From Squalus acanthias (Eukaryota): a DNA stretch of 64,000 bases. The translations under genes and the position numbers were made by a program. Where the stretch lies: assembly GCA_030390025.1 (NCBI GenBank), contig CM059443.1, positions 8,308,001 through 8,372,000 on the forward strand. The letters are read 5' to 3'. Shown piece after piece: positions 1-64,000 of this stretch (position 1 is its first letter; every line of letters begins with the position of its first letter). Under the pieces are notes generated by a model, which worked only from the letters and a program-made list of their open reading frames with translations, made no database searches and was not told the DNA's origin.

Positions 1-239
1 GTGGAATTTGCCATTTCATATATCCTTGCATCAGTGTACATTTGAACGAACTCCACGGGTGTCTGGAAGAAATGGTGGAATAATACTTGCTACAAGTCTA
101 TTTCTACAAAATAAGCAAAGCCAAAATCTATTTGTTTACACAATTGTAGCTCCACATCGTTCCATTGTTTGTAATTTGCAGCCACGATTTATGTGAAAGA
201 GAATTTGATTATAACAGAGATGGATCTTTCTGGTTGAGG

Positions 240-1720
240 TGCGCATAAGATGGAACCCCTGTGATTAGGGACAAGGGACACGAGGGGAAGGAAACTAGCT
301 CTTGGCATCTGCTGTAGACCACCAGGTCAAGAGGAGGAATTGGACCAAGAAGATTGAAGTCAAGTAAGGGAGGCATCTACAGGAGCAGATGCAATTGTTG
401 TGGATAACATCAATTTATCAGGAAGAGATGAGGAATATTTAAAAGGTGCAATAGGAGAGAAAACATGATCCTGGAGACAAAATTGGATTGTTACATAGAA
501 CAATTGATCAATAAATTCCTGTAAGCAGAGGCACTGTTGAACTGGATATTAAATAATAACTAGGTAGAGCTGGTCAGAGTTCGAGAAGACTGTGGAAAAG
601 TGGTTATAATATGGTGTAGTTTAAGGTTGGGCTTAAGATGGAAAGCAGACTGAGTACAATAGAAACATTTCTCCTTCGAGAGGGAGATTTTAATGGGATG
701 AGGAGTGGGTCAACGAGACTGGACTGGAGAGCACCGTTAAATGGAGAATACATGGAAGTGGATCATGCTTAGAAATAGAATACACAGAGGAGATACATAC
801 CAGTAGAGATGGAGCATGACAGAGGGAAAAGACTGATGCAGGAAGTACTGTGGAGAACATGGGCAAAAGATTGTTCTTAAAGTATAAAGCTGTGGGCGGT
901 AGACTGAGACACACATAAAACCAAAATATCGGAGATTAGGAAACTGGTCAGAATAATTAAAATAGGAAATGGGGTTAGGATAGCAGGAAATATTGCAAGA
1001 AATTTCAACCATTCTTACAAATATAATAGTCAAAGGGGAGTTATGGCAGGAAGGTCTTGCCTATCAGGTTTCCTGCAGTTCTTTGAGGAAATGGGCCTCA
1101 GAAATCCTGTGGAGGTGATATATTTTGATTTTAAGCAAGGTTTTTTGGTACCGGCCACGAAAGAAATTAGCCCCCATCGGCGGCATCGAATAGGAGGCAG
1201 ACTTTTGAGCCGGATTGACAATTGGCTAAACCAGAGAAAGTGAAGTGTGGTTGTGAATGGAGCTGTGTTGATGTGTATAATTCTGGGCACAGTGTTACAG
1301 CAAGAATAACAAGACACTGGAAGCAGTACAGACAAGGGAAAACAAACTGATGCCTAGGTTGAGATATTGAAGTTATAACGTTCAGTTAAAGAGCCTGGGA
1401 TTCTTTACTCTGGAGGAGAGAAGACTCAGGGGAGATATTATTTAAGTATTTGAGAGCCTGAAGTGAAAATATAAATTCAACCCAATAATGTGCTTGAGAT
1501 TATCACAGATTGCAGAACAAGGAGACCTGGGCGCAAACTGAGAAAAGAGGAGCACAGGCAGTTTAGATTTAACCACTTTACCGAGAGGAGGTGAATGTGT
1601 GGAATAGACTGCCCACCAAAGCAGTGGAGGCAGGTTGTGCAGAAAAGTATAAGAGAGAATTGGATAGATGTTTGAGGGAGTGGGTGATTGAGATATATTA
1701 GATTTCCGGACCTGCCAGAT
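240..1720 (+). mobile_element. Old, heavily degraded CR1 LINE remnant
   Basis: Residual CR1 ORF2 motifs: GRSCLSGFLQFFEE...VEVIYFDFKQGF (1043-1243), RRLRGDII near 1420, and a CR1-like 3' end near 1700; many stops. Confidence 0.65.
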
Positions 1721-2102
1721 GTCTTTTCTGGTTCTGTATTCTTCCTGATTTCCATGTTCCTTTTTAAAATATTTTTCTCAGGATTTGGGCATCGCTGGCA
1801 AGGCCGCATTTTTTACCCACTCCCAGTTACTCTGAGAATGTGGTGATGGGCCTTCTTCCTGAACCACTGCTGTCCTTGTCGGGATGTTGGGTGATTGATG
1901 GTTCATGGGAATGTTTTGCTCACATTAAGTTAGTTGCATAGTTGAGGATGACAAGTGCACCACTGGACAGAGCAGTGACTCCAGCTGATATATTCTTGTC
2001 CCAGAAACTATGGGCAGGTTTGGTTAAATAGTCTAAAATTGTTCTCCATCATGCCCAGTATCAAACCAACAATTCTGACCCTGTAGCATTTGCATCACTC
2101 AC

Positions 2103-2225
2103 CAAGTCTCCAAATTGATTCATGGCCATTTCATACATCGAATTTCCTTTACTATACTGATCATTGTGAGCTGCAATCTTCTCCAGGTTTTCCAGCCATA
2201 CTACTCTCCTGGTCTGATCTTCTTC
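2103..2225 (-). CDS. Cathepsin L/K/S-like cysteine protease, coding exon 2 (I29 propeptide)
   Basis: 123-nt phase-0 exon bounded by tgtgcag| and |gtgagt; encodes EEDQTRRVVWLENLEKIAAHNDQYSKGNSMYEMAMNQFGDL, the ERFNIN-like and MNxFGD motifs of the cathepsin L-subfamily propeptide. Confidence 0.9.
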
Positions 2226-3301
2226 CTGCACAAAGAAGCTTGAGTTACTGTAATATACTGTCAGCAGCACCCAACGCTCTATGTTATTTCTTGGATTCAA
2301 GTAAATGGAAGACACTGTTGGCCAAGTTATGAACAGTGTGTTTGGTCCGTGAATGAAGATAACTGAATATCCAAGTAGGGGTCGACAGCATTTGATGTCA
2401 GCCACAGCAGTAGAAGAGATTGGAACAATGGAAGGTGATTGATGGCCAAGATCATCAAAATTAGATTCGGAGGGGAAAAGTGAACCAAACAATCAGACTT
2501 CTCTCTTGGACAGAGCTAGCAATAGAACCATCAGGAGCAAAGAAAGGAAAAGAGGAATCAAAGAAGCTTCCAGAGACGGTTTTGGCAAGAATTAGAAAGA
2601 ACCATAAGGGTAACAAGACCAGTTCATGCTTCATTTCGATAAAGTATGATTAACAATGGATTTAAACTGTGAGCAAAGAAACTAGGAGATGAATACAGTT
2701 TAACAAATCTGAAGCAAGGTTTGAGATTACACAGTATTTCTTTCCCACAGAACATTAGACATATGGAATAGATTACTGGCTGACCCAGATCACGGTATGT
2801 CAGACAGGAGTTGGATAAACAGGCATCATACTTGCACCCCTAGTGGTGTGGGAACCTACCATTCACACACTAATTAAGGGAGCTCCCCGTGATCCTGCAA
2901 ACTTCAGCAGGATGAGTGCTGGAGATCCCGTTGCAGATTTGCAGTCCCATTTTCATCAGGTTGCCCAGTGATGTGCAAATTTAGGTTCTTGGGAAGTGTG
3001 AACGCAGCCTAATTCTAGAGAGTCATGATTGGCTGCTTCTCTGCCATTACCATAATTTGTGTTTTACAAATTTAACTTGAAGAAATGGACAACAGCTACA
3101 CTGTCAGTGGTTGGTATTAAATACCTAAATCACCATGGAAGGACATTTTGAGGGAAACCCTGCTCTTCGATTACTGCTGTGGGATACTCGCATCCAACTG
3201 AACAACATTAACAGGCAGATGTGGCCACAGTTTAGATAAATCCCCCAAACAATGCAATTGTCCCTCAGCGCTCTACTAGAGTGTCAGCCTTGATTTCTTA
3301 C

Positions 3302-3424
3302 CATGCTAGGGTAGGTCTTCCCATAAGACTGCTTCCAGATTTCCCATTCATCATCTATAATTGGGTTAGCCGACACCATGGAGACAACAGTCAGGATGCA
3401 CATCACAAAGAGGGAAAGATCCAT
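3302..3424 (-). CDS. Cathepsin L/K/S-like protease, coding exon 1 (signal peptide and start of propeptide)
   Basis: ATG at 3424 gives MDLSLFVMCILTVVSMVSANPIIDDEWEIWKQSYGKTYPSM|gtaaga: hydrophobic signal peptide plus WxxWKxxYGKxY motif; acceptor ttttattgcccacag| puts the exon start at 3478; joins 2225 in frame. Confidence 0.9.
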
Positions 3425-4029
3425 GGTGAAGTGTTTAACACGTCAAACGTGTCACAGGGTCGATGTCTTTGTGAAAAGCTGTGGGCAATAAAATAAGAAG
3501 AACATGATGAGATGATGCAAGACCATAATCTCACATTCCTACCCTCATTATTAAGATCCACTGTGAACAAACCAATATTCTTCGTGTCACCTGAAGACAG
3601 AGCTGCCTGTCGCTTCAGATTTGACTAACTCGAAGTTCCCAATCAGTAATACATTGATCCCAGGAATCTGTGATTTCCACTGAATTTGTCCTCATAATAA
3701 ATCTGAGTTTAGAAATACTGTTAGTAATTTTAGTGGAAAACACTGATGCGTTTGTTTGACATTCTTCTGTCTGCTATGTGTTAGCCCATTTATTTTACGT
3801 TAATTTCTCCGCTCCAATGTTTAAAAGTTTTCAATCTAGTTTCCTTTCCTACATAGCATTTAATTACACTGTACAATATTATAGCACACACATTCCCTCC
3901 AATCGAGCAGACTTTCTTTGCTGTGTTAAAGTGCTAAACCGCAGTGTTATTTCAGACTATTAATTGTAGATTAATATCAGACCATTCACTCGATTACAGT
4001 AGATGTAAGAAAAACTATATTGCACTCAC

Positions 4030-4119
4030 CTCACAAAGACACCTCTGTTTCTTCTTAAGCCACACAAACCACTGGAGACCAACCTGTGCTGTACTGGAGT
4101 TTGGTTTGGGCTTTATATA
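4030..4119 (-). promoter_or_regulatory. TATA box and non-coding first exon of the cathepsin gene
   Basis: Minus-strand TATATAAA at 4119-4112, followed about 85 nt downstream by a consensus donor GAG|GTGAGT at 4030/4029; a non-coding exon 1 is typical of cathepsin L genes. Confidence 0.7.
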
Positions 4120-4905
4120 CTCTTAGAAGACGCAAAATAAACTAATTACCTCCTAAATTCCATCAATTAGTTCACAGGGCCTTAAGGCCAAGCATTATCT
4201 TTGTGCCTTTTGATCTAAAATGATCTGCCACCTGTTTGTTCCGAGGCTTCGACCATCAAGCCCCATCAGTCACCCAAATCACACACAAATACTCGATGTG
4301 CTGTTAATAACATAGTCTTAAAAGATAATGAGGTGATGCTAATCTTATTTTCATGATGCTGGTTGATGGTTTCTCGGTGGAAAATCCTATTTGCTTTTGA
4401 GGATTGTTGGCTGTACATTTCTGTGACGCTGCCTTCATGCCCCAGGGCTGTTTCCATGGCAATTATCCAATTTCCACTGCCTTCGGCGGGTGAGACTTTT
4501 CAGTTAACAGGTGAGCTGGATTCCTCCGATCACTGTGGAGCCCATAATGTGATGACAGGCACCCGAAGCACCTCCGCACCAGGACTGCATCATCAGCTCC
4601 TTGTGTGTGTACCAGCACCACAGAAACCTTCACCAAAATCTGTTCATTTCTCATGACAAACGTTTTCTTTTACAATATGTTTCTCATTCCACTGAATGAA
4701 ATCTTCGCCAACCCATTTGCAATGTTGCGAGAACCAGGACAATTCTCAGCTCAGAGTTGTGTCGATTTCAGGGACACTCTTGGCCTGGAAGTTCCTGCGT
4801 ATTTGCTGCAGGAGAAACGTGCGTAAATTAAATACGCCCAAATCTCCTCTTTCTTCTACGATCATCTATCGACACCTCCGCCCAAACGCATCTCTGCCCA
4901 AATGT

Positions 4906-6454
4906 CCCCATCCTCAATGATGGCTGAGCCCAGCACATGAGTGCAAAAAACAAAGCTGAAGCGTTCAGCCAGGAGTGGCGATTGGATGATCCATCTCGGC
5001 CTCCTCCTGAGGTCCCCACCATCACAGAAGCTAGCCTTCAGCCAATTCGACTCAATCCACGTGATATCAGGAAACGGCTGAGTGCACTGGATACGGCAAA
5101 GGATATGGGCCCCGACAGCATCCCAGCTGTCGTACTGCATGCTGGTGCTCCAGAATTGGCACGGTTCTAGCCAAGCTGTTCCAGTACTGCTACAACACTG
5201 GCATCTATCCGACAATGTGGAAAACTGCCCAGGTATGTCCTGTCCACAAAAAGCAAGACAATTCCAAAATGGCCAATTACAGCCCCATCAGTCTACTCTC
5301 AATCATTAGCAAAGTGACGGAAGGTGTCGTCAACAATGCAATCAAGCAGCACTTACTCACCAATAACCTGCACACTGATGCTCAGTTTGAGTTTTGCCAG
5401 CTCAGCTCCAGACCTCATTACAGCCTTGGTCCAAACATGGACAAAAGAGCTGAATTTCAGAGGTGAGGTGAGAGTGACTGCCCTTGACATCAAGGCAGCA
5501 TTTGACTGAGTGTGGCATCAAGGAGCCCTAGTAAAATTGATGCCAATGGGAATCAGGGGAAAACTCTCCACTGGCTGGAGTCATGCCTACCACAAAAGAA
5601 GATGGTTGTGGTTGTAGGAGGCCAATCATCTCATCCCCAGGACATCGCTGCAGGAGTTCCTAGGCCCAACCATCTTCAGCTGCTTCATCAATGGCCTTCC
5701 CTCAATCATAAGGTCAGAAGTGGGGATGTTCGCTGATGATTGCACAGTGTTCAGTTCCATTCACAACTCCTCAGATAATGAAACAGTCCATGCTCACTGC
5801 AGCAAGACCTGGACGGCATTCAGGCTTGGGCAAGTAACATTCGCGCCACACAAGTACCAGGCAATGACTATCTCCAACAAGCAAGAGTTGAACGACGGCC
5901 CCTTGACATTCAATGGCATTACCATCACCGAATCCCCTACCATCAACATCCTGGGAGTCACAATTGACCAGAAACTTAACTGGACAAGACACATAAATAG
6001 TGTGGCTACAAATACAGGTCAGAGGCTGGGTATTCTGCGGTCTCACCTCCTCAAAGCCTATCCATCATCTACAAGGCACAAGTCAGGAGTGTGATGGAAT
6101 ACTTTCCACTTGCCTGGATGAGTGCAGCTCCAACAACACTCAGGAAGCTTGACACCATCCATGACAAAGCACCCCACTTAATTGGCACCCCATCCACCAC
6201 CTTAAACATTAACTCCCTCCACCACTGGTGCACTGTGGCTGCAGTGTGTACAATCTACAAGATGCACTGCAGCAGCTTGCCAAGGCTTCTTCGACAGCAC
6301 TTCCCAAACCCGTGACCTCAACACCTAGAAGGACAAGGGCAGCAGGAGCATGGGAACAGCATCACCTCTAAATTCCCCTCCAAGTCACACACCATCCTGA
6401 CTTGGAAATATATCACTGTTCCTTCATCGTCGCTGGGTCAAAATCCTGGAACTC
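4906..6454 (+). mobile_element. 5'-truncated, frameshifted non-LTR retrotransposon (RT region, CR1/L2/Jockey group)
   Basis: ORF pieces GPDSIPA, WKTAQVCPVHKK..NYSPISLLS, ALDIKAAFD, MFADD, LGVTIDQKLNW; related 3' fragments at about 1770-1880 and 52518-52790 (-). Confidence 0.85.
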
Positions 6455-6572
6455 TTTTTAATTGATGTTAGCCGTGGATAATTTAGTAGCACTCGTTTCT
6501 TTGAATCAGAAGGTTGTGGGATCAAGTCCCACTCCAGAATTTGACTGCAACATCTAGGCTGACACTCCAGTG

Positions 6573-7013
6573 TGAAGGGATAATTACTAGTCCTAGCTCC
6601 TTTAGGGCTACCCCGGATCAGGCGTATTCCTCAGACGTTCACTTTCAACTAAAGTTTGAGGTAGCCGAATCCTAAAGTTGCTTAATTGGGTCTAAAGGTC
6701 CGGACTATCTCTCCCTAAAGGAAAGGAACAACCTGAAAATGTTACCGTCCTCCAGACAGCACTTTTAATAAGTTTAGCTAGACTGTAAAGTTCCGGATAT
6801 TATGAGGGTCCGGAAAACTCCCCCAGAATTCTGCAACTCCTCACCAAAGAGCGTACAGAGATTGAGTTTGTGAGTTTGATACAGAAGTCTTATGTGAGAC
6901 AATTCTAAAAATATATAGATTTATTAAAGAACCGACATGTATTTTACAGTTGGTGAGTCAATCGCAACATTAACAGTTCCAAAAAGAGAAAGCTTTACAA
7001 TCTTATTATCAGA
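6573..7013 (-). mobile_element. Partial LTR (3' ~440 bp of the LTR at 12214-13331)
   Basis: Reverse complement matches 12892-13331 with few differences; abuts a SINE head at about 6470-6572. Confidence 0.85.
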
Positions 7014-7340
7014 TCCCTCCATGGCCTCTCCCCTCCCTATCTCTGTAATCTCCTGCAGTCCCACAAACCTCCAAGATATCTGCGCTCCTCTAATTCTGGC
7101 CTCTTGAACATCCCCGAATTGAATCGCTCCACCATTGGTGACCATGCTTTCAGCTGCCAAGGTATTCCCTCCCTAAATCTCTCTCCCTCTCATTCCTCCT
7201 TCAAGATGCTCCTTAAAACCTATTTTGTTGACCATGCATTTCCCTCGGTGTCAAGTTTTATTTTATAATGCTCCTGTTAAGTGCCTGAGGACATTTTACT
7301 ACGTTAAAGGAGCTATATAGATACAAGTTGTTGTTGTTGA
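7014..7340 (+). mobile_element. L2-type LINE 3' end
   Basis: ccctccatggcctc...aaaggagctatatagatacaag(ttg)n tail; same family at 10280-10718, 39990-40318, 56870-57370 and 59575-59815. Confidence 0.75.
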
Positions 7341-9113
7341 AGACATTAATTAGGTGAAGTGTCAGACATAAAGGCCATCGAATTGTATATCTTTGCAGAT
7401 AACATTAGTTTTGAGACAATGGGAGGCCAATGAGCACGTCGCAGAGCAGCTTGCATTCTGGGATTAGAATGGGTCTTCGTTCAAATGCCCAGGTAAGGAG
7501 GGGCCGAGCTGATCAGACAATGTAGTTGCCAGGAGCTCCCACCAAAAAGGAGGGGGTAGCATCTAATTCAATGTGATAACTTTGTTTGCCAGCTTGGTAA
7601 GCCAGTCCTCAGCACGTTGAGCTGAGGAAAGGGGTCAGAGGTCAGTGCTTGTGTCTCCATCACTCTCTGGCGAGGACATTCTCTGGAACAGTGAGAGACA
7701 CAGAGAGAGAGAGGTCTCAATTTCTAGTCATTTAGAGAAAGGCTGAGAGAATTTGAGAGGATGAGATATGAACCCTGATAACCTGTGAGAGAAACTATTA
7801 GTGCCAGTTAGTTCAGGGACTGCTAACTTTCAACTGAGTTCAGCCTCTAATATCAGCAGAGTTACCTACTTTGTCATTTTACTGCATGAGCAGAGATAGA
7901 AAGTAGACGAATCTCGCTGTGAAATCTGTATTCTGTTCATTCATATATCTCATTGACAATAAACCAATTGGTTAGATCCTAATTGTCCCAAAAGAGTTCT
8001 TTTCCCTCCAGCTTTGGAAAAGATAGGAAAGCGCAAGTTTCAGCAGGTGGAAGATCAGCGTATCCAGTACACACAATGAGAAACTGTCTCCATTCCTCGG
8101 CCATCACACTGAAAGTATCGTAAGTTGATCAATTTGCACTGCAACAATCTTAGTATAGAGGGGTGCAGATCACATGGAAAGTAGATTCTGTTCAGCCAGT
8201 AGAGGAAGATTTTAAGGCAACTCACAGTGTATTTTTCCCCTTTTGACCAGGTTATAAAATATGGACAAGACACATGCAAAGAGAGAGAGAAGGAGAAGGG
8301 GTCTCCAAGTTATGAGGAGACGCACAGAGCCAAACTTGTTTTCTTTGGAGAAAAGAAGATTAGCCCTGAGAGGTGGGTGTAAGCAGGCTAGCTGGTCTGT
8401 GTAGAAAGCATCCAGGATTTTTTCACCTTACCAAGGAATGATCTGAAGCAGACTCACAGCAAAGGCAATTGTTGTAACATTGATTAATCCCCATGAGTAG
8501 TTGGGAAAGGGACTGAGAGTTAGAAGGTACGTTTTGACTGAGATGATCAAATACTCCACAGGACATGACGCAATAGTTCCTGTGTTACGTGGGCCAGAGT
8601 GGGGCTATCAGTGGAGGACATCTGCTCAGGTACAAATTGCAAGAATAGATGATGTTGATCACAGGGTAGATAGCATGCTGACTGTGGAAGCAGAGAGCTT
8701 GATGTACTCAATGGCCTTTTCTCATTCCATGGTTTCTTCTGTAATTGCTGTGATTTTTATGCTTTCTCATAAAGACCACAGACAGAGTGAAGTACAGAAT
8801 CCAGTCACAGGACGAGCTATTTAGTTTTTGTCTGGAGTGAACATCTGAATTTTCCTCTTCCTGCCCACTCCAACATACCCTCCCATCTGCTCTGTACCTC
8901 CAACACTCATCTTCTATTCACTTTGTGTCTTTACGATTCCTCTCCCTTGTGTCCTCACAATCCATCCTCCTCTCTGGTCCAAGATGATCCTGTTGTTCCG
9001 GTGTGTTATCAGATCTCGATGTCTGCCCAGTGTCTCCAATAATCGCTACGATTCCAAGGTGTCCCAGACCACTAGGTATTTATGGGAAATCCCCCCTCTC
9101 CAGGATCCTTTCT

Positions 9114-10152
9114 GCCTCCTCCATCTCGAGAAGTCCCATCACCATCTCGGATATCAACCCCACCTCAGCCTAAATGGCCATCACACAAGTTACTTCATCT
9201 TTTTATTGTGTTAGAGTCTCTGAACCTTGTGTAAAGGTACTCAAATCTCTCCAGGTAAAACAGAAAATGCTGGAAGTACCCAGCAGGTCCAACAGACTGG
9301 AGAAGAAGACAGGTTAACGCTTCAAGTTGAGACACTTATCTCTAATCTTCTTAACCTACGTGCTTAATAAACCATCAACAATGGACACTAAGATGAGATT
9401 GATGCCCAGGGTTAAATTATCTCAGACATCCATAACTAAACCAATTCTAACGTCTAAATACACTGATTATCCATTAACGGGGATCACAGGCTTCCAGGCA
9501 GGACTGACGGTAACAAAGATGTGTGTTTCATGAATTCTAACTTGGCAATTGATAGCATCTCATAGCTCTATGCGAACTTGGAGCAATAATTTAATGCACA
9601 CCCCTTCGATCCTGGGCATGGGAATCATCTAAAACTTCGCACACCAAGCCTGGGGTTGGATTATCTGTCCTTATCTCCAGGAAAATGTCGGCAATTAAAT
9701 ATCTCTGCCCTGTGAGTTAATCCTTTAATTGGTTTACAGCACTTTTGAATAATTTCTGCAATTCATATTTTCATTTCTTTATCCTGCTTCCTGAGCAGGT
9801 GAACTGATTTGTCTTTAAAATTTTATTTAATTGTTCTTCATTTAGATTTATTCACCCATCTATCAGCCTTGTTTGAAGATAATCACCTGCAGAATTTGTG
9901 CTTTTCGGAACTAATGATAGGGCCACAGGGAGCTCAGTGAGATTCTCCCTGATCTAAATATAAAGGATAGAATAACAAAGGCAATTCTTTGATGACAAAC
10001 CAATTACCACGAGGCACAATACAGTATAAAGATGGCGCTCATTATTAATAATATTATCAATATAGTTTTTCATCTGCGAATGGAACTCCAGGTTGTAATG
10101 CCCAGGAACCTGAGGTAATTTGTGATGATGCAGTTAACCTAGTTTTCACTGA
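9114..10152 (+). repeat. Local duplication, copy A
   Basis: Near-identical direct copy of 11372-12213 plus 13332-13549 (twin ORFs MRHLSLIFLTYVL... at 9327 and 11582). Confidence 0.9.
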
Positions 10153-10279
10153 CCCTTTTCTGTTACTGCAATCACACAAAATGGAAAAACTAAGTTGGCT
10201 GTTCAGTAATATTTGCGACCTGCTCCATGCTAATCTGTTCCATGCCATGAGGACCAGTCCACGTGGCCTCTAAATGTGA

Positions 10280-10718
10280 TGTCATGGGTCCCAGTCCAGC
10301 AACGCCTCGATTTTAAAATTCTGATCCTTGTGTTCAAGTCCCTCCATGTCCTCACCCATCCCGATCTCTGTAAACTCCTCCTGCCTTACAACTTTCCGAG
10401 AACACTGACTTCCTCCAAATCTGGTCTCTTGCGCATCCCCGATTTCCTTCGCCCCTCCATTGGTGGCTGTGCCTTCAGCCATCTAAGCCCTAAGCTATGG
10501 GATTCCCTGCCTAAACCTCTCTGCCACTCCACCTCTCTCATCGCCTTTAAGACGCACCATAGAAACTATGTTTTAGGACAACAACAACTTGCTTTTATAT
10601 AGCGCCTTAAATGTATCAAAATGTCCCAAGACGATTCGTAGAAACATTATCAAACATAATTTGACACCGAGCCACATAAGGAGATATTAGCACAGGTGAC
10701 CAAAAGCTTTGTCAAAGA
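10280..10718. mobile_element. Two L2-type fragments, tail-to-tail
   Basis: WVPVQQRLDFKILILVFKSLH (+) followed by an inverted (caa)n tail copy from 10578. Confidence 0.75.
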
Positions 10719-10769
10719 GCATGGTCAAACACTGCTGCACTATTGGAGGTGAATTCACAGGATCGCGAG

Positions 10770-11371
10770 ATAGTTACACATGAGGAAGTCCATTCAGTCG
10801 ACCATCATTTAACTATCCAGCGAGATCCCCAAATCCATCCATTGTAGCATCCAATTCTTTCTTAAACAATTCCAGGGTTTTTGCCTCCACTACTCTATCT
10901 GGAAGCCCATTGATCGCTCTCTGTGTGAAGAAGAATTTCCTGATTTCAGGCCTCAAATTACCTTTTTCCAGTTTGAACCTGTGACCTTTGCTGTACTCCC
11001 ACAATTAACTTGATGGTAATATTTGGGGTTTACTATTTCCATTCGCTCAACAATTTTATATACCTCTACAAGATCAACTCTCAGAGTCCACTGTTCCAGG
11101 ATATTAAAAACCCAAGTATCTCCAGTCTTTCCTCATAACTCAAGCCCCTAAAACCAGGGAGCAGCCTCTTCTCTGCACAGCTTCCATTGCTTGAGTGTTT
11201 CTCTTATTTCGTGGCGACCAGAACTGGACAATATTTTCCAGGAGCAGTCCGACTAGAGCACTATAAATTTTGATCACTCCCTCCTCTAACTTGTATTCTA
11301 TTTTCTTGGAAATGTAGTTCAACATCCTATTGGCTTACTTCATTGTTGCTTGTACAGGTTGGACATGTTTA
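10770..11371 (-). mobile_element. CR1 LINE 3' fragment
   Basis: IYSALVGLLLENIVQFWSP and GHRFKLEKGNLRPEIRKFFFTQR motifs. Confidence 0.8.
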
Positions 11372-13549
11372 GCCTCCTCCATCTCTACAAGTCCCATCAC
11401 CATCTCGGATATCAACCCCACCTCAGCATAAATGGCCATAACACAAGTTACTTCATCTTTTTATTGTGTTAGAGTTTCTGAACCTTGTGTAAAGGTACTC
11501 AAATCTCTCCAGGTAAAACAGAAAATGCTGGAAGTACCCAGCAGGTCCAACAGACTGGGGAAGAAGACAGGTTAACACTTCATGTTGAGACATTTATCTC
11601 TAATCTTCTTAACCTACGTGCTTAAAAAACCATCAACAATGTGCACTAGGATGAGATTGATGCCCAGGGTTAAATTATCTCAGACATCCATAACTAAACC
11701 AATTCTAACGTCTAATTACACTGATTATCCATTAACAGGGATCACAGGCTTCCAGGCAGGACTGACGGTAACAAAAATGTGTGTTTTATGAATTCTAACT
11801 TGGCAATTGATAGCATCTCATAGCTCTTTGAGAGCTTGGAGCAATAATTTAATGCACACCCCTTCGATCCTGGGCATGGGAATCATCTAAAACTTCGCAC
11901 ACCAAGCCTGGGGTTGGATTATCCTGTCCTTATCCCCAGGAAGATGCCTGTAATTAAATATCTCTGCCCTGTGAGTTAATCCTTTAATTGGTTTACAGCA
12001 CTTTTGAATAATTTCTGCAATTCATATTTTCATTTCTTTATCCTGCTTCCTGAGCAGGTGAACGGATTCGCTTTTAAAATTTTATTTAATTGTTCTTCAT
12101 TTAGTTTTATTCACCCATCTATCAGCCTTGTTTGAAGATATTCACCTGCAGAATTTGTGTTTTTCTGAAATAATGATAGGGCCACAGGGAGCAAAAGCTC
12201 AGTGAGATTTTCCTGTGAAGGAATAAGCCATATAACCTATTCAGAAAAATACACCATTCTATGAAAGAATTCTGGCCTTATTAAAACATGACAAACTGGG
12301 TTTGGAAATCTAGAAACTTAACTATGAAAAAGCTGTGATAGCATTCTGGCTATTGAGATAAGATAGTTGTTGACACTGAATCAATAACCTTATTGAAACA
12401 GAAGGTTAAAGTCTCCTGACAGACTGACCTTTGGGAACAAAACAATAGTTCACCCTGGTTAAGGTGTTCTAATTTACACTTCGTAAAGAAGCACAAACAT
12501 CTGCCTTCGTAAAAATGACATCAAGTAAAACGCACCTGCTGTTACACCGTTAAACTTAGAACACCTAGAGGAGAGACGTAATTCTGTATTGCTACCAGCT
12601 GAGGTGACTGTAAGAATTGCAGGGGTCAGCAGAAAAATGAATAGAGATAATTAGCTTACATCAGCAGAAAACCTTAAAGGAAATACCACTGGAAAAGGGT
12701 ATAAATATTGAACTCTCAAATGGGATAGTAGACTCGCTGTAATCGGGCAAAGCGATTCTCGGCTTCAGAGGCGGCTCTGTAAATCTCCAACTCTGTATCT
12801 TGAGGATCAAAGGTATTTGATTTTGGTGGATATCCTGTAGAAAACTAAGAACTGTAAAACTGTAGCGAAGTTAAGATTTGAGAGTAGGTTCTCTGATAAT
12901 AGAATTGTAAGCTTTCTCTTTTTGGAACTGTTCATGTTGCGATTGACTCACCAATTGTAAATTACCTGTCGGTTCTTTAATAAATCTGTATATTTTTAGA
13001 ATTGTCTCACATAAGACTTCTGTATCAAACTCGTGAACTCAATTTCTGTACACTCTTTGGTGAGGAGTTGCAGAATTCTGGGGGAGTTTTCCAGACCCTC
13101 ATAATATCCGGAATGTTACAGTCTAGCTAAACTTATTAAAAGTGCTATCTGGAGGACGGTAACATTTTCAGGTTGTTCCTTTCCTTTAGGGAGAGATAGT
13201 CTAGACCTTTAGACCCAATTAAGCGTCTTTAGGATTCGGCTACCTCAAACTTTAATTGAAAGTGAACGTCTGAGGAATATGCCTGATCCGGGGTAGCCCT
13301 AAAGGGGCTAGGACTAGTAATTATCCCTTCACTCCCTGATCTAAATATAAAGGATAGAATAACAAAGGCAATTCTTTGATGACAAACCAATTACCACAAG
13401 GCACAATACAGTATAAAGATGGTGCTCATTATTAATAATATTATCGATATAATTTTTCATCTGCAAATGGAACTCCAGGCTATAAAACTTACTCAAATGC
13501 CCAGGAACCTGAGATACCTTGTCATGGTGGGGTTAACCAGATTTCACTG
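11372..13549 (+). repeat. Local duplication, copy B (interrupted by a solo LTR)
   Basis: Colinear with 9114-10152 except for the 1.1-kb insert at 12214-13331. Confidence 0.9.
12214..13331 (+). mobile_element. Solo LTR (probably Gypsy/ERV type)
   Basis: TG...CA ends with inverted termini TGAAGGAATAA / TTATCCCTTCA; TATAAA near 12700 and AATAAA near 12979; imperfect 4-bp TSD (ttcc/ctcc) defined by the empty site in copy A near 9945. Confidence 0.8.
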
Positions 13550-13749
13550 AAGACAAGGACACCAATGGTGAAGTGATGAAAATTGGGGATGTGTAAGAGG
13601 CCAAAATTGGAGGAGATCTTGGAGGGTTGTAGGGCTGGAGGAGGTTACAGAGATAGGAAGGGGCGAGGCCATGGACTTCTCTGTGCCTTTTTGGAGACTG
13701 ACTGCAAATGTACCATCACTCTCTCATGTTTATATTAAATATCGGGAAG

Positions 13750-14150
13750 AGCGGTGTAGTGGTTATATTACTGGATTAGTAATCCAGCAGAACATGAATT
13801 CAAATCCCACCGTGACAGTTTGAGAATTTAAATTCAGTTTTCAAAAAATCTGGAATAAAAAAAAGTTGGCATCAGTAAAATTGTCCATGAAGCTGTCAGA
13901 TTGTCATTAAAAACCCAACGTGTTCACTAATGACCTTAGGGAGGGAAACCTACTGTCCTTACCCAGCCTGGCTTATATGTGAGTGCAGTCCAACATCAAC
14001 GGGGTTCATTCTTAACTGTCATCTAAGGTGGCCTAGCAAGCCACTCAGTTGTATCAAACTTCAAGAAGAAGGCCCACTACCACCTTCTCAGAATAACTAG
14101 AGATGGGCAATAAATAACGGCCTTGCCAGCAATGCTCATAGCCCGATGAT
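13750..14150 (+). mobile_element. tRNA-derived SINE
   Basis: A-box gtagtggtt and B-box-like aattcaaatccc head; tail ggccttgccagcaatgctc; related copy at 36090-37025. Confidence 0.7.
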
Positions 14151-14649
14151 GTTCCTTCGATCACCTGTGGATTAGTTGGAGGCCAATTTGGAAAATGGTG
14201 GTTCTGACTCCTGGACAGGACCCATCCAACGAGCCTAAGAACAATGGAGACACAGGATGGTAACATTTGTATCTGCATAATATTTTAGCTTCCACCCCTC
14301 CCCACCTCGCCCCCCGCCCCCCCCCCACCCCCCTACCCCAGGACCCACCACATTCTATTTAAAGAAATTGAAGCTATGATGATTCATCTCATTTCAGCTC
14401 ACGGTGACACTGCTTTGAACTGTGATGAAAGCACATCGATTCACTGAACCAGAGTGGCCAAGGACACGGCCATTGTTCTTGTGACAGGTCGAGAAACCAT
14501 CTCTCTCTGCTGTCTTCAACTGAACAGAGATCCGTGAGTTGATATTTGCTCGTACTATTCATTGTGTGAATATTGCACGTAGTGAATCAATTGGCACTGC
14601 AGGGAGGTAAAATTTCCTTCCTCCTCCAGGTAATTGATAGAAAGGAATA

Positions 14650-15081
14650 AAGACTTGCATTCATATAGCACCTTTCACAACCTCAGGATGTCCAATACAA
14701 TTTACAGCTAACAAAGTAATTTTGAAGTGTAGTCACTGTTGTAATGTAGGAAACGTGGCAGCCATTTTGCACACAACAAGCTCCCACAAACAGCAATTAA
14801 ATGAATGACCAGATCATTCCTTTTTGGTGATGTTTGAGGGATAAATGTTGGCCAGGACACCAGGGAGAATTCCCCTTCTCAGAATAGTACCATGGTATCT
14901 TTTACATGCACCTGGGAGGTCAGATAGGGCCTCAGTTTAATGTCCCATCCGACAGTGCAGCACTCCCTCAGTACTGCACTGAGTGTCAACTGAGATTTTG
15001 TGCTCAAGTCTCTGGAAGTGGACTTGAACCCACAACCTTCTGACTCTGAGGCAAGAGTTCTACCCACTGAGTCACAGCTGA
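14650..15081 (-). mobile_element. DeuSINE (SacSINE1-like)
   Basis: tRNA head with ggttcaagtcc B box, Deu-domain-like core, L2-like tail ggtgctatatgaatgcaagt. Confidence 0.8.
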
Positions 15082-15304
15082 AGCTGTGAAGCCAGCTTAA
15101 ATGTGAGAATAGAAATCACCCCTTAATTATCCTTATTAATCTTAATTCCATTTCCATTTCTATGTTTTAAATCTTTGGCCTTAATTAGACTACATATTAT
15201 ACCTGAGGCAACAGACAATTTACATATCCTGCTTTAGCATTTTATAACCCCCATTTGTCACTTAAATAGCCATTGCTTGACAATTAGGCCAGCCTGGTTA
15301 CAAT

Positions 15305-16388
15305 AGCTCCGATAATAACCCCAAGGCATGTTGGGAACGGGGCTGGGGGGGGTGGCGGGGTGCAATATCGGGTGCGAAACCCGGAAGAAGTCTTGGCGCG
15401 TCGGAATGTTCAATTTCGACGGGGCCACATCATTATAATTTTTCTTCCGGGTCCAGGGCGCCACAGCGGGGGTGGTGCGGACCCGCGTGACGCGATCTCA
15501 ACGGGAAAATTTAAAGGGCCGATCCAAGGATGCTGCCTCCCCTTCCGATGGCCGTGTCTGCCCCTGCACGGGTTCAAGTGGCACAGTCTTTGACAGGGCC
15601 CTCCACAGGCTCCAACACCCAGAGTCTGTCGACCAAAAGCATCTCAACAGTCAGAGCAGGGATCTGAGCAGCCTGCCTCTACCTCTGCTGAAGCCACGGG
15701 GGTTGCGCCATGTAGGAGCAGCAGGAAAAGGAAGAGAAAAGGTTTATAGTTCAACAAATGTATGCCCATGGGTGTAAATGCAAATGTTAGGTCGTTAACT
15801 TTCCATTGTTTATTAGAATCACATAAAACTTTTACTTTGCACCGCTTTCCCCTGTTGCCCATTCTTGGTTGCTGGGTGGCAACTCGTCTTTTCAGTTACT
15901 TGTTGATGAATGGAAAGACAAGAATTGACAGGGACCAATGCGGGATGTGCAATGGGTGGTTGGTTGGTTACAGGACTGCTTTGTGTCAGTGGAATTGAAG
16001 GGGGGAATGGCCATTGGATGTAATAATTGCATTGGTCCAGTGGGAGTGACTAACTGAACCTTACAGCGAGAAGGGAATCCCTGGAATCCCAGGAAGCAAT
16101 CTGAGCGGCTGGTGCGGCGTTGGAGGTGCCATCTTCCTCCTCCTCCTCCTCTGCCTCTTCATTGGAATCGTCCGCAGACAATGTGTGCTGAGCACCTTGT
16201 TCCTCCTGCAGCTCCAATCCTCGCTGCTGCGCAATGTTGTGCAGAGCACAGCATGCCATGATCATTCTAGAGACCCTCGCTGGCGAGTACTGAAGGGCGT
16301 CTCCGGATCTGTCCGGGCACCTGAAGCACATCTTGAACATGCCAATGGCGTCGGAGGGCACAGTCTTCTCCAAGCTCTGCTCAGCTAG
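15305..16388 (-). mobile_element. Harbinger element A (internally deleted): left TIR, Myb-partner C-terminus (+), transposase C-terminus (-)
   Basis: 16050-16380 encodes IGMFKMCFRCPDRSGDALQYSPARVSRMIMACCALHN; the + strand ends RSSRKRKRKGL* near 15750; TIR-like agctccgataataacccc after AAT. Confidence 0.75.
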
Positions 16389-16866
16389 ATGGAGAGGCTG
16401 AACCCAGGGGATCATCAATGGAAAGGAGAATGTTGGATGCTCAGTAGCAACTGTGCGAGGATGGAGGATGGAGGAGACCAAGCGAACATTTGTGGAGTGA
16501 TGTTGCAGGCCCTTTCAAAGTTACAATCTTCCATTGAGAGTCGTGCCACCTCTATTGAACTTGAATCACGGCCCACTATTGAGTCCCTGCAGGCACGGAC
16601 GGCAGCCTTGCAAAGTATCGCCGCCATCATGTCTACCTGCTTCCACATGCTGGCAGATAGAAGACGTGGGATTCCAAGGCATCGCTGATCTCCTCCAAGC
16701 TGCTCTCCCACAGGGCGTCAGGAGTGACGTGCTGCTGGCTCAGGGGAGGGAGGATGATGAGAAGGGAGATGAATGTGCACAATCTTCTTAAATCGCTTTC
16801 ACATCTCACCCGTTGCTTCCCCTCAACCAGCACCCGACATGCTGCCTCCTCTCCCGCTGGCCCAGT

Positions 16867-17356
16867 CATAGAAACATAGAAACATAGAAGATAGGAGCAG
16901 GAGTAGGCCATTCGGCCCCTCGAGCCTGCTCCGCCATTCGATGAGATCATGGCTGATCATCCAAACTCAGTACCCTGTACCTGCCTTCTCCCCATATCCC
17001 TTGATACCTTTAGCTTTAAGAAATATATCTAACTCATTCTTGAATATATTTAATGACTTGGCCTCAACTACCTTCTGTGGTAGAGAATTCCACAGGTTCA
17101 CCACTCTCTGGGTGAAGAAATTCTTCCTCATTTCTGTCCTAAATGGCTTACCCCTTATCCTTAGATTATGACCCCTGGTTCTGGACTCTCCGACCATCGG
17201 GAACATTCTTCCTGCATCTAGTTTGTCCAGACCTGTCAGAATTTTATATGTTTCGATGAGATCCTCGCTCATTCTTCTATACTCCAGCGAGTATAAGCCC
17301 AATCGACCCAATCTCTCCTCATATGTCATTCCTGCCATCCCAGGTATCAGCCTTGT
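16867..17356 (-). mobile_element. CR1 LINE 3' end inserted in Harbinger B
   Basis: YEERLGRLGLYSLEYRR...FFTQRVVNLWNSLP motifs; (tttctatg)n tail at 16867. Confidence 0.9.
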
Positions 17357-17451
17357 GACTCCTGCACCAGAGATCCTCGGCCACGAGCACCTCAAAACAC
17401 AGAGCAAGGAACAGAGCAGTCTCCCAACTACCTCTCCTGAAGCCTCAGGGA

Positions 17452-18877
17452 TGTGCACCAAGCAACACGTGGCGGTACGCGTGCGCAGTAGCACTGTTGC
17501 GGGCTGACGTCACGTCGAGCTCGGCAGCGGCAGAAGTCAGGTGGGCTGGATAGCGCGAAAGAGAAAGAGTCGGGGGTGCGAATGAGCAGCGGCTGACGTG
17601 GTCACGTGGTCAGTGTGGCGTGAAGCTGGGTAGAAGAAAGGAGCAGAGTAAAAGAGAGGAGCAAGTAAAAGAGAGAAGGAACACCGAGGGATCATGTTGA
17701 GCAAATCTTCTTCATTGTCACGGGCTTGTGTGTATTATTATATAGTCTGTAATTCTGTGTCTTGTAAGAACAAGCCATTTGCTGTAAATTTTGCTGTAAC
17801 TTTACCAAACTTAAAAGTTGACCAAAGTTACTATACCAGCATGCTTCGGGAGGCTGAGAGGCTGGTCCCTGTGAGAACTTTGTACGAAAACTGTTAAATA
17901 GATAAAGAAGACATTGGACAGGAACAGAGACTTTCTGCCGAAATGTAGAACAGACTGCTACGGTTGTAAGATGTAAAGGCTGCCAGCTGCCTTTTAACAG
18001 ATAAGGAAAACAGACCTTGAGAGTTCTGTAGGAAGAAACTATTGAACTGTTGAGCCGTCGCAAAAACAGAAACATCTTCAGACTGTGGAATGTAGCCGGC
18101 CTTGAGGCCCACGGGTGCTTAACGGACTATTGAGAAGAAGAACTGAAAAACAACTCATGACCAATATTCGTATAGTTTGGGACACGTACGCAGTGGGAGG
18201 GTTGCCAAATATTACAGTATAAAAGATGCTGTAAAAAGGACACTCAGGGCTGCTTCAGTCGGGGGCAACTTGGTCAGTTAAAATCGTATGTCTAGTCATC
18301 GCCGAATTGACCACCCGCTCGTGTTCGTACATATGTAGTGTTGGCTTATCTTAAAGTAAGGGAATAAATCTGTGTCTGCTTAGTTATAATCGGGAGTATT
18401 ATATGCAACAGTTTTGTGTGAGCTTACTTGTAACCTCTTGCTGATTTTAAGTAAAGGAATTTATTCCTGAATCCTTGGGTTTTGTGTTGTCTGTTCGAAG
18501 GGTCTGGGCTTTGGAAACTGTTGGACAGGTTAAAGGACAAGGGTGAATTTAAACGTCTCACAGTCTTGGAATAACTAAGTCACCACATTTAATGACTATC
18601 TAAAATTGTGTAAAAAATAGAGGATAATTGTTAAATATATGAGATAAATAAAAAGGATTTGAGAACCAATGAAGAATAACGTCTAGTGATTAACAAGCCG
18701 GGATTACTCGGTTCCCCAGCGGAAAGTACCCGCTTCCCTTAAGGGAGAGAGATTCTTACCAACTGACTAAAAGTAAAACAAGACCCGGTTAATTAGTAAA
18801 TTTATTGTACGAGAGGAGACCTCCAGGTGGTAGCTGGACCCACTTAACAGGAGGGCAATATACTCATAATGGTTACA
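17452..18877 (+). mobile_element. Solo-LTR-like insertion in Harbinger B
   Basis: Interrupts the Myb-partner homology; TG...CA ends; TATAAAA near 18218 and AATAAA at 18363; no clean TSD seen. Confidence 0.55.
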
Positions 18878-21203
18878 GATTGCACCATGTAGAAGTGCCA
18901 GAGATAGGAAAAGAAAAGCTTTATAGTTCACCAAGGGTAAGTACCAGGGAGCTTTTTTGATTTAATTTGTTTGATACTGAAGGTGGACAGATGAATTGAT
19001 TGGCAAAATGTGGAACCAGTGGATGGATGGTTACAGAACTGCTTGGCTGGCGGGGGAGGGGGGGAGCGGGTATGACATTGGTCCATTTGTGAGTGACTTG
19101 CTGAACCTTCGAGCTATCAGGGCATCCCTGGCATCTCAAGCAGCAACGTGATTGGCTGGTCTTGCATTGGGCATCCCATCTTCCTCCCCACCATTGGAAT
19201 CCTCATCAGATGAGGAGACCTGAGTGGCTTTTCCTCCTGGACCTCTAGTCCTCGCTGCGGCGCTACGTTGTGCATAACACCGCACACTACGATTATCCTG
19301 GAGACTCTCGCTGGTGAGTACTGAAGGGTGCCTCCAGACCTGTCCTTGCACCTGAAGCGCAACTTCACCATGCCGATGACTTGCTTGACGACACATTAGG
19401 TTGCCATATGGCTCGCATTGTAGCTCTCCTGGTGTGCATCTGCGCGGTTCCTCAGAGGTGTCATCAGCCAGGTTTGAAGGGGCTATGGCTTGTCGCCTCA
19501 CAACCACCCTTTAAGGATCGTTCCAGGTCAGAACATGTTGGGGATATTGGACTGCCGCAGTATGAAAGCATCATGCCGCCTCCCAGGGAACCTGGCACAG
19601 AACTGCGGTTGCTGAATGCTCCTGGTTGGTTAGAGGGTGCTCTGATTGCCATGTGTGTGTAATCGATTATACCCTGCACCTGTGGGAAGCCAGACAGAGA
19701 TGCAAACCCCAGTGAATGCACATTCTGGCTATTGTCATCACAGGGGAAGTTTATATGCCTCCCAGCCCTGGCAAACAACCTATTCGTCACCTGCCTTATG
19801 TATTTATGTGCAGCCGACCAGGAGACCCTCGCTAGGAGACTGCAGACGTCTGCGACCACCTGACGTGACAATCTCAGCCTTCGGAAGCACTGCTCATCCG
19901 ACAGGTCAAGGAAGCTAAGCCTCTGTCTGTCGACTCTGTTAGGTGGATAGGGCGTTCTGTGAGCTTGTCCCCTCTGTTGTTCCTTTCTCTGCTGGCCACC
20001 TGCAGCTCCGTCGACAGCACACCCTTGCTGATGTTGATCCTCATCTTCCTCAATTCAATCGAGAGCAGCCATGGTGCCACCCATCATGAGCTTCTCCGTA
20101 TGAACACCTCAAGATTCTCCAAATAGCTCTCTCACACCAAGTACTCTCACCAAACCGTGTTCCACAGGGAACTGAGAAAGGACCTGTGAGTGCTGAACCT
20201 TTATTGACATCAGGCCTTTAACCACCCTAACGAACAATGTCACCTCCATTTCCCTGGCAAACCCGGGCTGCGCCAGTAAATTTCAATTCCAGCTCCAAAT
20301 GGCATTACAGGAGCCAGATTTAAATATGTTAACAAGCGCCCCGCCTCTTCATGGCGAGACACTCGGATGCCCCAATATCTGCCACCGTAAAAATGGCAGT
20401 GGGCACCGAGTTGGGATTGGGTTCTGCAAATTTGACATTTTCACCCATGACCCTCTTCCACCCGTCGAGCTGGGGGTAATATCGAGGCCAATGTTTCCGC
20501 ATTTCCCACAGTACAACAGTGACTACACTCCAAAAGTACTTAATTGGCTATAAAGCGCTTTGAGCCGTCCGGTGGTCGTGAAAGGCGCTATAGAAATGTA
20601 AGGGGGAAAAATTGGGTGGCGCCCCTAAAGGTTAGCACCCCTCCGCTGGAAATTCATCAGTAGCGCCCCAAGCAGGAGGTGGGGTGCTACTGGAAGCGCT
20701 CCCCCTCCTCCTTGGGACGCTACAACTGAAGATCGCAGTGTTACGTGCAACAGCGCCATGCGCGTCGGCACGTAGCGCCACGTCATTGCGGGCCTAGCGC
20801 TGCGTGCACCAGGGCCCTGCTGGACCACCGGTGAGCAGGGTGCTGTGAAAACTGCGATCACGGCCGGCACCTCGAAAAAATAAGGGGAAGGGGGCAGGTG
20901 CTGGCAGTCGACCAAAATAAAAATGGCCGCCCGACACCTGCTCCTTTTAATAGCGCCGCCACCGCTGCAAAAAACGCCCCCCTAATGCTGTCAGCGCGAA
21001 CTCCACCATTCCACGGACAGCGGAACAATGCGCAACAAAAATTTATCATTTGATGCGATCTGCCAAGGTTTGTACTTATTAGAAATGTCAACTGTAACAT
21101 TTGTTTAAATTTAACTGAACTATTTTTAAAAATGTCTTATATGCATGGGTGATCTAAAGTGACTTCATTATCCAGGCATCTGAGCTTGTCATAAAATTTT
21201 ATG

Positions 21204-22509
21204 ATGTGGAGATGCCGGCGTTGGACTGGGGTGGACAAAAATGAGAAGTCGCACAACACCAGGTTATAGTCCAACAGATTTATTTAATTTTACAAGCTTT
21301 CGGAGCTATCGCTCCTTCGTCAGGTAAGTTAGCAATGAGAGAATCTCCCAGAATTCACAATTTAAACCCAGACAAAATCTATTCACATTATTCGCTACAA
21401 CAAAGAGCACAGCCAAGACAATGAGATGTGTCCCAGGGGGTCCAGCGTGTCAAACCACCTGCTGGCTGCATATCCTGTCGACAGTTCCGACGGGCCACAG
21501 CGAAAAACCGCATAGACCTCCTCAGAAGACGAACACGGGACACAACCAACAGAGTACCCTACGTCGTCCAGTACTTCCCCGGAGCGGAAAAACTACGCCA
21601 TGTTCTTCGCAGCCTTCAACATGTCATCGATGACGACGAACACCTTGCTAAGGCCATCCCCACGCCTCCACTACTCGCCTTCAAGCAGCCGCCTAACCTC
21701 AAAAGTACCATCGTTCGCAGCAGATTACCCATCTTTCAGGAGAACAGCAACCAAGACACCACACAACCCTGCCACGGCAACCTCTGCAAGACATGCCAAA
21801 TCATGGACACAGATACCATCATTACACGTGAGGACACTACCCACCAGGTACACGGTACATACTCATGTGACTCGGCCAACGTTGTCTACCTGATACGTTG
21901 CAGTAAAGGATGCTCCAGAGCATGGTACATCGGCGAGACCATGCAGACACTGAGACAACGTATGAACGGACACCGCGCAACAATCGCCAGGCAGGAGGGT
22001 TGCCTCCCAGTCGGGGAACACTTCAGCAGCCAGGGGCATTCAGCCTCGGATCTGCGGGTAAGCGTTCTCCAAGGCGGCCTTCGAGATACACGACAGCGCA
22101 AAATCATAGAGCAGAAACTGATAGCCAAGTTCCGCACTCATGAGGATGGCCTCAATCGCGATATCGGGTTCATGTCACGATACAGAACGTGACTTGACAT
22201 CATGGCCGGTCTTCCCAGGTGTTTTTTTTGTTTTTTTTTTTTGTTTTTTTTTTAAAAACACAAGAACACAAATTGACAGGATATGCAGCCAGCAGGTGGT
22301 TTGACACGCTGGACCCCCTGGGACACATCTCATTGTCTTGGCTGTGCTCTTTGTTGTAGCGAATAATGTGAATAGATTTTGTCTGGGTTTAAATTGTGAA
22401 TTCTGGGAGATTCTCTCATTGCTAACTTACCTGACGAAGGAGCGATAGCTCCGAAAGCTTGTAAAATTAAATAAATCTGTTGGACTATAACCTGGTGTTG
22501 TGCGACTTC
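21204..22509 (+). mobile_element. Penelope-like element, 5'-truncated, with inverted pseudo-LTRs and GIY-YIG endonuclease
   Basis: ORF 21428-22192 has NVVYLIRC..C..AWYIGET...LRQRMNGH; 238-bp inverted arms at 21242-21479 and 22275-22512; 15-bp TSD tcataaaattttatg. Confidence 0.93.
22427..22464 (+). ncRNA. Minimal type I hammerhead ribozyme motif (mirror copy on - strand at 21290-21327)
   Basis: TTAC-CTGACGA-A-GGAGC-gata-GCTCC-GAAA-GC-TT-GTAA: CUGANGA/GAAA core, stems I and II, palindromic AGCT stem III, as known for Penelope-like elements. Confidence 0.85.
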
Positions 22510-22708
22510 TCATAAAATTTTATGGCTTTGGGGTTAGCTCCGGGTCATCCATTGTCCTCTTATCTTTACTCCACAGCTTTGAGTTCTGAAATTTCAAATA
22601 GTGAAAAAAACCTGTCTCCAAAGCAGCATGTGGTCCTGTCTCAAAGGCAGGTGGCTGGTCTCTGCAGGAAAAACTGAAGTTTCATTTTATTTTCTGTTTT
22701 CATTTGAG

Positions 22709-23670
22709 AGTAAAATTGTTAACCACGCCAGAGATCGTGCCCTGACAGGCGGTGGTGTTGTCACTCTGAGGGAGTTATCGGAGCAAGAGGAAATGGTCAC
22801 GCAATTGCTTGGAATCAGTAGTGGCTGTTCAGTGCCTGGTGCCCAATCAGACATTGGGGTAAGGAACGGTGAGTTGGTCTGCCCAGCTATATGTTTAAAA
22901 CTGTTAGGTGTGTGTTGAATATCAGCTTCTGTGATGTGGCAAATCGTGCTTCACCTTTGTAAATGTTTACTGTTTCCTTCCCCCAGGTGGGCAGCTTCCT
23001 TCTCACACACGGGGATGAACAATGCCTTGAGTCTGCGGCTGCAAAGGGCATTGGGGAAGGGGTTACAGTGGGAGCAGTAAGTGAGGTGGAGGAGGAATTT
23101 GCGCTGTGTCAGCTAGTGGAAGGGGAGGGGATGGACCCTGGGTGGCTGCACAGCACCTCTCCGTCTCCTGGCCCCTCTGGCTCTGTGCCAGGCACAGATG
23201 ACTGTGGTTCCACAGCCAGACACCAACCTGATACTGCAGAGCAGGTGGGAGAAGCAGCAAGACGTTCAACGCAACGGAATGACATCGAAGCTCAGGTGCA
23301 ACAGGTTGAAGGGTTGAGGCAAGAGATGTGTACTCTTCATGGGAAGAAAGTTGACTCTCTTGCCTCTATCAGACAGGCAATTAATGATGTTACTATGGCA
23401 CTTGGTCACTTGCAGTTGCTTAAAACAGTTTCTGCTGCCATTACTTTGACTCCCGCAGAACCGCCCTTGCCTGCTCCCAGCGCAGACACAGCGCAGGCCC
23501 ACGAGACAGCAGCACCACCAATTCTGATGCAAGCAAATGTTGCCTTTCAGCAGCAACAGCAACCCTGTCACGAGCCAATTGCTGAAGGGCAAGAGATGGC
23601 ACACAGGGGCCTTTCACTTGGCAGCAGAGGGCTCCGGTCACGGGGAAGGGGAAAACGCAGGAGACAGTAG
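22709..23670 (+). CDS. Harbinger Myb/SANT-partner protein, C-terminal two exons (22709-22858 and 22987-23670); DNA-binding exon not found
   Basis: SKIVNHARDRALTGGGVVTLRELSEQEEMVTQLLG resembles the post-trihelix TGGG motif; GGG|gtaagg joins ccccag|GTG in phase 0; coiled-coil-like segment and basic end RSRGRGKRRRQ*. Confidence 0.6.
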
Positions 23671-24152
23671 GGTGTCACCTTTTGCACAATCCACCTCCTT
23701 TGACCCTCAGGCACAGATGCGAGGGGGCAAATCGTTCAATTCTTTAATGTTTCGTTTTATTTAAATGTTAAATGTTGTCGTTGCTTTTTTTTATTGAAAT
23801 ATATTATTTGTGACTGAATGTGTATGTAACCGTTTCGTTTAAAAAGTACAGCCTCTAGTCACTTTGAAAAAAAATTCAACTTTTTTATTTGCAAAAACAT
23901 TCAACATTACAACTGTTTGAAAATTAGAAAATAGCTAGTTTCCATCTTGAATCTTGAATGTCTTTATTGCACTAAGAAACCAAAAAAGTCACTTTAAACT
24001 GTTTACAAATTTTATCCAAAAAATTATCTTTGCAAATATTTGCAAAGTAGAAAATAGCTAGGTAACATTTAAAAGTTAAAAACTAAGAACATCAAAACTG
24101 AACCTCAAAAGTCTTTGATGCTGCAATAAAAGTTCAGTTTCACTTTAAATTG

Positions 24153-24468
24153 ACACATTTGACCCATTGTGACCCCACCTCATTGTCTTTGTTGTATTTT
24201 GCTATCGTCTTTGATGTAATGTTTTCCTGACTGACCTGTTTGGACACCATCCACACCTTTGATTGCCGTGATTGTCTCTCTGCCGAGGTGTGATAAAGGG
24301 CAGTTAGAAAGATTAACTGTAGTCGTCTGACATTGTACGCTGCACAGGCATATGCTGTGCCCATATGTATTTCTTCACTTCACCTGACGAAGGAGCAGCG
24401 CTCCGAAAGCTTGTGATTTCAAATAAAGCTGTTGGACTATAACCTGGTGTTGTGCGACTTCTCATTTT
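24153..24468 (+). mobile_element. Penelope-like pseudo-LTR fragment with hammerhead (24380-24416)
   Basis: TCAC-CTGACGA-A-GGAGC-agc-GCTCC-GAAA-GC-TT-GTGA; same 3' end as the 22512 copy; 15-bp TSD tttcactttaaattg. Confidence 0.88.
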
Positions 24469-24540
24469 TTTCACTTTAAATTGTGTGTGTTCCTTTCTTT
24501 GCCTTGCTGGGGGAGGGGGAGGTACAAGGCGACACTATCA

Positions 24541-25689
24541 TCACCTCATGAAGGTGTTGGCTACTAGCAGTTCCCGAGCAGCCTTGCTTTCGGCAGCACT
24601 TGGCTCCTCCATGTCAGGCCTGGCCTCAGGCACATAGGCATCGTCCATGTCCTCCATTTCAGTATTGAGCTCCTCTGCAGCGTTAAGGGTCAGTCCTTCC
24701 CGTAGGGCAAAGTTATGCAAAGCACAACAGGCCACCACAATCCTGGCCACTTTCAGAGGAGAATACTGCAAGGTCCCCCCTGACCTGTCCAGGCACCGGA
24801 AGCGTGATTTCAGAAGCAGGATTGTCCTCGCCACCACTTGCCGTGTGGACACGTGTGCCTGGTTGTATCTCTCCTGAGCCTCATTATTGGTCTTGTGGTA
24901 GGGAGTCATCAGCCATGGTTTTAGCGGGTAGCCCTTGTCGCCCAATATCCATGCGGATCCTGGAGGCAATGTGCTGAGGGTGCCATATAAGTCCGAGTGA
25001 CAGAGGACGAAGGAGTCATGAGCACTTCCCCGGTGATCTGCATTCACGTTTAGGATCTTGAGTTGCGCATCACAGACTATCATAACATTTAAGGAATGAT
25101 ACCCCTTCCTGTTGATGTATGTCACAGGTGCAACAATTGGTGCCTTCAATGCAACATGGGTTCCATCGACGGCCCCAATCACTTTGGGGAATCCAGCAAT
25201 GCTACAAAATGCAAGGGCCCTCTCCTTTTGATGCTGAGTGGACAAGTCAAAGTCTATGAACTCTGAAGCCCTACGGAAAATGGCATCTGTGACCTGGTGA
25301 ATGCAGGCCAACGCAGCACTCTGGGAGATGTTCGAAATGTCACCGGTGCCTGCCTGAAATGACCCACTTGCAAAGAAGTTCAATGCTGTGGTTACCTTCA
25401 TGTTCACTGACAAGGCAGTGCGGGTCTTCGAGCGTGTTTGAAGGTCCTCCTTTAACATGTCACATAGTCGGCCTATTGCCTCTTTACTAAAGCGCAGCCT
25501 CCTCACACACAACTCCTCCGACAGCGTCTCAAACGACAGCCTCCCCCTGTACACTCTCTGGGGTGGGTAGTAGTTCCTCCTGATCAGGAGACGGTTATGG
25601 TTCCTCAGTCTTTTTTGTTGTTCCCTGGCGTTTTTGATTCTATGATCCAGAATCACACCGAGGATCAGGGCAACATCGTCAAAGGGCAT
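24541..25689 (-). CDS. PIF/Harbinger DDE transposase (HARBI1-like family), uninterrupted 382 aa, third catalytic residue E->A
   Basis: RLRFSKEAIGRLC, ALNFFASGSFQ (HTH), GFPKVIGAVDGTHV, YINRKGYHSLNV, GSAHDS, LGDKGYPL, RQVVARTILLLKSRFRCLD, CCALHN. Confidence 0.93.
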   Translation of the reverse strand: MPFDDVALILGVILDHRIKNAREQQKRLRNHNRLLIRRNYYPPQRVYRGRLSFETLSEELCVRRLRFSKEAIGRLCDMLKEDLQTRSKTRTALSVNMKVTTALNFFASGSFQAGTGDISNISQSAALACIHQVTDAIFRRASEFIDFDLSTQHQKERALAFCSIAGFPKVIGAVDGTHVALKAPIVAPVTYINRKGYHSLNVMIVCDAQLKILNVNADHRGSAHDSFVLCHSDLYGTLSTLPPGSAWILGDKGYPLKPWLMTPYHKTNNEAQERYNQAHVSTRQVVARTILLLKSRFRCLDRSGGTLQYSPLKVARIVVACCALHNFALREGLTLNAAEELNTEMEDMDDAYVPEARPDMEEPSAAESKAARELLVANTFMR

Positions 25690-26379
25690 GTTTCTCCCTC
25701 ACAGGCTTCCTCTTTAAACGGATGAAGTACATGTAAGGAAAAAAATGGAAAGAGTTGTAAAAGTAATTTTAATAAAGTGAGTGGCTGGAAATTCACGTCG
25801 GGCTATGGTGGGAAACGTGCGGTATCGGATCGGGCGCACGTCATACCCGCCTGATGAATATCGCGGCCCGAGATGATTTTCTATGAACTTTAACATTTTC
25901 ACAAAGTCATACATACAATTTTTAAAGGGCATAGAAAAGTTAACATATAACTAATTCATATATTCTGGCATAATCATTTAAAACATTAGCAAATGTGAAA
26001 TAAGTCATTTTTAAAGTCATTTTCACATTTTTTTAAAATGAAATCTAATTCAATAGAATGCTTACCTTGCCCACAGCGAGAGTTGCTCTTTAATTTACCT
26101 GCACTCCCCTCAAAACAAGATCCAAAACCAATAAAGTATTTAACAAATTAAAGTTGTTAAAAACTTACATCAGGCTTTCTACCAAAAAAAAAACTTTGCT
26201 CACTTTCACAGTTAAAAATGTCACGTTTCCAAACCCCCTGCTAAAAAAAAAGGTCTTCTTCCTGCAGCTTCTTCTGGCAGGATGCAGGCTGTAGGCCTGC
26301 TGTCACTGGTCGCAGCTGTTTGGGACCAAACCTGATCTCAAGCACTGGAGAAATCATCGGAACTCTCAGCCGGTGGGGC

Positions 26380-26719
26380 TCCCTGTCCTGCGCATGCGGA
26401 GCGGAAACGCCCGCAGAGGTCGGAAAATACGGCCCAATGTTCCCCCCCCCTCCTTCCTCTTCATGGGGCCCATCGTCCTGGAGCCATGAGAGGCCGGAAC
26501 TAAAACCGAAGTCCCGTTTGACCAGTCGGACACAGTTAGAGCGCCCTCCGTGTGCGTCCCCGAGCTTGCGGGAGGAGGCGGGCTGATTGGCGGGGATTTT
26601 AACCAATAGGGAAGCGGTAAATGGAAAGGCGGATGAGCTGGTCCAATGGGCGTGGTGCGGGGGCGGGGCTGTGGGCGGGGATTTGGTTGGCGCGGAGCGG
26701 GAGGCGGAGCTGCTGAAAG
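26380..26719 (+). promoter_or_regulatory. YJU2 CpG-rich TATA-less promoter
   Basis: Three CCAAT/ATTGG boxes (about 26586, 26603, 26643), GC boxes GGGGCGGGG (about 26660, 26673), NRF1-like TGCGCATGCG (26389), high CpG density, directly upstream of the ATG. Confidence 0.8.
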
Positions 26720-26743
26720 ATGTCGGAGCGGAAGGTGTTGAAT
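26720..26743 (+). CDS. YJU2: YJU2 splicing factor (CCDC94) exon 1
   Basis: MSERKVLN|gtgagt, matching the vertebrate YJU2 N-terminus. Confidence 0.95.
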
Positions 26744-27009
26744 GTGAGTGCGGCTTCCGAAGGGGTTTTTTTATTCGCCCACCGCCCGGCCTTCGGCGGC
26801 TCACTCCAGGACCCGAGCTCCTGACCTTGGCTGGCGCTCCAGCGCTGAGCGAGTGCCGTGTTGTTGGAGGCAGTGTGGGGCCGGGCCGGGGGCTGGGCCT
26901 GGGCCGGGCTGAGGTGTTGTTGTAGAGAGCCGGCACAGGGCCGAGTGGCCTCCTTCTGTGCTGTTTTAGATCATAACCTCAGCCCCTATCACATTTATAT
27001 TTTATTTTT

Positions 27010-27360
27010 TCATCCACCCTTTTGTTTGCCCCCCCCCTTTTTTCCCTCCCAGAAGCTGGCAGCTGTCCTTCATTCTGACAGTGCATTTCACACTTTTAGC
27101 CTCAACCTGTCACATTAACACCTCCTCTTGCCTTGATCATCTCTTAATGTCTCCTTTTGTTCTTTCATCCCCCCCCCCTTTTCCCAGCTTTATCCTTGCC
27201 TTAAATCTATTTCATTTCCTGCTATTTCCAGTTCTGACGAAAGGTCTTCGACCTGAAACGTTAACTCTGTTTCTCTCTCCACGGATGCTGCCTGGCCTGC
27301 TGAGTTTTTTCAGCGTTTTCTGTTGTTATTTCGGATTTCCAGCATCCGCAGTATTTTGCT
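27010..27360 (+). mobile_element. Second Penelope-like family 3' end with minimal hammerhead (27230-27266)
   Basis: AGTT-CTGACGA-A-AGGTC-ttc-GACCT-GAAA-CG-TT-AACT followed by ctctctccacggatgctgcctggcctgctgag; related copies at 51440, 58780 and 60640. Confidence 0.75.
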
Positions 27361-27587
27361 ATCGTCCTTCTGTGCTGTAACCATTCTGTGATTCCTTGTC
27401 CCTCCAGCAGGGAGTTTCCTCCTGGTGCCCCTGGTCACTGTTACACCCTGAATCATTGCTGCCCAAAACAGGTCATCCATCTCACTGGCTGCTTGTTTAT
27501 TTACCGTGGGCTGTTTTATCTATGTAACAACAGTGACTACATTTCAAAAGTACTTCATTGGTCAGGTTGGACACTGTAAATGCCAGT

Positions 27588-28860
27588 TAGGAACCGGAGT
27601 CGACCATTCAGCCCCTCGAGCCTGTTCCGCCATTCAGTGAGATCATGGCTGATCTGCGACCTAACTCCATATACTCGCCTTTGGCCCATATCCCTTAATA
27701 TCTTTGGTTAACAAAAATCTATCAATCTCATTTAAATTTACCAATTGATCTAGCATCAATTATATTATCCTCATTGAGTGCACTTCCAGAACAATTATAC
27801 ACTTAATGGCACAGTTTTAAAGAGTGTGCAGGGACAGAGGGACCTGGGAGTTAATGTGTATAGGTCCCTGAAGGTGGCAGGACATATTGAGAGCGTGGTT
27901 AGCAAAGCATATGGGATCTTGGGCTTCATAAATAGAGGTATTGAGTACAAAAGTAGAGAAGTTATGCTGAACCTTTATAAAGTGCTGGTTAGGCCACAAC
28001 TGGAGTATTGCGCCCAGTTCTAGGTTACCACACTTTAGGAAGGATGTGAAGGCCCTTGAGAGGGTGCAGAGGCGATTTACCAGAATGGTTCTGGGGATGG
28101 GGGATCTTAGCTACAAGGACAGGTTGGAGAAGCTGGATTTGTTTTCATTAGAGCAAAGGAGGTTGAGGGGTGATTTGATAGAGGTGTACAAGATTATGAC
28201 GGGTTTGGATAGGCTAGACGGGGAAAGACTGTTCCCACTAGTTGATGGTACAAGGACTAGGGGACACAGATTTAAGGTTTTGGGCAAGAGATACAGGGGA
28301 GATGTGAGAAAAAACTTTTTTACGCAGCGAGTGGCGATGACCTGGAACGCGCTGCTGACGGAAGTGGTGGAAGTGGAGACACTCAATGTTTTCAAGGGGA
28401 GACTGGATAGGCACTTGAGGGAAATAAACTTGCAGGGCTATGGGGATAGAGCAGGGGAATGGGACTGACTGGATTGCTCTACAGAGAGCCAGCACGGACT
28501 CGATGGGCCGAATGGCCTCCTTCTGTGCCGTAATGACTCTGACTCAATTGCCATTTGTTTTACCACCCTTTGTGTGTAGAAGGTTTCTAATTTCACTCCT
28601 GAAAGGCCTGGCTCTAATTTTTAGACTATGCCCCCCCAGTCCTAAACTCCCCAACCAGCAGAAATAGTTTCTCTCTGTCTACCCTATCTGTTCCCTTAAT
28701 GTCTTAAACTTCGATCAAATCACCCCTTAACCTTCTAAATTCCAGGGAATTCATCCCTAGTTTGTGTAATCTCTCCTCATGATTTAACCCCTGGAGTCCG
28801 GGTATCATTCTGGTAAACCTACGCTGCGCTCTCTCCAAGGCCAATGTTAGTTCTTTCTAA
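27588..28860. mobile_element. CR1 (+, 27763-28543) nested inside a CR1 3' end (-)
   Basis: Inner ORFs RDLGV..LVRPQLEYCAQF and LERVQRRFTRM; host halves rejoin across duplicated tcaatt. Confidence 0.88.
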
Positions 28861-29753
28861 TCGCAGACACTTCCATTCACTCATGGGGTTTGCATTTGTG
28901 TGTGGTTGTCCTGGAAGTGTAGGCATTGCACTCGATGAGGATAAGTTTAATACAAAGCGGTGAAGATATCCAATGTTCAGTAGTTCTGGAAAAATCAAGT
29001 ACAAGTAAAGTGTTTGCCTAGTGGGGCAGGGGGCATTGTTCTGACTCCACACGCATACACTTCCAATAAAAGTCGCTGAGGCACCATGCCGCAGATCCAG
29101 TGAATAACTCAACCCAGACTGGCGATCAAAACTGGGACCTTTTGGTCCGTTTGGCTCATCCATCAGGGATGTCCTTGAGAAGCCATTTCAGTCTAATGAC
29201 GAGATCTATTTGTGCTCATGGTAACATATAACCTGCAATTCTGGTTGAACTTTACCACGAAAATCAGCTTGACCAATCTAGTTATTGCACTTGCCAGTAA
29301 ATAGCCAAGGGTCAAGGTTCACATCCAGGGCAAACTAGGTGCAATGGGTTAGACAGTGATGTTTCACCCCTGGGATCTGAGTTCAAATCCAGTCCAAACT
29401 GATGGATAAATGTCTGCTGGCTGGAAGAGCTCAATGTGAAGGCAGTTTCTTTCCAGTTCCTAATCTATATTGACCTAATGCACAAAACTGCAATTCATTT
29501 GGCACTAATTGGCAGAGTCACTCAGACAGGCCAAAGGATGGGATTGGTAAAAAAAAATCACACTGCTTCGGTGCTGTTCTGAGAACAGAGCGGAGGGAGT
29601 CAGTCTGCATCTGACTGCTATACTTGACCTAGATGCTTGATGCTGTCACTGGGTTCCCAACATCTGTCATCTTGATGAGCATACAAAACATTTTAGAGAC
29701 AATTTAATTCCTTAAACATTCACCATTTATTGTGCTGCTTCTCCCTCCCCTAG

Positions 29754-29854
29754 AAATACTACCCACCGGACTTCGATCCGTCAAAGATCCCAAAACTCAA
29801 ACTTCCCAAAGATCGACAGTATGTGGTCCGATTAATGGCTCCTTTCAACATGAG
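29754..29854 (+). CDS. YJU2: YJU2 exon 2
   Basis: tag|[33 protein letters not shown](R)|gtaggt. Confidence 0.97.
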
Positions 29855-31954
29855 GTAGGTACATGCAGCTCATCAGCATTTCACCTGCTAACCAGTTTTG
29901 TACTCCAAAAGAAAATGTTTGCAACTACATTAATGCGATTGCTTTATTACAGACTTTAATAACAGAAAATGAAGTATATGATTAACAATCGGTGCTGATT
30001 GCTTGATGCAAGGTCTCCGCTACACCTCAAATACTGTGACCCACAATCTGTCCCAGTATCCTGAGATGGCTGCCAAACTCCGTTTTTATTCCCAATCTAA
30101 GGAGAGATTTTTATCAGTTATCTGATCTCTTCCTCCCCTGACTTTTAATTACTCAGCTCTTCGACCCAGTTCTTTTTGTTATTTATTAATTCAGCTACAT
30201 AACAGTCACCGCGCTTCAAACTAATTCAGTGCTTCGAGATGTTTCAGAGAGATATGACAAGGCGATATATAAACGCTTTTATCTTCTGTTATCTCGAAGC
30301 TGTGGAACACTTCATCTTCCTTAGTCTTTCTTTCCCTCGACAATCAACAGGCTTTTCAAACCCAAGCTTCCCATCACCTAACCGCTACCTCTCGACTTGC
30401 TGCTTTTCAGCATGCATCAAACGGAGTTTTTGATGAAGCAAAACATGGCTCTATGAGCCTTCCCACTGTCTTACCTCAGACTTGTCATTTCCAAGTGATT
30501 TGAAGCAATCGGTAGCAGTGGTCATGTTTATTCCCAGTCTGCACTGCTCCTACGGACACATCTGTCCTTCACAATCAATACAAAAGCCTAAGGACAGAAG
30601 GGTGATCCTGTACCATATCGATTGACAGTGACACTCGCCATCTGCTTTAACCAGGAGATGGTCATTCTGACATTGTGCACCTAACTAGCTTTAGAAAAAC
30701 AAAACTTATTATTGGTGGTCCAACTATCAGTGATAACAATGGAGCTTCCTCTCGCCGCTGGCAACCTTAACACATCACAAGCCTGAGGTGTCTGGCCAAC
30801 CAATCTGGGCTTGATGAGGGGCTGCTTATAGACGGACGTAAACAAAGACAGACTGATCTCCCCCCTCACCACACCCCCTTTCACGCTAGTCCTTCGTAAA
30901 CACAACAGCGGGTCTCTGCCAGCGAGAAGTAATTTTAAAATTGTCGCAATACTAGACAGAGCTACACGTTCCCATATAAATATATAATCTGGAGATTATG
31001 ATCTGAATTATGGGTGCATCACCATGTTAAACTGCGGCCCTGTCTACCTACACAGGTGAATGTAAAATATCCTCGACACTGTTCACAGAAGAGCAGAGAG
31101 CTCTCCCAGTGTCCTGGGCCAACATTCTTCCCTCAACTAACACCACCAAAACAAAAAACAGATTAACTAGCCCTTCATCTCATTTAGTGTTTGCACCTTG
31201 CTGGATAGCTGCCACATTGGCTTGCATAACTGCAGTCACTGCACTCCAACATAATGAGACATGATATGAATACCACTATTAATGGCTTTCATGTCTTATT
31301 ATTTTAATTATATTTTCAAAGTAACTTGTAAATGCACCTGTTTTTCACTGCTTCTAGGGGCCTGCCCTTTCTGGAGCAGGGATCCCACTGCTTAACATTA
31401 GCTGCTGATTGGCTAAAAAGACTTTTAACGGTTGCTTTTTTCCAACCAATCAAGGGTAAGTATTATATACTTTGACCTGCCCACGTTATTGAAATGCCCA
31501 GGTCAAACCCCGGGTGTGTTTCAAGCGCAATATGAGACGCTGCAGCCTCTCGCCAGGTTTGCTTGGTGGTAACAGGTGGCGCTGCAATGAGATACCTCCT
31601 CTTTGGTGTCTGAAGGGTTAAGAATATTTCTGCTGATTGTTCCTTTCATTAAATGCAAGAAAATTACTTTTCACAACAAGAGAGAATTTAACTTTGTGTA
31701 TTTTAAAAAGTGTAGACTTGGGGGCAGTTTGATCGAGGTTTATAAATAACGAAGGGACTAGATTGTGTTGATGTGGACCAATTATTTCAACTGGATGGGT
31801 TAAGGAGGACCAAGAATCAAGCTTACAATTTATGTAAGGCGGAACGAGGTTGGGTGTTAGGCAGTTCTCGGAGAATAGTGGACCTGTGGAACAGGCTGCC
31901 GGCTCATGTGGTGAACACTGATTCACTGATTGGATATGCTGGGCTTAATTTCTT

Positions 31955-32790
31955 TGGAACAGAGAAGGTTGAGGGGAGACTTAATTGCAGTGTATAAAAT
32001 TATGAGGGGTCTAGATAGAGTGGATAGGAAGGACCTATTTCCCTTAGCAGAGAGGTCAATTACCAGCACGGTGGCATAGTGGTTAGCACTGGTGCCTCAC
32101 AGCGCCAGAGACCCGGGTTCGAATCTGACCTCGGGTGACTGTCTGTGTGGAGTTTGCACATTCTCCCAGTGTCTGCGTGGGTTTCCTCCGGGTGCTCCGG
32201 TTTCCTCCCACAGTCCAAAAATGTGCGGGTTAGGTTGATTTGGCTATGATAAATTGACCCTTAGTGTTAGGGGGGGATTAAATATGTGGGGTTATGGGGA
32301 TAGGATGGGATATGTTAGGGGGAATTAAATACGTGTGGTTACGGGGGTAGGGTGGGATATGTGTACTGTGGGGATTAAAGCAGGGACAGGGTACTGGATT
32401 TGGATGATCAGCCATGATCGTATTGAATGGTGGAGCAGGCTCGACGGGCCGAATGGCCTACTCCTGCTCCTAGATTCTATGTTTCTATGTTTCTATGTTT
32501 ACCAGGGGACATAGATTTAAAGTAATTGGTAGAAGAATTAGAGCAGAGTTGAGAATCTTTTTCACCCAGAGGACAGTGGGGGTCTGGAACTCACTGCCTG
32601 AAAGGATGGTAGAGGCAGAAACGCTCATTGCGTTTATAAAGTACTTGGATATGCACTTGAAGCGCCGTAACCTACAAGGCTACGGACCAAGAGCTGCAAA
32701 GTGGGATTAGGCTGGACGGCTCTTTTTCGACCGGCGCAGACACAATGGGCCAAATGGCCTCCTTCTGTGCCGTAAATGTCTATGATTCTG
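31955..32790 (+). mobile_element. CR1 3' fragment split by an HE1 SINE
   Basis: RGHRFKVIGRR..FFTQRTVGVWNSLP motifs. Confidence 0.8.
32066..32499 (+). mobile_element. HE1-type V-SINE
   Basis: tRNA head (tggcatagtgg; ggttcgaatc), V domain ctgtgtggagtttgcacattctccc...ggtttcctccgggtgctccggtttcctcccaca, CR1-like tail (tttctatg)n, TSD ttaccag. Confidence 0.92.
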
Positions 32791-33058
32791 TTCCTTCAAG
32801 GGAGAGCTGGACCTGTTTGTGGCTGGGGCAGAGATCACCTCGTGCAAAAGTTAGATGTCCTGTAACGTCGTTTTGTTTCCCGAATTGACCTGAGTTTTTA
32901 TCTGGTTTTTCGCCACTCCCAGGAGATTACGTGTCTCCCGATGGAGAGGGAGTGCCTGTATTGCGATGCATGGTGCATCACACCTGCATGGGACTGACTA
33001 GATGGACCATTGGCTCTTTTCCTGTCCATCATTTTCACATGTTCTTGTGTTGTGCCAG

Positions 33059-33203
33059 GTGTAAGACGTGTGGAGAGTACATCTACAAAGGCAAGAAGTT
33101 CAACGCACGTAAGGAAACTGTACAGAATGAAGTCTACCTGGGACTGCCCATCTTCCGCTTCTACATCAAGTGCACCAGATGTCTGGCAGAAATCACATTT
33201 AAA
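33059..33203 (+). CDS. YJU2: YJU2 exon 3 (zinc-binding CxxC motifs), GC donor
   Basis: cag|(R)[48 protein letters not shown]|gcaagt. Confidence 0.96.
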
Positions 33204-33444
33204 GCAAGTACCTCTACATCTCTCTACTTCATTTGTGTATAGTTCCCTCCCCCCCAGGTACTTCAACCAGGGCAGTCAGGAATGTAACTTTCTCCAGGAC
33301 TACAGTGAATGTTACGCCATATTATCAGCCCCCCCCCCCCCCCCATGTTCTCCACTCCTCTCCTGATGGCATTGATTCTGGCTGGCGTATGTATCCACGG
33401 GTACAGACCATAAGCTGCCTCAGTCAAGTGGCATTCTTCAAGTG

Positions 33445-33710
33445 TGAGAAGTCGCACAACACCAGGTTATAGTCCAACAGTTTTATTTGAAATCACAAGC
33501 TTTCGGAGCGCTGCTCCTTCATCAGGTGAAGTGAAGAGATGTATATCGGCACAGCATATACAGCCGATATACATCTCTTCACTTCACCTGACGAAGGAGC
33601 AGCGCTCCGAAAGCTTGCGATTTCAAATAAAACTGTTGGTCTATAACCTGGTGTTGTGCGACTTCTCACATTTGTCCACCCCAGTCCAACACCGGCATCT
33701 CCACATCATA
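33445..33710 (-). mobile_element. Non-coding palindromic Penelope-derived element with two opposed hammerheads
   Basis: 108-bp inverted arms (33443-33550 / 33563-33670), 12-nt spacer, about 40-nt unpaired tail, 9-bp TSD cttcaagtg. Confidence 0.9.
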
Positions 33711-34324
33711 CTTCAAGTGAACCTAGGTAGCAAGTGTTGTCAGAATATTTGACTGTTGATGCACATCACAGCCGAGTCTGATCCTGTACTCACCTATGTT
33801 AGTCTGTTCACACATGCGCTTGCCAGTACGAGTCCTTGGGTGATCAGGAGCAGGAACCCCTGGCTGATTTTTTCATTCCCTAGCCCGGGATGCTGAGGCC
33901 AGTTGCAGCATCCAAACGGCACCCTGGCTCAGATCGTGCGATTTGACACAGATTCAGCTCAGTGCCTCACTGGATGGCACGTTTACCCAGAGTGAGTGGA
34001 CAAGGATGGCTGATTGTGGGAAGTGGAAAATATTACACCAGTGCAGTAGGCACTGCAATTCTGAGATGGGGATTAAGGCACATTGTTGGAGATTAGCAGG
34101 AGCTTTACCCTGCATCTAGCCTGTACCTTACCTAAACTGGGAGTGATTGATGAGGCGGTGTCGAGGGAGCCTTACTCTGTGTCTAGCTTGTACTTCAACT
34201 GAACTGGGTGCTTGATGAGGACAACACGGGATCAACAAGAAATGTCGTATCCTCATATATTTTGTTCCTGAAAGCCAATTCCTTCTGCACAACCAGAAAT
34301 GATCAGTTATTACAGCCTGGTGAT

Positions 34325-34447
34325 CAATGTTCCCTCTCGTTTTTTTATCGTGCGCGGTCCCTTTAAATTTGCTTCCAGCTGTCTTTTCCAGCTTGTGAGT
34401 GACCTTCGCGGGACCTCCCGATTGGTGCCTCCTTAGGGGGAACATTA
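34325..34447. mobile_element. hAT-type MITE
   Basis: TIRs caatgttccctct / agggggaacatta with a perfect 8-bp TSD ctggtgat. Confidence 0.8.
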
Positions 34448-35297
34448 CTGGTGATCCTCCTGGATTTCAGCTTGGACGGTGTGTCTAACCTGGCAGTTAA
34501 TTAGCCGATACTCAAGCTAATTGCAAATAAATGACTTCACGTAAAATTCTATGTCCAAGCTGCAGTTGTTTAGTGGTTTCTAATGTACAAGGCAAGGTGT
34601 GACTTTTGGGGGTGGAGTGTAAGTTATTTATTTCAGCCCAATGTTTAGTGCTGAGTGTTACTATAGCAACACCCAGTGTCACGGGTCAGGGATACATGTA
34701 GCTTTGACTTTGATCAGAGCTCCTTCAAGAGGCTGCAGAGTCTTGTAGGGGACAGAGGGAGAAAACCAGAGCGAGAGAGAGAGAGCTGCATTGCCCAAAC
34801 TCGCAGTGTCACTTTCAACAAGTTATAATATCCTGTGTGAATGCCAAACATTGGGGTGGGGGAGGAACTAAATGAGACCTGTGAGTCACACATGGGTGGT
34901 CCATAAGTTGGGGCAGTGCCAGCTGTAGGGAACATTGTCTATGGGCTTGGAGCAAACTTTGTGCCAACCCCACAGCTCCAGATGTGTCATGCCCAGGAGA
35001 CAAAAGAATAAGGGACCTAAAAATAGCAGAACGTCTCTTCCCCAAATCCCCAAAAATGGAGAGCTTGAAGAAATGCCCCCAATTTCCGCCCTCCTCTCCT
35101 GAAGGTGCTGACTCCTACTAGTGTGTAGTTTCACAGACACCAGCAGTCTACTCTTGATGGTAATTAAGTCATTTGTTTTGCACTAAGAAACATTTGAATC
35201 ATCTAATAATTTTAATTAAGCAGCGTCAATAATACAGCGAAGTGGGAATTTAGTGCTAAAGAAAATTTAATTATCAGATAATTTAAATTAAGCAACT

Positions 35298-36000
35298 TTT
35301 CTTCTTCTTAGGCAGTCCCTCGGAACCGAGGATGACTTGCTTCCACATTAAAAATGAGTTCGCAGGTGACTGATGAGTCCAATGCGGGACCTACAGTCTC
35401 TGTCACAGGTGGGGCAGACGGTGGTTGGGACAGGGATTGTTCGAGGCTGGCGTAGAATTCCTCTTTGGTCTCGTCTGTGGCCTGCAGTGTTGGGGCGTAC
35501 GCACTGATGACCGTAGCACACTGGTTCCGGGCTAGGGTGAGCCGAAGAGTCATGAGGCGCTCGTTTATACCGCTAGGAGAGTCTCTGAGACGCCCAACTA
35601 GTTCATTTTCTATGGCGAAGCCTACCCCATGGAGACAGCGTTCTTCTTCAGGTTTGCCTTTCCAGAAGAAGGTGTAACCACCACCTTGCTCCTTGAGCTG
35701 GCCTTCCCCTGCCCACCGGGTCTCACTTAGGGCGGCGATGTCAATGTCGAAACGTCTGAGCTCCCGGGCAACGGTAGCAGTATGGCGTTCCGGTCTGTCA
35801 CTGTTGGGGTTGTCCATGAGGGTCCTGACGTTCCAGGTCCCGAACTTCATTTTAAAGGGTGGAGGATGCCTGTGCGTGAATTCTTTTAACGTGGGGTGGC
35901 CGTTGCACACCAGCTACCACACGGGCTTGACAGAGCAAGGTCTTGGTCCAGTGGCAAGGGGATCCAAGACGATTGGAGACCAGGCTCTGCTACAACGGCC
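35298..36000 (-). mobile_element. Internally deleted RTE (BovB-like) LINE
   Basis: APE N-terminus FGTWNVRTLMD..RELRRFDIDIAALSETR..VISAYAPT fused near 35430 to the element's 3' end ...ccgagggactgcct(aag)n. Confidence 0.85.
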
Positions 36001-36089
36001 TAGCACACACACACACAAACATACTGCTACTGTCCTCCTCCCTCCTTCCCGCAGGTCCCCTCTGCAACTTTAAACGAAGAGGAGTAGAC

Positions 36090-37025
36090 GGGAGTGTAGT
36101 AGTTATATTACTGGACTAGTAATCCAGAGGCCTGGGCTAATCCAGAGAATGCGAATTCAAATCCCACCATGACAGTTTGAGAATTTGAATTCAGGTTAAA
36201 AAAACAAATCAATAAAAGTGGCCATGAAGCTGTCATTAAAAACCCAACTGGTTCACTAACGTCCTTTAGGGAAGGAAACCTGTCGTCATTACTCGGTCTG
36301 GCCTATCTGTGACTCCAATCCCACACCAGCATGGTTGACTCTTGAAGTCATGATGCGGAGATGCCGGCGTTGGACTGGGGTGGACAAAAATGAGAAGTCG
36401 CACAACACCAGGTTATAGTCCAACAGATTTATTTAAAATTACAAGCTTTTGGAGCTGTCGCCCCTTCCTCAGGTAAGTTACAATGAGTGAATCTACAATA
36501 TTTCACAGTATTTAAACACAGAAACTGCAGAGATACAATCTTTCAGGGAAGGTGTCCTTACATCAAAGACACACCAAGAGCACAGCCAAGACAATGAGAT
36601 GTGTCACAGGGGGTCCAAGGTGTCAAATCCTGCTGTCTGCAGTTTTTTTTCCATTAAAAAAACAAACCCAAAAAAAAACAGCAGACAGCAGGATTTGACA
36701 CCTTGGACCCCTGTGACACATCTCATTGTCTTGGCTGTGCTCTTGGTGTGTCTTTGATGTAAGGACACCTTCCCTGAAAGATTGTATCTCTGCAGTTTCT
36801 GTGTTTAAATACTGTGAAATATTGTAGATTCACTCATTGTAACTTACCTGAGGAAGGGGCGACAGCTCCGAAAGCTTGTAATTTTAAATAAATCTGTTGG
36901 ACTATAACCTGGTGTTGTGCGACTTCTCATTTTTGACTCTTGAAGTGGCCGAGCAAGCTACTTAAGTGTGACTAGGGATGGGCGATAAATACCAGCCTTC
37001 GCCAGCGATGCCCACCACCCGAGAA
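36090..37025 (+). mobile_element. tRNA-derived SINE hosting the palindromic Penelope insertion
   Basis: Same family as 13750-14150; halves 36090-36348 and 36933-37025. Confidence 0.7.
36349..36932 (+). mobile_element. Non-coding palindromic Penelope-derived element with opposed hammerheads
   Basis: About 254-bp inverted arms (36387-36640 / 36681-36934), T-run/A-run spacer, 5' tail, 14-bp TSD ttgactcttgaagt; + strand hammerhead at 36844-36881. Confidence 0.92.
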
Positions 37026-37559
37026 TTCATTTTTTTTTAAACTGCTGCGCCCATTCTTCTGGTGTGAGCCTTGACGGTAAATGTTGTTATTCGAGCAGGA
37101 GAGGCAGCATAGCCAAGAAGGATCCTGTCCTCGCTTGGTGTCCATATTAGCACAGTTTCCAGCTGGTGTCGTAGGATGGTGATCATGTATGGGAACGCTG
37201 GCCCATTCTGTCCTCCACCACCACCACTTGCCCAAGTGCACGGAGGCTAATTGTAGGAACATTAACAGCGCCCTGCCTGAAATCAGCTAAGTCTGCAGAG
37301 CCCAGGGTTCGAGCCTGCGATCTCCCTGTCCTGTGTAGCTCAGCGACCAGAGAGCCTGTGGTTATACTTATTTTTAACCATCTAATTTCTTTTTTTAAGC
37401 CCACAGTTTACATGCGCACATTACTACCTAAGCCTTCAGGGAAAGTTGTTTGTTTTTTAAAGCTCTTTGCAGGATTCTCTTCCCTGTTTGGACCCGGGAT
37501 ATGAATTTCGCTTGACATGCACCCATTTATTCATTGCTGCTGTGCATCTAATCTTGTAG

Positions 37560-37694
37560 ACCGACCCCGAGAACACAGACTATGTGATGGAGCACGGAGC
37601 GACGCGGAACTTTCAAGCAGAGAAGCTGCTGGAGGAGCAGGAGAAACAAATTCAGAAAGAGCGGGAGGATGAAGAGCTGAACAACCCGATGAAG
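37560..37694 (+). CDS. YJU2: YJU2 exon 4
   Basis: tag|[45 protein letters not shown]|gtatta. Confidence 0.97.
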
Positions 37695-38199
37695 GTATTA
37701 CAGACTATTTACAGCACAGAAACAGGCCATTCAGCCCAACAGGTCCATGCCAGTGTTAATGCACCACACGAGCCTCCTCCCACCCTTCCTTATCTAACCC
37801 CATCACCATATCCTTCTATTCCTTTCTCCCTGATGTGCTTATCTAGGTAGGCTATCACGGGTCAGTGTGCAAGATCTGGGCGTGGTTTTAGAGCCTATTT
37901 AAAATGTTGCTGTTAATGAAGTTTCTTTTGGATGAAGATTTGGAAAGGAAAGTGCGTTGTAAGTACTCAGTGCCATATTTTTCAGGCAGATTTTGAAACA
38001 ATCCAGTCACCATATAAAGGTTTTATTATTCAAAAGCCTGGGTGAAGGGCAAAAGGAGTTGAAGGGATATGAGAACAGGAGGGGGGAAGGAGTCAGTGTG
38101 ATTAGAACTATTTGCTCGTGTGAGGGATAACAGCAACACGGCCGAAGGGCCTGTTTCTCTTCGAAACACAGTATTGCGATGGCCTGTATCAGACGTGTT

Positions 38200-38805
38200 T
38201 AGGAACAGGAGTAGGCCGTTCAGTCCCTCGAGCCTGTTCAGACATTCAATTAGATCGTGGCTGAATTGTATCTTAACTCCATCTACCTGCCTTGGTCCGT
38301 AACCCTCCATACAGTTGCCTAACAAAAATCTTATCTATCTCAGTTTTGAAATTTTCAATTGACTGAGTCTCAACAGCTTTTTAGGGGAGAGAGTTCCAGA
38401 TTTCCATTATCCCTTGTGTGAAGAGGTGCTTCCTCTCATCCCCCTGATCGGCCTAGCTCTAATTTTAAAGTTATGCACCCTTGTTCTGGAATCTCCCACC
38501 AGAGGAAATAGTTTCTCTCTATCTACCCTATCAAATCCTCCAATCATCTTAAACACCTCAATTAGATCGCCCCTTAATCTTCTATACTCTAGGGAATACA
38601 AGCCTAGCCTATGCAACCTGTCCTCATAACATAGCCCTTTTAGTCCCAGTATCATTCTGGTGTGAATCTGCGCTGCACCCCCTCCAAGGTCAATATATCC
38701 TTCCTGAGATGCGGTGCCAAGAATGGAACGCAGTTACTCTAAATGGGGTCTAACCAGAGATTTATTCAACTGTAACATAACTTCCACCCCTTTGTATTCC
38801 AGCCC
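38200..38805 (-). mobile_element. CR1 LINE 3' fragment
   Basis: YEDRLHRLGLYSLEYRRLRGDLIEVFK motif. Confidence 0.85.
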
Positions 38806-39325
38806 CATTAACTCGGTTGTCACTTTTGTACAATAACATCACCTAGACTTCTTGCATATTTGCGATCCTCCCATTTTTTCCATTGATTACTAATTTATAA
38901 ACAATGTATAATTCTGTCAAAAGGCACAGGCATTCTCCCCATCTGTCCTAAAGGTGTTGACCCTTTCTGGGGATCCACAGGTATCTTCCAGTAGCTCATC
39001 CAAGGACCATTCTTCATGTATGAGCCGAGACAGCGAGCGCTGGAAGACGGTTCGCCATCGAGGGAGCAGTGCTGGCGAGCAAATCCTGATTTATTTGAGA
39101 TCAGGTGCGCACTCTCCAGCAGAGGTCGCTGGGTAGTGTTCAGGAGCCTGATTGACTTTTTCCCCTTATTAAATGGTGAGTTTAATTGTAGCAGCTCAAT
39201 CCCTACACCATGAGAGATCAGGGAGAGCAGCTGGTTCCTTCCTGGTCTGTGCGACTCGGTAGCTGCAGGATTTCGGCGATCCCAGCACTCGTGGTCTTCC
39301 CATGTGTTTGTCTTTTTTTTTTAAG

Positions 39326-39507
39326 ATTCTGGAGAACAGGACAAAAGACTCCAAGATGGAAATGGAGGTCTTGGAAAACCTGCAGGAGCTGAAGGAGCTG
39401 AACCAACGGCAGGCCAACGTGGACTTCGAGGGCATGTTACAGGAGTATCAGAAATACGAGGAGGACCTGAAACGACAGCAGGAGGAGGATGATGAGCGAG
39501 AGATGAA
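39326..39507 (+). CDS. YJU2: YJU2 exon 5
   Basis: aag|[38 protein letters not shown]...EREM(K)|gtaggt. Confidence 0.96.
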
Positions 39508-40890
39508 GTAGGTTAAACTCTCAAAATGCAGAATTGTTCCATTCCCGCTACTGATGCCTGCAAGCGTTAAGACACAAAAAATATAATGGCTTCGGAGGAA
39601 AACTTTCTGCTGAGTTAGCTGATCACAGCTAGGGTGGGGGGGTAGGAGCATTCCAGTTAGGGTCAGTGCCCTAAGGCTGAACTCGAGATTTGGGGGGAAA
39701 TAAATCGAGGGTCCCTTTCCACCAACGAGCCAGCTGTATTTTACAATGTGTGGACAAGATCTGGGCTCGCCTTCACAGTGGAATAGCCTGCCGACACTTG
39801 CCGTCCAGATGCACACGAGGAACGGCTATTGCCGCACGGTACTGGAAGAGAGGTGACGCCTATAGAATGGTGCCACAGCGAGAGAGGGAGGGGAGAAAAG
39901 GACCGCAGCCATTATTTTCCTCCCGCCTCCAAAGAAATCTCTTTTTGTCTGCTTTTTCCTCCCGTTACTTTACAATACAACATGTAACACCCCCCCCGGA
40001 GATATCTGCGCTCCTCTCATTCTGCCCTCTTGAGCATCCCTGATTATAATCGTTCAACCTTCGGTGGCCGTGCCTTCTGTTGCTTAGGCCCTAAGCTCTG
40101 GAATTCCCTCCCTAAACCTCTCCGCCTCGCTTACCTCCCTTTCCTCCTTTAAGACGCTCCTTAAAACCTACCTCTTTGACCAAGCTTTTGATCACCTGCC
40201 CTAATTTATCTTTATGTGGATCGGTGTCAAATTTTTTGTCTTAAAATACTCCTGTGCAGCACCTTGGGATGATTTACTACATAAAAGGTGCTATATAAAT
40301 ACAAGTTGTTGTTGTTGTAGAGATGGCTTGCTTTACCTGGAGACCTGTATTAGTAACGGTGCATTCACACAACTCATTTGGCACCAGCTGCTGTTTTGTG
40401 TGTGTCTCATGTACTGGTTCCTCTATTCCAATGTCTGATGCAGATTACTGACTCTTGTGTTCCAGTAAAATGAAGTGCTGCAGTCACGCTGTGTGTACAA
40501 TGAGGCACAGGTCCCTGCTTTCAGACAGTGCAACTGGAAGCCATTCACCAGCGCACTTTGCATTTGCGCAAAGCTGAAAATTAAGAAACAGTGGGACAGT
40601 ATTTCGAACAAGCTTGAGATTTCTCTCCTTGAGGCCCTAGCAACGGATTGTACAACATACTTTGCTATTAGTATGGTTTCCTGAAGTCTGGAAGCCCTGG
40701 ATCCAGTCAAAATTGTGTTTCCTCACCCCTCCGTCCTTACCTTCCCCCTTGACCCTGTCTTCTCTTTCTCTCCTGTGCTCCTGACCCTTCCCCAACCAAG
40801 CTTACGTATCGGTGAGTTGCCCTGTGGAGAGTTTACTTGCCAGGAATAGATTCCCTGTGTAGATTTTCTCACCTGTTTATATCCTGACAG

Positions 40891-41017
40891 GTCCATGCTG
40901 GAAAGTGCCCACGTAAAGAGAATTCTAGAAGACTCGGACTCAGATGAGGAGCCCCTTAAACCACCTTGCAAACCAAAACCACAAATCCCTCTCAAGCCCA
41001 CAGATATACTTAATGAG
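40891..41017 (+). CDS. YJU2: YJU2 exon 6
   Basis: cag|SMLESAHVKRILEDSDSDEEP...KPTDILNE|gtagga; matches the human RRLLEDSDSEDE...PTAILDE region; phase fits. Confidence 0.92.
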
Positions 41018-41754
41018 GTAGGAGTCTGATTCCTTTCCAAGTGCTTAAAAACTAAGAAATGGACTTCTTGCATTGCCACAAGATCAACACATTTCAGGAA
41101 GGCCATTCAGCCCATCTTGGCTCAGAATATGCAGGAGAAACCTCCAGTCTTCCCCATTTCCCCACTCTATCCTACCCAGAAGTCCTTTCCATTTGTTGAT
41201 CACTCTGTGCATGAGGAACTTCCTGCCATCAGTCCTAAATTTCCCATTCCCCAGTTAGACCCTGTGTCCTATTGTCACGGCTTAGTATGAAGTGGATTTA
41301 CCTTTTCATACCATTTACTATTTTGGATCTTCTCTCAGTCGCTGCCTTTAAGGATGAACATTCCTATTTCTCCACATATGACTCGATCCTCTGACCTTCG
41401 AGATTAGGGTCGTGGCCCTGTACTGCTTCCAGAGATTTATTTCGATGAATGATACAGGCATCAAGTAACAAATGACCAATCCAATGTGCTCTGATTTACC
41501 CAGCACCGAGTGATGGTTGCGGCTCTGAGCACAGGATGATTAGATAATGCTGACTTTCCGGTGTGGACCTGAGCCAGACCGCGCAGAAAGCTCCCAGCTT
41601 CCATCTCCCGTTTGTACAAAGATAGCAGGTCCCAGCCACGGCACGAGTAGAGCGGCTCCGATTGGCCTCAGCGCCCCTTGGTCAAGGAAAGAAAACAATC
41701 CACCATGGTTCCTATTCCTGATTGTCATCCAGAAATCCCAACTGGAAGTGTGCA

Positions 41755-42120
41755 CACACGGGTAAGGGCAGGGTTAGAGTTAGCACACGTGGGTAAGGGC
41801 AGGGTTAGAGTTAGCACACGTGGGTAAGGGCAGGGTTAGAGTTAGCACACGTGGGTAAGGGCAGGGTTAGAGTTAGCACACATGGGTAAGGGCAGGGTTA
41901 GAGTTAGCACACGTGGGTAAGGGCAGGGTTAGAGTTAGCACACATGGGTAAGGGCAGGGTTAGAGTTAGCACACGATGGTAAGGGCAGGGTTAGAGTTAG
42001 CACACATGGGTAAGGGCCGGGTTAGAGTTAGCACACATGGGTAAGGGCCGGGTTAGAGTTAGCACACGATGGTAAGGGCAGGGTTAGAGTTAGCACACGA
42101 TGGTAAGGGCAGGGGTTAGA
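41755..42120 (+). repeat. 31-bp telomere-like minisatellite, left block
   Basis: About 12 units of GGGTAAGGGCAGGGTTAGAGTTAGCACAC(A/G)T. Confidence 0.95.
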
Positions 42121-45100
42121 GTCATAGAGCACAGAAAGAGGCCCTTCGGCCCATCGTGTCTGCACCGGCCATCAAGCCCTGTCTATTCTAATCCCTTTTT
42201 CCAGCACTTGGTCCGTAGCCTTGTATGCTATGGCATTTCAAGTGCTCATCTAAATGCTTCTTGAATGTTGTGAGGGTTCCTGCCTCTACCACCCTTTCAG
42301 GCAGTGAGTTCCAGATTCCAACCACCCTCTGGGTGAAAAAGTTTCTCCTCAAATCCCCTCTAAACCTCCTGCCCCTTATCTTGAATCTATGCCCCCTGGT
42401 TATTGACCCCTCTACTAAGGGGAAAAGTTCCTTTCTATCTACCCTATCTATGCCCCTCATAATTTTGTACACCTCAATCAGGTCCCCCCTCAGCCTTCTC
42501 TGCTCTCAGGAAAACAACCCCAGCCTGTCCAGTCTCTCTCCATAGCTGAAGCGCTCCAGCCCAGGTAACATCCTGGTGAATCTCCTCTGCACCCTCACCA
42601 ATGCAATCACACCCTTCCTATAGTGTGGCGACCAGAACTGCACACAGTATTCCAGCTGTGGCCTAACTAGCATTTTGTACAGCTCCATCATAACCTCCCT
42701 GCTCTTATATTCTATGCCTCGGCTAATGAAGGCAAGTGTCCCATATGCCTTTTTAACCACCTTATCTACCTGTCCTGCTGCCTTCAGGGATCTATGTACA
42801 TGCACACCAAGGTTCCTCTGTCCTTCCTAGGGTCCTACCATTCATTATGTATTCCCTTGCCTTGATAGTCCTCCCAAAATGCATCACCTCACACTTTTCT
42901 GGGTTAAATTCCATTTGCCACTGTTCTGCCCATCTGACCAACCCGTCTATATCGTCCTGTAGCCTGAGGCTTCCCTTCTTGCTATTCCACCAATTTTCAT
43001 GTCATCTGCGAACTTACTGATCATACCTCCTACATTCATATCTAAATCATTAATGTACACTACAAACAGCAAAGGACCCAGCACCGATCCCTGCGGTACA
43101 CCACTGGACACAGGCTTCCAGTCACAAAAACAACCTTCGACCATCACCCTCTGCCTCCTGTCACTAAGTCAATTTTGGATCCAATGTGCCAAATTGCCCT
43201 GGATCCCATGGGCTCTTACCTTCTTGACCAGTCTCCCATGCGGGACTTTGTCAAAAGCCTTACTGAAGTCCATGTAGACTACATCAACTGCACTACCCTC
43301 ATCCACACACCTAGTCACCCCCTCGAAAAATTCAATCAAATTGGTTAGACATGATCTCCCCCTGACAAAGCCATGCTGACTATCCTTGATTAATCCTTGC
43401 CGCTCCAAGTGGAGACTAATTCTGTCCCTCAGAATTTTTTCCAATCATTTCCCTACCACTGATGTTAGGCTCACTGGCCTCTAATTCCCTGGTTTATCCC
43501 TACTACCCTTCATGAATAATGGTACTACGTTAGTTGTTCTCCAGTCCTCTGGCACCTCCCCTGTGGCCAGAGAGGTTCTGAAAATTTGTGTCAGAGCCCC
43601 TGCAATCTCCTCCCTTGCCTCACACAGCAGCCTGGGATACATCTCGTCTGGGCCAGGGGATTTATCCACTTTTAAGCCCGCTAAAACCGTTAGTACCTCC
43701 TCCCTCTCAATGCTAATTTGTTCAAGTATATCACAATCCCCCTGCCTGATTTCTATGCCTACATCATCCTTCTCCATAGTGAACACAGATGCAAAATATT
43801 CATTTAAAACCTCACCTACATCTTCCGGCTCTACACACAGATTGCCACTTTGGTCCCTAATGGGCCCTACTCTTTCCCTGGTTATCCTCTTGCCCTTAAT
43901 ATACTTATAAAACACCTTGGAATTTTCCTTTATTTTGCCCGCCAGTGTTTTTTCATGCCCCCTCTTCGCTCTCCTAATTTCTTTTTTAAGTACCCCCCCT
44001 GCACTTTCTATACTCCTCTAGGGCTTCCACTGTTTTTAGTCCTTTGTATCTGCCAAAAGGCTCCCTTTTTTTCCTAATCCATTCTTGTATATCCCTTGAC
44101 ATCCAGGGTTCCCTGGGCTTGTTGGTCCCACCCTTGACCTTTACGGGAACATGTTGCCGTTGTACTCTCTTTCCTTTCTGAAAGACTCCCACTGCTCTGA
44201 TGTGGATTTTCCTACAAGTAGCTAATCCCAGTCCACTTTGGCCAGATCCTGCCTTATCATATTAAAATCGGCCCTCCCCCAATTTAGAACCTTTATTTCC
44301 AGTCCATCTTTGTCCTTTTCCATGACTACCTTAAATCTCACCGAATTATGGTCACTGTCACCAAAATGCTCTCCTACTGACACTTCTATCACTTGCCCGG
44401 CTACATTCCCTAGAATTAGGTCCAGTACCGCCTCCTCTCTTGTAGGACTTTCTACATGCTGGCTCAAAAAGCTCTTCTGGATGCACTTTAAGAATTCCGC
44501 ACCCTCTAAGCCTTTCACACTCTAACTATCCCAGTTAATATTGGGGAAGTTGAAATCCCCTACTATTATTACCCTATTATTTCTACACTTCTCTGAGATT
44601 TGCCTACATATCTGTTCCTCTATCTCCCCCTGACTGTTTGGGGGCCTATAGTACACTCCCAGCAAAGTGCTTGCCCCCTTTCTGTTTTTAAGTTCTACCC
44701 ATATGGCCTCATTGGAGGAACCTGCTAAGATATCATCCCTCCTTACAGCAGTAATTGACTCCTTGATTAATATTGCGACACCCCCTCCTCTTTTACACCC
44801 CCTCTGTCTCGCCTGAAGATTCTATACCCCGGAATATTGAGCTGCCAGTCCTGCCCCTCCCTCAACCATGTCTCTGTGATAGCAACAATATCATACTCCC
44901 ATGTGTTCATCAACACCTTCAATTCACCTGCCTTACTCGCAAGACTCCTTGCATTAAAATAAATGCCATCCAGCCTTGCCATACTCCCTTGTGCCGTTAC
45001 ATATATTCTCTGCCTTCCAGGCTGACTTGTTTTTTCCTCCATATTTGGCTGTGCATCACCCCCTACTATAGCTCCACTTCGTATCCCATCCCCCTGCCAA
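42121..45100 (-). mobile_element. About 3-kb CR1 LINE (APE + RT, frameshifted) in YJU2 intron 6
   Basis: YFNARSL..DIVAITETWL (APE), SPGPD, YMDFSKAFDKVPH, GVPQGSVLGP, KFADD, FFTQRVV; ctctatga tail at 42122. Confidence 0.96.
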
Positions 45101-45650
45101 GTTAGCACACACGGGTAAGGGCAGGGATAGATTTAGCACACATGGGTAAGGGCAGGGCTAGAGTTAGCACACATGGGTAAGGGCAGGGCTAGAGTTAGCA
45201 CACATGGGTAAGGGCAGGGTTAGAGTTAGCACACGATGGTAAGGGCAGGGTTAGAGTTAGCACACATGGGTAAGGGCAGGGTTAGAGTTAGCACACACGG
45301 GTAAGGGCAGGGTTAGAGTTAGCACACGATGGTAAGGGCAGGGGTTAGAGTTAGCACACGCGGGTAAGTGCAGGGTTAGAGTTAGCACACGATGGTAAGG
45401 GCAGGGTTAGAGTTAGCACACGGGTAAGGGCAGGGTTAGAGTTAGCACACGGGTAAGGGCAGGGTTAGAGTTAGCACACGGGTAAGGGCAGGGTTAGAGT
45501 TAGCACACGGGTAAGGGTAGGGGTTAGAGTTAGCACAAATGGGTAAGGGTAGGGGTTAGATTTAGCACACGCGGGTAAGGGTAGGGGTTAGATTTAGCAC
45601 ACGCGGGTAAGGGTAGGGGTTAGATTTAGCACACGATGGTAAGGGCAGAG
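45101..45650 (+). repeat. 31-bp telomere-like minisatellite, right block
   Basis: About 18 further units (29-32 bp variants) continuing in register after the CR1. Confidence 0.95.
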
Positions 45651-46079
45651 GTAGAATAGCCTGCCGACACTCTCCATCAACATGAAGAATGGTGACGAGC
45701 AAGATACCAGAAGGCCCTCCGTGCCTGTGTGACCATGAATCATGGTATGTGTGTATGAACAAGCACCTTTTAAGAGAGAAAGGAAGGAATTGGGGAAGGG
45801 TGAGAGGATATGATTGAATTGTCCAACCTGTAAATCCCTGATTAATCCAGTGAGGGAGGAGCAGAGTAGAAGGATTACTCATGTTATCCTCACTGCACTT
45901 GATGTGTTGAAGTGCATACAGGCGGCACTAATAACCCTATGTGTTGAAGGCTGCACTAACAACCCTATTTTATTTTTTTTACTTTGAGAAGTTGCTGCCC
46001 ATGTGCAAGTTAATAGGGTATTTGTCATTGTTCTTTTATTTCTTGTTGCGGTTTTAATTTCTGTGTCTCTTTGCGACAG

Positions 46080-46257
46080 AATCCTGATCATCAGAGTAAG
46101 AAACTGAAGCCGGAGAGTTGGGAGATGAGTGTGGGAAAGCTCAGCGGAAAGTCTCATCTCTCTGGGTTGGTGGTGAAGCGAACGCAGACCAAGAAAGCAG
46201 ATTCAGCGGACCTCGGGGAAGGAGTCGGTATCCAAAAGGTCTGCCCGACAAGCAGTG
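46080..46257 (+). CDS. YJU2: YJU2 exon 7
   Basis: cag|NPDHQSKKLKPESWEMSVGKLSGKSHLSGLVVKR...|gtgagc; matches human WEQSVGSL..LSRLVVVKK. Confidence 0.9.
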
Positions 46258-46502
46258 GTGAGCATTGGGTCCAAAATACAGGGAATCGATTGTGTTTCTT
46301 TTTTCATTTTAGACTGAATAGAGCATGTGTTTTATTACAAAAATCCTGTGGTTAATTTACTTCTCCAGGCACTGTGGGCTCACCAGTGAGTGTTCCCATC
46401 AATAGCCCCTCTCTTGATTTTGATGTTGAAAAGTTAGTCTGATCTTCTATGACACACAACCCTGTCAGTCTTCACATCTTCGACATTTGATAAGCTGACA
46501 AA

Positions 46503-46913
46503 CCTCAGTTGGTAGCACTCTCGCTCAAAGTCAGAAGGTTTTAAATTCAAGTCCTACTCCAGAGACTTGAGCACACAATCTAGGCTGACACTCCAGTGCT
46601 GCACTGTCAGAGGTGCCGTCTTTCAGATGAGACGTTAAACCGAGGCCCAGTCTGCTCTCTCAGGTCGACGTAAAAGATTCCTGACCCGATTCAAAGAAAA
46701 GCAGGGGACTTCTCTCCAGTGTCCCGGCCAATATTTATCCCTCAACCAACATCACTAAAACATATTATTTGGTCATTATCATATTGCTGCTTGTGGGACC
46801 TTGCTGTGCGCAAATTGGCTACCGCGTTTCCGACAAATAAAAATGCTTAATGGGCTGTAAAGCGTTTTTGGGACGTCCTGAGGTCGTGAAAGGCGCTATA
46901 TAAATGCAAGTCC
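46503..46913 (+). mobile_element. DeuSINE (SacSINE1-like)
   Basis: gtgccgtctttcagatgagacgttaaaccgagg core; aaaggcgctatataaatgcaagt tail. Confidence 0.85.
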
Positions 46914-47261
46914 TTTTAATCAGCTGTCAATTTTTGTAAAGCTGCTCCCACCTCCGAAATAAATGCGAGGGTAGACATATCAGGAAAGGATGAACAGGCT
47001 GGGTCTCTTTTTCTCTTGAAAAAAGAAGGCTGAGGGGTCACCTAATAGAGGTCTTTAAAATTATGAAAGGTTTTGATAGAGTGGATACAGAGAGAATGTT
47101 TCCACTTGTGGGGAAGAGCATAACTAGAGGCCATCAATAGAAGATAGTCACCAAATGAGACTGAGGAACAATTTGTGCACCAGCTGAGTTGCTCTGACTC
47201 GTCATTTAACAAACCTCTGTCTTTTAAATAGTTGGGCTAAATTTTTATTTTCGTGTTCTAG

Positions 47262-47401
47262 ATGCCAGAGATCGGAATTCTGTGGTGTTGCCTGCCTCAG
47301 TAGTGTTAGCAGCTCCGAGCTCGCAAGTATCAGCAGCCTGTAATTCCTCCTTGAGCCTTCTGGGGGCGTACTCTGACAGCGAAGGAAGCAGCAGTGATTA
47401 A
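47262..47401 (+). CDS. YJU2: YJU2 exon 8 (terminal)
   Basis: tag|...SSLSLLGAYSDSEGSSSD*TAA; matches human SSLSQLGAYLDSD; the exons total 1032 nt in frame. Confidence 0.93.
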
Positions 47402-48157
47402 GCATTGCGATGGTTTGAGCCGACAGTGGAGCTGTTTCAAGAGATGGACGATTCTAACTAATGTCTTGATGGTGTTTTTCTTCTACTCCCTGTAAATAGC
47501 TGCAGGTGTTTGATTTCAAAATTGTAGTTACATCCAGATCTTGTTATAGTTAGGGTTGAATTTTCTTCTTTAACCCAAAAAAAATGGGAGAATGCTTTGC
47601 TTTTCTCTGTTGTTTAATCAAATCGCAGGTTTTCACAATCTCGCAACATGGATACAGATGAGGGCGGCCGTTTGCCCCACGTTACAGAAATTCCAGCACC
47701 GACGGAGGCCGTTCATCTGATCACACCTCTGCCAGTGCACGTCTTCAACTGGAGCGATCTGCTCGAATATCATTCCCTGTCTATCTTGGCTCATCCATCC
47801 AGAAAGACCCTACTGTCCCCCTGTCACTGTAAATGACTCCTGGGATTTTGTTTCTGTGACCCAATGCAGAAGGTCACTATATGTGACTATAATTACCCTG
47901 GTTTGTATGTGAAGAACTTTCTGACGTCAGTCCTAACTTACAACCTGTGGACCTCCCCCTTCCCCCACCCACCCCTGCATTGTTAATGGCTAATCCACAA
48001 TAGCAGATTTCAGGCTGCAGGCATTCTCCCACATTTCAAAAGAAGTGGAATTTCAACCCCACTGTGCGTTTTCCCCCCACTCGCTACATATTTTGTTGAG
48101 ATGTTGTATTGATTTTAAATTATGTATATTAAGTGCTGTATTTTACTACAAATCTAT

Positions 48158-48273
48158 AATAAAAGATTTTTTGTTTTTTTTGTGGCCAAGTGCAAAAGTT
48201 ATTGAAATTCATATTTTGTATTTATAGGTATAATTATTCATGTGATTATATGATCTGTGAAATATGTAATAAA
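48158..48273 (+). terminator. Candidate YJU2 polyadenylation signals
   Basis: AATAAA at 48158 (followed by a T/GT-rich tract) and at 48268. Confidence 0.6.
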
Positions 48274-48911
48274 CGTGTAAATAGAATATGTTACATACAT
48301 AATTGGAATATCTATTATATATTAAATCCAATGCATGGGGCATGCACTTCATTTAAAATTTATAAGTAGCTGTTCCTCCTGTAGGTGGTGTTGTAATAGG
48401 CCTTTTCAGTGTTAAAGGTGTCACATTGTGAGACACAATATTTTGTGGTATTTTATAGTACGGGCATATCGCCCTGTGGCTGCACAATTTTGTCACCAGG
48501 TTCCATTGATTTTTTTTTTCATCTGCCATTTTTATCTCAGCGACTGATCTAGCTTTTGTGTCTTTTACTTGAAAGCCTCTCCCAAAAGCCTGAGTTTGGA
48601 CTTGTTACTTGTACCCAGAGCTGAGACTCTTGAGCTAAATTCGGATTGTGCCATCTGAGCGTGTGTCATGTGCCTAATTTCCCACGATGCACCAGTGACG
48701 TTAAGTCGGATATACTGATAGACTATTATTAGAGATTAGTGTTGGGAGGGGGAGAGGATAGAATATCTTCAGTTAGTTATTTCAATTTTTAAAAAGACTT
48801 GAAGTTTGAAGTCAACGGATTGTCTGACCTGTGTTGATGGTGAGAAAGAAAAATCAATCCTAATTGTTTACACCCGTGTGTGTGACAGATTCTAGTTTTT
48901 AACAAAAAAGA

Positions 48912-49127
48912 AAGACTTGCATTTATACAGCGCCTTTCACGACCACCGGACATCTCAAGGCACTTTACAGCCAGTGAAGTACTTTTTGGAGTGTAGTCAG
49001 TGTTGTAATGTGGGAAACGCGGCAGTCAATTTGCGCACAGCAAGCTCCCACGAACATCAATGTGATAATGACCAGATAAGCTGTTTTTTTAGTGATGTTG
49101 ATTGAGGGATAAATATTGGCCAGGACA
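48912..49127 (-). mobile_element. DeuSINE 3' half
   Basis: Reverse complement of the family tail and core. Confidence 0.8.
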
Positions 49128-50865
49128 GTTCTAAGACGGAGGGAGTTAAAGACGAACGGGCAATTCTGGCCCCCTCGATCTGATTAATGTTTTAAAAATT
49201 GAATTTTGAAAGCAATTCGAGCCCCTTTCAGGGAAACCTAAAAATGGAGGGTAAGAGAGAACCTGGTTAATGGTGGGGGGGGCCTCTGGCCCCCATTCTG
49301 GGGGCTTGATAAAGGACCTTGGATAAAGGTGAGTTACGGTGGCGGGGAGAATATATGGAATTAGTGAGTCGTTCACAGGAGGAGTAGTGATGGGGGTAAG
49401 AGGATGGTAGAAAGCTGTGGGAAGATGAAGGGATGGGGGAAGCATAACTGATTTGGGGAGGGGATGAGACAGCAGTTGCTGAGGGCCACATTTTCTGATC
49501 AGTCTCCACTCTAACTGCAGCTGTTGGTGGCTCCTTTCCCTGCCGTACTGCCCACCTGAAAGGAATAGAAGATAGACCAGGGAAGTGAAATGAGTTGCTG
49601 GCAGAGAAGAGAGAGAGACAAGAATGACTTTGCAAAACACAAAGACATCAGTAAAAGAGTGACTATATTCTCAACTTAATGCATGCAATGTCATTGATAG
49701 ACATATGCATAACTGATGAGTAATTATGCATGTAATTGGAATATACATAATTGATGTATGCAATTAGAATATTCATAATTAGAATATATGTAACTAATAT
49801 GATTAATTGTACTTCACACAAAGTTTATAAATGGTATTGTGCACCTGGGCTGTGACTAAAGTCTACGGCTACGAGGGATATTTACTTTGGGGAAAAGCAG
49901 TTCGGAGGTAATCTTAATGTCATATTTAAGATCTTCAAGGGAGCAGGTAAACTGCATCCCAGAAGAGGTTCAATATTAAGCTCTAGGACAAAGGGGACAT
50001 GGATCCAAACTTATACCCGAGACATTGAATACACTGTTAAGGCATAACTTCACAAGGTAAACATGTGGAATGGCCATCCCAGGGAGGCAGAGAAGTGGAG
50101 GATCTTACACCTTTTAAGAGGGTGGTGACAATATTTATGTCTAGTGATGCAACATGAGTAGCCACGGTCTTCTGAAGCCTTGGGAAGTTGGGAAGGAATT
50201 TTCCAGAGTTTTTCCTGAAATTGGTCACAGGTTTTTTCCTGGTTTGTTTCCTTTACCCCAGGAGCTCGCATTACTAGTGGTAGAGAGGGGGTGCATGTGT
50301 TTAAACAGTCTCATGGATAGGGTGAGCATAGATAGGCCTGATGTTTGTATGATAGTACAGCGGAGACATGTCATGCCATCAGCTAAAACAGAACGTTGCA
50401 GCCTTGTAGTCCTGTCCTGAAGATGCTGAGTTCCCCATGGGTTTTGTTCCATGGGGGCTGGGCTTCGTCCAAGTAGCCATTCTCCACATGCGAGTCCAGA
50501 CAGTGAGGGTCAGCAGGCTGGTCTGTTGTGAGTGTCATTGCAGCTGGGCCTGACACTGACATATGTGACACTTTGTCACTGGATAGCATTCAAGAGCAGG
50601 AACACTTGCTGACTTTTTTTCCCCCAGCCCAGGGGTCCCGAGACCAATTGTACCACCCCTCCTAGCTGAGCTCAGCTAACCCAGCACAGACCAAGGATCA
50701 AATCTGAGACCTTTTAGTCTCTCTAGTTCAGTTCACATTGGACAGTGGCTGAACTGGGGGATTCAAATCTTGTACAGCAGATTAATAGCTTTTCCTTAAC
50801 AGGCCTTTGGATATTTATTGTATCTGGAAGGCATGCACTGGACATCATTGCATATTTAGGATATG

Positions 50866-51333
50866 ATGGGGCATTCAGCCTCGGATATGCGGGTAAGCGT
50901 TCTCCAAGGCGGCCTTCGAGATACACGACAGCGCAAAATCATAGAGCAGAAACTGATAGCCAAGTTCCGCACTCATGAGGATGGCCTCAATCGCGATATC
51001 GGGTTCATGTCACGATACAGAACGTGACTTGACATCATGGCCGGTCTTCCCAGGTGTTTTTTTTTAAAAAGGCTAACACAAGAACCTACACAGATTGACA
51101 GGATATGCAGCCAGCAGGTGGTTTGACACGTTGGACCCCCTGGGACACATCTCATTGTCTTGGCTGTGCTCTTTGATGTAGGAAAGATTTGAATATATTT
51201 TGTCTGTGTTTAAATTGTGAATTCTGGGAGATTCTCTCACTGCTAAACTTACCTGACGAAGGAGCGAACTGCTCCGAAAGCTTGTAAAATTAAATAAATC
51301 TGTTGGACTATAACCTGGTGTTGTGCGACTTCT
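50866..51333 (+). mobile_element. Penelope-like 3' fragment (GIY-YIG C-terminus, pseudo-LTR, hammerhead at 51249-51287)
   Basis: Highly similar to 22033-22512; 15-bp TSD catatttaggatatg. Confidence 0.92.
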
Positions 51334-51439
51334 CATATTTAGGATATGGAATACAGAACTAAGTACAAATGCAATAAAGCTCTTCACAACTAAACAGCAC
51401 AGGACAATTACCTAAGCGATTGTAAGGCAGCATTCTAAT

Positions 51440-51562
51440 CTGATGAAGGGTCCCAGACCTAAAACGTTAACTCTGTTTCTCTCTCCACGGATGCTGTCTG
51501 GCCTGCTGAGTGTTTCCAGCATTTTCTGTTATTTCAAATTTCCAGCATCCGCAGTATTTTGC
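51440..51562 (+). mobile_element. Second Penelope-like family 3' end, hammerhead mutated (GAAA->AAAA)
   Basis: ctgatgaagggtcccagacctaaaacgttaact...; matches 27233-27358. Confidence 0.7.
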
Positions 51563-52886
51563 CATTGTATTCTAATCTTGGGGTCTGAATGACTTAATTA
51601 ATCACCCGAACTTACTTTTGTAGTTTGATGTTATCTGGCCCCCTTGAATAGATCACTGCCAAGTATCCATTCTGTATCTAAAGAGGAAGTTGTAGCAGTT
51701 TTATTCTAAAATATTACATTAGCAATATTATTGGATAAGTGTAGCTCCCAGGTGACATTGGGTCCCTGTTTAGACCAGTCAGACTATCAGAACTCATTAT
51801 ACTTTATTGAACAGTTGTCTTCTTTCCCCTCTGCTCCTCCTGTGAAGCCGTTGATTGCTGCTCAGTTACAGTTCAGCGGGAGTTGGCACTATAACAGGAA
51901 TCCTTGGGCTGGCCAATTGAAACTCCCAAATTATTGCCCCCAGCTGAAGTCATGCAATTCGAGACAGACTGTGGATCAAAGTTGGGGTCTTCCAGATCTC
52001 TATGAAGGGATCTTCTCATTACCCTGGTTAAAATCACTGTTTACGGATCCCTTTCAGGCAGCTGGATAGGGACAGAACCGCAGGCGTGTATATGTAATAA
52101 ATCATTGTTGGTTATGTATGTGTGTGGGTGACTAGGGCATCCTCTAAAAGGCTATCCGGGTAATTCCACACAGTCAGCGGATAAGAAGTGAGGACGTCCA
52201 TTATTTGTTAGCACTGGTGTGTTTTTATAAATTGGGCCTTGGGCTTTTGTCTAGATTTCTCAAAGTGCAGGATCACCAATGTTAAGAATAGGAGAGAAGA
52301 GCCGCTGAATCAGTGAGGTAATGGTGGAGGAGATATATTGGAGGAAGATGGTGTGGTCGACTGTGTCAAAGGCTCCAGAGAGGACGGGTGGAATAATGCA
52401 CCACGGTCACAGTGTCCTTCATTACTTTGGTTCGGGCTGTTTCAGTGTTGTGGTAGGGGCAGAAACCTGATTGGAGAGATGCAAACAGGAGTGTGGGAGA
52501 AATGGGCACGGATTTTTTTTTAAATTTGTTCCCGAGATATGGGCGTCACGAGCAAGGCTCCATTTCTTGCCCTGAAAAGGTGGTGGTGAGCTGCCTTCTT
52601 GAACCACTGCAGTCCTTGTGGTGATGGTGCTCCCACACTGGTGTTAAGTGGGAATTCCAGGATAACGGTCCAGTGAAGATGAAGGAATGGTGAGGATATG
52701 TGTCCAAGTCAGGATGGTTTGTGACTTGGAGGGGAACTTGAAGGTGATGGTGTTCCCGTGGTTTGGCTGCTCCTGTCCCTCTCAGTGGCAAAGCCGAGGT
52801 CTTAGGTCCTTAGAAACTACTGCTATTGTCAAAATAAATGCGATCATCTTGACTTAGTGAGTCTGAGATGAGCCAGCTGACACACT

Positions 52887-53019
52887 GGGGGTCATTTTAA
52901 CCTATGTCGCCGGGCAGGAAACCCACTCAATGGAGAGTAAAATCGGGCGGGGTGTGAAACCAGCATTGCTCCCAATCCTGTCAGTTTCCCGACGGGGGAG
53001 TTAGGTTAAAATTACCCCC
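52887..53019. mobile_element. 133-bp PIF/Harbinger-type MITE
   Basis: 17-bp TIRs GGGGGTCATTTTAACCT / AGGTTAAAATTACCCCC (one mismatch), flanked by act/att. Confidence 0.75.
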
Positions 53020-54069
53020 ATTGTTTCAGGTCGAAGTGGCATACGAGCAGCAACATTCTACAAACTTGTCCATCCAGATTTAATACACATTTCTCCTCCC
53101 CCACCCCACACACCCTCCGAACGCTGTTGCAATGTTTTTTAGTATAAATTATACTCAGAACGTTTCCACGGCACAATGGTCAGAAATCCCGAAACATGGC
53201 AACCCAACCATACACTGAATGTATTATTCTGCTGCTGAGGTGGAGCTGTGTTTAAGCTGGTCCTGATTGCAGGAAATCCTGATATCAATTAGCGGTTAAT
53301 TGCTGTTGGCGAGGGAGGTTTGCAGACTGGCAGGTCCGTGTAAATTTCCAGCTCAGGCCAGCACAAACCAGCCTACAATAACCGGCCTTTCTTTAAATGC
53401 TTCTGACACTTTGCAGTGTGACATATGGAAATATGACAGACATGCACCGCACGCAAGACCTTCTTTACTTGTATATAGCCACACCCCAAATTTGTGCTCT
53501 ACGGTCCCACCCTACAGAAAAAAATTATTGAAAAACTGCAAATAGGCTGCACCCCAAACTAAAACTGATTTTTTTATACACTTAAAAGTGCAGCTTATAT
53601 TCAAGTAAATACGGTATGTTGATATTTTGTCACCTGTTATAGAATACTGGTGAATTAGTCACATGGAGACCTGCTATTTTGGGCTTCCTGACTTCCTTCT
53701 GTTGCAGTGATGATGTTGCAAAGCAGGGACCACGGGCATCCCAGAGCAACTCAATTCACAGTAATGGGGGCTTTACACGTCAGAGGACCCTGGGAGCGGA
53801 CCCGGAGCCACACTACCCTGGAAAAAGCCCACTATCGGCTTGCTACTACCCACATACTGAGCTGGTAGAGAACTGTCAGCAATCGGGTGGCTGCAGATTG
53901 GCTGTCAGGTCTGCCATAGGTGGCGCCCCCATGCAGTGGATGGAGGTATTCCAGAACATACGCAGCCACTCCAGTCAAACTTCAGCCCGCCTTGACCCCA
54001 CCCAGTCTCTGCCTAGAATAATAATAAATCAATAGAATTATATATTTGTCACCTATTACAATATATGTG

Positions 54070-54320
54070 ATGGCACTATTTCGAAGAAGAGCAGGGGAGT
54101 TATCCCCAGTGTCCTGGCCAATATTTATCCCTCAACCAACATAACAAAAACAGATTATCTGGTCATTATCACATTGCTGTTTGTGGGAGCTTGCTGTGCG
54201 CAAACTGGTTGCCACGTTCCCCACATTACAACAGTGATTCCACTTCAAAAAGTACTTCATTGGCTGTAAAGCACTTTGAGACGTCCGGTGGTAGTGAAAG
54301 GCGCTATATTAATGCAAAAT
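54070..54320 (+). mobile_element. DeuSINE 3' half
   Basis: atggcactatttcgaagaagagcagggg core through to the tail. Confidence 0.82.
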
Positions 54321-54562
54321 CTTTCTTTCTTTCTTTCTTTTATGTGCTCCCCCAATGAGCTATTTGGTAAAGGCAGTGTCGGGGGTATACAGATCAGGCG
54401 TTCCGTGCCGAGGTACCTGATCTCTGTTAGGGTGGCGGCACAGATGCTACAATTGGCCTCAGTGTCCCTTGGCTGAAGGGGGGGCAAGTCAGCCAGGGCT
54501 CCTGTCCCTGATCACTAGCTAGTCACCCTTTCTGGACATTGGTCGAGAAAAAGAAAGAAAAA

Positions 54563-55023
54563 CGTGCATTTATATAGCGCCATTCACGACCACTGGATGT
54601 CCCAAAGCGCTTTATAGCCAACAAAGTACTTTTTTTTTGGAGTGTAGTCACTTGTTGTAATGTAGGAAACGCAGCAGCCAATTTGCGCACAGCAAGCTCC
54701 CACAAACAGCAATGTGATAATGACCAGATAATCTGTTCTAGTGATATTGATTGGGGGATAAATATCGGCCAGGACACCGGGGATAACTCCCCTGCTCTTC
54801 TTCAAAATAGTGCCACGGGATCTTTTACGTCCACCTGAGAGAGCAAACAGGGCCTGGGTTTAACTTCTCATCCAAAAGATGGCACCTCCAACAGTGCAGC
54901 ACTCCCTCAGCACTGCACTGGTGTGTCAGCCTAGATTTTGTGCTTAAGTCCCTGGAGTGGGACTTGAACCCACAACCTTCTGACACAGAGGCGAGAGTGC
55001 TGCCCACTGAGCCACAGCTGACA
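54563..55023 (-). mobile_element. DeuSINE, full length
   Basis: tRNA head tggctcagtgg / ggttcaagtccc, core and tail. Confidence 0.87.
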
Positions 55024-56302
55024 TAGCTGAGCAGGAGAGGGCTCTGATATGATGCCCACCGTGGTTGAATATTCTGCTGACTTTCACTGCCTGGAAGAAA
55101 AAGAAGTTGCATTTATCTAGCTCCTTTCACATCCTCAGATGCTCCAAAGTGCTTCACAGCCAACTAAGTACTTTTAAAGTGTCGTCGCCATGGTAATATA
55201 GGCCAACACGTGAAGAATGGCCGCGGAGGGGTGGTCAGTACCCTAGCAACAGTCAGCGCTTCAGAAGAGGGGAGACACTCAAAGCTCAAAAACACATCAA
55301 ATTGTAGCCTAAATGTCTTACCATTTCAGGCCTCCTTCCCAGGTGCTGCAGTGAGCTGAGGGAGCGAGGGAGCACAATAAAAATGTAAGGGAGCAGCCAA
55401 CTGCAGCCTGCCATTGAATGGATTATCCTCGTGATTAAAATGGTCACTCCAGCCACTATAATTTCATTCCTTCAGGATAATGGAATGAAATCACATCGAC
55501 CCTTCACGGTGCAAAGAAAATACAGGGCTGGGAAGCTGAAATCACAATGTTTCAATGGTACTTTTCTTGCGATATTACGAATTGTGACAGTAATACTGAA
55601 GGGCCCAACATGACATCCTTATCTCACTTGACGTAGATATCTACTCCCTTGTGGAATCTTTGCTCCTCTAACAGAACTGAACATGCATATATATTGTTTT
55701 TTGGCAAGGAAGACAGCAGATTATTTTACCCTGTTATGTTTTGAATTCAGTGGCATTTTTTTTTATTAAGTTACAAATCATTATAATTTCAGGCTGTCAC
55801 ACACTTGCAACGCACATTAAATCAACATTTTTCTTTTGAAAATCATATTAAGTGAATGATTATGAGATTACCCGAAGGGAGAGTGGAACCAAATTGAGAA
55901 AATGGAATGGAAAAATGTCAACAACATTCTGTGTTGTCCTCTGTAATAGATTTAAGTGATTTACTCTTTCAATCTTCAGGCTGACAACCCAATTTCTAAC
56001 AGGGCCGTGGAGTGTAACTAAGGCTGGCAATATTATAAATCACCCTGCTCGCTGTGACCACATTCAGTAGAGTCACAGAGGCAAAACTGGGTGTCACAAT
56101 TTTTCACAAGTCTTCATCTCTCTGTCTGTCTCGAAATACTGGAACCACCCCAACCCCTACCCAGTGATTCCGTGAGTTTATCCAATGATTGGCAGACTCC
56201 TGCTCATTAGGAAGGTCTTGGTTCATTTCCCAGTCTGCCTTGGTTAGCTGACCTCAACCTGGACATTTGGGGCCCTACAATTGGCCACACCTGCCCCTGA
56301 GT

Positions 56303-56745
56303 GTCAGCTGTGGCTCAGTGGGTAGCACCCTCGCCTCTGAGTCAGAATGGTTGTGGGTTCATAGTCCCACTCCAGGGACTTGAGCACATAAAGCTAGGCT
56401 GACGCTCCACTGCAGTGCTGAGGGAGTACTGCACTGTCGGAGGTGTTGTCTTTCGGCTGAGATGTTAAATCTCTCAGGTGGACGTAAAAGATCCTGTGGC
56501 ACTATTTTGAAGAAGAGCAGGGGAGTTATCCCCGGTGTCCTGGCCAATATTTATCCCTCAACCAACATAACAAAAACAGATTATCTGGTCATTATCACAT
56601 TGCTGATTGTGGGAGCTTGCTGTGCGCAAATTGGCTGCCGTGTTTCCTACATTACTGCAGTGACTCCACTTCAAAAATACTTCATTGGCTGTAAAGCGCT
56701 TTGAGATGTCCGGTGGTTGTGAAAGGCGCTATAGAAATGCAAGTT
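56303..56745 (+). mobile_element. DeuSINE, near full length
   Basis: Same head, core and tail. Confidence 0.87.
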
Positions 56746-56869
56746 TTTCTTTTTCTTTTCTGAGATAGGGAGGGGAGTGATCAGTCAAGGTGGGTGAGTA
56801 GAGCTTGGTTGAAGATACCATCAGGTTCAACTGCGATTGACGGCCTCTAGTTATGCTCTTCCCCACAAG

Positions 56870-57370
56870 TTGTATTTATATAGCGCCTTTAACATAGTAA
56901 AATGTCCCAAGGCGCTGCACAGGAGTGTTATAAGACAAAAAATTTGACACCGAGCCACATAAGGATAAATTAGGGCAGGTGACCAAAAGCTTGGTCAAAG
57001 AGGTAGGTTTTAAGGAGCGTCTTAAAGGAGGAAAGAGAGGTAGTGAGGTGGAGAGGTTTAGGCAGGGAATTCCAGAGCTTAGGGCCTCGGCAACAGAAGG
57101 CACGGTCACCAATGGTTGAGTGATTATAATCAGGGATGCTCAGGAGGGCAGAATTAGAGGAGCGCAGATATCTTGGGGGGTTGTGGGGCTGAAGGAGATT
57201 ACAGAGATAGGGAGGGGCGAGGCCATGGAGGGATTTGAAAACAAGGATGAGAATTTGAAATCGAGGCGCTGCTTAACCGGGAGCCAATGTAGGTCAGTGA
57301 GCACAGGGGTGATGGGCGAACAGGACTTGGTGCGAGTTAGGACACGGGCAGCCGAGTTTTGGATGACCTC
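56870..57370 (-). mobile_element. L2-type LINE 3' fragment
   Basis: IQNSAARVLTRTKSCSPITPVLTDLHWLPVKQRLDFK. Confidence 0.85.
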
Positions 57371-59199
57371 ACGTTCACGTGTCAGAAGACACTCAGATTT
57401 GGTCTTATTAGGACAAACGGTCAAGGCCACTGGCTTGTGGTTTTTCATGGGAAAAAATAGAATTGAGGAATGCAATCCCCAAAACACTTTCATAAAACAA
57501 AAAGCAGGGAAATACCATAATCCCACATAACGAAAGCCGAGGCTGGGGGTCAAATGAAAATTTCCAAACTGAGAATGAGAGATTTTTGTTAGGCAAGGGC
57601 ATTATTACGGAACCAAGGCGGGTAGATGGAGTTAAGATACAGATCAGCCATGATCTAATTGAGTGGCGGAACAGGCTTGAGAGGCTGAATGGCCTCCTCC
57701 TGTTCCTCTGAATTTGACTTATTTCAGTGGTTGGCATTCATTCCTAAACAGACCAGAAGGTGGTGCTGTCTCCTTGGGAAGCTCAGCGTTCCATGTCTCA
57801 TCGACTCCAGATTGCACAGCAGGCCCTCCAGACGCAGATTCAGTTTTGGTTCCAGATGATGCGTTGATAATTTTACATAATGTTTCTGCAGGATAGAAGG
57901 CAGGCGTTGTACTCGTGCTCTGCGGCAGCTGTTCTCATTAAAGGAGCTTATTAGCGTGAAAGAACCAGGGACAGCCCACAATGCAACTGGGAGCGGAGCT
58001 GGGGTTAGTTTGAACATCGAAGTGTTTTTTTCCCCTATTACTGGGGGAATGTGACTGGCACATCTCCCAGCCGCATTATCTCCACCGTTGTGTTTCTTTA
58101 TCCTGCACTTTCCTCTCCCGAAGCTGCTGCCTCACACCAGGGTCTGGTTTCCAAGGGCAGCCCTTCCTGTACCGTGCCCAAGTGACCATTCTTCCATGTG
58201 TCAGCCCAGACAGCGAGTGCCAGTCGGCAATTCGAATATGGGGGGCATCACAGTTTGGGCCCAATCCACGCTCTCTCCCCCACCCCCCCACATCTACACA
58301 TATACAGTATCCAGAAGGTGGAGCAGGATAGCAATCAGGAGCAGGGACCCAGGATTATAATTATTTTCCTCCTCTCCTGCCCCAGCCTCGGGGCACTGGG
58401 CCAAATAATAGCACCTCCCCTGCTGCCCCAGCTGAAATCAGCTCACTCAGCACAGACTGTGGATCTGTGAGGTCGAGTGCCACACTGGGCAGTCCATGTA
58501 AACCATTGAGCTCTCCACCCAGGACATCCAACTTGATGCAACGAAGTCACCACACAGCAGCAGCTCCCTGTTTCCAAAATGAGACTTGCATTAATCCCCC
58601 CCCACCCCCCCAAGGTGACTCACTTCCTTCAAATGATGAAAAGTCTTTATGTTTAAAACATCAAAGGCCTCTGAACGATTCTTCTTGCGACGCTTCACAT
58701 TGAATATTCTTCAAACCAATCGACCCATTTTTTCCCCCCCTCTCCTTCCGCACCTCATTTCGAACAAGGGGAAGCCGAATATCTGAAATAAGAACAGAAA
58801 ATGCTGGAAACACTCGGCAGGTCAGGCAGCATCTGTGGAGAGAGAAACATTTCAGGCCGATGGCCCTTCGTCAGAACTGGAAGAAGGGGCACTGGCGTGA
58901 AGGTGGCACTGTCGGAACAGACGTGACGCAGACGGAGAACCTGGGAGGATGAATTGCTGTCAATTTTCGAGGATTTTAGGCAGGCTTGGAAACCTGCGTC
59001 AGGGGGGCCGCAATGCCATTGGTCCCAGTTCGGTCAGGGCGCTGACACTAAGCAGGGCAGCTGACAGGGAGAGCTGCTATTGGCTGCACTCCTGTAATGT
59101 GATAGTGCCTATTGTGTGAGCACCGTCCCCAGTCATGGAACGTCTCAAGACCCAGGCCACAGTTTCAGTAAAAAGACCCATTTCTCTTATTGGCCTGTT

Positions 59200-59550
59200 G
59201 CACTATTGAGGGGTTTTGATCGAGTAAGTAAGGAGTAACTGTTTCCACTGGCAGGAGGGGCGGTAACCAGAGGACACAGATTTAAGGTAATTAACAAAAG
59301 AGTCGGAGGCGAGATGAGGAGGCAATGTTTTACGCAGCGAGTTGTTGTGATCTGGAATGCACTGCCCGAAAGGGCGGTGGAAGCAGATTCAATAGTAACT
59401 TTCAAAAGGGAATGGAATAAATACTTTAAGGGGAAAACTTTGCAGGGCTATGGGGAAAGAGCGAGGGGAGTGGGACTAATTGAAAAGCTCTTTCAAAGAG
59501 CCGGCACAGGCACGATGGGCCGAATGGCCTCCTTCTGTGATGTATGATTC
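59200..59550 (+). mobile_element. CR1 3' end
   Basis: FTQRVVVIWNALPERAVEA motif and tail. Confidence 0.82.
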
Positions 59551-60639
59551 TACGAATATTATTAAATTAGTACCACAGGAGCATAATCAGACAAAAGAGC
59601 CAAAGAGGGAGATGTTAGGACAGGTGACCAAACGTTTGGTCCAAGAGGTGGGGTTGAAGGAGCGACTTCAAGGAGGAGAGAGAAGGAGAGAGGCGAAGAG
59701 GTTTAGGGAGGGAATTCCAGAGCTGAGGGCCTAGACGGCTGAAGGCACGGCCGTCAATGGTGGGGCAAAGAAGTGGGAGATGCACAACAGGCCAGAATTG
59801 GAGGAACGCAGAGTTGGGGGGGGAGGAATTTCAGCTGTGCTCCATTATAAAATCTGCTAAACCTAACAAACTCGGCTGTGATGTTCACACCCTCTCACCC
59901 TCGGCTGAATAATCTGTTACCCATTAACTCTCGCCTCTGCAGCAAGGTACCTGTCAGGGCCTGGCACCTGCGGAACTGTGTCCTTGGGAATGGGGTGGGG
60001 GATGGTAGATCATTATTGCTATCATATGAAATGGTGGCAATTTTTATTTATAAAGGAAGCAGAGAGCAGATGCTGTACTTACAAAAAAAAAATCAAACAA
60101 AATAATGGCCTTTTCCAAATAAGTTTCCTGCAGGATTTATTTAAGAATTTGGGAAATGCTATTTTAATTCTAATATTCCTTCCAACAAACCATTTGCAAA
60201 TTTGCGTTCCTATAAAGCACCTTTACAAAAATATCTCAAAGCATGAGCCCATTTTTTGAAGCGCGGTTACTATTGTTATGTAGGCGAACGCAGCAGCCGG
60301 TTTGTGCACAGCAAGATCCCACAGACAGCAATGGGATGAACAAACAATTGACCTGTTTTTTGGTGGTGGATGGTTGAGGGAACGAGTGTTGGCCAGGACA
60401 CCCCGGGCCGGGGGGGAGCTCCCTGCTCTTCTTGGAGTAGTGGTACTGGATCTTAAGCACCCAACCCAACAAGCAGGCTGGGCCTCGGTTTGACGTCCCA
60501 TTTAGTAAGGCACTGATGTGCCAGCCTAGATCACGTGCTCACGTCCTTGGGCAGGGGCGTCTGCCTACTCAACAGCACCTGCTTCAAGCTCCTTGACACA
60601 TTTCAATGTGATAATTAATCTGATAATGAGCATTTATTA

Positions 60640-60768
60640 TAAAATACGGCGGATGCTGGAAATCTGAAATAACAACAGAAACTGCTGGAAACACTCAGCA
60701 GGTCAGGCAGCATCTGTGGCGAGAGAAACAAGAGTCAACGTTTCAGGCCGGTGACCCTTCCTCAGAAT
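60640..60768 (-). mobile_element. Second Penelope-like family 3' end with hammerhead core (60733-60768)
   Basis: Reverse complement attCTGAGGAagggtcaccggcctGAAAcgttgact; a damaged sibling lies at 58780-58885. Confidence 0.7.
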
Positions 60769-61583
60769 GAGCATTTGTTATTTTGTTGGAAGTAGAACAT
60801 TGCCAAATGACAAAGCTTGTGGAGTTGGGGAAGGTGCTCGGTGAATGGCCTGTGTTCCCCTCGTGCGGCTGGAGTTTATTATTTTATTTTTGTGTCGGCC
60901 AATAGAGCCATCTGCTGCCCAAAGGAGCGGGCGTTCTTCCCCTTTAATGAAAAGAGAGAGCAAAGCGAGACATGTGGCTGTGGGGCTGTTGCTGATGTTT
61001 CACACCTTGGAGCTACAGCGAGCGAGAGAGAGAGAGAGAGAGAGACAGCCAGCTCCTGAAACCAGCCTCGCCGAGCTGACTGCAGCCCCCACAGTCTCTC
61101 CAAACTGCAGCCTGCTCAAGTCTGCGGAACATCGCATTTGGAGTTTGAGAGTTTCAACGGGAGACAGACAGGAGGCGAAGGGACGAAGGTTGATGCAAAA
61201 CCGTCACATCACTGCAAGCAGCAGCGAGCAGGTAACCAACTCTCAATCTCAGGACTATTATGGGCTTGTTTTAACACACACAAAAACAAATTCTTAATTA
61301 TTCGTTGCAATCTTTTGTATGCCTATTGTTGAAACTTTTTTTAAAAAAAATTATTAAATTGAAAGTTAAATTAGAGACTTACACTGATTTGGGAAATTGA
61401 TCTGGAATATATTTAATTGAGCAGTTTAATTTTTTTATTGTATTGGCACTGGGAGTTTATTTTCTATGTTCCCTGTGTTTTTATAAGCCGGTTGCTGGGA
61501 CCCCGCAGGTCGGTTTCGCCTGAAATTTAACACAATTTTTTTTTTTTGTTGGTCAGTTTCAAAGCGAATCTCCGGCGCCAGAA

Positions 61584-61919
61584 ATGGCCAAGTGGTTGAA
61601 GGATTACTTGAGTTTCGGGAGCCGCAGGGTCCCTCCTCAGCCTCCCAAGCCCGACTACAGCGAGAGCGAGATCCTCAAAGCCTACCGAGCCCAGAGGAAC
61701 CTGGACTTCGAGGATCCGTACGAGGAGTGCGAGAGCAGAGCCCGGGCGGCTTCGGAGGGCGAGCACCCGCCCGCAGCCTCCTCCCAGCACCAGAAACCAG
61801 CCTCCCCGGACATCAAGTACGTGTCTCCCAAGCACCGGCTCATCAAAGTGGACAGCACCGACCTGGGGAGCCGGGCAAAGATACTGGGCAGCGAGGAGGC
61901 GAAAGGCAAGCCCGAGACT
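61584..61919 (+). CDS. SHD: SH2 domain-containing adapter protein D, first conserved coding exon (gene continues beyond window)
   Basis: MAKWLKDYLSFGSRRVPPQPPKPDYSESEILKAYRAQRNLDFEDPYE...YVSPKHRLIKVD|gtgagt; matches the SHD N-terminus; SHD follows YJU2 in human. Confidence 0.92.
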
Positions 61920-62003
61920 GTGAGTACCAGCGAGACCCCATTGCACTTATTTCAAGCTCCCCTGCTACTGTTACTTGAGGGATGTGTGTGTGTGTGTGTG
62001 TGT

Positions 62004-62395
62004 CTCAGCTGTGGCTCAGTTGGTAGCACTCTGAGTCAGAAGGTTGTGGGTTCAAGTCCCACTCCAGAGACTTGAGCACAAAATCTAGGCTGACACTCCA
62101 GTGCAGTGCTGAGGGAGCGCTGCACTGTCGGAGGTGCCGTCTTTCGGATGAGACATTAAAGCGAGGCCCCGTCTGCCCTCTCAGGTGGACGTAAATGATC
62201 CCACGGCACTATTTCGAAGAAGAGCAGGGGCGTTATCCCAGTGTCCTGGACAATAGTTATCCCTCAATCAACATCTATAACCGATTAGCTGGTCATTAAC
62301 ACATTGCTGTGTGGGAGCTTGCTGTGCGCAAATTGGCTGTAAAACACTTTGGGACGTCCAGTGGTCGCGAAAGGTGCTATATAAATGCAAGTCTT
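62004..62395 (+). mobile_element. DeuSINE
   Basis: Head, Deu core and tail after a (TG)n tract. Confidence 0.85.
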
Positions 62396-62582
62396 TCTTT
62401 CTGGACAATGCCGACAACACATGGTTAATAATTATGGTCTGGGGGGGGTGGTGGGGGTTGGATGTTCTCAGCCCTCGTCAGTGGTGAGGCGCTTGCGAAT
62501 TGGGCTCCACCTGATGAGTTAGTGAGAGGCTGATCCACACCAAGCAGGAAGGTCCCGCGTTAAGTGTGTCACCCTAATCAAC

Positions 62583-63399
62583 GCCTCTCTCCCCCACAAC
62601 CCCCTGCCTCTCTCTCCCCCTGCCCGCCTCCTCTCTCTCTCCCCCTGCCCGCCTCCTCTCTCTCTCCCCTGCCCGCCTCCTCTCTCTCCTCCCCCTGCCC
62701 GCCTCCTCTCTCTCTCCCCCTGCCCGCCTCCTCTCTCTCTCCCCCTGCCCGCCTCCTCTCTCTCTCCCCCTGCCCGCCTCCTCTCTCTCCCCCTGCCCGC
62801 CTCCTCTCTCTCCTCCCCCTGCCCGCCTCCTCTCTCTCTCCCCCTGCCCGCCTCCTCTCTCTCTCCCCCTGCCCGCCTCCTCTCTCTCCCCCCCTGCCCG
62901 CCTCCTCTCTCTCCCCCTGCCCGCCTCCTCTCTCTCCTCCCCCTGCCCGCCTCCTCTCTCTCTCCCCCTGCCCGCCTCCTCTCTCTCTCCCCCTGCCCGC
63001 CTCCTCTCTCTCTCCCTCCTGCCCGCCTCCTCTCTCTCTCTCCCCCTGGCCCCGCCTCCTCTCTCTCTCCCCCTGCCCGCCTCCTCTCTCTCCCCCCCGC
63101 CTCCTCTCTCTCTCCCCCTGGCCCCGCCTCCTCTCTCTCTCCCCCTGCCCGCCTCCTCTCTCTCTCCCCCTGCCCGCCTCCTCTCTCTCCACCCCCGCCC
63201 GCCTCCTCTCTCTCCTCCCCCTGCCCGCCTCCTCTCTCTCCTCCCCCTGCCCGCCTCCTCTCTCTCTCCCCCTGCCCGCCTCCTCTCTCTCTCCCCCTGC
63301 CCGCCTCCTCTCTCTCCCCTCCGCCTCCTCTCTCTCCCCCCTGCCCGCCTCTCTCTCTCTCTCTCTCCCTGCCTGCCTCTCTCTCCTCCCCCCTGCCCG

Positions 63400-63435
<36 letters not shown>

Positions 63436-63466
63436 CCCCCTGCCCGCCTCTCTTCTCCCCCCTGCC

Positions 63467-63511
<45 letters not shown>

Positions 63512-63620
63512 TCCCACTGCCAGCCTCCCCTCTCTCTCCCCCCCCCGCCTCCTCGCACTCTCCCTCCTCTCTCACTCTTTCTCCACCCCCCCCCCCCCGC
63601 ACACTCTCCTCTCTCCTCCC
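62583..63620 (+). repeat. Polypyrimidine minisatellite, about 25-bp unit CCCCCTGCCCGCCTCCTCTCTCTCT, grading into (CT)n
   Basis: About 1 kb of tandem units, almost free of A on the + strand. Confidence 0.95.
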
Positions 63621-64000
63621 TGCACCCACTCCCTCACCACCCTCTGTGCCCATCTATGTACCAGGTATACTGATCTCAGCCAGGGCGATGGTAAGGACCC
63701 ATTGCAATTGGCTTCAGGACCCCTGGCTTCAGGAGATGAAAACCGGCTAGCGTTTTTGCTGCCGATTGGGACCCTACCAGGAGGGATGTGGCAGTCAGAC
63801 AGGGTAATACTTGATTCGACTCTTGGGTGGGGTGCTGAGGAGCACAAATAGAACTTGCCCCCCCCCCCCCCCCGCAAAAGAGGACTCAGTGGATTCAAGG
63901 GGCACGGGGAGGAAAAGCAGGACGAACGCTTTTAAAACTAGGCGGCTTCAGGTGGTCTAAGTTATGAGAGTTTTATAACTAAAGCCCTAAGATTACATTA

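Follow-up and report, generated by a model that had tools for sequence, protein, structure and literature searches.

Background

Intron 3 of YJU2, within the 64,000-nucleotide stretch of Squalus acanthias DNA analysed here (the window), carries two insertions formed by inverted copies of the pseudo-LTR (pLTR) end of a Penelope-like element (PLE), each copy bearing a hammerhead ribozyme motif. These hairpins raise the question of whether they are the remains of the insertion of a larger element or a mobile unit in their own right, and of how two arms come to lie head-to-head at a single target site. An earlier note on this DNA had proposed two readings: extreme 5'-truncation/inversion products of a PLE, or a self-contained inverted-repeat ribozyme element able to propagate. 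From the analyses described below, we consider it probable that each hairpin arose once, as a 5'-truncated insertion of a Neptune-type PLE, likely twin-primed on site and not copied from an existing hairpin.

Location and structure of the two insertions

The exons that flank the insertions match the Pfam family Saf4_Yju2 and residues 43-90 of human YJU2. Exon 3 (33060..33204, plus strand) is directly followed by a GC donor at the start of the intron, and exon 4 is located at 37560..37695 (plus strand). The exon map extends to exon 5 and places exon 1 at 26720 and exon 2 at 29754, so both palindromes are in intron 3, in agreement with the placement given in the earlier note.

The first insertion (element 1, 33445-33710) is bounded by exact 9-bp target site duplications (TSDs), CTTCAAGTG at 33436..33444 and its match at 33711..33719. 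The inverted-repeat search found arms of 112 nt at 33439-33550 and 33563-33674, which are 96% complementary and separated by a 12-nt spacer; counted from the 3' end that they share, they measure 106 and 119 nt. The arm of 119 nt (33445..33562, minus strand) holds the spacer, is tail-less, and includes an intact minimal hammerhead at 33529-33493. The arm of 106 nt (33563..33668, plus strand) includes a hammerhead core at 33588-33612 and continues into the unpaired PLE tail (33669..33710, plus strand), which consists of ~41 nt and one additional A. In a contig of another organism, position 33435 is joined directly to 33711, and this empty site therefore represents the state of the locus before the insertion of element 1.

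The second insertion (element 2, 36349-36932) is flanked by exact TSDs of 14 bp, TTGACTCTTGAAGT at 36335..36348 and its match at 36933..36946. Its inverted arms were detected at 36385-36612 and 36708-36935 (228 nt, scored 100%), together with inner arms of 41 nt, and its centre is a 20-nt A-rich spacer; the arm lengths, counted in the same way as for element 1, are 260 and 274 nt. In this case the unpaired tail comes first (36349..36390, minus strand), followed by the shorter, tail-bearing arm of 260 nt (36391..36650, minus strand) and by the tail-less arm of 274 nt (36651..36932, plus strand), which reaches into the A-rich tract of the parent element and carries an intact hammerhead core at 36848-36873.

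These results bear out most of the structure claimed for the locus in the earlier note, that is, two separate insertions with a TSD each, near-identical head-to-head arms (given there as 108 and ~254 nt), a single unpaired tail of ~40 nt per element, and no coding DNA within either insertion, since truncation left none. The claim that every arm has a hammerhead core stands for three of the four arms, in which the motif CTGANGA..GAAA is intact; in the fourth, on the minus strand of element 2, a C>T transition in a CpG (position 36450, G12>A in the hammerhead) has turned the core into CCAAAAG, so that the note was right in describing this core as mutated and the YJU2-sense core of the same element as intact. 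The same CpG is mutated in several other copies of the family. The note did not include a further change, a mismatch in stem I of the YJU2-sense hammerhead of element 1, where the 3' strand of the stem reads GCGA in place of GTGA.

The parent element

In many copies, the same 3' ends are found 300-480 nt downstream of the end of an open reading frame (ORF). The parent frame, of 643 aa, matches the reverse transcriptase family RVT_1 in Pfam (E 7e-9) and includes three features read by eye, the YIDD motif, the sequence CHGNLCKTC as a linker and, at the C-terminus, a GIY-YIG-type motif (VYLIRC..WYIGET); Pfam returned no endonuclease hit for this ORF and no family for a C-terminal ORF of 255 aa. 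The element thus has the order that characterizes the EN+ PLEs, a reverse transcriptase (RT) recognized by Pfam followed by a C-terminal GIY-YIG-type motif recognized by eye, together with an inverted 5'-truncated pLTR, a tail at one end (~41 nt here, 30-40 nt in EN+ PLEs), and a TSD, which is of 9 and 14 bp at the two loci and exact, of 8-15 bp, in 83 pairs of arms. In the Neptune clade a CX2-5CxxC linker precedes the C-terminal GIY-YIG domain (PMC8557442), and CHGNLCKTC, placed between RT and endonuclease, conforms to it. Judged by these linker and endonuclease motifs the parent is assigned to the Neptune-type PLEs, a linker of this kind being present in Nematis as well.

Coding DNA of the parent is preserved in a third palindrome of the same family located in the window at 21201..22512, which has a 12-bp TSD, a tail-bearing arm of 238 nt and a tail-less arm of 1,034 nt; the putative GIY-YIG C-terminus of the parent ORF lies in the long arm at 21425-22192 (plus strand). 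The longest arm retrieved has 2,478 nt and is 5'-truncated, and no full-length source copy was present among the copies retrieved.

Abundance of the palindromes and known architecture

A 31-mer from the end of the pLTR has 67,282 exact copies in the 3.7-Gb genome, and exact tail junctions identify 33,502 tail-bearing ends. Short palindromes of one size class, counted with one 30-nt window, amount to 10,471. Among the 22 insertions found in arbitrarily placed blocks totalling 1.2 Mb, 15 are head-to-head pairs, so the hairpin is the usual product of this family; the other seven are single arms, five tail-less and two tailed, one of the latter being cut by the edge of a block. The size of the palindromes varies continuously from 70 to 4,391 bp, and the long ones include RT/GIY-YIG coding DNA. 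The TSDs, centred on 12 bp, were evaluated in 83 of 88 pairs, five that lacked an exact TSD of at least 8 nt being left out. The sequence CTT(C/G)AAGT, common to both YJU2 sites, was considered as a target motif and is not general; the 83 TSDs are just AT-rich (71%).

The architecture of these palindromes is already published, and in this respect the two loci are ordinary. EN+ PLE insertions, including those of Pen2a_Av in Adineta, have been described as an inverted 5'-truncated pLTR with a tail of 30-40 bp at one end and a TSD (PMC8557442, PMC3846280). The insertions studied here share with them the head-to-head inverted pLTR, the tail at one end, the TSD around the whole unit, the hammerhead in the pLTR and the strong 5' truncation; in contrast, in the YJU2 insertions no coding DNA is left, in this family the palindrome is the majority product, and the TSDs centre on 12 bp.

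Uniqueness of the hairpins

If the hairpins transposed as units, as a non-autonomous inverted-repeat retrozyme would, copies with the same centre and the same arm lengths should recur. In a genome-wide count of copies sharing junction, arm length and spacer, each element matched only its own locus: with up to two mismatches allowed, the centre junction of element 1 matches a single site in the 3.7 Gb, and that of element 2 matches a single site with up to one mismatch. The closest look-alikes have centres and TSDs of their own, the arm-length pairs of 28 unselected palindromes are all different (28/28), and the size series runs without interruption into coding DNA. Although short palindromes are as numerous as the 10,471 of one size class indicate, and some very short junctions do recur at many loci, the recurring junctions occur at microhomologies in the modal stop zone of 70-90 nt, just upstream of the hammerhead, and on different loop-II backgrounds, as expected if they had formed repeatedly. 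A self-propagating hairpin family is thus largely refuted for elements 1 and 2, and we regard a hairpin element of this kind as highly improbable. Of the two readings of the earlier note, the one that survives is that of extreme 5'-truncation/inversion products of a PLE, which the identity of the parent, the TSDs and the unique centres support. Non-LTR retrozymes are likewise non-coding, hammerhead-bearing and related to PLE pLTRs, but they are built of direct tandem repeats and have a family consensus unit (bioRxiv 10.64898/2026.07.22.740005), whereas the arms described here are inverted, have no internal direct repeat and meet at site-specific centres.

Formation of the palindromes

In the twin priming of L1 elements, a single RNA is primed from both strands of the target, and microhomology serves to join the products; the second primer anneals internally, giving rise to an inversion without duplication. 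For the PLE, in contrast, synthesis would start at two fixed sites 41 nt apart, and the outcome would be an inverted duplication. According to this scheme, the PLE protein would cut both strands of the target about 12 bp apart, and the two freed 3' ends would start reverse transcription on one shared molecule of element RNA, one of them from the upstream site (the end of the pLTR) and the other from ~41 nt downstream (the end of the tail). Both cDNAs would halt at a common 5' limit or close to it, and end joining would then fuse them head-to-head, through microhomology of 0-9 nt or with a short filler. Several of these capacities have been reported for the PLE protein of an anole, which has a predicted dimeric form, cuts and extends both strands and uses two RNA start sites that flank the tail (PMC11167929). 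That in vitro system corresponds to an element of the Poseidon clade for which the start site was not seen to differ between the strands, and hence it does not account for a tail restricted to one arm; inverted insertions are not discussed in the accessible text of that report, and the steps that follow priming are stated there to be unvalidated. A literature search, whose coverage mostly excluded subscription journals, returned no twin-priming account of PLE palindromes.

The explanation put forward for the head-to-head palindromes of PLEs is self-priming (PMC3846280), in which a single cDNA would fold back and be copied into the inverted arm, its centre being altered later by breakage and end joining. 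This would explain that the arms are 96-100% alike, that their lengths are coupled and that the centres show small microhomologies and filler. However, a fold-back copy cannot add a tail that is missing from the first cDNA, and therefore the tail would be expected on the longer arm. Exactly one tail is present in 89 of 90 mapped pairs (the remaining one, L043, was scored tail-less on both arms, and L035 and L023 are unmapped), and among the 28 unselected pairs the tail-bearing arm is the longer one in 12, the shorter one in 12 and equal in 4. Of the 24 unequal pairs, 12 carry the tail on the shorter arm, and so do elements 1 and 2 and the third palindrome of the window, where the difference is of 238 versus 1,034 nt. 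Perfect zero-loop centres, which count against self-priming, are also found, as in C5_60M (arms of 89/89 nt) and in L005, centred on ATATAT; in general the centres resemble products of end joining, with an overlap of 0-9 nt, short filler or captured DNA. In addition, the two outer ends show comparable microhomology to the target, with means of 1.5 and 1.4 nt compared with ~0.4 nt in a rough, approximate control (n=83), as if both ends had been primed on RNA.

A second line of evidence comes from a one-base insertion in loop II of the hammerhead. Genome-wide, 2,612 palindromes have the common form in both arms, 487 are mixed and 207 have the variant in both arms, so the arms are discordant in 487 of the 694 palindromes that carry the variant. 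If one arm were a DNA copy of the other, few mixed pairs would be expected; instead, they are frequent and evenly distributed, with the variant on the tail-bearing arm in 16 and on the other arm in 14 of 30 mixed loci. In these 30 loci the arms agree in 27 at a polymorphic position located 36 nt from the end, where about half would be discordant under random pairing. Both arms appear, then, to come from the same source haplotype yet to be separate copies made in the same direction, and the discordance at loop II points to two copying passes over one source RNA. Mixed pairs reach 63% of the number expected under fully independent draws, which implies that variant source lineages exist as well. 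Arm differences at -50, -28 and -36 in L001-L060 were discarded, given that these loci had been picked by their likeness to private bases of element 1. Taken with the position of the tail, the zero-loop centres and the equal microhomologies, these counts make self-priming an unlikely route.

The two passes could also have been made on two separate RNAs, one per subunit of the dimer, transcribed for the most part from a common source locus. In a handful of pairs the arms are seen by eye to disagree at several linked positions of stem-loop II (C1:8052616, C1:11851078), the -36 site is discordant in the other 3 of the 30 mixed loci, and L135 shows 21 differences between its arms along 640 nt; such linked differences suggest that two RNAs took part in some events. 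As the general route we find this quite improbable, because most diagnostic sites agree between the arms, and long arms often end a few bases apart (522/525, 362/375), which is simpler with one RNA.

Priming of both strands on a single RNA remains our preferred explanation, with several qualifications. The lengths of the two arms are coupled (rho 0.75; within 25 nt in 19 of 28 pairs, compared with 8 in shuffles), which fits two passes over one RNA that halt at a common 5' limit and is also predicted by self-priming. Later asymmetric deletion at the centres could place the tail on either arm, and the mixing at loop II could reflect a mutation hot spot in the DNA after insertion, which would have to exceed the arm-to-arm divergence of ~1-2% many-fold. 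We counted against twin priming the several pairs that are very unequal (2002/58, 2229/177) and the seven single-arm insertions among the 22 sampled. With these points weighed, we lean cautiously towards a wider proposal: in the usual course of PLE integration, both cut strands would be primed on a single RNA, at two fixed positions, and the inverted pLTR with its tail would consist of two first-strand cDNAs placed head-to-head. Each pass would introduce a one-base slip at loop II with a frequency of several percent, and this may account both for the structure of PLE ends, long without an explanation, and for the reported hypervariability of PLE hammerheads. With young palindromes numbering in the tens of thousands, a single genome supplies countable arm-by-arm records that separate models of PLE insertion, and the family-wide counts yield exact predictions for an existing in vitro PLE system.

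Hammerhead motifs and the host transcript

The motifs correspond to the minimal type I hammerheads of metazoan PLEs in their core boxes, the extra nucleotide ahead of stem II, the palindromic loop III and the short stem I (PMC4209133); an Rfam scan of the window gave no family at the gathering score. Stem I covaries between subfamilies (TCAC/GTGA in 83 arms, TTAC/GTAA in 43 arms), which argues that the hammerhead fold is under selection in the source elements. In Schistosoma, pairs of hammerheads 100-700 bp apart on opposite strands have been reported, and the variability of the motif was left unexplained (PMC4209133); the loop-II differences between arms counted here suggest that part of it may derive from reverse transcription.

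The earlier note had also proposed that the sense ribozyme is masked by its antisense copy, possibly as a safety catch against the cutting of the YJU2 transcript. The masking agrees with RNA folding, in which the two hairpins are predicted to form complete duplexes (-203 and -512 kcal/mol) with both sense ribozymes buried, and it would be a general by-product of head-to-head geometry, on either strand and in every such insertion. That the antisense arm was kept or selected for this purpose seems to us very improbable indeed. The head-to-head arrangement is the default product genome-wide, the sense ribozyme of element 1 has a mismatch in stem I, and element 1 is missing from the allele of a relative. 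Moreover, single minimal PLE hammerheads were reported to be inactive in vitro (PMC4209133) and cleavage by the anole hammerhead to depend on the PLE protein (PMC11167929), so that a safety catch would be superfluous. The motifs were carried along as passengers with the parental pLTR; they are predicted to be locked in long duplexes in the YJU2 pre-mRNA, and a host function is unsupported. For the genome as a whole, the PLE palindromes would add up to a very heavy burden of long, near-perfect hairpins in introns. A single, sense-oriented arm is also found at position 51,335 of the window.

Family copies and other hammerhead-like motifs in the window

A third palindrome of the Neptune-type Penelope-like element (PLE) family is located at window 21201-22512, with a 12-bp TSD and arms that are identical over 239 nt; its tail is on the short arm, and the long arm holds the GIY-YIG C-terminus. 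Single tail-less arms of the family are present on the plus strand at 24342-24470 and at about 50868-51335, the latter with the TSD CATATTTAGGATATG and including the final ~60 codons of the PLE ORF. The hammerhead-core-like motifs CTGACGA..CTGAAACGTT at 27234, 58874 and 60765 belong to a different repeat, and their comparison with the PLE family ends gave no match.

Palindrome centres and tail of genomic copies

At three loci of the family in this genome (L039, L052 and L122), 135-774 nt of unrelated DNA were captured between the arms, and other palindrome centres carry short iterated templated filler. Loci L152-L153 (contig G000:C1, about 176,300-178,370) form a 2.4-kb palindrome whose arm-to-arm junction starts with CCCTAACCCTAAC, a filler resembling the telomere repeat. 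In another locus, L129, the sequence continues past the tail into ATGACCACTATTGAC, possibly the start of the PLE ORF immediately following the tail.

Promoter-like motifs and subfamily distribution

In the subfamily of element 1 (33445-33710), a TATATA box and a TCACT motif, separated by about 22 nt, are found upstream of the end of the pLTR, at distances of about 120 nt and 90 nt. This pair resembles the TATA/Inr pair reported in PMC3846280. Among 56 arms from 28 palindromes sampled without regard to likeness, 22 end 70-90 nt from the pLTR end.

In the contigs of run X7, from another organism, the type of element 1 is abundant and the arm specific to the subfamily of element 2 (window 36464-36625) has zero depth; this zero cover gives no more than a hint that the element 2 subfamily is younger.

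Host genes

YJU2 intron 3 starts with a GC donor (AAA|GCAAGT, window 33205-33206). On the plus strand, at about 61570-62070, there is a coding exon starting MAKWLKDYLSFG, which resembles an SHD/SHE-type SH2 adaptor; a gene of this type adjoins YJU2 in human.
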